Shown here one piece after another: positions 1-54,599 of a stretch of 54,599 bases of DNA. Numbering within the stretch: the stretch's first letter is position 1; each line of letters opens with the position of its first letter. The position numbers and the translations under genes are program-made. Below the pieces are notes generated by a model, which saw only the letters and a program-made list of their open reading frames with translations, searched no databases and had not been told where the DNA came from. Source of the DNA: Thermoanaerobaculia bacterium (lineage in GTDB: Bacteria > Acidobacteriota > Thermoanaerobaculia > Gp7-AA8); contig JBPPMG010000486.1 of the NCBI GenBank assembly GCA_051305935.1, positions 1-54,599 of the forward strand. Direction: 5' to 3'.

Positions 1-897
1 CCCGATCGTGATGTCAGCGCGGAAGATCCAGAGCAGCGCAGTTGCGGTGAAAAGCGCGATCGTCAGCTTTTCCGCGCGGCCCATCGTCGTCGGCCGCTCG
101 AGGCCGAGCTGCTCGAGCGGAATCGGCGCACCCTTCCCGAGGCGCATCGCGACGATGAGGATGAGCCAGCATGCCGGGAGCGCGATCGCGAGATAGACCA
201 CGCCGAAGATCATCCACTGCGCGAAGCTGACTGCGCCAACCGACGGGAAGAGCTCCTTCACCGCCCCGAGGAAGATCAGGTTCGTCGGCGTGCCGATCGG
301 GGTGCCCAGTCCGCCGAGCGACGCGCCGAAGCAGACGGCGAGCAGTGTCGCGCTCCCGAGCCGTGCGAGAGGGTTGTCGTGCCCGGCGCCGAGGTCGCCC
401 TCGTGGCTGCCGGCCGCGCCGTGGACGATCGCGACGGCGATCGGCGCGAGCATCAGCGTCGTCGCCGTGTTCGAGATCCACATCGAAAGCCCGGCGCTCG
501 CGAGGAGCACCGCGAGGACGATGCGCCGTGGTTCCGTTCCCACGCGCCGCAGCGTGTGCCAGGCGATCCGTCGGTGAAGCCCCCATTTCTCCACGGCTGA
601 CGCGACGAGAAAGCCGCCCAGAAAGAGAAAGACCGCCGAGTTGGCGTAGGGAGCGGCGGCCTGATCGGCGGTCCGGATGCCTGTCAGCGGAAAGACGACG
701 AGCGGGATCAGCGCGGTGAGACCGAGCGGCAGCGCCTCGGAGAGCCAGAGCAGCCCCATGAGGAGGCCTGTCGCCGCCGTCGTGCGAACGCCCGCGGTAA
801 ACAGCCCTTCGGTCGGCAGGAGAAGGACGAGCGCGGCCACGGCCGCGCAGATCGCGGTGCGGCGCAGGGAGATCGGGGCGGACTGGACTTCCGACAT
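1..897 (-). CDS. SLC13/DASS family anion (di/tricarboxylate or sulfate) transporter, 3' end runs off the window
   Basis: Translated by hand from ATG at 897 (MSEVQSAPISLRR...). Hydrophobic, with the family motifs WLSEALP, FLFLGGF, SMWISNTATT and GGLGTPIGTPTN. Absent from the ORF track because there is no stop in the window. Confidence 0.85.
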   Translation of the reverse strand, partial: MSEVQSAPISLRRTAICAAVAALVLLLPTEGLFTAGVRTTAATGLLMGLLWLSEALPLGLTALIPLVVFPLTGIRTADQAAAPYANSAVFLFLGGFLVASAVEKWGLHRRIAWHTLRRVGTEPRRIVLAVLLASAGLSMWISNTATTLMLAPIAVAIVHGAAGSHEGDLGAGHDNPLARLGSATLLAVCFGASLGGLGTPIGTPTNLIFLGAVKELFPSVGAVSFAQWMIFGVVYLAIALPACWLILIVAMRLGKGAPIPLEQLGLERPTTMGRAEKLTIALFTATALLWIFRADITIG

Positions 898-929
898 CGG
901 CTTGTCGGAAGTCTAATTCGAAAAGTACA

Positions 930-962
930 AAGTAAAAATGCGACTCTTGCGAGTCGCATTTT
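930..962 (-). terminator. Intrinsic terminator of topA, possibly bidirectional
   Basis: 12-bp stem AAAATGCGACTC/GAGTCGCATTTT (935-962) with a GCAA loop on the minus strand and a T-rich tail. Confidence 0.8.
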
Positions 963-1018
963 AGTTAACTGTACAGGACAGAATAATAAGAAATCTTAAA
1001 CATCAATGAATTCAACTC

Positions 1019-3442
1019 TCATTTCGCGTCGACGCCCGTCTCTTCGCGAACGGGCGCCCTGTAGTCGCACTCGGCGTTGTTGCAGAGCTCGATCTTGCCT
1101 TCCTTCTTGGTCTCGTGCAGGAGAAGGTAGGGCGCCTTACATTTCGGGCAGGCTCGCCCCACGGGGCGTTTGTTCAGCGTGAAATCGCACTTCGGATAGC
1201 GGTTGCACGAGTAGAACGGTCCGCGCTTGGAAATGCGCATGACCATCTCGCCTTCCTTGCAGGTCGGGCAATTCACTCCCGTCGGCTCCGGAGGATGGCC
1301 CTTCCCGCCGATCTTGCGAATGTTCGAGCAGTCGGGGTAGCCCGAGCAGCTGTAGAACGGACCGAAGCGGCCGCGCTTGAGGATCATCTCCTTGCCGCAC
1401 TTCTCGCACGGCGCGACCGGCTCGCTGCTCTGCGGGAGGTTGAGGAGCTTCGGGTCCTTCGTGTTCTTGCACTCGGGGTAACCGGTGCACGCGAAGAACT
1501 GGCCGAAGCGGGAGCGCTTCAGAGTCATCGGCTTGCCGCACTTGTCGCAGACCATCGGCTCCTCGCCGTTGGCCTTCGCCGCCGCCTGTTGCGGAATCTC
1601 CTTCGTGTTCTTGCACTCGGGATAGTTCGTGCAGGCGAGGAACTCGCCGAAGCGGCCGAACTTGATCGCCATCTTCGAACCGCACTTGTCGCAGACCTCG
1701 TCGGTCTCGACCCCCTGGCCCTTGATGCTCTTCATCTCGGTCTGAGCGACGCCGAGGTCCTTGTTGAACTTGATCGAGAAGCGGCGAAGAGCGTCGACCC
1801 AGTCGACTCTGCCCGCTTCGATCTCGTCGAGTTCGTCCTCGAGCTTCGCGGTGTACCCCTCGTCGATGATGTCGCCGAACGACTCGCGAAGGAGATTCGT
1901 AACGAGCGTCCCGAGCTGGCTCGGGACGAACTTGCCCTCGTCCTTGTAGGTGTAGTCGCGCGTCTGGATCGTCTGGAGGATCGCGCCGTAGGTCGACGGC
2001 CTCCCGATGCCGTTCTCTTCGAGGGCCTTGACGAGCGTCGCTTCGGTGAACCGCGGAGGCGGCTGGGTGAAGTTCTGCTTTGTCTCGAGATCGCGCAGCG
2101 TGAGCGCGTCGCCTTCCTGCATCCGAGGAAGCTTCTTTGCGAGAAGCTCCTCGTGCTCAGCGGCGTCCTCTTCCTCGAGGTCGTCCTGGAAGATCGCCAG
2201 GAATCCGGCGAACTTCTGCACTTCCCCCGAGGCCTTGAGCGTCAGCTTGCCGCACTCGATCTCGACGTCGGTCACGTCGAAGAGGGCGGGCTTCATCTGC
2301 GATGCGACGGTACGCTCGAAGATCAGCTTGTAGATGTTGTACTCGTCGCGTGAAAGCAGGTCTTTAATCGCTTCGGGCTCGTATTCGAAGGTAGTCGGGC
2401 GAATCGCCTCGTGCGCTTCCTGCGCCGACTTCTTCGCGCGGTAGACGTTCGGCTTCTCGGGAAGGATGTCCTCGCCGTACTTCTTTCCAATGTAGAGGCG
2501 CATCTCTGCCATCGCGTCGTCGGAGACGCGGACCGAGTCGGTACGCATGTAGGTGATGAGACCGACGTGGCCGTCCTTGCCGAGCTCCTTGCCTTCGTAG
2601 AGCCCCTGCGCGATCTGCATCGTCCGCTTCACCGGGTACTTGAAGCGCCGATAGGCTTCCTGCTGCAACTTCGACGTGGTGAAAGGCGCGGGAGGTGACT
2701 GCTTGCGCTCCTTGCGCGTAATCTTCGCTACGGCGTATGAGCCCTTCTTGAGATCGGTCTCGATCTTCCGCGCGATTTCCTCGTTCGGAACCTCGGCCTT
2801 CTTGCCGTCGACCTTCAGGAGCTTCGCAATGAACGGCGGCGGCTGTGCCGCGTCGAGCTTCGCGGCGAAGGTCCAGTACTCCTCGGGCTTGAACTTCGCG
2901 ATCTCGTCCTCGCGGTCGACGATCATCTTGAGCGCGACCGACTGGACGCGGCCGGCGGACAGGCCGCGGCGGACCTTGTCCCATAGGAGAGGAGAGAGCT
3001 TGTAGCCGACGAGCCGGTCGAGAACGCGGCGCGCCTGCTGCGCATTGACCTTGTTGATGTCGATCGTGCCGGGCTGCTTGATCGCCTTCTGAACGGCGGT
3101 CTTGGTGATCTCGTGAAACAGGATGCGGCGGACCTTCTTCGCGTCGCCACCGAGCACGTTCATCACGTGCCAGCCGATCGCCTCTCCTTCGCGATCAGGA
3201 TCGGACGCGATGAAGATGTTGTCGGCCTTCTTCGCCGCGGCGCGGAGCTCGGCGACGACTTTTTCCTTGGTTTCGAGGATGACGTACTCGGGCTCGAAGG
3301 TCTCTTCGTCGACGCCGAGATCGCTCTTGGGAAGGTCGCGGATGTGCCCGACGGACGCCTTCACGGTGAAGTCCTTGCCAAGGAACTTGTTGATCGTTTT
3401 CGCTTTCGCGGGCGACTCTACGATGACCAGATTTTTTGCCAC
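1019..3442 (-). CDS. topA: DNA topoisomerase I
   Basis: LVIVESPAKAKTI TOPRIM start, SDPDREGEAI, SAGRVQS, catalytic ITYMRTDS, and five C-terminal C4 zinc-ribbon repeats. GTG start. Confidence 0.98.
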   Translation of the reverse strand: MAKNLVIVESPAKAKTINKFLGKDFTVKASVGHIRDLPKSDLGVDEETFEPEYVILETKEKVVAELRAAAKKADNIFIASDPDREGEAIGWHVMNVLGGDAKKVRRILFHEITKTAVQKAIKQPGTIDINKVNAQQARRVLDRLVGYKLSPLLWDKVRRGLSAGRVQSVALKMIVDREDEIAKFKPEEYWTFAAKLDAAQPPPFIAKLLKVDGKKAEVPNEEIARKIETDLKKGSYAVAKITRKERKQSPPAPFTTSKLQQEAYRRFKYPVKRTMQIAQGLYEGKELGKDGHVGLITYMRTDSVRVSDDAMAEMRLYIGKKYGEDILPEKPNVYRAKKSAQEAHEAIRPTTFEYEPEAIKDLLSRDEYNIYKLIFERTVASQMKPALFDVTDVEIECGKLTLKASGEVQKFAGFLAIFQDDLEEEDAAEHEELLAKKLPRMQEGDALTLRDLETKQNFTQPPPRFTEATLVKALEENGIGRPSTYGAILQTIQTRDYTYKDEGKFVPSQLGTLVTNLLRESFGDIIDEGYTAKLEDELDEIEAGRVDWVDALRRFSIKFNKDLGVAQTEMKSIKGQGVETDEVCDKCGSKMAIKFGRFGEFLACTNYPECKNTKEIPQQAAAKANGEEPMVCDKCGKPMTLKRSRFGQFFACTGYPECKNTKDPKLLNLPQSSEPVAPCEKCGKEMILKRGRFGPFYSCSGYPDCSNIRKIGGKGHPPEPTGVNCPTCKEGEMVMRISKRGPFYSCNRYPKCDFTLNKRPVGRACPKCKAPYLLLHETKKEGKIELCNNAECDYRAPVREETGVDAK

Positions 3443-3681
3443 TCAGGATCCTTCCAACGCCTGCTTCCAAGGGGAGAACAAGGCTTCAACGGGCTTTCGG
3501 CAACTGGAAAGCCGCGCCTTTATATTCCGGTGACGGCCGGTGGCGCAAGGCCTTCCGCGCTAGTGAAACGCTGAAACGGCTCGACTTCGAGTGTCTCGCA
3601 GGCCTTTCTCGCCGGCCGCGAAGCTTCATGACCGGCTGCCGATTGTCGGGGCCTGCCGAACTTCCGGCACGCACCGAGGCG

Positions 3682-4071
3682 TCATTTTCCGGCGTGGCCG
3701 GCGAGAAACACCGCGATCTCCGACTTCGAGCAGGTTCCAGTGGCAGCACGGATCACCAACTCGTACAGGTTCTCCTCGCCGGCGTCGACGCGAAGGTCGT
3801 GGATCCAGAGAAACGCGAGCGCACAGGCGAGAGCGGTGCGTTTGTTGCCGTCTACGAACGGGTGATTCCTCGCGACGTGAAACAGGTACGCGGCCGCCAT
3901 TTCGAAGAGCGTCGGGTGGAGGAACTCGTGGTCAAACGTCGCCCGCGGAAGGCCCAAGGCCGATTCGAGAAGCGAGATGTCGCGGATTCCGCGTGCGCCG
4001 CCGTATCGCCGGAGTTGATCCTCGTGAATTGCCAGAACGTCGTCGAGCGAAAGGAACTCCGGCTGCTTCAT
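3682..4071 (-). CDS. doc: Doc (death-on-curing) family type II toxin
   Basis: GG..GIRD..LLESAL and the Doc-type Fic motif HPFVDGNKR; 129 aa. Confidence 0.92.
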   Translation of the reverse strand: MKQPEFLSLDDVLAIHEDQLRRYGGARGIRDISLLESALGLPRATFDHEFLHPTLFEMAAAYLFHVARNHPFVDGNKRTALACALAFLWIHDLRVDAGEENLYELVIRAATGTCSKSEIAVFLAGHAGK

Positions 4072-4295
4072 TCCGACAGCCGCTTGAAGACCCCCGCGTA
4101 GCGCTCGTTGATCTCTTTCAGCGCCTTGCCGAGCCTCGCCGCATGCTTCTTCGTCCTGACCGGAGAGATCACGATCACGTCGCCGTCCGTCGAGATCTCG
4201 ACCTCTGTAGACTCGTCGATCCCCACCTGCTCGAGGAGCGGCTTTTCGAGAATGAGAGCGAGGCTATTGCCTGTGCGGGTAAGTCGTTTGACCAT
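4068..4295 (-). CDS. AbrB/MazE-fold antitoxin (Doc partner)
   Basis: MVKRLTRTGNSLALILEKPLLEQVGI is an AbrB swapped-hairpin signature; C-terminal Y..VFKRLSE; 4-bp overlap with doc. Start moved to ATG 4295. Confidence 0.88.
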   Translation of the reverse strand: MVKRLTRTGNSLALILEKPLLEQVGIDESTEVEISTDGDVIVISPVRTKKHAARLGKALKEINERYAGVFKRLSE

Positions 4296-4299
4296 CGGT

Positions 4300-4329
4300 G
4301 TACGAACGGATCTTAACATGTGTTCGTAC
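4300..4329 (-). promoter_or_regulatory. TA promoter (extended -10) inside an inverted-repeat operator
   Basis: GTACGAAC-N14-GTTCGTAC encloses TGtTAAGAT on the minus strand, about 15 nt upstream of the antitoxin ATG. Confidence 0.65.
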
Positions 4330-4360
4330 GCGTTCGATGGTGCGGCCGCGAAGCTGCACA

Positions 4361-4396
4361 GACGACGAACGCCGCCTTGCGGCGGCGTCGGTCGTC
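4361..4396 (-). terminator. GC-rich hairpin at the 3' end of the atp operon
   Basis: ACGCCGCC-loop-GGCGGCGT with outer GACGAC/GTCGTC pairing and a GCAA loop on the minus strand; weak U-tract. Confidence 0.5.
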
Positions 4397-4414
4397 ACCT
4401 CGTGCGAGGGATCC

Positions 4415-4831
4415 TCAGTGCTTGACTCCCGCGAGGCCCTTCGCGATCGACTGGTCGAGTTTCGCTTCGGCGAGCGCAAACTCCTCGTCGTGCGAGACGA
4501 GCGACTGCAGCTCGCGCTCGGCATCCATCTTCATCTTCTCGAACTGGTCGGCCCCGATCTCCTCGGCCTTCATCGCGCCTTCGGCAATGACGATCACGCG
4601 ATCGGGGAGGATCTCGGCGAAGCCCCAGGTCAGCACCATCATGAAGTGCTTGTCCCCGACGCGGTACGACATCTCGCCGACCTTCAACATCGCAAGGAGA
4701 GGCGTGTGGCCTGGAAGAATGCCGATCTGTCCGCGCACTGCGGGGAGCACGACCTCGTCCACGTCCTGCTCGAGAACCTTCTTCTCGCGCGTGACGAGGG
4801 TGAGGTGAAGCTTTGTCGGAAGCTCGGCCAT
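4415..4831 (-). CDS. atpC: ATP synthase F1 epsilon subunit
   Basis: VVLPA..GQIGILPGHTPLL motif; follows atpD. Confidence 0.95.
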   Translation of the reverse strand: MAELPTKLHLTLVTREKKVLEQDVDEVVLPAVRGQIGILPGHTPLLAMLKVGEMSYRVGDKHFMMVLTWGFAEILPDRVIVIAEGAMKAEEIGADQFEKMKMDAERELQSLVSHDEEFALAEAKLDQSIAKGLAGVKH

Positions 4832-4835
4832 GGCG

Positions 4836-6317
<1,482 letters not shown>

Positions 6318-7168
6318 CTATTCGAGGGCCTGGGCGCCCGAGACGATCTCGATGATTTCCTTGGTGATCGCCGCCTGACGAACCCGGTTGTAGGTCAGCG
6401 TCAAGCTGTCGATCATCTCGGCGGCATTCTTCGTGGCCGCTTCCATCGCTGTCATGCGCGCGCCCTGCTCCGCCGCTGCGGAGTCGAGCAGGATTCTGTA
6501 AATCTGGAACTCGAGGTGCTTCGGGAGCAGGTCCCGGAGAATCTGCTCGGGCGAAGGCTCGTAGAGATACTCGATCGTCGGCTCGTCGTGCTTCGTGCGG
6601 GGAAGCGGCAGGAGCTTCTCGACGTGGACAACCTGTGAGATGACCGAGCGAAATTCGTTGTAGACCGCGTACACGGCGTCGATGCGATCCTCGACGAAGT
6701 CGTCGACCGCCATCTTCGAGATGCTTCCGGCCGTCTCGAGCGAGAGCGCCTGGAAGACGTTGACCGCCTGATGGCGGATCGGGATCGTGCGGCGGCGGAA
6801 AAATTCGTTCGCCTTGCGGCCGATCGGGATGAGCGAGACCTGCGTCCAGCCGCGGTCGCGGATCGCGCCCAGCGTCGACTTGAGGATGTTTCCGTTGAAC
6901 GCGCCGGCGAGCCCCTTGTCTCCCGTGACGACGAGGAGCAGGACGCGCTGCTCGGGACGCTCGGCGAGCAGCGGATGCTGGTCCGAATCGACGCGGCTGG
7001 CGACCGACGCGAGGATCTGTGAAATCGCGCCCGAGTAGGGACGCGCCGACACGATCCGGTCCTGGGCTCGACGCAGCTTTGCCGCGGCGACCATCTTCAT
7101 CGCCTTGGTGATCTGCTGCGTACTCTTGACGCTTCGAATACGCCGCCGGATGTCGAGCGTGCTGGGCA

Positions 7169-7169
<1 letters not shown>
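6318..7169 (-). CDS. atpG: ATP synthase F1 gamma subunit
   Basis: ITKAMKMVAAAKL and RQAAITKEIIEIVSGA. Confidence 0.98.
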
Positions 7170-8713
<1,544 letters not shown>

Positions 8714-8743
8714 ATATTCTCCCAAAAAGGTAGACGAAAAGCG

Positions 8744-9277
8744 CTACGCTATTGCGGTTCGAATCTTCTGAATCCTTGCGAGGACCGAAGCGTCGTAGAC
8801 CTCGCTGCCGACTTCGGCGATGAACCCGCCGAGCAGCGCCTTGTCGATCGTGAGCTCGAGCTGGACCCGCTTTCCGAGACGAGCTTCGAGAGCGCTCTTG
8901 AGCCCGGCTCGCTCGTCGTCGCCCAGTTGGTGTGCCGCACGAACTCGCGCGACGACGGTGTTCGTCGCGTCGTTGATCATCGCTTCGAGTGCCTCGAGAA
9001 TCGCGCCGAGATCGTTGATCCGGTCGTTGGTGACAAACACGTCGAGGGTGCGCAACCCCAGCTCGCCGATTGCGAGCTTCGCGCCGATCGCCGCGGTGAT
9101 CGACTTCTTCACCTTCGAGTCGACTCCGGGGTTCTCGAACAGCGTCGAGAGCTCTTCCGAGCCGGCGCGCGCGGTCTCGAACCGCTTCAGCTCGTCGTGA
9201 AGCGCGCGGGCGGCTTCCGGGGTCTTCACGACCTCCATGATCGCTTTCGCGTACGGCCGTGCGAATCGCCGGATCAT
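8744..9277 (-). CDS. atpH: ATP synthase delta subunit
   Basis: ARPYAKA N-terminus and D..LLGG...VG..VYDASV C-terminus. Confidence 0.95.
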   Translation of the reverse strand: MIRRFARPYAKAIMEVVKTPEAARALHDELKRFETARAGSEELSTLFENPGVDSKVKKSITAAIGAKLAIGELGLRTLDVFVTNDRINDLGAILEALEAMINDATNTVVARVRAAHQLGDDERAGLKSALEARLGKRVQLELTIDKALLGGFIAEVGSEVYDASVLARIQKIRTAIA

Positions 9278-9852
9278 GCCTTCGTCTCCTCGATCGCCTT
9301 CACGCTGTCGGCGAAGACCTTCTTCCGATCGGCTTCGGTCATCGACGACGCGAGAATCTCGTGAGTCTTGTCGGCCGCGAGCTGCCCGGCATAGTCGGTC
9401 AGCTCCTTGCGGGCCTGCTTGATCTGCGAATCGACGTCCCCTCGGGCCTGGGCAAGGATCTTCTCGGCCTCGAGGCGGGCGGCCTCGATGATCTCGGCCT
9501 TTTGCTTCTCGCCATCGACGTTCGCGCGCTCGACGATCGCGGCGACGTCGCCCTGGATCTGGTCGAGGCGCGCCTGGATGTCCGCCGCCAGCCGGTCTGC
9601 CTTCGCGTTGCGCTCACGCGCTTCGGCGAGCTCCGACCGGATCTGTTCTCCCCTCGCCTTGAACGTCGAGGAGATCGGCCCCTTGAGCAGCCAGGCGAGC
9701 AATCCGAAAAACACGGCGACGTTGAGGAGTTTGAGCACCCACGCCGGCATCCCGAAGTAGGTCTTCTCGACGTGCGCGCCCTCGCCGTCGACGGCGAACA
9801 GCGGCAGCGCCGCCAGCAGGACGGCGAGTAGGATCAGAATTGTCTTTTTCAC
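9274..9852 (-). CDS. atpF: ATP synthase F0 subunit b with N-terminal signal-like extension
   Basis: TM helix (KLLNVAVFFGLLAWLL) followed by a coiled coil; operon position; GTG start. Confidence 0.85.
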   Translation of the reverse strand: MKKTILILLAVLLAALPLFAVDGEGAHVEKTYFGMPAWVLKLLNVAVFFGLLAWLLKGPISSTFKARGEQIRSELAEARERNAKADRLAADIQARLDQIQGDVAAIVERANVDGEKQKAEIIEAARLEAEKILAQARGDVDSQIKQARKELTDYAGQLAADKTHEILASSMTEADRKKVFADSVKAIEETKA

Positions 9853-10295
9853 AGCGCCCTGCCCACGATCCGCTCGACGGCAAGCTGCGCGAGCGGGCCG
9901 ATCTCGATGTCGATCTTCTGCCTTGCCGACGAGACGGCAGTTGCAAGCTCCGCGCTCGCGCTCCCGACGATCTGTTCGGCTTCCTGGCGCGTCTTCTCCA
10001 CCGCGTCGGCACGATGCTTCGCCGCCTCGGCTCTCAGGGATTCGCGCAGTTCAGTTCCCTGCTTCTTCGCCTGGGCAACGCGCGCTTCCATTTCGCGCGC
10101 CGCCTCGTTGAACCTGGCGAGCGCATCCTCGTGTCTCACTGCTGCGTCGCGAACATCTTTCTCGCGGTCGCTCATGACGGCGTTGAGCGGCTGCAGGAAG
10201 TACTTCTTCACGACAAAATACTGGAGACAGAAGATCACCATGATGGCGATCAGCGACGCGTCGGGCGACAGATTGATTCCGCCGGATATCAGCAT
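9849..10295 (-). CDS. ATP synthase F0 subunit b'
   Basis: INLSPDASLIAIMVIF..YFLQPL..V..RE then a coiled coil. Start placed at ATG 10295. Confidence 0.85.
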   Translation of the reverse strand: MLISGGINLSPDASLIAIMVIFCLQYFVVKKYFLQPLNAVMSDREKDVRDAAVRHEDALARFNEAAREMEARVAQAKKQGTELRESLRAEAAKHRADAVEKTRQEAEQIVGSASAELATAVSSARQKIDIEIGPLAQLAVERIVGRAL

Positions 10296-10448
10296 AGTAT
10301 CGAGCCTGGTTCGAAGAAGGGTCGACGCCGGTTGGCGTCGATCTGGCTCGCGTAGAGACACCTCTCCGAAGCCGCTGCTGTATAGCACAGAGACCATGAG
10401 GAATCAACCGAGGGAACGATCCGAAGTCGCCCTCGGTTCTTGACCCGG

Positions 10449-11003
10449 ATGTCCGATTCCTACAAGGAGATACTCGCTCGCGCCGACCTCCATTTCGACG
10501 AGATCCGGCACCGCCAGGGCAGGCATCTGGAGTGCCGTCTCGGCTGCACCGGATGCTGCCACGGTCTGTTCGAAATCGGCGCCGCCGACGTCGCGATGAT
10601 CACCGAGGCGCTTCGCGAAGCGCCGGCCGCGACGCGAGCCCTTCTCGTCGCGCGCTCGAGGGAGATTCTCGAGACCTTCGACGTTCCCGCGATACGCGAT
10701 TGCGACGACGAGGAGAAGCAATCGTTCTTCGTCCGAGTGGAAGATGTTCCCTGCCCCGCACTGGCGGAGGACGGCGCCTGCAGAATCTACGAGCACCGGC
10801 CTCTCGTCTGCCGCACTTTCGGCCTCCCTATCCGCGAGGGGCGCGACTACCTTGGGCAGGAGTGCGAGCTGAACTTCGTGACCGCCCTCCGCGAGGACAA
10901 GGAGGCGGCCGCCTGGGATCTCGAATGGGAGGATGCGGTCGGCCCCGAAGACCGGTTCACGATCCCCGAAGCGATCGTCGTGGCTTCTCTCTTTCTCGAC
11001 TGA
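10449..11003 (+). CDS. YkgJ-family Cys-cluster (Zn or Fe-S chelating) protein
   Basis: CRLGCTGCC ... CPAL...G.CRIYEHRPLVCR pattern. Confidence 0.85.
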   Translation: MSDSYKEILARADLHFDEIRHRQGRHLECRLGCTGCCHGLFEIGAADVAMITEALREAPAATRALLVARSREILETFDVPAIRDCDDEEKQSFFVRVEDVPCPALAEDGACRIYEHRPLVCRTFGLPIREGRDYLGQECELNFVTALREDKEAAAWDLEWEDAVGPEDRFTIPEAIVVASLFLD

Positions 11004-11040
11004 GCCGGCGCTTCGGGGAGCGCCCGGGGCCGAGGCCGCC

Positions 11041-11415
11041 TCAGTTCGACGCGGGCTTCGCCACCGAGAGCTTCGCGCCGTCCTTCACCATCACGCAGTT
11101 GCCTTCGAAGATCGCACCTTCTTCGATGATCAACGCGGGGGTCTCGAGGTCGCTGTAGACCCGCCCGTTGCGGTGGATCTCGATCCGCCCGGTGGCCTTG
11201 ATCTTTCCGCGGACCGTGCCGCTGATCGCGACGCTTCCGACCTGGATCTCTCCTTCGACGTTCGCGCTGTCCCCGACGATGAGCTCGTTCTTCGAAATGA
11301 TCTTCCCGATGAAGCGCCCGTCGACGCGCATCGTGTCCTCGAACTCCATCTCGCCGCGGAACGTCGATCCCCGATCGAGAAAACCGTTGAGTTCCCCGCC
11401 CTTTTTGTTGCTCAC
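11041..11415 (-). CDS. Bactofilin (polymer-forming cytoskeletal protein)
   Basis: Beta-helix repeats GS.F.GE...RVDG...G.I, V.G.I.A..RIEI and IEEGA.FEG.C. GTG start overlaps the parB stop. Confidence 0.93.
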   Translation of the reverse strand: MSNKKGGELNGFLDRGSTFRGEMEFEDTMRVDGRFIGKIISKNELIVGDSANVEGEIQVGSVAISGTVRGKIKATGRIEIHRNGRVYSDLETPALIIEEGAIFEGNCVMVKDGAKLSVAKPASN

Positions 11416-12278
11416 GATCGCCGTCCTCCTGTCAGACTCTCGAACAGCCTGATCAATTCATCCTCGCTCGCGAAGGCGACCTGGATCGTGCCGCCGCGAC
11501 GCTTCCTGCGGATCTCGACCTTCGTCCGAAGCGCCTTCTGGAGACGCTCCTCGGCGTCTCGCGTGAAGACGTCCTTCTGCGCTTCCTGCTTCTTCGCTGT
11601 CGGCGGCGGCGGCGAGACGATCGCCTCTGTCTGCCTAACACTCAGGTCGTCACGGACGATTCGCTCAGCGAGGTCTTCCTGCTTCTTTGCCCCCTGCAGC
11701 GAGAGAAGGGCGCGCGCGTGCCCCATCGAAAGCTGCGTCGCGGCGACCAGGCGCTTGACCTTGTCGGGCAGCCGAAGCAGCCGCAGGGAGTTCGCGACGG
11801 TCGAGCGCTCCTTGCCGACGCGCTTCGCAACCTCTTCCTGCGTGAGGCCGAACTCGTCGTGAAGCTGCTGGTACGCCATCGCCTCTTCGATCGGGTTGAG
11901 ATCCTCGCGCTGGATGTTCTCGATCAACGCGATCTCGAGCGCGCCGAGACCGACGATCGGATCCTTCACGATCGCCGGTACCGTCGTCAGCCCCGCGAGC
12001 TTCGCAGCACGGTACCTGCGCTCCCCTGCGATCAGTTGATACTTGTCGCCATTGCGCGTCACCAGGAGCGGCTGCACGATCCCGTGCGAGCGAACGCTTT
12101 CCGAAAGCTCGCGGATCGCTGCGTCGTTGAAGGTCTTTCGCGGCTGGTACGGATTCGGAGTGATCAGGTCGATCGGCAGCTCCAGCGCCGAGCCGCTGTG
12201 CCCCGTCGGCGCCGCGTTCTTCTGCGGAATCAGCGCCCCGAGCCCGCGCCCGAGTACCTTCTTTGCGCTTTTCGTCAC
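11412..12278 (-). CDS. parB: Chromosome partitioning protein ParB
   Basis: LGRGLGALI, NPYQPRK.F, GERRYRA and ENIQREDLNPIEEA motifs. Confidence 0.97.
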   Translation of the reverse strand: MTKSAKKVLGRGLGALIPQKNAAPTGHSGSALELPIDLITPNPYQPRKTFNDAAIRELSESVRSHGIVQPLLVTRNGDKYQLIAGERRYRAAKLAGLTTVPAIVKDPIVGLGALEIALIENIQREDLNPIEEAMAYQQLHDEFGLTQEEVAKRVGKERSTVANSLRLLRLPDKVKRLVAATQLSMGHARALLSLQGAKKQEDLAERIVRDDLSVRQTEAIVSPPPPTAKKQEAQKDVFTRDAEERLQKALRTKVEIRRKRRGGTIQVAFASEDELIRLFESLTGGRRS

Positions 12279-13048
12279 TTGATCACCACCTCTAATTTTC
12301 TTATAAACTCTTGAGCCAACTGAAGATACGCCTCACTTCCCTTCGACTTGACGTCGTAGAGGAGGATCGGCTTCCCGAATGACGGAGCCTCGGCAAGCCG
12401 CACGTTGCGCGGAATCACCGTCCCGAAAACCTTGTCCCCGAAGAAGTTGCGGATCTCCTCGGCGACCTGGCGCGCGAGGTTGATCCGCTCGTCGAACATC
12501 GTGAGGATGATCCCGGCGATCTCGAGCTCGGGGTTGAGCGTCTCACGGACGCGGTCGACGGTATGCACGAGTTGGGAGACCCCTTCGAGCGCGTAATACT
12601 CGCACTGCAGCGGCACGACCACGACGTCGGCCGCGGTGAGCGCGTTCACGGTGAGGAGCCCGAGTGACGGAGGGCAGTCGATCAGGATGAAGTCGTACTC
12701 GTCGCGGGCAATCTCGACGGCTGTCTTCAGTCGATGCTCTCTGTCCTCGATCTCTGCGAGCTCGAGGTCGGCTCCGACGAGATCGATCGAGGACGGCGCG
12801 ACCATGAAGGTGGGAAGCCCCGCGTTCTGAACCACGGAGTGGATGTCATGGCCTTCGACCAGGACGCCGTACATCGAAGGGATTCCACTTTTCGGGAAGC
12901 CCGTTCCCGAGGTCGCGTTCGCCTGCGGGTCCAGGTCGATGACCAGCGTTCTTCTCTCGAGCGCAGCGAGCGCTGCGCCGAGGTTCACGGCAGTCGTCGT
13001 TTTACCGACGCCGCCTTTCTGGTTCACGATCGCGACGACAATGCCCAT
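12275..13048 (-). CDS. parA: Chromosome partitioning ATPase ParA/Soj
   Basis: NQKGGVGKTT, DLDPQAN, DCPPSLG and PRNVRLAEAPSFG. Start placed at ATG 13048. Confidence 0.97.
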   Translation of the reverse strand: MGIVVAIVNQKGGVGKTTTAVNLGAALAALERRTLVIDLDPQANATSGTGFPKSGIPSMYGVLVEGHDIHSVVQNAGLPTFMVAPSSIDLVGADLELAEIEDREHRLKTAVEIARDEYDFILIDCPPSLGLLTVNALTAADVVVVPLQCEYYALEGVSQLVHTVDRVRETLNPELEIAGIILTMFDERINLARQVAEEIRNFFGDKVFGTVIPRNVRLAEAPSFGKPILLYDVKSKGSEAYLQLAQEFIRKLEVVIK

Positions 13049-13052
13049 GATC

Positions 13053-13610
13053 TCACCCGGCAAAACGAAGAATGACCAGGAAGTTGTCCTCCCCCCTGGG
13101 AAGCCTGTGAGCCGCCTCGAGGGGGAACCCGGCGAGCCGCGGCGGCTCGGGAGAGCGCTCGAACAAGGCGACGCGCCCGTCAGTCGCGAGCTTCTCGCGT
13201 ACCAGCGGGATCCAATCTTCGGGATGCCCGACGGCGCGCGACGTGACCAGGGAGAAGCGGATCGCAGGATCGAGCTTCTCGAGAGCGCGCTGCAATCTAT
13301 CACCGAGAACCACCGAATTCAACGCGCAGACCCGGACGGCATGCTTGAGAAACGCCCATTTTCGCTGGTCGGCTTCGACCAGGTGGAAGCGTGCTTCCGG
13401 ACAGACGATCGCCATCGGAATCGCGGGGAGCCCGCCGCCGCTGCCGAAGTCGAGCACCTCTCCTTCCGGCCGGAGGATCTCCGCGGCGGCGACCGCTTCG
13501 TCGATGTGCGCGTCGATGTTTTTCCTCGCTTCCGGGCCGATCAGGTTGATCTTGACCGTCCAGCGGAGGAGCTCGTCACGGTAGGTTCGCAGTGCTGCGT
13601 CCCGGTCCAT
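13053..13610 (-). CDS. rsmG: 16S rRNA m7G527 methyltransferase
   Basis: DFGSGGGLPAIP SAM motif and VTSRAV; lies between mnmG and parA. AGGAG SD before ATG 13610. Confidence 0.9.
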   Translation of the reverse strand: MDRDAALRTYRDELLRWTVKINLIGPEARKNIDAHIDEAVAAAEILRPEGEVLDFGSGGGLPAIPMAIVCPEARFHLVEADQRKWAFLKHAVRVCALNSVVLGDRLQRALEKLDPAIRFSLVTSRAVGHPEDWIPLVREKLATDGRVALFERSPEPPRLAGFPLEAAHRLPRGEDNFLVILRFAG

Positions 13611-15507
13611 TCGCACTCCTCTCTTCGTAGCGGAGGTTCATTCGAAGCACTGCAACCGCCGCGGGTGTGATGCCGGGGATCCGCGCGGCCTGACCGAGCG
13701 AGGCGGGCTGAACCCGCGTCAGCTTCTCGACGACCTCGGCCGAGAGGCCGGGACGTGCGAATCGAAAGCCGGCCGGAATCCGAAGCGTCTCGTCGTCGCG
13801 CACATTGCGCGCTTCGCGCTCCTGCTTCTCGATGTAACCGGCATATCGGGCGCGGTTCACGACCCCTTCTTTCTCTTCGGGCGAAAGCTCGTCGAACGAT
13901 GCGGCCAGCTCGGAGAAACGCCCGGACTGTGCGCAGTGGCTGAAAAAGGGGTCGATCTCGAATTCAGGGCGCGAAACGAGGCGCGAGACCGTCGTCGGGC
14001 CAGTGATCGAAAGCCCCAGCGGCTCGAGCCACTCGAGGGTCTCCTTGTCGGGAGTGAGCTCCGCCTCGTCCATCAGGAGTCGCGCTTCGGAGGTTCGCTC
14101 CAGTCTGGCCTCGACTCGGCGGAGCCGCTCGACATCGACGATTCCGAGCGAACTGGCGAGCATCGTGAGCCGCTCGTAGACGGAGTCACAGCCGAGGAGG
14201 AGGCGGTATTCGGCGCGGGAGGTGAACATCCGATACGGTTCTTCGGTTCCGAGCGTGACGAGGTCGTCGATCATGACGCCGACGTACGCCTGCTCGCGCC
14301 CGAGAACGACGGGCTCCGCGCCTCGCAGGAACTGGACCGCGTTGATGCCGGCGAGCAACCCCTGCGCTGCCGCCTCCTCGTAGCCGGAGGTTCCGTTAAT
14401 CTGCCCGGCGAGGAAGAGTCCGTTCAGCCCGCGCACCTGCAGCGACGGCTCGAGTTGCTGTGGATTGACGAAATCGTACTCGACCGCGTAGCCGTAGCGG
14501 GCGATCTCGGCGTTCTCGAACCCCGGCATCGAGCGTACGACGGTGTCCTGGACATCGGCCGGGAGTGAGGTCGAGACGCCGTTGAGATAGAGCCACGGAT
14601 GCTCGAGCCCCTCGGGCTCGACGAAAACGAGGTGGCGCTCCTTGTCTGCGAATCGGACGACTTTGTCCTCGATCGACGGGCAGTAGCGCGGACCTGTGGC
14701 TTTGATCTGCCCCGAGAACATCGGGGAGCGATGGAGGTTCTGTCGGATGGCGTCGTGCGCGCCAGCGCCCGTGTAGGTCGTCCAGCAGGAGACCTGCCGC
14801 AGCTCGATCCGGTCGGTGAGGATCGAGAAGGGTCGGGGGTCAGTATCGCCTGGAGCGACTTCCATACGGGAGTAATCGACGGAGGTGGCTAGAACGCGCG
14901 GAGGCGTCCCGGTCTTCAGACGTCCGAGCGAGAGGCCGGCGGCGCGGAGCGAGTCCGAAAGCCCTTCGGCGGACTGCTCGCCAAAACGGCCGCCGACAAC
15001 TTTCGACTCGCCGGAGTGCATCAGCGCGCGAAGGAACGTGCCGGTCGTGACGATGACGGCGCGGGTGTCGACGCGGGAGCCGGTGGCGAGAACGACGGCC
15101 GACACGGCGTCGCCGGCGTACTCGATGCGCGCGACGACCGATTCGATGATGGTGACGAGAGGCTCGGCCGCGAGCAACCGCTGCACCGCTGCGGCGTAGA
15201 GATCGCGATCGCATTGGGCGCGGGGCCCCTGGACCGCAGGTCCTTTGGAGCGGTTGAGCACCTTGAACTGGATGCCGGACGCATCCGTTGCTTCGGCCAT
15301 CAACCCGCCGAGCGCGTCGATCTCCTTGACCAGATGCCCCTTTGCGAGCCCACCGATTGCGGGGTTGCACGACATCCTGCCGATCGCTTCGCGCTGCATC
15401 GTGACGAGCGCGACGCGGAGTCCGCCGCGTGCCACAACGCGCGCAGCTTCGGCGCCGGCGTGTCCGCCGCCGATAACGACGACGTCAAAGTGTCGCAGGT
15501 CGGGCAT
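13576..15507 (-). CDS. mnmG: tRNA uridine-5-carboxymethylaminomethyl modification enzyme
   Basis: GGGHAG.EAA, MSCNPAIGG, GPRYCPSIEDK and GQINGTSGYEEAAAQG. Confidence 0.98.
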   Translation of the reverse strand: MPDLRHFDVVVIGGGHAGAEAARVVARGGLRVALVTMQREAIGRMSCNPAIGGLAKGHLVKEIDALGGLMAEATDASGIQFKVLNRSKGPAVQGPRAQCDRDLYAAAVQRLLAAEPLVTIIESVVARIEYAGDAVSAVVLATGSRVDTRAVIVTTGTFLRALMHSGESKVVGGRFGEQSAEGLSDSLRAAGLSLGRLKTGTPPRVLATSVDYSRMEVAPGDTDPRPFSILTDRIELRQVSCWTTYTGAGAHDAIRQNLHRSPMFSGQIKATGPRYCPSIEDKVVRFADKERHLVFVEPEGLEHPWLYLNGVSTSLPADVQDTVVRSMPGFENAEIARYGYAVEYDFVNPQQLEPSLQVRGLNGLFLAGQINGTSGYEEAAAQGLLAGINAVQFLRGAEPVVLGREQAYVGVMIDDLVTLGTEEPYRMFTSRAEYRLLLGCDSVYERLTMLASSLGIVDVERLRRVEARLERTSEARLLMDEAELTPDKETLEWLEPLGLSITGPTTVSRLVSRPEFEIDPFFSHCAQSGRFSELAASFDELSPEEKEGVVNRARYAGYIEKQEREARNVRDDETLRIPAGFRFARPGLSAEVVEKLTRVQPASLGQAARIPGITPAAVAVLRMNLRYEERSANGPGRSTANLP

Positions 15508-15523
15508 CGTTCCACGTGGAACA
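15508..15523. promoter_or_regulatory. parS site 1
   Basis: CGTTCCACGTGGAACA, one mismatch to the palindromic parS TGTTCCACGTGGAACA. Confidence 0.9.
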
Positions 15524-15540
15524 GCCGCGGGAACGGGCGA

Positions 15541-15556
15541 TGTTCCACGTGGAACA
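15541..15556. promoter_or_regulatory. parS site 2
   Basis: Perfect palindrome TGTTCCACGTGGAACA. Confidence 0.93.
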
Positions 15557-15558
15557 TT

Positions 15559-16881
15559 TCACTTGCCGATGCAGAAGCGCCCGAAGATCTCGCGGAGCAC
15601 GTCGTCGGTCGAAATCGCGCCGGTCAAAGAGCCGAGCGCGTTCGCCGCGCGGCGGAGGTCGACCGCGACGATCTCCTCGCTCGCCCTCCCCTTCACGGAC
15701 GCCAGCGCCCCTTCGAGCGCCTCCGCGCACGACTCGAATGCCGCCCTCTGGCGCTCGCTCACTACCGTCGGCGCCTCTTCGGCCGTCGCGAACCGCGCCC
15801 TCACTTCCGCGTCGAGACGGGCAAGCAGCCTCGCGAGTCCGGTCCCCGACATCACCGAAATCGCGTCGCCGCTCCCGGAAGCGAGATCTCCCTTCGTAAA
15901 GATCACGATCGGGTCGAGCAGCCGCCCGATCTCCGCGCGGTCCGCGTCGGTCATCCCGCGGGTCGCATCGACCAGGTAAAGCACGAGGTCGGCCCGCGCC
16001 GCCGCGTCGCGCGCCCGACCCACGCCGATCTCTTCGATCGCGTCACCGGTCTCGCGTAGTCCCGCGGTATCGACGAACGTCACCGGGAGTCCGCCCAGGT
16101 CGACCGTCTCCCGCAAGAGGTCCCGCGTCGTTCCGGGGAGCGGGGTCACGATCGCCCTCTCCGTTCCACAAAGAAAATTGAGCAGCGTCGATTTTCCCGC
16201 GTTCGGAAGGCCGAGGATCACTGCCGTGAGCCCGGCCTGAATCGCATGCCCTCGTGCCCACGTCGCGGCCGTTCCCCGGACCTCTCGCAGGAGCGATTCG
16301 AGCGAGCGGATCGCCTCCTCGCGACCGATGAACTCATACCCTTCGTCCGAGAAATCGAGCGCCGCCTCGAACCGGGAGATCATGTCGAGCAAGGACGCTC
16401 GCATCGATTCCGACGCCCTGCTGAGCTCACCCGTCAGATTCCGCAGCGACAAGCGCGCCTGAAGCGCCGTTCTCGCGTCGACCAGATCGACGATCGCTTC
16501 CGCCTGCACCAGGTCGAGCTTCCCGTTCAGCACGGCCCTCTCGGTGAACTCTCCCGGCTCCGCCAGGCGCGCTCCTCGACGGCAAACAACCCCCATCAGC
16601 TGCGCGACGAGATACGCGCTTCCGTGGAGGCTCACCTCGACGAGATCGTTCCCGGTGTAGGAAGCCGGTGCCCGGTAGACTACGACGACCGCGTCATCAA
16701 TCGACGAGCCTGCGTCTCGGAGCACGGTATGTGTCGCACGCCGCGGTTCGAACTCACGCCCGGCGAGCCCCTCGACGATCGCGACCGCTTCCGGTCCGTC
16801 GATCCGAACCACCGCGATCGCGCTGCGCCCAGGCGCCGTCGCCGTCGCTACGATCGTGTCGGCCCCGGGGCCGGAGCTCAC
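15559..16881 (-). CDS. mnmE: tRNA modification GTPase
   Basis: DTIVA.AT, GEFTERA.LNGK, GLPNAGKSTL, GTTRD, DTAGLR and C-terminal FCIGK. Confidence 0.98.
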   Translation of the reverse strand: MSSGPGADTIVATATAPGRSAIAVVRIDGPEAVAIVEGLAGREFEPRRATHTVLRDAGSSIDDAVVVVYRAPASYTGNDLVEVSLHGSAYLVAQLMGVVCRRGARLAEPGEFTERAVLNGKLDLVQAEAIVDLVDARTALQARLSLRNLTGELSRASESMRASLLDMISRFEAALDFSDEGYEFIGREEAIRSLESLLREVRGTAATWARGHAIQAGLTAVILGLPNAGKSTLLNFLCGTERAIVTPLPGTTRDLLRETVDLGGLPVTFVDTAGLRETGDAIEEIGVGRARDAAARADLVLYLVDATRGMTDADRAEIGRLLDPIVIFTKGDLASGSGDAISVMSGTGLARLLARLDAEVRARFATAEEAPTVVSERQRAAFESCAEALEGALASVKGRASEEIVAVDLRRAANALGSLTGAISTDDVLREIFGRFCIGK

Positions 16882-17747
16882 GACTCCGCGGGAGCGTCGC
16901 CCAGCGGCGTCTGCCGCGGCGCGATGACCACGCGCTTGTAGAACCCTTCGCCACGCGAGTACGTCTCGACGTCGGCATCGTCGCGCAACGCCATATGGAT
17001 GATGCGCCGTTCGACCGGAGACATCGGAGGGAGCGCCTTTTCGCGCCCCTCTTCCCGAACGACCCCGGCAAGCTCGTGCGCCTGGCGTTCGAGGTCACCA
17101 ATCCGCTTTTCACGGAATTCACCGCAGTCGAGCTCGACGGTCTTTCCGCTATTTCGTAGTATAAGTGTTTTGTTTGCAATAATTTGCAGAGAGTCAATCA
17201 ACTCGCCGTGCTTCGCCATGAGCCTGCCGGCGTCGCGTCCGTAGAGCCGCGCGGTCACCTTGTCGTCGCTCTCCTCGACTCGGGCGTCGAGGAGGAATCC
17301 GCAGCGGTCGAACAGGTCTTCGAGCCACACGCGGAGCTCTTTCGCGAGCGGAGCTTCGTTTTCAGAGACTGGCGGCGCCGGCCCGGTGTCGACGACCGGA
17401 TCGGGAGCGCTCTCGCGTGGCGCACGGTCGCGTCGCTCGTCCGGGCCTCCCCGCCTGCGGCCCCCGCCTCGTCCGCCCCGGTCACGATCCTGGCTTCCAC
17501 GTGCACCTCGCTCCCTGGCAGGTGCCGGGGGTGGAAAGAGAGGCACGTGCCGCGGAGGCGGTTCGTCGGCTCGGTTGCCGATATCGTCTTCCCACGCCTC
17601 GATGACGACGCGCTTGGTTCCGCCGAGAAAACCGCGCTTCTCCACGACGACATTGTGCGCAAGCCGCTGGCGCTCAACGCCGAGGGCTTCTGCCGCGTGG
17701 TCGAGCGCCTCCTCGACGTTCTTTCCTTCGAATCGCCGGAGACTCAT
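16878..17747 (-). CDS. jag: Jag/KhpB (EloR) RNA-binding protein
   Basis: Jag_N (GKNVEEAL...GFLG), KH-like region and R3H motif ERRIIH. Start placed at ATG 17747 behind GAGGTG. Confidence 0.9.
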   Translation of the reverse strand: MSLRRFEGKNVEEALDHAAEALGVERQRLAHNVVVEKRGFLGGTKRVVIEAWEDDIGNRADEPPPRHVPLFPPPAPARERGARGSQDRDRGGRGGGRRRGGPDERRDRAPRESAPDPVVDTGPAPPVSENEAPLAKELRVWLEDLFDRCGFLLDARVEESDDKVTARLYGRDAGRLMAKHGELIDSLQIIANKTLILRNSGKTVELDCGEFREKRIGDLERQAHELAGVVREEGREKALPPMSPVERRIIHMALRDDADVETYSRGEGFYKRVVIAPRQTPLGDAPAES

Positions 17748-17758
17748 TCCATCCACCT

Positions 17759-19423
17759 CTATTTACCCGTCTCGACGGGGTGCGTCTTCCACCAGCGGTT
17801 CGTCGCGATCTGCTGGATGATCGACAGAACGTTCTGCACCAGCCAGTAGAGAACGAGCCCGCTCGGGAAGTCCTTGAAAATGAAGCCGAAGACGAACGGC
17901 ATGATCATGAGCACCCGCGCCTGCACGGGGTCGATCGTCGTCGGCGTCAGCCTCTGCTGGATGACCATCGTGATGGTCATCAGGATCGGCGTCAAGTAGT
18001 ACGGATCTCTCGACGCGAGGTCGGTGATCCAGAGGATCCACTCGGCGCCGCGCAGCTCGATCGCCTGCGAGAGCAGCGAGTAGAACGCCCAGAGAATCGG
18101 AAGCTGCAGCAGGATCGGGAAGCATCCGCTCATCGGATTGATCCCTTCCACCTGGTAGAGCTTCATCATGTCTTCGTTGAGCTTCTGCCGCTGCGCCGGG
18201 TCGGTCTTCGCCTTCTTGTACTTGTCGCGCAGCGCGTTGACCTTCGGCTGCACCTGCTGCATCTTGCGCATCGAGACGATGCTCTTGTGCTGGAGCGGGA
18301 AGAGCGCGAGCTTGATGACGATCGTCAACAGGACGATCGCCCACCCGTAGTTGTTCGTGTAGCCGTGAATCCAGACGAGCGCGTAGAGGAGACCGCGCGC
18401 GATCGGGCTGAACCAGCCGAGGTGTAAGGCGGACTCGAGGCCGTAGGCTTCGAGCAGATCAGCTTCCTTCGGCCCGAAGAATGCCTTGCCTTCGATCAAT
18501 CCGTTCGCCGCGTTGAGCCCGGCGAGCAGCTCCTGTCGGGGACGCGCCTTCTCCTCCGCAGCGGGAATGTCGATCCGGCGGAAAAGCGCGGCAGTCGGGC
18601 GCGCTGGCTGAAGCGCCGCGAGGAAGTAGTTGTCCTCGACGCCGATCCAAGTGGCCGGCTGCTCGAGGACCATCAATGCGGAGGCCTTCTCCTTCTTGAT
18701 GAGATCGATGTCTCCGTCCTGCTCCACGATGCCATTGCCGGCGACGAGGAACTGGCTGCTCTCCCCGTGCTCGATCTCGTGAACGCCGGGGCCGATGAGC
18801 GCACGGAACCTGCCGTCGAATCCGCGCGACTCGACCCGGAACGAGAACCGGTAGCGCTCGCCGAACTCGAAGCGCTTGACGATGGAGCGGCCCTTCGCGT
18901 CCGAGATCCTGAACTCGAGCGAGCCCTTGCCGCTGTCGACGTTGTCGGTCACGACGTAGAGCCCGTGGTTCGCCAGGTGATTGAACGAGGCGTCGGTGCT
19001 CTCGATGTAGAACGGCCGGTAGCCCGCGAGCGCCTCCTGGCGCACGAGCTCGACCGACTGCCCTTCCTTCTCCGTGTAGCGCTTCAAGCGGAACGAGACG
19101 AGCTGCGCGCCACGATTCGTGAAAACCGCGCGCACGTCGGACGATTCGATCGTCGTCGTCGTCTCTGCCTGCGCGGCTTCGGCGATCGCCGCCGGGGCGG
19201 CACCGACGACGGCATCCGCTGGCGTCGAAGTCGCGGCCGATCCGGAAGCCGTGGAAGGCGCGCCTTCCGGCTGCGGCGCTGGCGTCGCAGTCTCCGAAGA
19301 CGACTCCGTCACTGGCGCTACCGGCTTCTGCGCAAGATCGGGAAAGAGCTTCGGAACGAGAAGCGAATAGATCCAGAGAAAGAGAAGAGACAGACCTACT
19401 GCAATGAAGAGACGTTTTTCCAT
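17759..19423 (-). CDS. yidC: Membrane protein insertase
   Basis: NYGWAIVLLTIVIK, NPMSGCFP.LLQ.P and PSGLVLYW.V.N. Confidence 0.97.
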   Translation of the reverse strand: MEKRLFIAVGLSLLFLWIYSLLVPKLFPDLAQKPVAPVTESSSETATPAPQPEGAPSTASGSAATSTPADAVVGAAPAAIAEAAQAETTTTIESSDVRAVFTNRGAQLVSFRLKRYTEKEGQSVELVRQEALAGYRPFYIESTDASFNHLANHGLYVVTDNVDSGKGSLEFRISDAKGRSIVKRFEFGERYRFSFRVESRGFDGRFRALIGPGVHEIEHGESSQFLVAGNGIVEQDGDIDLIKKEKASALMVLEQPATWIGVEDNYFLAALQPARPTAALFRRIDIPAAEEKARPRQELLAGLNAANGLIEGKAFFGPKEADLLEAYGLESALHLGWFSPIARGLLYALVWIHGYTNNYGWAIVLLTIVIKLALFPLQHKSIVSMRKMQQVQPKVNALRDKYKKAKTDPAQRQKLNEDMMKLYQVEGINPMSGCFPILLQLPILWAFYSLLSQAIELRGAEWILWITDLASRDPYYLTPILMTITMVIQQRLTPTTIDPVQARVLMIMPFVFGFIFKDFPSGLVLYWLVQNVLSIIQQIATNRWWKTHPVETGK

Positions 19424-19424
19424 T

Positions 19425-19655
19425 TCAGGGAACGGGGTCCCACCCTCCTGGGTTGAGCGGATGGCAGCGCAGAAGCCTCCGCGCGCCGAGCCAGACTCCG
19501 CGCATGATGCCGTATTTCTCGATGGCCTGCATCGCGTAAACCGAGCAGGTCGGCTCGAAGCGGCACATCGGCGGCAACAGCGGGGAGATGAAACGCTTGT
19601 ACCCGCGGAGCGCGAGGACTGCTCCGTCTCGCGGGAAGGTAGTGAGCCGGCTCAT
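19425..19655 (-). CDS. yidD: Membrane protein insertion efficiency factor
   Basis: ISPLLPP.CRF.PTCS.YA...RCHP..PGG.DPVP. Start placed at ATG 19655. Confidence 0.95.
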
Positions 19656-20047
19656 CGCGCGGCACTCCGCGACGTCGCCTTCTCGAGAGTCCGCTGCAGG
19701 TCGGATGCGAAGTCGCAAAACTCGACGCTGGTCGCGGACGGCTTGACGTTGACGACGATGTCGACATGTTTCGTCGAAAGCCCCAGGGGAAGGCGCGCAC
19801 GGCGATAAACCTCCCTCACCCAGCGTTTTGCTCGATTTCTGAAGACTGCATTTCCGAACTTCTTCGTGACGGTCACGCCGATGCGCGGCTCGTTACGCTC
19901 GTTCGCCAGAACGAAAACGACCACGAAACGCCCATGCGTCTTCGTGCCGTTCTCGTAGGCTCGCAGGAAGTCGGCCCGCTTCTGAATCCTCCCGGAGCGC
20001 GGAAGCCCCTCGGAGGGTCGGACGCCGGCAAGCGGAGCGTCCGTCAT
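19652..20047 (-). CDS. rnpA: Ribonuclease P protein component
   Basis: [22 protein letters not shown] motif; conserved position. Confidence 0.93.
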
Positions 20048-20064
20048 GATTCAGCCGCGAGAAT

Positions 20065-20202
20065 CTAGACGGAAAGGCGCTTGCGGCCTTTGCGACGGCG
20101 GCGCGAAAGGACGGCCCGGCCATCCTTCGTGCGCATCCGCTCGAGGAAGCCGTGAGTCCGCTTGCGGCGGCGGTTATTGGGCTGAAACGTACGCTTCACC
20201 AT
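20065..20202 (-). CDS. rpmH: 50S ribosomal protein L34
   Basis: [34 protein letters not shown]. Confidence 0.97.
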
Positions 20203-20379
20203 GGTTAACTTCCAATCTGCGATAGAGTTAGGATAAGGCGGGGAGTATAGACACGGAGACACTTCCGGTCAACCCGCCGGGACAGTCGGCCAAACGCCTT
20301 GCCCCCTGGTGCTATTCCACGAATCGGTGATTGCCACCCGTAGGTCGCTGTGCTATTCTCCGCAGCCCTTTGCCAGTCG

Positions 20380-20414
20380 CAGCTTTTCCACAATTGTGGA
20401 AAAGCTGTGGAATT
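20380..20414. promoter_or_regulatory. DnaA-box cluster upstream of dnaA
   Basis: TTTTCCACA (20384-20392), TGTGGAAAA (20395-20403) and TGTGGAATT (20406-20414). The first two sit in a perfect 28-bp palindrome. Confidence 0.8.
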
Positions 20415-20441
20415 ACAACGGGATAGCCGGTCTGCCTCATC

Positions 20442-21752
20442 ATGAATCTCTGGGATCAGGTTCTCATCCAGCTGAAGGCAGAACTCACGGGCGCCGAGTT
20501 CGACGCCTGGCTCAGGGACACCGAGCTTCTGGCCCGCAAGGGAGACAAACTCGAGATCCGCGTCCCGAACGACCGCGCGGCCGGCGAGATCTCAGAGCGC
20601 TTCGGCCTTCGAATCCGCGAGATTCTCGACAACATCTCCTCTACTCGGACTTTCGCGACGTTCGTCGCCGACGCATCGTCGTCCAGCGCACTCACGATTC
20701 CTGCCGCTCCGTCCGCTCCCGACCCGGAGATCATCTCGTCGGTCTTCAACCCGCGCTACAAGTTCGAAACCTTCGTTCAGGGCCCCTCGAACCAACTGGC
20801 GTTCGCCGCGTCTCTGTCGGTGGCCGAGAATCCCAGCGGCTCGTTCAACCCGCTCTTCATCTACGGAGGCGCGGGGCTCGGCAAGACACACCTGATCCAG
20901 GCAATCGGCCAGCAGATCCGGGAAAAGCGCCCGACGATGAAAGTCGTCTACATGTCTGCCGACAACTTCGTGAACGAGCTCATCTCGTCGATCCGTTACG
21001 ACCGGATGTCGCAGTTTCGCGATCGTTATCGATCGATCGACGCTCTGCTCCTCGACGACATCCAGTTCCTCGCGGGAAAGGAACGGACGCAGGAAGAGTT
21101 CTTTCACACCTTCAACTCGCTCTACGAAGCGCAGAAGCAGATCGTTTTCACCTCCGATGCTCCGCCGCGCGACATCCCTACCCTCGAGGAGCGTCTCCGT
21201 TCCCGCTTCGAGTGGGGGCTGACGGCCGATATCCAGCCTCCCGATCTCGAGACGAAGATCGCGATCCTTCGCAAGAAGGCCGAAGAAAAGCGAATCTCTT
21301 TGCCGAATGACGTGGCGCTGTTCATCGCCGAACGCGTGCGCTCGAATATTCGCGAGCTCGAAGGTCACCTGAATCGCGTCACCGCGTACGCATCGCTTTC
21401 CGGGCACTCGATCTCTCTCGACCTGACGAAGGAGGCTCTTCGCGACCTTCTCGCGAAGGAGAACAAGCCGATCTCCGCGCAGGAGATTCTCCGTGTCGTC
21501 GCCGGCCACTACGGCATCAAGGTCGCGGAGATCAAGTCGAAATCGAACTCACGTCCCATCGCCTACCCGCGACAGATCGCGATGTATCTCTGCAAGACGC
21601 TCACGGACCTCTCGTATCCGGAGATCGGAAAGATCTTCAACAACAAGCATCACTCGACGGTGATCTACTCGGTCGAGAAGATCGAACGGTTGAAAGACGA
21701 AGACCCGGCCGTGAGCAACACTCTCGACAACCTGACGAAGCACTTTCGATGA
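20442..21752 (+). CDS. dnaA: Chromosomal replication initiator
   Basis: [33 protein letters not shown] and RQIAMYL. Confidence 0.99.
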
Positions 21753-22007
21753 GCTGGCGAGATTTCCGCGGCAACCTGTCGAATCGAGCGCGAAACGCTG
21801 CGGAAAACGCGAAGGCGTCGAAGGGCGCGTTCGATGCCTGTGGAAACCTCCAACCTGGCAGTCGGCTTTTCCGCGACGATCTTCACAAGTCGCAGAATGA
21901 AGACTGCTATACTTTCGAGTCACTTACGGGCGCTTCTGCATTTTCCGCGCGCTCTTCCGTCTGCTTCTTCTGACTTAAATAGAATTTAGTTAATCAGGAA
22001 ACGATCG
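21753..22007. other. Putative oriC (dnaA-dnaN intergenic region)
   Basis: Degenerate boxes TGCGGAAAA (21799), TGTGGAAAC (21839) and TTTTCCGCG (21867, 21941), then CTN trinucleotide repeats (21961-21972) and an AT-rich tract (21974-21995). Confidence 0.65.
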
Positions 22008-23120
22008 ATGGAATTCACCGTAGCGAAATCGGACCTGCAAAAGGAACTGCAGCTCTGCCAGGGGGTCGTCGAGAGGCGCTCCACGATCCCGATTCTTTCG
22101 AACGTTCTTCTGAAGGCGGGTAAAGACCGCATCGAACTCGCGGCCACCGATCTCGACGTCACGCTGCAGACCGCTTGCGGCGCCGCGGTGAAACAGCAGG
22201 GGATGGTCACGATCGACGCGCGGCGTTTCTTCGACATCGTTCGCTCGCTTCCCGAAGACGACGTGAAGATCAGCCTCGACGAGAACTATTCGGTGCAGGT
22301 CGAGTCGGGATCGGCGAAGTTCCGTCTGCCGGGCCTTCCCGCGGAGGACTATCCGACGCTTCCGAAAGTCGATCGATCGAAGGCGGTCGTCGTCGATCTC
22401 CAGGATCTGAAGACGATGGTCGAAAAGGTCGTCTTCGCGATCACGCACGAGGAGACGAGATTCCAGCTTAACGGCGCCCTGCTCAAAATCGCCGAAGGGA
22501 AGATGGAAATGGTCGCGACCGACGGGCATCGCATGGCCCTGGTCACGATGCCGGTCGGCGCGGGAGTCCAGGATCTGACGATCCTCATTCCGCGGAAAGC
22601 GCTCGCCGAGATTCTCCGCTTCGATGCGGGAGAGGACGGGTCGATGAAATTCGGCACGTCGGAGAATCACCTGTTCTTCGAGGCCGGTGACCGCTGCCTG
22701 ATGGCGCGGATGATGGACGTGAACTTCCCGAATTACATGGAAGTGATCGCGCGCGACAACGACCGCCGCGTGACCGTGACGCGCGAGCGTCTCCTGCAGA
22801 GCATCAAGCGCGTCTCTCTCGTCGCGAACGAGCGGACGCGGGCCGTGCGTTTCGATTTCGCGGCCGGCAAGCTCACCGTCTCGTCGACGAGCGCCGAGTT
22901 AGGCGACGCCCGGGAGACGGTTCCCATCGAGTACACGGGCGCGCCGTTCCACGTGGGACTCAACGCCAGCTACGTCGCCGACTTCCTTGCTGCCGTCGAC
23001 ACGGACGCCGTGGCGCTCGACCTGAAGGACGAGAACAGCCAGTGCATCGCGCGGCCGCTCGGCGGAGAAGATCTCGCCTACGAGTACGTCTACAGCGTGA
23101 TGCCGATGCGACTCGGCTGA
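22008..23120 (+). CDS. dnaN: DNA polymerase III beta clamp
   Basis: TIPILSNVLL, ATDL, VATDGHRM and C-terminal VMPMR. Confidence 0.98.
   Translation: MEFTVAKSDLQKELQLCQGVVERRSTIPILSNVLLKAGKDRIELAATDLDVTLQTACGAAVKQQGMVTIDARRFFDIVRSLPEDDVKISLDENYSVQVESGSAKFRLPGLPAEDYPTLPKVDRSKAVVVDLQDLKTMVEKVVFAITHEETRFQLNGALLKIAEGKMEMVATDGHRMALVTMPVGAGVQDLTILIPRKALAEILRFDAGEDGSMKFGTSENHLFFEAGDRCLMARMMDVNFPNYMEVIARDNDRRVTVTRERLLQSIKRVSLVANERTRAVRFDFAAGKLTVSSTSAELGDARETVPIEYTGAPFHVGLNASYVADFLAAVDTDAVALDLKDENSQCIARPLGGEDLAYEYVYSVMPMRLG
22945..22960. promoter_or_regulatory. Possible degenerate parS within dnaN
   Basis: CGTTCCACGTGGGACT; the 14-bp core has one mismatch to parS. Confidence 0.3.
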
Positions 23121-23127
23121 TACGCCG

Positions 23128-24255
23128 TTGATTCTCCGAGAGCTCGCGACGCGGAACTTCCGCAACCTCGAGCCGGCACGCCTCGAGCTCCACCCCGACG
23201 CGAACGTCTTCGTCGGGGCGAACGGCCAGGGGAAGACCAACGTTCTCGAGGCGATCTACTTTCTCTCGACGACGAAGTCCTTTCGCACTTCGCGCGTCGC
23301 GAACCTGTTTCGATTCGACGCCGAGCACCTGTTCGCCGAAGGCGTGGCCGAAGGAGACGGAATTAGAAAGACGCTCTCGATCGGGATCGAGGCTTCGTCG
23401 ACACGCAAGCGAGAGTTGCTGGTCAACGGGCAGAAATCGCCGCTCGACCAGTACGTCGCGCAGCTTCCGGTGATCGCATACTCCGCCGCGCGGCTCGAGA
23501 TCATCCGTGGCGCGCCCGACGAAAGACGCCGCTTTCTCGATCGCGGAATCGCGTCCTTGCGCCCCGGCTACCTCGCCGCGCTCTCCAAGTACCAGAGGGT
23601 CGTGGAGCAGCGAAACGCGCTGCTTCGGGCCGTCGCCGAGGGTGACGAGAGGGAGTCGTCGCTCGAGGCGTGGGACGCCGAGCTCGCATCGACCGGAGCC
23701 GTGATCGCCGCGGCGCGTGCCGAGTTCGCCGCGATGCTCTCGTCCGAGTTCGCGAAAGTCGTCGCGGAAATGCGATACCACGTCGACGATCTCGAGCTCC
23801 GCTACGAACCTTCCGGCGCGTTCCTGAGCGATCGCGCTTCCGTGCTCGCCGCGCTCGGGAAGCTCCGCGCGCGGGAGCTCGGCGCGGGGTTCACGATCCA
23901 GGGACCGCACCGTGACGATCTGGGATTCCGGATTCGCGGGAGAGCCGCCGCAGAGGTGCTTTCGAGCGGCGAAACGAAGATGACGGTGCTCTTTTTGAAA
24001 CTGGCTCGAGTGGAGCTCTACCGCGAGCGCGCGGGACGGAAACCGCTATTCATCTTCGACGACGTCGATGCGGAGTTGGATCTACCTGTAATTGAGCGAC
24101 TTATGGCGTTTCTCTGCCGAGGTGTCCAGCTCTTTGCCAGCTCGGCGAAAAACGAGGTGCTCTCGCGCCTGGATCTCGGAGAGCACGTCAGGATTCCGGT
24201 CGCTGCGGGACGCGCCGAACCTCCCCTGTCTTCGGGGCCGTCCAACAGGGATTAA
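23128..24255 (+). CDS. recF: DNA replication/repair protein RecF
   Basis: NFRNL, GANGQGKTN.LEAI, GPHRDDL, SSGE and DDV.AELD. TTG start. Confidence 0.95.
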   Translation: MILRELATRNFRNLEPARLELHPDANVFVGANGQGKTNVLEAIYFLSTTKSFRTSRVANLFRFDAEHLFAEGVAEGDGIRKTLSIGIEASSTRKRELLVNGQKSPLDQYVAQLPVIAYSAARLEIIRGAPDERRRFLDRGIASLRPGYLAALSKYQRVVEQRNALLRAVAEGDERESSLEAWDAELASTGAVIAAARAEFAAMLSSEFAKVVAEMRYHVDDLELRYEPSGAFLSDRASVLAALGKLRARELGAGFTIQGPHRDDLGFRIRGRAAAEVLSSGETKMTVLFLKLARVELYRERAGRKPLFIFDDVDAELDLPVIERLMAFLCRGVQLFASSAKNEVLSRLDLGEHVRIPVAAGRAEPPLSSGPSNRD

Positions 24256-24390
24256 AGCCTTTACGGGGAAGAATTTCCTGCCGCGCCGGGGTGTTCTTTT
24301 CGACGAGAAAATTGGTGGGATTCTTCTGTTGGATTTCGGAGGCTCGGCAGCCCCCGAATCCGTTCGCGTTTCTGCCGGAAAGTTTCCTGA

Positions 24391-26841
<2,451 letters not shown>

Positions 26842-26893
26842 CGCCGCGGGGCGAGACGCTCGCCCGCGCGACACGGATCGGATACCGCTGAGC

Positions 26894-29443
26894 ATGGCAG
26901 ACGAGACACAGACAGAGACGAAGAACCCGATCAACATCCAGGACGAGATGCGCAAGTCGTATCTCGACTACGCGATGTCGGTCATCATCGGCCGCGCGCT
27001 TCCCGACGTTCGCGACGGGCTCAAGCCGGTTCACCGCCGCATCCTCTACGGGATGTACGAGCAGGGAAACACCTCGACCAAGGCGTACAAGAAGTCGGCG
27101 CGCATCGTCGGCGACGTGATGGGCAAGTTTCACCCGCACGGCGACAGCGCGATCTACGACTCGGTCGTCCGCATGGCGCAGGACTTCTCGATGCGCTACC
27201 CGCTCGTCGACGGCCAGGGAAACTTCGGGTCGATCGACGGCGACAACGCGGCGGCGATGCGATACACCGAGGTCCGCCTGACGAAGCTCGCCGAGGAGAT
27301 GCTCCGCGACGACATCGACAAGGAAACCGTCGACTGGGTGCCTAACTACGACGGCTCCCTCTTCGAGCCGGCGGTCCTTCCCGCGAAGTATCCGAACCTG
27401 CTCGTCAACGGCTCGTCCGGAATCGCGGTCGGCATGTCGACGAACATCCCGCCTCACAACCTGGGCGAAGTCATCGACGCCTGCCTCATGGTGATCGACA
27501 ATCCGGGGGCAACCGTGCCCGAGCTGATGAAGGTGATCCCTGGCCCTGATTTCCCGACTGCCGGATTCATCCACGGGGTCGACGGCATCCTCGAGGCGTA
27601 CAAGACGGGGCGCGGCATCATCCAGATGCGCGCGCGCGCCGAGTTCGAGCCGATGGAGAAGGGCGACCGGCAGGCGATCATCGTCACCGAGATCCCCTAC
27701 ATGACGAACAAGGCGCGGCTCCTCGAGAAAATCGCCGAGCTCGTCAAGGACAAGCGGATCGAGGGGATCAGCGACCTTCGCGACGAGTCCGACCGCACCG
27801 GCATGCGGATCGTCATCGAGCTCAAGCGGGGAGAGATCCCCGAGGTCGTGCTCAACAACCTCTACAAGAACACGGCGATGCAGTCGACGTTCGGAATCAT
27901 CTTCCTCGCCATCGTCGACAACCAGCCGAAGGTGCTCGCTCTCCCCGAGATGCTCCGGCACTTCCTCGATCACCGCAAGGAGATCGTCGTCCGGCGCACG
28001 CGCTACGACCTCGACAAGGCGAAGGCGCGGGCCCACATCCTCGAAGGCCTCGTCAAGGCGCTCGACCATCTCGACGAGGTGATCGCGCTGATCCGCGGGA
28101 GCAAGACTCCCGAAGACGCGCGAAACGGCCTCGTCGCCGAGCTCGGCTTCTCGGCCCTTCAGGCGCAGGCGATCCTCGACATGAGGTTGCAGCGCCTAAC
28201 AGGGCTGGAGCGCGACAAGATCGTCCAGGAGTACCAGGAGATCCTCGCGCTCATCGCGCGCCTCGAGGCGATTCTCGCCTCAGAGAAGCTCGTGCTCGAG
28301 ATCATCTCGGACGAGCTGCGCGGCATCAAGGAAGCCTACGGCGACAAACGCCGCACCGAGATCATCGCCGAGGCGAGCGACATCTCGATCGAGGACATGA
28401 TCCGCGACGAGGACATGGTCATTACCGTGTCCCGCGGCGGCTACATCAAGCGCTCTCCGCTCGCTCTCTACCGCGCTCAGGGCCGCGGCGGCAAGGGCCG
28501 TCTCGGCATGGGAACGAAGGAAGAGGACGTCGTCGAGCATCTGTTCGTCGCCTCGGCGCATTCCTACATCCTCGTCTTCACCGACCAGGGGAGACTCTAC
28601 TGGCTGAAGGTGCACCGCGTGCCGGAAGTCGGCGCGGCCGCCCGCGGCAAGGCGATCGTCAACCTGCTCGAACTGCAGAAGGACGAACAGATGCGCGCGC
28701 TGCTCTCGGCGAAGGACTTCACCGAAGGCAAGTACGTCGTCTTCGTGACGCGCAAAGGCAGAGTCAAGAAAACGGATCTCAAGGCGTTCTCGAACCCGCG
28801 CGCTAACGGCATCATCGCGATCGACATCAACGAAGGCGACGACCTTCACAGCGTCGAGCTCTCGGACGGCGACTCGCAGATCTTCATCGGAACGCACGAA
28901 GGGATGGCGATCCGTTTCCCCGAGGATGACGTGCGCGAGATGGGGCGTGGCGCAGCCGGCGTGAAGGGAATCACCCTCGCGGACGGCGATCACGTCGTCG
29001 ACATGGCCGTGCTGCGTAGCGACGCGGCAGGGGAGATCCTGACGATCACGACGGGCGGTTTCGGCAAGCGCACCGAGCGCGATGCCTACCGCCTTCAGGG
29101 ACGCGGCGGCAAGGGAGTGACGAACATCCGTACGACCGAGAAGAACGGCAAGGTCGTGGGGCTCTCGTACGTGACCGAAGATGACCAGATCCTTCTCATC
29201 ACCGAGCAGGGAAAGATGATCCGCACGAGCTGCAGCTCGATTCGCTCGGTCGGACGCGCGACGCAGGGCGTCCGTGTCATCAACCTGGACGGCGGCGATG
29301 TCGTCGTCGCGGCAGTGAAGGTGGTCGAGAAGGAAGAGGATGCGCTCGTAGACGAGACGCTCGCGGGCGAGATTGTCGATGGCGACGAGACGCCGGAGAT
29401 GGCGGATCCCGCCGGCCCCGGTGACGACGAGCCGGTGAACTGA
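26894..29443 (+). CDS. gyrA: DNA gyrase subunit A
   Basis: [17 protein letters not shown], GyrA-box QGRGGKG and an acidic tail. Confidence 0.99.
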
Positions 29444-29452
29444 CGCGGAGCG

Positions 29453-29644
29453 ATGTGGCGCAGGCACTCCTGCCTGCGCGTCGCCGAAGGCGACCTTGTA
29501 TCGGCACATTCCGATGTGCCGCGGTTCCCGTTCGCTCATCGTACGCACAGCGGCCCGCTTCGCGGGTGCCGGACATCGGAATGTCCGGCTACAAAGAAGG
29601 CGGCGCTCCCGCGCCGCGCGCAGGCAGGAGTGCCTGTGCCACAT
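29453..29644. repeat. REPIN-like element, copy 1 (inverted GTGG-tagged REP pair) with a nested GTAG-type pair
   Basis: 28-bp arms ATGTGGCGCAGGCACTCCTGCCTGCGCG / CGCGCAGGCAGGAGTGCCTGTGCCACAT with 1 mismatch. Inner pair at 29498-29521 and 29569-29592. Confidence 0.85.
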
Positions 29645-29735
29645 AGGCACTTAGTCTTCCGGCACCGGCACCTTCCCATCACTCCCATTTCCCTGGGCGC
29701 GGTGTAGAATGCGCCGCAGTTTTTTCGGAGGAAAC

Positions 29736-30962
29736 ATGCGCGAGCTGCTCAGCAAACAGAATCTCGACTACATGGATCGGGCCCGCGAAGTCGCGGAGAA
29801 GTTCGTCCGCCCGCGTGCGGCCGAGCTCGACCGCACCGGCGAGTACGGCTGGGACATCCTCGAGGCGCTCAAAAAGTACGAGCTCACCGGAATCTGGATC
29901 CCGAAGCAGTACGGCGGGCAGGGTGCAGGCGTGCTCGATCTCTGCCTGGTCGTCGAGCAGCTCGCCCGCGCCTGCGGCGGAGTCGGAGTTGCCTACGCCG
30001 TCAACGCCCTCGGGTCGTTCCCGATCATGCTCAACGCCACGGAGGCGCAGAAGGTCAAGTACCTTCCGTCGATCGCGAGCGGCGAGAAGCTGATCGCCTT
30101 CGCCCTGTCGGAGAAGGCCTCGGGCTCGGACGCGGGAAGCCTGCGCGCGACCGCGATCAAGGACGGCGGCGACTACGTCATCAACGGCGACAAGAAGTGG
30201 AACACGAACGGCGGCGAGGCGACGATCTACTCCGTCTACACGCTGACCGATCCGTCGCGCGGAATGCGCGGCATCTCCGGCTTCATTGTCGAGCGTGATA
30301 CGCCAGGGTTCAAGCTCGGCAAGCGCGAGGACACGATGGGCATCCGCACCGTGTCGGTTCACGAGCTGCACTTCAACGACTGTCGTGTGCCGGCCTCACA
30401 GCTTCTCGGCGGGAAGGAAGGCGACGGCTTCAAGAACGCGATGATGACGCTCGACCGCGCGCGTCCCGGCGTCGCGGCGCAGGCACTCGGCCTCGCGCAG
30501 GGCGCGCTCGAATGGGCGCTGTATTACACCTCCGAGCGCAGGCAGTTCGGCCAGTCGGTCATGTCGCACCAGGCGATCCAGTTCATGCTCGCCGACATGG
30601 CGACGCAGGTCGAAGCGGCGCGCCAGCTCGTCTACACCGCGGCAAAGGTGATCGACTCCGGAGCAAAGAACGTCAACAAGATCGCGGCGATGGCGAAGGT
30701 CTTCGCCACCGACACCGCGATGAAAGTCACGACCGACGCGGTGCAGCTCTTCGGCGGTTACGGCTACTGCAGGGACTACCCGATCGAGAAGTACATGCGC
30801 GACGCGAAGATCACGCAGATCTACGAAGGGACGAACCAGGTGCAGCGCCTCGTGATCGGTCGCTCCCTCACGCGCGAGCTCAAGGAGTACACCGGCCATC
30901 TCGACTGCGTCGTCGAGCGTTTCCCGGAGAGCGCAGACGTGCCGGTTACGGTCGGAGAGTAG
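29736..30962 (+). CDS. Acyl-CoA dehydrogenase
   Basis: FALSE..SGSDA, ING.K.W.TNG, R.QFG, QLFGGYGY..DYPIE and IYEGTNQVQR. GGAGG SD before ATG 29736. Confidence 0.95.
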   Translation: MRELLSKQNLDYMDRAREVAEKFVRPRAAELDRTGEYGWDILEALKKYELTGIWIPKQYGGQGAGVLDLCLVVEQLARACGGVGVAYAVNALGSFPIMLNATEAQKVKYLPSIASGEKLIAFALSEKASGSDAGSLRATAIKDGGDYVINGDKKWNTNGGEATIYSVYTLTDPSRGMRGISGFIVERDTPGFKLGKREDTMGIRTVSVHELHFNDCRVPASQLLGGKEGDGFKNAMMTLDRARPGVAAQALGLAQGALEWALYYTSERRQFGQSVMSHQAIQFMLADMATQVEAARQLVYTAAKVIDSGAKNVNKIAAMAKVFATDTAMKVTTDAVQLFGGYGYCRDYPIEKYMRDAKITQIYEGTNQVQRLVIGRSLTRELKEYTGHLDCVVERFPESADVPVTVGE

Positions 30963-30990
30963 GAAGCTCGCAAGCCGGGTGGCGCGGGAC

Positions 30991-31230
30991 TCAGCGCCCG
31001 CGCCGCCAGTGCCGCGCCTTCACCCACTCGAAGATCCCGCTGACGGCGCCCGCAGGAATCCAACTGTCGCCGCCGCACTTCGGGCATCGATTCCTGAAGG
31101 GCGGGTTCTTCCCGCAGTCGGGACAGACGATCATCAGCTCGATCGAGAGAGCGGGCGACTTCGCGCGCGCTTCGGCAAACTCGTCGAAGAGCGCGTCGAG
31201 CTGCGCGATCGCGTCCGAGAGACTCGCCAC
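30991..31230 (-). CDS. Small zinc-ribbon protein (79 aa), function unknown
   Basis: CPDC-x9-CPKC motif after an amphipathic helix. GTG start 17 nt downstream of the rng stop. Confidence 0.6.
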   Translation of the reverse strand: MASLSDAIAQLDALFDEFAEARAKSPALSIELMIVCPDCGKNPPFRNRCPKCGGDSWIPAGAVSGIFEWVKARHWRRGR

Positions 31231-31247
31231 CGCGGCGCCCTTTCCGC

Positions 31248-32741
31248 TCAGACCCGCACCACGTCGAATTGCTCGTGGTGGAGGTTCTCGTCGGGCTTGA
31301 GCACGAGGTGGACGCGCAGCGAGCGCTCGACGTCGGCGAGAATCCCGTGCTCGTCGCTCCGAACCGCCGCGTAAATGTCTGGATTCACGCGGACGATCAC
31401 TTCCTGCTCTTCCTCGAGGTCGCGCAGCTTCATCAGCTCGCGCCAGAGCTCCATCATCACCGTCGTGTTGGACTTCACCCGTCCCGAGCCGCCGCAGTAC
31501 GGGCACGGCTGCGTCAGCGAGCGCTCCAGACTCTGACGCACGCGCTTGCGCGTCATCTCGATGAGACCGAACTCCGAGATCTGCAGGATCTTCGTTTTCG
31601 AGCGATCCCTCCGGATCTCATTCTGCAGCGCCTCGAAGACCTGGTGCCGGTTGTCGAGATCCTCCATGTCGATGAAATCGCAGACGATGATCCCACCGAG
31701 GTCGCGAAGGCGGATCTGCCGGACGATCTCGCGCGTCGCCTCGAGGTTCGTCCGGAAAACGGTCTCCTCGAGGTTCTTCTTGCCGACGTACTTGCCGGTG
31801 TTCACGTCGATCGCGACGAGCGCCTCGGTCTGGTTGATGACGATGTATCCGCCGGAGCGGAGCCAGACTTTCGACTTCAGGGCCCGCTCGATCTCCGGCT
31901 CGATCCCGAACTCGTCGAAGATCGGTTCCTCGCGCCGGTAGAGCCGCACGCGCGGGACGAGGGCCGGCTGGATCTTGTCGAGAAACTCGACGATCCGCTG
32001 ATACTGCTCCACCGAGTCGACCCAGACCGTCTTGAAGTCGGGCGAGAGGACGTCGCGGATCGTGCGCAGGACGAGATCGAGGTCGTGATGGAGCGCGGTG
32101 GGCGAGGAGGCCTTCTCGGCGCGCCGCTTGTTCTCCTCCCAGAGCGCAGTGAGGTACTTCTGGTCGGCGCGGAACTCCTCTTCGTTCTTTCCCTCGCCGG
32201 CGGTGCGCACGATGAAGCCGCCCGGGCCGATGCGAATCTGCTCCAGGATCTCCTTCAGTCGCGCGCGCTCGGCCTCGTCCTCGATCCGGCGCGACACGCC
32301 GATGTGGCTGACCGTCGGCATGTAGACGAGGAAGCGGCCCGGAAGGGTGATGTGCGTGGTGATGCGCGCACCCTTGCCAGCGATCGAATCCTTCGAGACC
32401 TGGACCACGATTTCCTGCCCCTCGCGGAGCAAATCGGCGATCGAGGCCTCGGGGCGGGGAGATTGATCCTCGAAATGGATCTCGTCGGTGTGCTCGGCCT
32501 CGTACTCCTCGAACTCCTCGACGACGTCGGACACGTAGAGAAAGGCGTCGCGCTCGAGACCTATGTCGACGAACGCCGACTGCATGCCGGGAAGCACCTT
32601 CGTGACGCGCCCCTTGTAGATGTTGCCGACGACGGTGCGCTGTTTCTGGCGCTCGACCCACAGCTCGACGACCAGCCCTTCGTCGAGGACCGCGATCCTC
32701 GACTCGTGGTTCGTCGCGTTGATGACCAGTTCCTGAGACAT
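31248..32741 (-). CDS. rng: Ribonuclease G/E family endoribonuclease
   Basis: GNIYKGRV..VLPGMQSAFVDIG, IDVNTG, RLRDLGGIIV.DFIDM and CPYCGG.G. 497 aa, lacking a long C-terminal scaffold. Confidence 0.95.
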   Translation of the reverse strand: MSQELVINATNHESRIAVLDEGLVVELWVERQKQRTVVGNIYKGRVTKVLPGMQSAFVDIGLERDAFLYVSDVVEEFEEYEAEHTDEIHFEDQSPRPEASIADLLREGQEIVVQVSKDSIAGKGARITTHITLPGRFLVYMPTVSHIGVSRRIEDEAERARLKEILEQIRIGPGGFIVRTAGEGKNEEEFRADQKYLTALWEENKRRAEKASSPTALHHDLDLVLRTIRDVLSPDFKTVWVDSVEQYQRIVEFLDKIQPALVPRVRLYRREEPIFDEFGIEPEIERALKSKVWLRSGGYIVINQTEALVAIDVNTGKYVGKKNLEETVFRTNLEATREIVRQIRLRDLGGIIVCDFIDMEDLDNRHQVFEALQNEIRRDRSKTKILQISEFGLIEMTRKRVRQSLERSLTQPCPYCGGSGRVKSNTTVMMELWRELMKLRDLEEEQEVIVRVNPDIYAAVRSDEHGILADVERSLRVHLVLKPDENLHHEQFDVVRV

Positions 32742-32752
32742 GGGGTGATTCT

Positions 32753-32897
32753 AATTGAGAATTGGGATTTGAGAATTGAGAGACGGGAAGACCGCGGGTC
32801 ATCGCGACAGGCGCCTCGCGATCGGACCCAGGGCGCTAGATCCATGGATAACAGAGCCAATTACCATCTCTCAATTCTCGCTTCCCAATTCTCAATT
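32753..32897. repeat. Inverted pair of (AATTGAG)4 heptamer arrays
   Basis: Arms 32753-32783 and 32867-32897 pair at 28 of 31 positions. Confidence 0.8.
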
Positions 32898-32958
32898 CCG
32901 CTCCCCGGCCAGACTTCACCCGCTGGAACAATCCACCCCGGCGTGCGGTTCTGGCGCC

Positions 32959-32988
32959 TTGACTCGGCGGGGGGCGCTCTGTTACGTT
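32959..32988 (+). promoter_or_regulatory. Sigma70-type promoter of tRNA-Asn
   Basis: TTGACT-N18-TACGTT with a TG extension, followed by a GC-rich discriminator. Confidence 0.6.
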
Positions 32989-33006
32989 CCGCGGCCGCCG
33001 AAGTGT

Positions 33007-33082
33007 TCCGGCATAGCTCAGTTGGTAGAGCAACGGACTGTTAATCCGTGGGTCGTAGGTTCGAGTCCTACTGCCGGAGCCA
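33007..33082 (+). tRNA. tRNA-Asn (GTT)
   Basis: 76-nt cloverleaf: TAGCTCAGTTGGTAGAGC D-arm, ACGGA-CTGTTAA-TCCGT anticodon arm, GGTTCGAGTCC T-arm and encoded CCA. Confidence 0.98.
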
Positions 33083-33086
33083 TCAC

Positions 33087-33121
33087 GAAGCCCTGTCCAT
33101 CCGGCAGGGCTTCTCCATTTT
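33087..33121 (+). terminator. Terminator after tRNA-Asn
   Basis: GAAGCCCTG/CAGGGCTTC stem followed by TCCATTTT. Confidence 0.65.
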
Positions 33122-33219
33122 CGGGGAAGGCCCGCGAGGGGCCGCGACCGCGATTCTCGAACTCTGCTATTCCGTTCTCGCAGGATTTGGCTACAATCTC
33201 CCAAACGGAGGCAACGACA

Positions 33220-34182
33220 ATTTCGAAGAGTGAGGGTGGTCGCGCGCTCGGTGGGACCGTTCGGTTCGACGTGTGGGGATGCCGAGGCTCGAAGAGCTTC
33301 ATTCCTGCGCGCTCGCGAATCGGGAACTACACCTCGTGCTATTCGCTACAGGATGGCAGCGACCTGTACGTCTTCGACGCCGGTCTCGGCATCGCTTCGC
33401 TTTCTTACGAGATCCATCGCCAACGCCGCTTCGGCGTGGTCAAGCGCATCTTCGTTCTGATCACGCACGCGCACCTCGATCATTGGGAAGGGCTGAAGGA
33501 CGCCGACTGGTTCTGGGAGCGCGACAACGGCCTCGAGATCCGGATCATCGGTCTCGACGAGGCCGTCAACGCGATCAAGCGTGGCTACGAGCACCCGTCG
33601 TTCGTCGACCTCGACCTGCTGGCGCGCTTCACCGTCGCAAAGCTCGAGTTCATCAGCTTCTCGTTCGGTGACGTCCTCGAGCTCGGCAACTGGAAGCTCG
33701 AGAGCGTTCCCCTGAACCACTACAGCGGAACGCCGGAGGACAAGAGCGTCGTGCAGACGAGCGGCTACCGGCTGAGCCGTGAAGGCGGCCCGGTGGTTTG
33801 CTACATCTCCGACCACGAGCCGGGACCTGGCACGGTCGATGCCGAGAAGAAGTTGACCGAGGGCGGAAATCTCGTTCTGTACGACTCGCATTTCCCGACG
33901 ATCGCCGAGCAGCGCTTCGGTCACGGCTCGCAGGAGCATTCGGCCAACGTCGCAAAGGGCGATCCGAACCTTCTCGTCGTCGCCGGCCATCACGGTCCGA
34001 TGTACTCGGACGTCGACGTCGAGAAGACATTCCGCCGTCTCGCGAAAGGGCTCGACAACTTCGCCATCGCGGTCGAAGGGCGAGGCTTTCTCTGGGACGG
34101 GACGGCAAAGAAGTTTCTGGTGGAAGAGACGCGCGAGCCGCATCCCGAGATCACGAAGTCTGGCCTTCCCGCGAAGGGCTGA
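33220..34182 (+). CDS. MBL-fold metallo-hydrolase (WG.RGS-type subfamily); start uncertain, probably ATT at 33220
   Basis: VWGCRGS, GNYTSC, DAG.GI, THAHLDH (HxHxDH), GHGS and HH.P motifs. The ORF-track extension runs through the tRNA and is not real. Confidence 0.85.
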   Translation: MSKSEGGRALGGTVRFDVWGCRGSKSFIPARSRIGNYTSCYSLQDGSDLYVFDAGLGIASLSYEIHRQRRFGVVKRIFVLITHAHLDHWEGLKDADWFWERDNGLEIRIIGLDEAVNAIKRGYEHPSFVDLDLLARFTVAKLEFISFSFGDVLELGNWKLESVPLNHYSGTPEDKSVVQTSGYRLSREGGPVVCYISDHEPGPGTVDAEKKLTEGGNLVLYDSHFPTIAEQRFGHGSQEHSANVAKGDPNLLVVAGHHGPMYSDVDVEKTFRRLAKGLDNFAIAVEGRGFLWDGTAKKFLVEETREPHPEITKSGLPAKG

Positions 34183-34294
34183 GCGCTCGAGCAGTTGGCC
34201 AAATCGTGAGCCGGGTCACACACCCGTATCGACTTTCCTCCCACAATCCGGATTCGCGTTAGAATTCCGAAGAAACCATCAACGGAGGATCCCA

Positions 34295-35005
34295 ATGAAG
34301 CGAGCAGTCGTCACGGCGTTTGCAGTGGCTCTCACTCTCGTCACCGGCAGCATCCTTGCCAAGGACAAGCCGTCCATGGCGGTGATCGAGTTCGACAATC
34401 GGTCCGGCGCGTACTGGTGGTCCGGAGGCGTCGGCGACGATCTCGCCGACATGCTGACCAACGAGCTTGCCGCAACGGACAAGTTCAAGATGGTCGAGCG
34501 CGCCAAGCTCAACTCCGTCCTGCAGGAGCAGGACCTGGCCGCGTCGGGTGCGGTTTCCAAGGGCACCGGTGCGAAGATCGGCAAGCTCACCGGCGCGAAG
34601 TATCTCGTCACCGGAAGCGTCGCGTCGTACGAGGAGAACACCAAAGGTGGTGGGGGCGGGCTCAGCTTCCGCGGCATCTCCGTGGGCGGTAAGAAGGACG
34701 ATGCCTACCTCGCGATCGACCTGCGGGTGATCAACGCGACGACCGGCGCCATCGAGTTCGTTCGCACCGTCGAAGCACGAGCCGGCGGCTATGGCGTAGG
34801 CGTCGGTTTCTACAAAGGGGGCCTCGGCGGCAACCTTGGCAAGTACGACAAGACTCCTGCAGGAAAGGCGATCCGGGCCACCCTCATCGAGGCGACCGAT
34901 TACCTCTCGTGCGTGATGATCGACAAGGACGGGTGCGAGGACGAATACAAGGCGAAGGAAAAGGCGCGCCGCGACAAGACCAAAGGGTCCGTCAAGCTCG
35001 ACTGA
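34295..35005 (+). CDS. CsgG/HfaB-family exported protein
   Basis: Signal peptide, AV.EF.N, F.MVERA.L..VL.EQ.L, GKLTGA.YLVTGSV and IDLRVI..TTG.I. GGAGG SD. Confidence 0.85.
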   Translation: MKRAVVTAFAVALTLVTGSILAKDKPSMAVIEFDNRSGAYWWSGGVGDDLADMLTNELAATDKFKMVERAKLNSVLQEQDLAASGAVSKGTGAKIGKLTGAKYLVTGSVASYEENTKGGGGGLSFRGISVGGKKDDAYLAIDLRVINATTGAIEFVRTVEARAGGYGVGVGFYKGGLGGNLGKYDKTPAGKAIRATLIEATDYLSCVMIDKDGCEDEYKAKEKARRDKTKGSVKLD

Positions 35006-35029
35006 CGCATCTTCGACTGGACGCATCGG

Positions 35030-35057
35030 ACGGCCCGCGGCGACGCGGGCCGTTTCG
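35030..35057 (+). terminator. Hairpin terminator after the CsgG-like gene
   Basis: ACGGCCCGCG-GCGA-CGCGGGCCGT followed by TTCG. Confidence 0.6.
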
Positions 35058-35180
35058 TGCTCAGGCGAAAGGCGGAAGGCGAGAAGCGAGAGCAAGCCGC
35101 TGCCGCTCACTTCTTTTCGCCCTTCTCCTGGTTCCTCCTTCTTCTGCTCCGGTTTCCCACCCGCCGCTATAATTCGCGCG

Positions 35181-35639
35181 ATGCTGAAAACGAGGGTTCG
35201 CGAATACCTTGGGCCGAGGATGTCGATCATCGTCGGCACCGTGAGCGCCGAACGGATGCCGGCCTGCTGCCGCGCGACCGCGATCAAGGCCGATGACGAG
35301 CTGAGCACGTTCACCCTGTACGTTCCGGTCGCGACGAGCCAGGAGACGATAGCGAACGTCGCGTCGACGCGACGAATCGCCGTTGTCTGTTCCCGGCCCC
35401 TGACGCACAGCACGATCCAGATCAAGGGAATCGTGCGGGAGGTCCGGCTCGCGGGCGACGACGAGCAGGCGTTCGTCAGCGGGCGGCTCGCCGCCTTTGC
35501 AGACGAGCTCGGCGAGCTGGGATTCCCTCACCGGAACGTCGCCTCGATCGCACACTGGCCGGCTTTCGCCATCGAGGTGGCCGCCGAGGAGCTGTACGAG
35601 CAGACGCCGGGACCTAACGCTGGGGTCTCACTTCGATGA
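35181..35639 (+). CDS. Pyridoxamine-5'-phosphate-oxidase-like (FMN-binding split barrel) protein
   Basis: VGT......P...RA, T.AN......IAV..SRP.TH.TIQIKG and QTPGP.AG ending. TATAAT lies 7 nt before the ATG. Confidence 0.7.
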   Translation: MLKTRVREYLGPRMSIIVGTVSAERMPACCRATAIKADDELSTFTLYVPVATSQETIANVASTRRIAVVCSRPLTHSTIQIKGIVREVRLAGDDEQAFVSGRLAAFADELGELGFPHRNVASIAHWPAFAIEVAAEELYEQTPGPNAGVSLR

Positions 35640-37021
35640 TCGTCACCTCGTCGACACGGCTCACGGATCTGTCACGCTGCTTCCTCGGCGTGATCCCGAG
35701 CATGGTCGCGACGAGCGACGCCGACGGGACGCCTAACGTCACGTATGTGAGCCAGGTGTTCTTCGTCAACGAGCACCACGTCGCCCTGTCGTGCCAGTTC
35801 TTCAACAAGACGCGCAGGAATCTCGACAGCAATCCGCTGGCGAGCGCACAGGTCATGGATCCGGTGACCTTCGAGGCGTACCGGCTCCGGCTGCGGTTCC
35901 TCCGAGCGGAAACGACCGGTCCACTCTTCGACACCATGGCGATCCGCATCGAGGCGATCGCATCGCAGACGGGAATGGCCGGGGTGTTCCGACTGCTGTC
36001 GGCCGACGTATTCGAGGTTCTCAGCGTCGATCGCGTCGATGGCTTTCTCGCGGCGCCGCCCGAAGAGGATTCGCATGAACAGATCAGCGCGGCGGGCCGC
36101 CGCACCGAGCTGCGCGGCCTTCAGTGCGTCTCCGAGCAGATCAACAAGGCCGAAGACCTCGAGACGTTGCTCTCTTCCGTACTCGAAGCGCTCGACGGCT
36201 ATTTCGGATTTGCGCACACGATGGTTCTGGTCGCCGAGGCCCCGTGCGACCGGCTCGTCGCCGTCGCGAGCCGCGGCTACGGAGAAAGCGGCGTCGGCGC
36301 GGAAGTCGTGATCGGCGAAGGCTTGATCGGGACCGCCGCGAAACAGCGGCGAATCCTACGCATCGCGGGGCTCGATTCGAGTCTCCGTTACGGACGCGCC
36401 GTGCGACGCGAGGTCTTGTCGCGCGAGAGCCATCCCGTTGCGCCGGAGATACCGCTGCCCGGGCTCCCCGACGCGCAGAGCACGCTCATCATCCCGCTCA
36501 CCGTGGGCGTCGATCTCATCGGAGTCCTCGTTGCCGAAAGCCGCGAGCTCGCGGGATTCGACGAATGGCACGAGGGCTACCTCGAGGTTGCGGCGAACCA
36601 GATCGCACTCGGAATCGACCGAATGTCCGAGCCCGATGGAGACGACGAACAATCGACCCCCGCGAAAGCCGCGCTCGTCGCCCCGAGGAGTGTGCCGCGG
36701 CGTCGGCATACGCTCACCTATTACCGCGCCGACGACTGCGTCTTTGTCGACAACGAGTACCTGATCCGCAATGTCCCCGGGCGGATTCTCTGGAGACTCC
36801 TCGCCTCCTGGTCCCGCGAAGGACGCACTGAGTTCTCGAATCGCGAGCTGCGCCTCGACGAGTCGCTCGGGCTTCCCGAGTTCAAGGACAACCTGGAGAG
36901 CCGCCTGATCCTGCTGCGAAAGCGGCTCGAGGAGAAGTGCCCCGCGGTTCGGATCGAACGGACCGGGCGGGGACGGTTCTCTCTCGTCGTCGACGCCGAG
37001 CTCGAGCTTGCGGAGAAGTAG
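35636..37021 (+). CDS. PNPOx-like + GAF + C-terminal winged-helix putative transcriptional regulator
   Basis: GVIPS..AT...DGTPNVTY.SQV / FFNKTR.N (PNPOx-like), VASRGY...G.G.E...GEGLIG.AA (GAF), and NLESRLILLRKRL...RTGRGRF (wHTH-like). ATGA overlap with the upstream gene. Confidence 0.8.
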   Translation: MIVTSSTRLTDLSRCFLGVIPSMVATSDADGTPNVTYVSQVFFVNEHHVALSCQFFNKTRRNLDSNPLASAQVMDPVTFEAYRLRLRFLRAETTGPLFDTMAIRIEAIASQTGMAGVFRLLSADVFEVLSVDRVDGFLAAPPEEDSHEQISAAGRRTELRGLQCVSEQINKAEDLETLLSSVLEALDGYFGFAHTMVLVAEAPCDRLVAVASRGYGESGVGAEVVIGEGLIGTAAKQRRILRIAGLDSSLRYGRAVRREVLSRESHPVAPEIPLPGLPDAQSTLIIPLTVGVDLIGVLVAESRELAGFDEWHEGYLEVAANQIALGIDRMSEPDGDDEQSTPAKAALVAPRSVPRRRHTLTYYRADDCVFVDNEYLIRNVPGRILWRLLASWSREGRTEFSNRELRLDESLGLPEFKDNLESRLILLRKRLEEKCPAVRIERTGRGRFSLVVDAELELAEK

Positions 37022-37023
37022 GC

Positions 37024-38385
37024 CTACGCGATCCAGATCGTCTTCGCGTTCACGAACTCGCGGATCCCGTGCGGCCCGAGCTCGCGGCCGAATCCCGAGC
37101 GCTTGATGCCGCCGAACGGAACCCGGGGATCGGACGCCACCATCGCATTGATGAAAACCTGGCCCGCCTCGATCCGCTCCGCGAAGAAGCGCTGCTCTGC
37201 CTCGTCGCGGGTCCACGCCGCTGCGCCGAGGCCGAACGGCGTGGCGTTGGCGATCCGCACGGCGTCGTCCCTGTCGCTCGCAACGAAGAGCGCCGCCACG
37301 GGGCCGAAGACCTCCTCGGTCGCGATCTTCGCGGTGGAAGGGACCTCGCTCAGTACGGTCGGTGGATAGAAATTGCCAGGGCCCTCGATGCGCTTGCCGC
37401 CACAGAGGAGCTTCGCGCCGCACGAGACCGCGTCGTCGACGTAGCCCGCGACCTCGTCGAGAATCTGCGGCGTGGCGAGAGGGCCGACGTCGGTCGTCTC
37501 GTCCATCGGATCGCCGACGCGAAGCGCGCCCATCGCGGCGACGAACTTCACCGTGAATTCCTCGGCGGCGTCGCGGTGCACGATGAAGCGCTTCGCCGCG
37601 ATGCACGACTGGCCGTTGTTCACGCAGCGCGCCTTCGCGGCGACCCGGGCTGCGGTGTCGAGCTCGGCACTCGGCATCACGACGAACGGGTCGCTTCCGC
37701 CTAACTCCAGGACGACCTTCTTGATCTCGCGGCCTGCGATCGCGCCGACGCTGCGCCCGGCGCCCTCGCTCCCGGTGAGGGTTGCGGCGGCGATCCGGTC
37801 GTCGACGAGGATCGACTCGACCTGCGCCGACGTGGCGAGCAGCGTCTGGAACTCGTCGCCGTCGAATCCGGCGCGGCGCAGGATCTCCTCGATCGCGAGG
37901 GCCGACTGAGGCACGTTCGACGCGTGCTTGAGAATGCCGGTGTTTCCCGCCATCAGCGCCGGCGCCGCGAAACGGAAAACCTGCCAGAACGGGAAGTTCC
38001 ACGGCATCACCGCGAGCACGACGCCGAGCGGCTGGTAGCGCACCAGGCTACGTCGCGCGCTCGTCGGAATGATCTCGTCGGCGAGAAGCGAGGCGCCATG
38101 CTCGGCGTAGTAGCGGCACGCGAGCGCGCACTTGGCGACCTCCGCGCGTGCCGCCGCGATCGGCTTGCCCATTTCGAGCGTGAGCAGACGGCCGTAGCGG
38201 TCCGAATCGGATTCGAGGATCTCCGCCGCGCGCGCGAGTTTCGCAGCCCGCTCCGCGAGCGGCGTCTCTCGATGTCGAAGGAAAGCTCCGGCAGCGCGTG
38301 CCAGCGCGGATTCGATCGCGGCAGGAGTGACGGGCTCGAACGACTTGATCAGCGCGTTGTTGACCGGGTTGATCGAGGCAATCAT
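37024..38385 (-). CDS. NAD(P)-dependent succinate-semialdehyde dehydrogenase family aldehyde dehydrogenase
   Basis: MPWNFPFWQVFRF, LKHASNVP, LELGGSDPF, NNGQSCIAAKRF and EEVFGPVA. Confidence 0.93.
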   Translation of the reverse strand: MIASINPVNNALIKSFEPVTPAAIESALARAAGAFLRHRETPLAERAAKLARAAEILESDSDRYGRLLTLEMGKPIAAARAEVAKCALACRYYAEHGASLLADEIIPTSARRSLVRYQPLGVVLAVMPWNFPFWQVFRFAAPALMAGNTGILKHASNVPQSALAIEEILRRAGFDGDEFQTLLATSAQVESILVDDRIAAATLTGSEGAGRSVGAIAGREIKKVVLELGGSDPFVVMPSAELDTAARVAAKARCVNNGQSCIAAKRFIVHRDAAEEFTVKFVAAMGALRVGDPMDETTDVGPLATPQILDEVAGYVDDAVSCGAKLLCGGKRIEGPGNFYPPTVLSEVPSTAKIATEEVFGPVAALFVASDRDDAVRIANATPFGLGAAAWTRDEAEQRFFAERIEAGQVFINAMVASDPRVPFGGIKRSGFGRELGPHGIREFVNAKTIWIA

Positions 38386-38428
38386 GGCAAGGTCTCCCGA
38401 ACGGAAGAATATCGCTGATCGCCGCCGA

Positions 38429-39823
<1,395 letters not shown>

Positions 39824-39853
39824 AGTTTGTCTCTGGACGCAGGCGGGTTTCGG

Positions 39854-40023
39854 GTTGTTAGTTTTTAGTTATTAAAAATGTATCGATTAATCGTTCTGTT
39901 TATTCTGGTTGATTCGTCGGTGGATTGCGTTTTGGTGCGGAAACCGCCCAGCCGGCGCTGCCCGTCTAACAACTAACAACTAACAACTAACAACTAACAA
40001 CTAACAACTAACAACTAACAACT
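39854..40023. repeat. (CTAACAA)8 perfect tandem repeat with an inverted degenerate 3-unit partner
   Basis: Eight exact units plus CT at 39966-40023; GTTGTTA-GTTTTTA-GTTATTA at 39854-39874. Confidence 0.95.
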
Positions 40024-40035
40024 CCCCCGGCCCCT

Positions 40036-40578
40036 TCACAGTTCCTCGACCGTAATGTGGTCGTTCGTGTAGATGCAGATCGTCGAGGCGATTCGAAGGC
40101 CTTCTTCGGCGATCTGGGCGGCCGACATCTCGGTGTGGGCCATGAGGGCGCGGGCAGCGGCGAGTGCGTAGGGGCCGCCGGAGCCGATGGCGAGCATGCC
40201 GTCGTCGGGCTGGATCAGGTCACCCGTCCCCGAGATCAGGTACGAGCGCTCGTTGTTCGCCACGATGAGCAGCGCCTGCAGCTGGCGGAGGTACTTGTCG
40301 AGACGCCAGTCCTTGGCGAGCTCGACGACGGAGCGCTCCAGGTTGCCGCGATACTCGTCGAGCTTGGCTTCGAAGCGCGCGAAGAGCGCGAAGGCGTCAG
40401 CCGCGGAACCGGCGAAGCCGGCGATGATCTTCCCGTCGTAAAGGCGTCGCACTTTGGCCGCGCTGTGCTTCATCACGGTGGTGCCGACGGTGACCTGACC
40501 GTCGCCGGCCATCGCCACCTTGTCGCCCCGCCGGACGCAGAGGATCGTCGTCGCATGGAAAACAGGCATCTCGCTCAC
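40036..40578 (-). CDS. hslV: ATP-dependent protease peptidase subunit
   Basis: HATTIL (N-terminal Thr nucleophile after a short propeptide), GDGQVT, GFAGS and IGSGG.YA. The start may be ATG 40569. Confidence 0.98.
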
Positions 40579-40623
40579 GCGTCCGATGCTACCAGAATCG
40601 CCTTGCGGAGGGCCGCAGGAGCG

Positions 40624-41493
40624 CTACGTTGCGGTGACAGTGGCGAGCCCGAAGTCGCTCGCGACCGCCTCGAAATCGGGAGGTGACGGAGCGGAGAAGA
40701 CGCCGATTCCAGGGAGGTTGAGGCGCAGGGCATGGAGCATCGGGCGCGAAGGCTGCGTGGAAGGCTGGAGCCCGCGGCCGTATTTCCGGTCGCCCAGCAC
40801 GGGATGCCCGATGTGTGCGAGGTGCACCCGGATCTGGTGCGTGCGACCGGTGGCAATCCGCACTTCGACAAGCGAGGCGCGATCGTTCGCAGAGAGGACG
40901 CTCACCTCGCTCCGCGAAGGCTTTCCCGTCTCGTGTACGTGGAAAACATTGCCCGCGAGCCGGCCGATCGGCGCGTCGATCGCCGTCGCTCCGTCGAGCC
41001 TGCCGACGACGATCGCGCGATAGACCTTCTCGCTGGTGCCACCGGAGATCAGCTTCGACAGGCGCTCGGAGAACTGCCGCGTCCGCGCGAACGCGATCAC
41101 GCCGGTCGTGTTCGTGTCGAGGCGATGGACGAGGAAAAGGTCCGACGCCTCGCCCTGGCGCTTGAGCATCGAGGCGACGACTTCGAGCAGAGAGGGATTG
41201 GAGCTTCCCGGGCTCGGTTGCGTCGGGATCGCCTGAGGCTTGTCGGCGACGAGAAGCCTCTCGTCGAGATGCAGCAACGGCACAGCGACTTCAGGTTCGA
41301 GCAGAGTGAGATGAGCGCCTGCAGCGGCGACTCTCGACGCGACGCCTACGGGCCTCGAATCAAGAAGGACACGCCCTGCGTCGAGCACACGCTTTGCCTC
41401 ACGTCGCGAAAGCGAGAAGGGTGCTTGCGTCAACGCCAGGTCGACGCGCATCGCTTCGCCGAGGTCGGACGAAACGCCGAAGGAGTTTCCCAT
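40624..41493 (-). CDS. RluA/RluD-family pseudouridine synthase
   Basis: S4-like N-terminus, HRLD..TTG catalytic motif and TGRTHQIRVHL..IGHP.LGD..Y. The start may be ATG 41451. Confidence 0.93.
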   Translation of the reverse strand: MGNSFGVSSDLGEAMRVDLALTQAPFSLSRREAKRVLDAGRVLLDSRPVGVASRVAAAGAHLTLLEPEVAVPLLHLDERLLVADKPQAIPTQPSPGSSNPSLLEVVASMLKRQGEASDLFLVHRLDTNTTGVIAFARTRQFSERLSKLISGGTSEKVYRAIVVGRLDGATAIDAPIGRLAGNVFHVHETGKPSRSEVSVLSANDRASLVEVRIATGRTHQIRVHLAHIGHPVLGDRKYGRGLQPSTQPSRPMLHALRLNLPGIGVFSAPSPPDFEAVASDFGLATVTAT

Positions 41494-41504
41494 CGTTGTA
41501 GAGG

Positions 41505-42032
41505 CTACTTCACCCGAAGCAGGTCGATGACTTTCGAGATCCGCGAGAGGCTCGAGAGCGTGTCGATCGCAAGTTTGCGTCGCGCGTCGTCGGGGACCGT
41601 CCCCCGAACCGCGACCATGCCGTCTGCGGCCTCGACATTCACGTCTTTCGCGTGCGATCCGATCTCCCCGGCAAGCGCCGCCTTCGCCTCGGTTTCGAGC
41701 ATCGCGTCAAGGCTCTCGTCCTGGAGCTGGCCGTCCATCAGCTTCCGGTCCTTCTCCGCGCGAAGCTGATTGTCGACCTTCGAGATCTCCTCGAAGTAGA
41801 GCGCGACCTGCTCGGCGAGCTCCTGCGTCGAGCGCTCGACGACCTTGCCGGTGAGAATGGCCTTGCCATCGAAATACGTCACCCGAATCGTCAGCGCGTC
41901 GTCGCCGAACGCCTCGACGAGCTTCGCCGAGAGTTTTGCCTCGAGATCGACCGCAGAGGGCGCTGCTGCTGTGTTTCCGGCGTATGCAACCGCCAGCGTC
42001 GCGACGATGACTGCAAGAAGGAATGTTTTCAT
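41505..42032 (-). CDS. Dual BON-domain exported protein
   Basis: Signal peptide and two BON repeats (LTG.V...V.NQL; V.V.A.DG.V.VRG.V). GGAGG SD before ATG 42032. Confidence 0.85.
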   Translation of the reverse strand: MKTFLLAVIVATLAVAYAGNTAAAPSAVDLEAKLSAKLVEAFGDDALTIRVTYFDGKAILTGKVVERSTQELAEQVALYFEEISKVDNQLRAEKDRKLMDGQLQDESLDAMLETEAKAALAGEIGSHAKDVNVEAADGMVAVRGTVPDDARRKLAIDTLSSLSRISKVIDLLRVK

Positions 42033-42102
42033 AGGCTGCCTCCGATTCTCGTGTTGCTCGACAGGTCGGAACCCGGGGTCATCCGGGATCCTTCCGTCGG
42101 CG

Positions 42103-42630
42103 TTACTTCGACGAGGCGCCGACTTCGATGAGATCGACGACCTTGCGCACGCCCTCGACGCGCCCGGCAGTAGCGAGCGCGCCATTGCGTGACTCGCCCG
42201 TGCTCACGGTGCCGCGAAGGGAGACGACGCCGTCCGCCGCCTCGATCTCCAGCGCCTGTGCCACGGACGAGCCGGCATCGCGAACGAGCGCGCCCTTCAC
42301 CGACATCTCGAGCGCCGCATCCATCGCTTCCGTCCGCAACTTGTCGAGCCCCCGAGCCTGCGGTCCGGTGAGCCGATTGTTCACCGAGGTCACTCCCGGA
42401 ATGCTTCGCGCAACCTCCTCGGCCAGTTCCTGCGTCGAGCGCTCGGATACAGTCCCGGTTAGCGTCGCCGTCGATCCTTCGATCTTCACCTCGATCAGTT
42501 TCGCGTCTTCCCCGAAGGCGCTGCGCATTTTGCGCTGCGCGACAGCGCCGGGCTCCTGAGAGCAGGCGGTGAGCATCGCGACGAGAAGGAGCGAGATAGA
42601 GACGAACGTAATACGTTTATCATTTGTCAT
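42103..42630 (-). CDS. Dual BON-domain lipoprotein
   Basis: Lipobox LTAC and two BON repeats (TLTGTV...GV.SV.N.L; DGVV.LRG.V). Confidence 0.87.
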   Translation of the reverse strand: MTNDKRITFVSISLLLVAMLTACSQEPGAVAQRKMRSAFGEDAKLIEVKIEGSTATLTGTVSERSTQELAEEVARSIPGVTSVNNRLTGPQARGLDKLRTEAMDAALEMSVKGALVRDAGSSVAQALEIEAADGVVSLRGTVSTGESRNGALATAGRVEGVRKVVDLIEVGASSK

Positions 42631-42877
42631 AATTACTCCCTAATGCTTGCTGATTTATTGCTCGCTTCGTGTCGATCGCAAACGCGCTCCCGCCGGCGTG
42701 GCGCTCGTCTCCCTTCGACGAGCTCCGTTCGCTATCGATGACGCGCAGCGTGGACACGTAGTCATGAAGACACAAACCGCTGGATCGAGGCAGGCATTCG
42801 CGGGCGCACTCGTTGCCTCGCGCAAGGATGTTAGTTGCGGGCTACGGCTCTCTGCTTCTGCGACCGGAACGCTCCGG

Positions 42878-42908
42878 AACTGAAGCGGGCGGGCCGAAGC
42901 CCGCCCGC
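42878..42908 (-). terminator. recA terminator hairpin
   Basis: GCGGGCGGGC-TTCG-GCCCGCCCGC on the minus strand, followed by TTCAGTT. Confidence 0.65.
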
Positions 42909-42973
42909 GATGGAAGGAGGCGATTCACCGAAACGATGGCGCGCGGACGAACTGTCCGGGTGCCCGCGAAGAG

Positions 42974-44035
<1,062 letters not shown>

Positions 44036-44200
44036 GATTCGCGATCTCTCCTCGTTTCGTTCTGCGATTCGTTCGAAGCGGGCGTGGACGATACAGCCCG
44101 CGCGCGCCAGTGCGTCGCCGACGAACGGCCGTGTGTGTTGTCGAGGAGTCTAGGGCCGCCCCGCCGAAACGGTCAACGAGAAGCATGGTTCGCTTCCGAA

Positions 44201-44231
44201 ACCACGCGAAAATCGGGGGTTTTCGCGTGGT
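44201..44231. promoter_or_regulatory. Perfect 12-bp inverted repeat in the recA/parC divergent region
   Basis: ACCACGCGAAAA-N7-TTTTCGCGTGGT. Confidence 0.45.
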
Positions 44232-44287
44232 GCACCTTCCCCGCGTCTCCGAATTCCACAATTGGTAGAGTGAGTGCCGGACCGGAG

Positions 44288-44402
44288 GATGTGGCGCAGG
44301 CACTCCTGCCTGCGCGCCGCCGGAGGCGACCGGGTCGTTTCGGGCCTCAGGCATTGGGTGGCGCTTCGCGCCGCGCGCAGGCAGGAGTGCCTGCACCACA
44401 TC
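44288..44402. repeat. REPIN-like element, copy 2
   Basis: GATGTGGCGCAGGCACTCCTGCCTGCGCG ... CGCGCAGGCAGGAGTGCCTGCACCACATC. Confidence 0.85.
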
Positions 44403-44466
44403 AGGCCAGTTGAAGCCGCCCTTCGAATGGGCCTTGAGGAACTCGCCCGTGTCGCCAGCCCCTCTC

Positions 44467-44494
44467 TCTCTCAATTCTCAATTCTAAATTCTCA
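44467..44494. repeat. (CTCAATT)3 heptamer array, single arm
   Basis: TCT-CTCAATT-CTCAATT-CTAAATT-CTCA; same unit as the array upstream of rng. Confidence 0.65.
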
Positions 44495-44519
44495 GGTTTC
44501 GCCGTATCCTCCCACCCCG

Positions 44520-46856
44520 ATGGCAAGGAAGCCCAGATCATCCAAAGGCCGCGACTCCGATCAGCTCAAGCTGCGCGCCTCCTCGCACGCCGAGACCGAG
44601 CGGATCGAAGTCGCGACGTTCGCCGAGAAGGCATACCTCGACTATTCGATGTATGTCGTGCTCGACCGCGCGCTGCCTAACGTCGCCGACGGGCTGAAGC
44701 CGGTCCAGCGCAGGATCATCTACGCGATGTCGGAGCTCGGCCTCTCGGCCTCCTCGAAGCACAAGAAGTCGGCCCGCACGGTCGGCGACGTGCTCGGCAA
44801 GTATCATCCGCACGGCGACTCCGCCTGCTACGAGGCGATGGTCCTCATGGCGCAGCCCTTCTCGATGCGCTACCCGCTCATCGACGGGCAGGGAAACTGG
44901 GGCTCGGCCGACGATCCAAAATCGTTCGCCGCGATGCGCTACACCGAAGCGCGCCTGACTCGTTTTGCCGACACGCTCCTCTCCGAGCTCGACCAGGGCA
45001 CCGTGGCGTGGGGCCCTAACTTCGACGGCACGATGGAGGAGCCGAAGCTCCTTCCGTCGCGGCTCCCGCACGTCCTCCTCAACGGCGCGTCGGGTATCGC
45101 GGTCGGCATGGCGACCGACATCCCGTCGCACAACCTGCACGAGGTCGTGAGCGCCTGCATCGCGATCCTCGACGACCCGCACGTTTCGTTCGAGAAGATC
45201 TGCGAGCTGATTCCCGGGCCCGACCTGCCGACCGAAGCGGAGATCATCACTCCTGCCGAGGAGTTGCGGACGATCTACCACAGTGGCAACGGAACGTTCC
45301 GAATGCGCGCGAAATGGGAACGCGAGGATGGCGACGTCGTCATCACGGCGCTTCCGTACCAGGTGTCGGGGAGCAAGGTGCTACAGCAGATCGCAGCGCA
45401 GATGCAGGCGAAGAAACTGCCGATGGTCGACGACCTGCGCGACGAGTCGGACCACGAGAATCCGACGCGCCTCGTCGTCGTGCCGCGCTCGAATCGCGTC
45501 GACCTCGAAGAGTTGATGGCGCATCTGTTTGCGACCACCGACCTCGAGCGTTCGTACCGCGTGAACCTGACGATGATCGGCATGGACGGACGGCCGCGCG
45601 TCTTCGGGCTGCGCGACCTGCTCGAGGAGTGGCTCGACTTCCGCACTGAGACGGTCAGAAAGAAACTGCAGCACCGATTCGACGAGGTACTCAGGCGGCT
45701 CCACATCCTCGACGGCTACCTCGTCGCCTATCTCAACGTCGACGAAGTGATTCGCATCATTCGTTTCGAAGACGATCCGAAGTCGGCGCTCATGGAGCGC
45801 TTCGACCTCACGGACCTTCAGACCGACGCGATCCTCGACCTGAAGCTCAAGTACCTGAACAAGCTCGAGGAGATCGAGATCAACCGCGAGCAGAAAGAGC
45901 TCGCCGCCGAACGCGACCGCCTCGCGAAGATCCTCGAGTCGAAGGCGCGGCTGCGCAAGGAAGTGCGCCGCGAGCTGATCGAGGACGCCGAAGCGTTCGG
46001 CGACCCGCGGCGCTCGCCGATCGTCGTGCGCGCTGCGGCGAAGGCGATCGACGAGACGGCGCTCGTCCCGTCGGAACCGGTCACCGTCGTCCTCAGCGAG
46101 AAGGGCTGGGTGCGAGCGGCGAAGGGCCATGACATCGACCCGACGGCGCTGCAGTACCGCTCAGGCGACGGCTACTTCCACGCGGCCCGCGGGAAGTCGA
46201 ACCAGTCGGCGGTCTTCCTCGACACGACGGGGCGGTCCTACTCGGTCGCCGCGCATTCACTTCCTTCCGCGAAGGGCCACGGCGAGCCCCTCTCGTCGAG
46301 CACGTCGCCGCCTCCGGGCGCATCGTTCGTCGGCGTCGCGATGGGCGAGGCGGAGGATCTCTACCTTCTCGCGACCGACAACGGCTACGGCTTCGTCGCG
46401 AAGCTCGACGATCTGCAGACGAAAATCCGCGCCGGCAAGTCGGCGGTGAACGTCGGCAAGGGAGCTCGCGCTCTGACGCCCCAGCGACTGACGAACCACG
46501 AAACCGACCGTGTCGCCGCCGTGACGAACGAAGGGAAGCTCCTCCTCTTCCTGGCGAGCGAGCTGCCCCTGCTCCCGCGTGGCAAGGGGGTGCAGACGAT
46601 CCGGATCCACAAGGCGAAAGGGCTGCTTCCCGGCGAGCACGTTGTCGGCGTCGCGGTCATTCCCGAAGGCGGCGCGCTCACAGTGTTCGCGGGCAAGCGG
46701 TTCACGACGATCAAGGGCGAGGACCTGGAGGTATACGCCGGCAAGCGCGCGCAGCGCGGTCTCAAGCTCCCGCGCGGCTTCCAGAATGTGAACGCGATCG
46801 CGCCGAGCGGAGCGTTCCCGCCTCCGCCGGTCGCGGGCGCCGACTCGACGAACTGA
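44520..46856 (+). CDS. parC: DNA topoisomerase IV subunit A
   Basis: [35 protein letters not shown] and [12 protein letters not shown]; no GyrA-box. Start placed at ATG 44520. Confidence 0.95.
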
Positions 46857-46877
46857 GCGGCCTGTCGATGTGATGTC

Positions 46878-46987
46878 GATGTGGCGCAGGCACTCCTGCC
46901 TGCGCGCCGGAGGCGGACGAGGATTTGGCACACTTGCTGGTCTGCGGCACGTCGCGCCGCACGGAGACGAGAATGTTCGCGCCGCAC
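46878..46987. repeat. REPIN-like element, copy 3 (right arm decayed)
   Basis: The left arm is identical to copies 1 and 2. The right arm GCGGCACGTCGCGCCGC-ACGGAGACGAGAATGTTCGCGCC aligns to the consensus, differing mostly by transitions. Confidence 0.75.
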
Positions 46988-47015
46988 GAATCTCGTCTAC
47001 CCTGAAGCAATCCCG

Positions 47016-47789
47016 ATGAACCGCGACGACATCGTGGCTTACCTTGCGAGGCTCGGCTGGTCGATACCGACCGCGCCCGATCTCGCCACCCTCGCGGCGC
47101 TTCACGAAGCGCACCTCCTCGTGGTGCCGTTCGAGAACCTGGACATCCACGCGGGGCGCGAGATCGTGCTCGAACCCGATCGCCTTCACGACAAGCTCGT
47201 CGTGAGGAAGCGCGGAGGGTTTTGTTACGAGCTGAACGGTCACTTCGCATCGCTGCTCGCGGGGCTCGGATTCGATCTCGACATGCTCTCGGCGCGCGTC
47301 GCGAATGACGAAGGCGTTCTGGGACCGGCGTTCGACCACATGGCGCTGCTGGTGCGGGCCGGAGGGAATCGATGGCTCGCCGACGTCGGATTCGGCGATT
47401 CGTTCCGCCGCCCCCTCGATCTCGACGATCCGTCGCCGCAATCGGGCGGAGATCCGCTCGGGCGCGCGTGGAGCGTGCGAGACGACGGACACGAGCTTGC
47501 GCTCATGCAGCACGAAGCTGACGGCTCGGCGCGCGTCGCGTACACGTTCACGCTGACCCCGCGCTCCGTCGCCGACTACGCGCCGATGTGCGTCTGGCAG
47601 CAGACCTCGCCCGACTCAGGATTCACTCGCCGTAGAATCTGCAGCCGCGCGACGCCCGAAGGGCGCGTGAGTCTCGCGAACGACCGCCTCATCATGACGA
47701 CGCGGGAAGGCCGGACGGAACGGCTGGTCGCCGAGCACGAACGCGTCGCGGTCCTGATGCGCGAGTTCGGCGTCGCGCTGAGAGTTTGA
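47016..47789 (+). CDS. Arylamine N-acetyltransferase
   Basis: VPFENLD, RGGFCYELN (Cys), DHMALLV (His) and WLADVGFG (Asp) catalytic triad. Start placed at ATG 47016. Confidence 0.95.
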   Translation: MNRDDIVAYLARLGWSIPTAPDLATLAALHEAHLLVVPFENLDIHAGREIVLEPDRLHDKLVVRKRGGFCYELNGHFASLLAGLGFDLDMLSARVANDEGVLGPAFDHMALLVRAGGNRWLADVGFGDSFRRPLDLDDPSPQSGGDPLGRAWSVRDDGHELALMQHEADGSARVAYTFTLTPRSVADYAPMCVWQQTSPDSGFTRRRICSRATPEGRVSLANDRLIMTTREGRTERLVAEHERVAVLMREFGVALRV

Positions 47790-47826
47790 CTCGCGCCGGA
47801 CGGGCAGCCGGGCGCCGCCCGCGCAG

Positions 47827-48313
47827 CTTGTCGCCCTGAGCGAAGCGAAGGGCCTCTCAGGCTTATACCATCGCGCCACGGGCCGAAGCTTGAGACCAAC
47901 CGAGGTATCCTCGAGAAATGGCGAGCGACCGGTGCTACTTCGTCTACATCCTGATGAACGAAGGTGGCACCACGCTATACATCGGTGTCACGAGCAACCT
48001 GCTTCGCAGGGTCGATGAGCACCGTTCGCGTGGAGGCAGCGAGTTCACGCGAGAGTACCGAGTCACCAGGCTCGTGTACTACGAGGAGTTCGGAGATGTG
48101 CGCGAGGCGTTGCTCAGAGAGAAGCAGCTGAAGGGATGGAAGCGTGTGAGGAAGGAAGAGCTGATTCGCGCGGTGAATCCGCATCTGGTCGATCTTGTCG
48201 ACGAGGCCGCACGACGCATGGCGGATGTGCGCTGAGACTGGGGACCCGGGCTGGTTGCCCGTGGCGCGACGGTAGAAGCGTGAGAGGCCCTGCGCTGCGC
48301 TCAGGGCGACAAG
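47827..48313. mobile_element. Candidate element: GIY-YIG gene bounded by 57-bp terminal inverted repeats
   Basis: 47827-47883 and 48257-48313 are reverse complements at 52 of 57 positions. No obvious target duplication. Confidence 0.55.
47918..48235 (+). CDS. Stand-alone GIY-YIG nuclease (UPF0213-like)
   Basis: YFVYIL...LYIGVT.NL.RR..EH, LVYYE.F and REKQLKGWKR..K..LI...NP. Confidence 0.92.
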   Translation: MASDRCYFVYILMNEGGTTLYIGVTSNLLRRVDEHRSRGGSEFTREYRVTRLVYYEEFGDVREALLREKQLKGWKRVRKEELIRAVNPHLVDLVDEAARRMADVR

Positions 48314-48349
48314 ACGTGCGTTTCGCGGACCTCGGGAGGCTCCCCGGTG

Positions 48350-49408
48350 CTACGGAGAAATCCTCTCGACCGTCACGTCCTCATTCGATTCTCCACTTCT
48401 CACCGACGCCAGCATCCCGCAGGCCGCATGCTTCGCGACGCCGCCGGAGTAGCGACGGACGACCGGCGAGCCTAACGCCTGCAGCGCGTCGCGGAATGCC
48501 TCGCGCTCCGCGTCGGTCGCGCGGCGAAAGCCATCGGGGCGCGCGTCGTTCACGTCGATGAGGTTGAAGCGGAGCGGCACGCCGTCGAAGAGGCGCGCCA
48601 GCGCTTCCACCTCGTCCGGGCCGTGGTTCACCCCGCCGAGGAGAACCCACGCGACGGTGACGCGTCCGCCGACAGCGTGCTGGTAGGCACGCACGGCAGC
48701 GGCGACCTCATCGACGCTCCAAGCGCCGCCGGTCGGGATGAGCGAGCGCCGCTTCTCCTCGATCGCGGAAGTGAGCGAGACGATGAGCCGCCACGGGGGA
48801 GGGTCGCTGGCGAGCTTGAGAATCCCCGGAACGAGCCCGACCGTCGAGATCGTGATCGCACTGCCCGAGATCGCGCCGCCGCACGAATGCGAGAGAATCC
48901 GCGCGGCCTTCGTCACGGCGTCGAAGTTGTGAAGCGGCTCGCCCTGTCCCTGGAAGACCGCGCCGCTAACGCGACCCGGCGCCTCGTCGCGCACCGCGAC
49001 GAGCTGCGCGACGATCTCCCAGGCTTCGAGATGCCGCGCGAGCCCGAGCCGTCCCGTCGCGCAGAAGAGGCAACCCATCGCGCATCCCGCCTGGCTCGAG
49101 AGACAAACGCTGAAGCGGTCCTTCTTCTCGAGCGGGATCCGCACTGCTTCGGCGAGCGCCCCGTCGTGAAGCCGAAAGAGGTACTTGACGAAGCCGTCGG
49201 AAGGGTCGGTCGCCCGCTCGAGGATCTCGGGCTTTCTGCGATCGACGAGAGCCCCGATCGCCTCCTCGACGCGCTTCGGCACGGGGCGCGCTTCGGGGAA
49301 ACCGTCGCGCCCGCGCGTGATCGCGTGCGCGAGAATGCGCCGCGCCTCGTCGTCGCGTACTTCGATTCCCTGCCCGCGCAGAAACGACGAGAGGTCGGAG
49401 GGCAGCAT
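48350..49408 (-). CDS. RlmN/Cfr-family radical SAM enzyme, divergent
   Basis: DG..KYLF.L.DG...E.V, CLSSQAGCAMGCLFCATG (CxxxCxxC), TISTVG and AACG.L. Start placed at ATG 49408. Confidence 0.88.
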   Translation of the reverse strand: MLPSDLSSFLRGQGIEVRDDEARRILAHAITRGRDGFPEARPVPKRVEEAIGALVDRRKPEILERATDPSDGFVKYLFRLHDGALAEAVRIPLEKKDRFSVCLSSQAGCAMGCLFCATGRLGLARHLEAWEIVAQLVAVRDEAPGRVSGAVFQGQGEPLHNFDAVTKAARILSHSCGGAISGSAITISTVGLVPGILKLASDPPPWRLIVSLTSAIEEKRRSLIPTGGAWSVDEVAAAVRAYQHAVGGRVTVAWVLLGGVNHGPDEVEALARLFDGVPLRFNLIDVNDARPDGFRRATDAEREAFRDALQALGSPVVRRYSGGVAKHAACGMLASVRSGESNEDVTVERISP

Positions 49409-49511
49409 GCCGAGGAGATGGGGACGGGCGGTCACGGCGAAGGGAAGCGCGGGGGCGGGGCGCGTAATTCCGCGAGCGGTTCTCCGAAAAGGTACTCGCC
49501 AGCGGACACTG

Positions 49512-49615
49512 ATTCTCCATTCCCCATTCTCCATTCGACATTTCGGTTGCCGTAGTTGCACAGAAAACCGAAATGAAGAATGTCGAACGACGAATGGAGA
49601 ATGAAGAAGTGAGAA
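49512..49615. repeat. Inverted pair of degenerate (ATTCTCC)n / (GAATGRA)n heptamer arrays
   Basis: 4 left units and 6 right units around an inner stem CATTTCGGTT/AACCGAAATG. Confidence 0.75.
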
Positions 49616-49678
49616 CCGGCAGATATCCGGCTTCTCTGACCTCCCCGTCCCTCCCGGCGTACAATCGCCTCACCTCGA

Positions 49679-52276
49679 ATGGTGAAGTCAGGGGAACGCG
49701 TCGGAGCGTACGAGATTATCGCTCCGCTCGGAGCGGGTGGCATGGGTGTGCTCTTTCGCGCCCGCGACCCCCGTCTGAACCGCGAAGTCGCAATCAAGTT
49801 CCTCGCCGACAAGCACTCCGCCAGCGACGAGCGCCTCCAGCGGTTCGATCGCGAGGCGCGTGCCGCCTCGGCGCTCAACCACCCTCACATCATCACCGTG
49901 TACGAGATCGGCGAGCACGACGGCCGGCCATTCATCGCGATGGAGCTCGTCGACGGGAAGAGCCTTCGACAGTTGCTGACCGAGGGGACGCTGTCGATGC
50001 GCAAGCTGTTGACGATCGCGGGGCAGATCGCCGACGGGCTCGCCGCGGCGCACGACAAAGGGATCGTCCATCGCGACCTCAAGCCCGAGAACGTGATGAT
50101 CACGAAAACCGGCTACGTGAAGCTCCTCGACTTCGGGCTCGCGAAGCTCGAGCCGGATACCGTGGGTCCCGACGACGACACCGCGAAGCACGAGCTGATC
50201 ACGACGCCGGGGCTCGTGATGGGCACGGCCGCGTACATGTCGCCAGAGCAGGCGCGCGGGCACACAATCGACTACCGCTCGGACCAGTTTTCGTTCGGCG
50301 CGGTGCTCTTCGAGATGATGACCGGAAAGAGGCCGTTCGCCGGCTCGACGCCGATCGATCTGATCGGGTCGATCGTCTACCAGGAACCGGAGAAAGTGTC
50401 GACCCTCAACCCGCGTGTTCCGAACTCCGTCGAGTGGATCGTCGATCGGTGTCTGCGGAAGGACCGGGACGACCGCTACGAGTCGACGGCGGACCTTGCG
50501 CGCGAGATCGAGCTCGCGCGCGACCGTATGAGCGACGCGACGCCGTCGGCGCCGGTCGCGCCGCTCGCAAAGGCCGGGTCGGCGACCAGGCTCGTGGTCG
50601 CAGGAGTGATCGTCGTGCTTGTCCTGGCGGCGCTGATCGGAGTCTGGCTCGCGGCGCGGCACGACGTGAGCGCTCCACGCGCCGGGGGAGGCGCGAGCGA
50701 CGAGACGATCTACCTGGCGGTCCAGCCGTTCCGCGACGTCTCGCCGGAGTCGCTGAGCCCCTATCTCGGCGAAGGATTCGCGCAGACGATCAGCGCGCGA
50801 CTCGGAGGGTCGGGGAACGTTCGCGTGATGGAAGGCCCCGTGTCGGAGCCGGGGCGGCCTGGGGCCGACGATGCCCGCGCGATCTGTCGCGAGCTGGGCG
50901 CGAACCGCCTTCTCCGCGGCTCGCTTCAGCGTTCAGGCGAGACGTTGCGAGTGACCTACACGATCACCGACGCGAGCGGGCTCCAGGTTGCCGGGGATTC
51001 GGTCGAAGGGGCGTACGCCGACCTGTTCGCGATCCAGGACCGGCTTGCCGAGAAGTTGCTCGAGACGTTCGGTGGCGCGCCGCCCGCGTCAGGCAGCGCG
51101 GCGGGGCCGAAGACGTTTCAGCAGGATCGCTATCTCGAGGCCGTGGGGCATCTCGTCCGTGACGAGAATCCGGCTTCGGTCGACGAAGCGATCGAGATTC
51201 TCTCCGGGCTCGGCGACTCGCCCGCCGTCCTCGCGACGCTCGCGCGCGCGTACCTCGCGAAACGAATGATCGGCGACGATCCGAAGTACGGGGTGCTCGC
51301 CACGGAAACGTGCCAGCGCGCGCTCGCAACCGGCGAACGAAGCGCCGAGATCTACACGACGCTCGGAGAAGTGAACGCCCTCGTCGGGAAAGGGCAGGAA
51401 GCCGTGGAGGCGTTTCGCGCGGCGTTGTCGCTGCAGCCCGATCGAGACGACGCCATGATCGGACTCGCGAGCGCCCTGGCCGACGGTGGGAACGACCAGG
51501 AAGCGGCACGAATCTACAGGCAGGCGATCGCGTTGCGGCCTAACCTATGGGTCGGGCACAACCACCTCGGCGTCTTCCATCTCGTTCGAGGTCGCTACGA
51601 GGAAGCGCTGGGCGCCTTCAACGCGGCGATCGCGCTCACGCCCGACAACATTCGCGTCCTGAACAACCTCGGGGCCACGTACCAGCAGATGGGGAGGCAC
51701 GAGGAGGCCCTGCGGATCTACGCCCGTTCGCTCGCCGAGCGGCCGAACGCTGACGCCTACTCGAACCGCGGGACCTGCCTGTTTTTCATGGGACGCTACG
51801 ACGAGAGCGCGGATGCGTTCGAGAGGGCCACGGCGCTGAATCCCGATTCCTGGTTCATCTGGGTCAACCTCGGCGACGCCTATCGATGGAGCACGACGCG
51901 CACCGCGAAGGCGCGTGATGCGTATGCACGGGCAATCGCGCTCGGCGAGAGTGACCTCGCATTGCGGCCGCGCGACGGCAACGCGCTCGCGATGCTGGCC
52001 GCGAGCTACGCGAAATCCGGGGACAGAAGGCGCGCGATCACGCTTGCCTCGATGGCAATCGAGTTCGCCCCGGACGATGCGTACGCGCTCTACGCGGCCG
52101 GAGTCGCCTTCGAGGTGGCTGGCGCACGCGAGCGCGCAGTGTCCGCGATCGAGGCCGCCCTCGCACGCGGCTACAGCGTCGAGGAGCTCACGAGAGATCC
52201 CGAGCTCGAAAGCCTGAGAAACGACAAAGCGCTCGCCGAAAGACTCGGCGAGGAAACCAGAAAAGGGAGTGGATGA
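49679..52276 (+). CDS. Ser/Thr protein kinase with TM helix, TolB-N-like domain and TPR repeats
   Basis: LGAGGMG, VAIK, HRDLKPEN, DFGLAK and GTAAYMSPEQ; hydrophobic segment LVVAGVIVVLVLAALIGVWL; multiple TPRs. Confidence 0.95.
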   Translation: MVKSGERVGAYEIIAPLGAGGMGVLFRARDPRLNREVAIKFLADKHSASDERLQRFDREARAASALNHPHIITVYEIGEHDGRPFIAMELVDGKSLRQLLTEGTLSMRKLLTIAGQIADGLAAAHDKGIVHRDLKPENVMITKTGYVKLLDFGLAKLEPDTVGPDDDTAKHELITTPGLVMGTAAYMSPEQARGHTIDYRSDQFSFGAVLFEMMTGKRPFAGSTPIDLIGSIVYQEPEKVSTLNPRVPNSVEWIVDRCLRKDRDDRYESTADLAREIELARDRMSDATPSAPVAPLAKAGSATRLVVAGVIVVLVLAALIGVWLAARHDVSAPRAGGGASDETIYLAVQPFRDVSPESLSPYLGEGFAQTISARLGGSGNVRVMEGPVSEPGRPGADDARAICRELGANRLLRGSLQRSGETLRVTYTITDASGLQVAGDSVEGAYADLFAIQDRLAEKLLETFGGAPPASGSAAGPKTFQQDRYLEAVGHLVRDENPASVDEAIEILSGLGDSPAVLATLARAYLAKRMIGDDPKYGVLATETCQRALATGERSAEIYTTLGEVNALVGKGQEAVEAFRAALSLQPDRDDAMIGLASALADGGNDQEAARIYRQAIALRPNLWVGHNHLGVFHLVRGRYEEALGAFNAAIALTPDNIRVLNNLGATYQQMGRHEEALRIYARSLAERPNADAYSNRGTCLFFMGRYDESADAFERATALNPDSWFIWVNLGDAYRWSTTRTAKARDAYARAIALGESDLALRPRDGNALAMLAASYAKSGDRRRAITLASMAIEFAPDDAYALYAAGVAFEVAGARERAVSAIEAALARGYSVEELTRDPELESLRNDKALAERLGEETRKGSG

Positions 52277-52743
52277 TGAGGCAAGCACTGACTGTGGCAG
52301 TTGCACTCCTGGTGTTCGCGGGATGCGTGACGTCGAAACCGACAGAGGAGTCGCACGTGATGGAGACGACGATCGCGGGCCGGAACTGCGACACGCCCGT
52401 GACGGTCTACATCGATGCCACGACCGAGAAGTCGGTGAAGATTCCGGCCAGCATCGAGCTCTGCAAACAGGCGACCGACCTCGTCTGGTATGCGGAGGGA
52501 GCACGGGCATTCGCCGTTTCGTACAAGCCCGAGAAGTCGGATCCGAACGATCTCGCGGAGCTCGACGAGCGCGATGCGCCGTGTGGAGAAGTCTTCGACG
52601 CGAACAACCGCGTGATCGGAATCAGTTGCACGCTCAACAGGGTCAAGCACAGGAAGGCGGGGAGAATCAGCTACGGAATCAAAATCACCCCGAAGAGAGG
52701 GGAGCCCTTCAAGATCGATCCCCAGCTCATCATCAGGAGGTGA
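52273..52743 (+). CDS. Hypothetical lipoprotein
   Basis: Signal peptide with lipobox FAGC and four further Cys. ATGA overlap with the kinase stop; GGGAG SD. Confidence 0.75.
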   Translation: MMRQALTVAVALLVFAGCVTSKPTEESHVMETTIAGRNCDTPVTVYIDATTEKSVKIPASIELCKQATDLVWYAEGARAFAVSYKPEKSDPNDLAELDERDAPCGEVFDANNRVIGISCTLNRVKHRKAGRISYGIKITPKRGEPFKIDPQLIIRR

Positions 52744-52933
52744 GCGGCGGCTGCCGGTGCACGTCCATGAACACGAGCATCGGCAGCAGCTTCTGTTCCT
52801 TGGCGTCGTCGAAGCCGCAGCTGGAGACGAACTCGGCGGGGTTCTCCCACGTTCCGAAGAGCATGTCCCACCAGACGATGCCGCCGTAGTTGTTCCGATG
52901 GTGGCCGTATTCGTGGTGAATGCCGTTGGTCAA
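52733..52933 (-). pseudogene. C-terminal remnant of a sterol desaturase / fatty-acid hydroxylase family gene
   Basis: IHHEYGHHRNNYGGIVWWDMLFGTWENP...CGF...ML.F.DVH matches the family's last His box and the NY....WD.LFGT motif. The upstream part of the frame is not protein-like. Confidence 0.7.
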
Positions 52934-54246
52934 TCGCGCGCTCGGAACAGGCTCAGCCGATTGCGCTCGAGGAAGTCGAGTTGCGCCTGGAACTCGTCGC
53001 CGTACGGTCCGACCCACACCGGCATCCGCGCGCGCTCCGCGCACTGCTGCGCGTCGCGTGTCACGAGATAGCAATCGCGCCAGTCGCGTCGCGCCTCCGA
53101 GAACGCGACGGTCGACCGGTCGTGCTGAAGCGAAACGGGAAGGACCGCACCGGCCGAAAGTGCGACGACGAAAGCGGTCAGCGCGACCCTCACACCTTTT
53201 CGTTCGACGCTGCGCGCCGCGAAATAGAGAGCGAGCATGCCCGGGACCATCAACGGCATGTAGCGCGACGACTGGCCGTACTGCGCTCCCTGGGCAGCGC
53301 GTCCGGCCGCGGCGAGCGCGACGAAAAGAAGAGTGAATGCCGAGAGCGTGAAGATCGCGCGGCTCCGGGTATCCTCTGGCGCACGCAGAACGCGCGCCAG
53401 TCGCTGAAGGGCCATGCCGGTCATCGCCGCGAGAAGCACCGCGCCCGCGAACACTGCGAGCCCGCCGAACCGCCCGAGCTCGATCGAGCCGAAGCGCGCC
53501 GGCATGAGCGCCGCGAACCGGAACGACTCCACGAGCGACGCGGGCGTGCCGGGCTCGACGCGATATCCCGCAAGAAAGAGAGGCAACGCGCAGGCGAGGG
53601 CGACGACGGGAAGGAGATGGGGGGCCGAAGCGCGGGGCCCGTCCCGCCGCAAAGCGAGCGAGGCATCGTGCGCGAAGAGCGCGAGAAGGATCGGAGCCGC
53701 GACCATGCCGAAGCCGGTGAAGAGCAGGAGCGGCGCAAGCAGCGAGAGAGCGATCGCGCGCGACCAGCCGGAAGGCGACGCGAAGGCGAGGCACGCGAGA
53801 AGCAGGAAGAGCGTCGGAAGCACGCCGTGCGCAGGAATCGGCACCAGCACGACCGCTTCGACCTGCACGAGGTTGAGCACGATCGCCGGGATGACGAGAT
53901 CCAGCCCGTCGATGCGCCCGAACAGCTTCCGTTTGAGTGCGAGCGCCGCCAGGCACGAGAGAAGGCAGATCGCGATGACCGCGACGGAGTCGGCGCGCGC
54001 GTCCCAGCCGCTCGCGCTGAGGCCGGCCCACGTTACGAGCGAGCCACCGCCGATTCGGTGCGGCCCGTGCTGGAGTAGGAACGCTCCCAAGGGACCGTCG
54101 CCCTCGAAGAACGGAGCGTTGATCATCCACTGATCCGAAAGGAAGACGTCGACGCCGTGCTCGGCGACGAGGATCAGGGCCGCGACGGCTAGGGCCGTGG
54201 CCGCGGCGAGCACGAGCGTGACCGACAGCCGTTCGGCCTTATCCAT
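52930..54246 (-). CDS. Polytopic membrane protein, possibly GT-C glycosyltransferase-like
   Basis: About 10 hydrophobic segments; DQW and QHGPHR in the first loop, GR...G...SSRY later. Function is inferred. Confidence 0.7.
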   Translation of the reverse strand: MDKAERLSVTLVLAAATALAVAALILVAEHGVDVFLSDQWMINAPFFEGDGPLGAFLLQHGPHRIGGGSLVTWAGLSASGWDARADSVAVIAICLLSCLAALALKRKLFGRIDGLDLVIPAIVLNLVQVEAVVLVPIPAHGVLPTLFLLLACLAFASPSGWSRAIALSLLAPLLLFTGFGMVAAPILLALFAHDASLALRRDGPRASAPHLLPVVALACALPLFLAGYRVEPGTPASLVESFRFAALMPARFGSIELGRFGGLAVFAGAVLLAAMTGMALQRLARVLRAPEDTRSRAIFTLSAFTLLFVALAAAGRAAQGAQYGQSSRYMPLMVPGMLALYFAARSVERKGVRVALTAFVVALSAGAVLPVSLQHDRSTVAFSEARRDWRDCYLVTRDAQQCAERARMPVWVGPYGDEFQAQLDFLERNRLSLFRARD

Positions 54247-54287
54247 CGCGACCGAACTCTACACCACCGGCGAGGCCGGGAAGCCCG

Positions 54288-54599
54288 TCAGGCGCGCTTC
54301 TCCTCCATCAGCGCCATGAGGTTCTCTTCCGAATCGCGGAAGAAGGCCATCCAGAGATCGTGGTCGGGCATCTTCGCGATGAGATGTGGGTCGCCCTCGA
54401 AGCGGACCCCTTTCTCCGCGAGCTCGCCGTGCCGCGTCTCGATGCCGTCGGTCACGAAGTAGAGCACTGAGTTGCCCGCCGGCTGCCCGGGCTCCGGGCG
54501 CGTCATCATGATCCGGAGCCCGCCGCAGACGAAGAACGCCATGTTCGGGACCTGGAACGCGAGGGTGATCCCGAGCGTGTCGCGGTAGAAGGCAACCGC
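54288..54599 (-). CDS. VOC/glyoxalase family protein, 5' end outside the window
   Basis: AVAFYRDTLG..., LYF.T..I.....L..KGV.F and FFRDSE.N. Confidence 0.9.
   Translation of the reverse strand, partial: AVAFYRDTLGITLAFQVPNMAFFVCGGLRIMMTRPEPGQPAGNSVLYFVTDGIETRHGELAEKGVRFEGDPHLIAKMPDHDLWMAFFRDSEENLMALMEEKRA

Follow-up and report, generated by a model that had tools for sequence, protein, structure and literature searches.

Site-specific single-stranded DNA (ssDNA) nucleases of the Ssn type (CDD cd10448, 'GIY-YIG_unchar_3') and their NTS/SRM hairpin repeats were described by Chenal et al. (Nat Commun 2025; PMC11893778). According to the parts of that article available to us, four Ssn homologs cut DNA in an ssDNA-specific and strand-specific manner beside their own hairpin, and the cleavage position of SsnA was derived from 37-nt versus 28-nt substrates. 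The NTS-ssnA-NTS arrangement is taken up in the Discussion of the article, together with its resemblance to insertion sequences (IS) and the analogy to RAYT/REP systems; the role of the enzymes outside Neisseria and their mobility were left open. In many bacteria, the intergenic DNA is filled with CGTC/TGTC-type hairpin repeats. For the CGTC-tagged REPs, Di Nocera, De Gregorio and Rocco (2013, BMC Genomics 14:522; PMC3733652) gave stems of 8–9 bp that begin with two A-T pairs and enclose loops of 4–5 nt; in the available text of that article, the repeats are described as having neither an enzyme of their own nor a dedicated transposase. A candidate enzyme was supplied by the Ssn article of 2025. 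Literature searches pairing GIY-YIG with repetitive extragenic palindromic sequences or with YhbQ returned no article, a search for GIY-YIG with MITEs or inverted repeats in bacteria gave nothing relevant among the results seen, and a search from 2025 onwards for Ssn GIY-YIG and single-stranded hairpins returned the Chenal article alone.

The locus analysed here lies in a stretch of 54,599 nucleotides (the window) from an uncultured, soil-type member of the Thermoanaerobaculia (Acidobacteriota), whose genome is designated G000. A single open reading frame, encoding a 105-aa single-domain GIY-YIG nuclease (47918..48235, plus strand), is enclosed by two inverted copies of a dispersed repeat, a left arm (47820..47883, plus strand) and a right arm (48257..48320, minus strand). 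The 57-bp inverted repeats matching at 52/57, as claimed in an earlier sequence-only reading, were reproduced by BLAST of the unit on itself (47827–47883 against 48257–48313; 91.2%), and a repeat search extended them to 64 nt per arm at 88% complementarity with a gap of 373 nt. The arms were also matched by nhmmer (47826–47880, 59 bits; 48260–48313, 47 bits). The 30 nt that open the arm were found once on each strand of the window, with 0 and 2 mismatches, against an expectation of 0.00 (100 shuffles). The unit occupies an intergenic site between two convergent genes, both outside the element: an arylamine N-acetyltransferase (NAT) gene on the left (46881..47789, plus strand; PF00797, E 1.5e-59) and a gene for an RlmN-like radical-SAM rRNA methyltransferase on the right (48350..49561, minus strand; NF011040, E 1.5e-101).

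Each arm opens with the TGTC-tagged hairpin that had been proposed for it. In the left arm, tag and hairpin together span 47829..47853 (plus strand); the tag (47829–47832) stands at the outer end and is followed by the hairpin (47833–47853), and the inner end of the arm lies almost at the centre of a doublet. The hairpin reads GCCCTGAGC-GAA-GCGAAGGGC, and DNA folding gave a stem with two G.A mismatches around a GCGAAGC mini-hairpin with a GAA loop. On the minus strand, the right arm has the T of its tag at 48311 and a hairpin at 48307–48287 with a GCA loop. The outer boundary of the left arm follows from metagenome contigs, in which the loose ends of other repeat copies start at the equivalent of 47825–47830. 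By analogy with SsnA of N. meningitidis, nicks are predicted 3 nt 5' of each tag, one per strand, and would delimit a span of 47826..48314.

The family-1 arms lie 38 and 25 nt from the ends of the gene. Between the left arm and the gene, a small palindrome (CCGAGG..CCTCG; 47900..47915, plus strand) holds the -10-like TATCCT that had been noted earlier, located at 47906–47911 and thus 6 nt before the ATG at 47918. This palindrome possibly acts as the promoter of a leaderless mRNA or as an operator. Nine further loci of relatives have a GAGGTAnnnY box 6–7 nt 5' of the start (L002, L003, L005, L006, L007, L015, L025, L030 and L039; L039 coincides with L002). A sigma-70 consensus scan gave 0 promoter matches, a terminator scan was likewise negative with T tracts of the terminator type absent, and no Rfam family was matched at E ≤ 1 over 47500–48600. 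No transposase or integrase was present between the arms, in line with the earlier reading.

The window protein matched the Pfam GIY-YIG family (PF01541; E 9.5e-17, 61.5 bits) over residues 6–77, besides which a weak match to T5orf172 was the only one in Pfam. In NCBIfam, the sole match was below threshold (18.6 bits against a cut-off of 495), and the closest solved structures were 1zg2 and 1ywl, both of UPF0213. Across 26 homologs, Y10, Y21, G23, R31, H35, E68 and N87 were invariant, which we take to be the GIY-YIG catalytic positions. The length of 105 aa, shared approximately by the homologs, fits the Ssn criterion of a single-domain GIY-YIG protein of about 94–110 aa. The 105-aa single domain and the NAT-rlmN intergenic site do not fit an I-TevI/Seg-type homing endonuclease; GIY-YIG enzymes of that type combine a catalytic with a DNA-binding domain and are found in introns or between conserved phage genes. 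GIY-YIG enzymes hydrolyse DNA. To our knowledge, the superfamily forms no covalent DNA intermediate and has no joining activity, so that the nuclease alone would be unable to join DNA.

Related loci were searched with a six-sequence alignment. The nearest homologs, 55–61% identical, belong to unrelated phyla (e.g. Bifidobacterium, Chloroflexia and Victivallales). In Bifidobacterium pluvialisilvae and in Microvirga roseola, the homolog (60% and 55% identity to the window protein, respectively) is the sole small GIY-YIG gene besides uvrC. Supplementary Data 4 of PMC11893778, as far as that table was available, counts both genomes as ssnA/cd10448-positive. Since single small GIY-YIG genes of this similarity sit in genomes listed as positive, the window protein is, by transitive argument, probably a site-specific ssDNA endonuclease of the Ssn (cd10448-type) family.

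The REP-like nature of the arms, suspected before from the window, was confirmed at the level of the genome. Family 1 comprised 167 arms in 96 clusters (nhmmer) in G000. It formed 64 adjacent plus/minus pairs, 3–74 nt apart and with the tags always outward, which constitute palindromic doublets of ~125–150 bp (fold of an example doublet, -48.6 kcal/mol with DNA parameters). The window gene sits at the apex of one family-1 doublet and the other 64 doublets are gene-less. Solo arms accounted for 32 of the 96 clusters, some of them at contig ends. When counted by pattern, 99 family-1 hairpins were found, compared to 0 for a reversed control. The stem has 9 positions, G:C outermost and Y:R next, and encloses a 3-nt loop; the second pair was Watson-Crick in 75 of 77 canonical arms (T:A in 49, C:G in 26). 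Among the anchored arms, T was present at -1 in 123/140 and conservation began sharply at the tag, where the invariance of GTC is given by construction because GTC was used as the anchor motif. The hairpin core was strongly conserved compared with the rest of the arm. A weak sequence bias was seen 4–10 nt outside the tag.

A second small GIY-YIG paralog, 54% identical to the window gene, was found on contig C200. Elements of a second repeat family (58 loci) flank it at distances of 94 and 97 nt. The 12 Y1_Tnp (RAYT/IS200-type) genes of G000 were not associated with these repeats in the same manner: 0/12 were bracketed on both sides by family-1 or family-2 repeats, and one had a family-2 element on a single side, 233 nt upstream.

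Repeats and nuclease genes were also compared between genomes. Within the genus, G000 contained 99 family-1 hairpins and 48 copies of the family-2 marker, together with the window gene (family-1 flanks) and the C200 gene (family-2 flanks). G003 had 4 family-1 hairpins and 48 copies of the family-2 marker and carried two homologs, one with family-2 flanks and the other with flanks of a family-1 variant. No small GIY-YIG homolog was found in G001 (13 family-1 hairpins in this comparison and 19 hairpins in the count across relatives; family-2 marker 1) or G002 (16 hairpins, family-2 marker 0). In a tally of 41 relatives, which includes the unpublished genome G030, a homolog was present in 17 of the 21 genomes with at least 10 hairpins versus 7 of the 20 with fewer. 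Besides G001 and G002, hairpins occurred where no homolog was found in G023 (55 hairpins) and G030 (34 hairpins); conversely, the 7 genomes had a homolog yet fewer than 10 hairpins of this class. Repeat abundance thus tracks gene presence, and the association of gene and repeat is conserved: inverted hairpins flanked the gene (E<1e-3) at 25 of 30 homologous loci of relatives and at 41 of the 79 evaluable loci in other phyla. At L025, L026 and L012, whole rather than split doublets surround the gene. Repeat type followed protein clade, hairpin subtype agreeing with the clade for L025 and L026, L007 and L030, L003 and L005, L009 and L013, and a clade with a TTTAT tag; the co-variation of repeat and protein raised in the earlier reading was thereby borne out. 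In the hairpins of other genomes, stem pairs u1–u4 covaried above all 500 shuffles, and the first and second stem positions in relatives are A:T and T:A.

The system resembles the Ssn/SRM systems in its single-domain GIY-YIG protein of about 100 aa, in the placement of the gene between inverted directional hairpins with a (C/T)GTC tag 5' of the stem, in the tens to hundreds of genomic repeat copies and in a repeat type that varies by enzyme. It differs in that the hairpin has an invariant GAGCGNAGCGA core (mini-hairpin with G.A mismatches), that G follows GTC in G000 where the published pattern has A/T, that the repeats form REPIN-like doublets, one of which holds the gene at its apex, and that two cognate pairs exist within one genome, here of the Thermoanaerobaculia lineage. 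Application of the published degenerate SRM pattern detected both flanks at 0/109 loci and any flank at 3/109. When the pattern was checked by hand, the NTS consensus fitted; the stem CCTGAGC breaks V, S and B, and the G after GTC breaks W. The pattern therefore misses these hairpins owing to the GAGCGNAGCGA core and the G after GTC. The GAGCGNAGCGA-core class was present in Acidobacteriota, Alphaproteobacteria, Verrucomicrobiota, Chloroflexota, CPR and others. Genomes with this hairpin class appear as ssnA-positive without SRM enrichment in the available tables of PMC11893778; Reyranella massiliensis, for which these give an SRM enrichment of 0.56-fold, had 55 hairpins of this class in our count. 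Since the published pattern overlooks a widespread hairpin class, surveys that use it undercount such systems. Relative to the available text of that article, the hairpin class with its invariant core outside the SRM pattern, the REPIN-like doublets and the presence of two cognate pairs in a single genome are new.

With REP/REPIN and RAYT systems, the locus shares a single-copy nuclease gene between inverted copies of a dispersed, mostly doublet hairpin, a partly vertical inheritance and different repeat families for different paralogs, whereas the enzyme is a GIY-YIG hydrolase instead of an HUH tyrosine transposase (Y1) and the tag is TGTC instead of GTAG. The idea of a RAYT-like architecture built on a GIY-YIG enzyme, put forward in the sequence-only reading, is hence sound but not new, because IS-like and RAYT-like features had already been noted in the Discussion of Chenal et al. 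2025 (PMC11893778). The terminal CGTC/TGTC tag on a short palindromic repeat is common to the CGTC-tagged REP superfamily as described in the available part of PMC3733652; by comparison with those repeats, the loop here has 3 nt, the outermost pair of family 1 is G:C and the second Y:R, and a candidate cognate enzyme is now evident. As in IS with their MITEs, terminal inverted repeats surround a single gene and many short gene-less copies have two ends; unlike in these, there is no transposase family and no target-site duplication, and the copies are old and diverged.

The arrangement is best explained as an Ssn nuclease with two cognate hairpin-repeat arms, the gene lying at the centre of one doublet, and we consider this reading likely to be correct. 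At an ssDNA stage (replication, repair or DNA uptake), each arm would fold into a tagged hairpin in which TGTC precedes a stem of 9 positions built around a GCGAAGC or GCGCAGC mini-hairpin. The nuclease is predicted, from its homologs, to bind the hairpin on the strand in which the tag is 5' of it and to cut a few nucleotides upstream. As both tags face outward, the predicted cuts would fall just beyond the two ends of the unit, one per strand. The same binding and cleavage sites, dispersed throughout the genome, would be provided by the solo arms and the 64 doublets without a gene, each nuclease paralog would have its own repeat family, and gene and repeats may persist jointly as a long-lived partnership like that of RAYT with REPINs. 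We infer that the window protein cuts as its homologs do and at these positions and, through its activity, maintains the repeats or promotes their spread.

Chance alone could in principle also have placed two unconnected solo repeats, or terminator hairpins, on either side of an unrelated small gene. Solo arms are indeed common (32/96 clusters), and at C260:1826-2828 two arms surround an unrelated 879-nt membrane-protein ORF. The recurrence of the arrangement at the 25/30 and 41/79 homologous loci, the pairing of the second paralog with the second family and the lack of terminator-type T tracts nevertheless make chance hardly credible. A homing-type insertion, in which the repeats spread by other means, a free-standing GIY-YIG gene entered the centre of an existing doublet and the arms are merely the two halves of the insertion target, would account for a gene that replaces just the short variable spacer, with arms reaching almost to the centre of the doublet; GIY-YIG homing endonucleases are known to exist. 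It appears improbable, as the protein consists of no more than a 105-aa catalytic domain and lacks a DNA-binding extension, 1 site is occupied among 64 potential targets, the gene elsewhere often lies between whole doublets (e.g. L025, L026 and L012), and homologs were inactive on double-stranded DNA (Chenal et al., PMC11893778, as far as available). The nuclease may alternatively serve the host in ssDNA restriction or in the control of recombination as in Neisseria, with the hairpins marking ssDNA for cutting (e.g. DNA entering by transformation or conjugation, or intermediates of replication) and the gene-side repeats belonging to this network or acting in autoregulation. Modulation of natural transformation is the sole biological role tested for a family member in the available text of PMC11893778, and the long vertical retention, the conserved neighbours in several genera and the strongly conserved hairpin core would agree with such a function. 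By itself, however, host control leaves the regular placement of the gene between two outward hairpins and the separate family for each paralog unexplained, and PADLOC defence-system models matched 0 families; we regard this explanation as rather unlikely.

It is also conceivable, though we think it doubtful, that the entire unit moves as an autonomous nuclease-only element, the doublets being miniature derivatives mobilised in trans; the nuclease would nick the two ends when they are single-stranded, leaving the copying and joining to the replication or repair machinery of the host. The architecture is that of an IS with MITEs, with the gene exactly at the apex of a doublet; the predicted cuts would coincide with the element ends (by extrapolation from the available data of PMC11893778); and the 55–61% identical homologs in unrelated phyla suggest horizontal spread. 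The cassette is absent from the same junction of the congener G002, whose NAT-rlmN spacer measures about 60 nt, so an empty junction, which the sequence-only reading had suggested looking for, exists in one congener. Similarly, the doublet at C41:13626-13758 of G000 is missing from the matching intergenic region of G003. The NAT-rlmN spacer of G002 and the spacers of G003 and G001 that correspond to a G000 doublet are too diverged for base-level alignment, so that presence or absence can be read from them and no insertion point. Against mobility stands the joining step, an activity we do not know from any GIY-YIG enzyme. The nuclease gene is single-copy for each repeat family, and near-identical doublets were lacking (best pair 94.6%, most 82–88%). 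Beyond chance-level matches of ≤24 nt, nothing left over from the gene or from its inner flanks was detected in other copies. As read earlier, no target duplication was apparent at the window copy; among 47 clean-ended gene-less doublets, direct repeats of at least 2 nt occurred in 3 versus 3.2 expected from shuffled pairings, and an extended inverted repeat at doublet ends was also not above shuffled pairings. No joint skipping the cassette was seen in the contigs of the four metagenome runs X1, X2, X3 and X7, although contigs drop rare variants, and X3 contained a strain variant with the cassette still in place. Fixed synteny, named in the sequence-only reading as evidence against a mobile cassette, was found in part: the junction of G002 is empty, but L009, L010, L013 and L014 have both neighbours in common across four genera, and L007, L017, L018 and L029 share at least one neighbour, likewise across four genera, pointing to vertical inheritance. 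Hence, no sign of ongoing spread was observed, some relatives are syntenically fixed, and the earlier proposal of a mobile selfish cassette was not substantiated.

For the Ssn nuclease with its cognate arms, the favoured reading, this genome provides a clean test case, with one gene-bearing copy beside 64 gene-less doublets and with congeners in which both genes are missing and repeats are few. As the second paralog and the second repeat family reside in the same cell, a partner-swap test of specificity is feasible. Taken further, and put forward here only tentatively, Ssn-type nucleases would be the missing mobilisers of CGTC/TGTC REPs, the unit an autonomous nuclease-only element with the doublets as its non-autonomous copies, and the GAGCGNAGCGA class a cross-phylum group missed by the SRM pattern. 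If true, spread would proceed by ssDNA nicks at both outer ends together with host replication and repair, amounting to transposition without a transposase, and the system would be far more widespread than reported, given the cross-phylum range of the GAGCGNAGCGA class. Each nuclease-repeat pair may, moreover, represent a new site-specific ssDNA cutter for use in biotechnology.

The left arm (47820-47883) and the right arm (48257-48320), each 64 nt long, were identified by an inverted-repeat search of the window and are 88% complementary, with 373 nt between them; comparison of their core 57 nt gave the 52/57 identity claimed in the sequence-only reading. Each strand of the window holds one occurrence of the arm's first 30 nt, two in all, against none expected from 100 shuffles. 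As had also been claimed, the arms entirely enclose a single sense-strand ORF, the GIY-YIG gene (47918-48235, + strand, 105 aa; Pfam GIY-YIG, E 9.5e-17), which lies between an arylamine N-acetyltransferase (NAT) gene on the left and a convergent, rlmN-like radical-SAM gene on the right. The -10-like TATCCT is present 6 nt upstream of the ATG, and the box recurs in relatives. A GAGGTAnnnY box, frequently inside a CCGAGG..CCTCGG palindrome, was found 6-7 nt upstream of the GIY-YIG start at ten loci in all: the window (47900-47915) and the homolog loci L002, L003, L005, L006, L007, L015, L025, L030 and L039 (the last being the same place as L002). This suggests a leaderless-mRNA promoter or operator common to the clade. 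Between rlmN and a Ser/Thr kinase gene, the window carries an AT-richer palindromic repeat (49512-49620) of a separate family, unrelated to the TGTC hairpins; it has both-strand matches at several places in the congeners G001 and G002 and at dozens in the congener G003, where it is very abundant.

The arms were used as an entry point to the whole genome (G000; uncultured Thermoanaerobaculia, Acidobacteriota), a 5.6-Mb assembly of 554 contigs in which the window is contig C197. Iterated nhmmer searches with the left arm as query detected 167 arms of this repeat (family 1) in 96 clusters, comprising two arms (59 clusters), one arm (32), three arms (3) or four arms (2). Neighbouring arms form 64 pairs in '+ then -' order at a spacing of 3-74 nt, that is, palindromic doublets of ~125-150 bp with their TGTC tags outward. 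The proposed resemblance to CGTC/TGTC-type REP palindromes is supported by the terminal tag on a short palindrome and by copies dispersed genome-wide. The window pair is spaced 379 nt apart between its nhmmer hits, as against ~30 nt in an ordinary doublet, and since its arms extend nearly to the centre of such a doublet, the GIY-YIG gene sits at a doublet apex. A second wide pair with outward tags (contig C260, 1826-2828) surrounds an 879-nt stretch whose product is a membrane protein of unrelated type, with a third, diverged hairpin nearby. Family-1 conservation begins abruptly at the T preceding GTC, with weak biases only farther out, and metagenome contigs of other copies part from the window sequence at 47825-47830, the same outer boundary. 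The biases at positions -10 to -4 outside the tag (e.g. window 47819-47826) are C at -10 (67%), G at -9 (56%) and C/G/A at -6 to -4; they could be a target preference or a cleavage-site part of the repeat.

Downstream of the tag, the arms follow the pattern GYCCTGAGC-GNA-GCGAAGGRC, with a nine-position stem. Within the family-1 stem, a GCGAAGC or GCGCAGC mini-hairpin is enclosed by two G.A mismatches; GNA mini-hairpins of this type are unusually stable. Of 159 arms, 77 have the canonical short form; among these, 49 carry T:A as the second stem pair, 26 carry C:G and 2 a mismatch. For comparison, 99 distinct hairpins sharing the GAGCGNAGCGA core were drawn from 48/107 loci in other genomes. The four pairs outside this core are paired in 83-95 of the 99 hairpins, above all 500 column shuffles, and each shows two to three Watson-Crick pair types, while the three tag positions are unpaired. 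This covariation is support for the stem rather than proof, as related sequences can exceed shuffles without structure.

G000 contains four genes of the GIY-YIG type, of which three are small and the other is uvrC. Family-1 arms lie at distances of 38 and 25 nt from the two ends of the window gene. A paralog on contig C200, 54% identical to the window protein, is flanked at distances of 94 and 97 nt by whole elements of another hairpin repeat, family 2 (58 loci; tag and hairpin, followed by a TCTGCTAA box). At this place (C200:20990-21780; L026/L121), whole family-2 doublets are accompanied on either side by additional hairpin halves in short tandem arrays, in which the stem end is repeated three to four times. 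None of the 12 Y1_Tnp genes in G000 has family-1 or family-2 repeats on both sides. The third small paralog (C121:10070-10291, L120) is of a different kind (39% identical) and immediately follows a tRNA-Met gene, with a second ~33-nt copy of the tRNA 3' end after it; the arrangement resembles an integrated unit of ~400 bp that has att-like direct repeats but lacks an integrase. At L024 (G009:C7), the same tRNA end occurs three times at ~132-nt spacing beside a GIY-YIG homolog.

Homologs were present in 24/41 genomes (40 relatives and the window's genome). Many homologs are flanked as anticipated: inverted repeats (E<1e-3, within 300 nt) occur at 25 of the relatives' 30 loci, being absent at L003, L004, L016, L021 and L023, and in a wider set of 80 further loci from many phyla at 41/79 evaluable ones (L039 of this set being the place counted as L002 among the relatives). 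By eye, 23 of the 25 flanked loci show tag-plus-hairpin arms, and L015 and L024 something else. Hairpins were counted with the pattern GTCRYCCYGAGCGNAGCGARGGRYC (<=2 mismatches; reversed control, 0-1 matches per genome). At least 10 copies were found in 21/41 genomes, 17 of them with a homolog, and fewer than 10 in 20/41, seven with a homolog, mostly with other hairpin types; this tally carries no test statistic because kin are not independent. The 41 genomes include the unpublished G030 (34 copies), which, with G023 (55 copies, 94% complete), G001 and G002, has copies without a homolog found. Repeat abundance tracks gene presence, and more sharply within the genus. Family-1 hairpins number 99 in G000, 13 in G001, 16 in G002 and 4 in G003, and the family-2 marker 48, 1, 0 and 48; the window gene occurs in G000 only, the family-2-flanked gene in both G000 (L026) and G003 (L025), and G001 (97% complete) and G002 (90% complete) yielded no homolog. 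Two Reyranella genomes (Alphaproteobacteria), G044 (L055) and G045 (L047), carry 55 and 131 hairpins of the same exact 25-nt types as G000, including the GTCG-tag form, mostly in inverted pairs ~60 nt apart.

In a maximum-likelihood tree of 26 GIY-YIG proteins, well-supported groups share their flanking hairpin type; the sequence-only reading had proposed to check for such co-variation. These groups are L025+L026 with family 2 (support 95/96), L003+L005 with a long-loop type (97/94), L007+L030 with a shared type (94/88), L009+L013 (98/89) within a 100/98 clade with long-loop hairpins, and a clade without the GTC tag in its arms (93/94). L002 clusters with the window protein (five-row clade, 98/96), and the arms at both loci have the unusual GTCG tag. 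The match is compatible with enzyme and site having been inherited together or having co-evolved, which the tree cannot separate.

The locus had been read as a minimal mobile cassette. Mobility is favoured by the junction in G002, where NAT and rlmN lie ~60 nt apart with neither the gene nor arms between them, the empty junction that had been sought (~8 kb separates them in G001 and G003); by a G000 doublet that is absent from the corresponding G003 region; and by the closest homologs (55-61% identity) being in unrelated phyla. Against it, no target duplication was found at the window copy or, above shuffled pairings, at 47 gene-less doublets, in agreement with the sequence-only reading; the most similar doublets are 94.6% identical and most 82-88%; neither GIY-YIG gene remnants elsewhere in the genome nor an excision joint in contigs of four metagenome runs were found. 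A strain variant in run X3, differing at 12 positions over 47850-49200, retains the cassette and is missing 19 nt immediately beyond the left arm (47793). Fixation in synteny, which would speak against a mobile unit, applies in part: two homolog groups keep neighbours across genera (L009, L010, L013 and L014 a common upstream gene, the last three also a common downstream gene; L018 and L029 both neighbours, one of them shared with L007 and L017). The picture is of an old partnership, kept largely by vertical descent and now and then gained or lost, which resembles that of RAYT enzymes and REPINs.

CGTC/TGTC-tagged REPs were defined by Di Nocera et al. 2013, who stated that they 'apparently lack a dedicated transposase' (PMC3733652). 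A REP/RAYT-like architecture with a GIY-YIG enzyme was a good inference, but not a new one, having been anticipated in print for the Ssn nucleases (Chenal et al. 2025, PMC11893778). According to that paper, N. meningitidis SsnA (94 aa), which has GIY-YIG as its single domain and belongs to CDD family cd10448, binds its NTS hairpin repeat only as ssDNA and on one strand only, and cuts upstream of the repeat; the 37-nt versus 28-nt substrates can be read as a cut 3 nt 5' of it. Three more Ssn homologs cleave beside their own repeats, SRM repeats lie on both sides of 42% of homologs, and the Discussion likens NTS-ssnA-NTS to an insertion sequence, comparing it with IS200/IS605 and REP/BIME systems (PMC11893778). 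The window locus has the sequence and architectural features of that system, apart from an SRM sequence match and a direct cd10448/SsnA assignment: the published degenerate SRM sequence fits both flanks at 0/109 loci here and any flank at 3/109. In Bifidobacterium pluvialisilvae and Microvirga roseola, uvrC is accompanied by only a single small GIY-YIG gene, which shares 60% and 55% identity, respectively, with the window protein, and both genomes are listed as ssnA-positive and cd10448-positive (CDD score >100; Supplementary Data 4, PMC11893778). These genes give an indirect link, and the window locus probably belongs to the Ssn family, its repeat being a variant. The same supplement gives SRM 'enrichment' values of 0.85 for B. 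pluvialisilvae, 1.09 for M. roseola and 0.56 for Reyranella massiliensis, the last thus counted as not SRM-enriched. Our pattern detects 55 hairpins in R. massiliensis and 131 in a chromosome of another Reyranella; hairpins of this class therefore escape the published pattern. The hairpin-nuclease finding is real, and what the window locus adds is a new lineage, a class of hairpins that the published SRM pattern does not cover, the organisation in doublets, with the gene at the apex of one, and the presence of two cognate pairs within a single genome.
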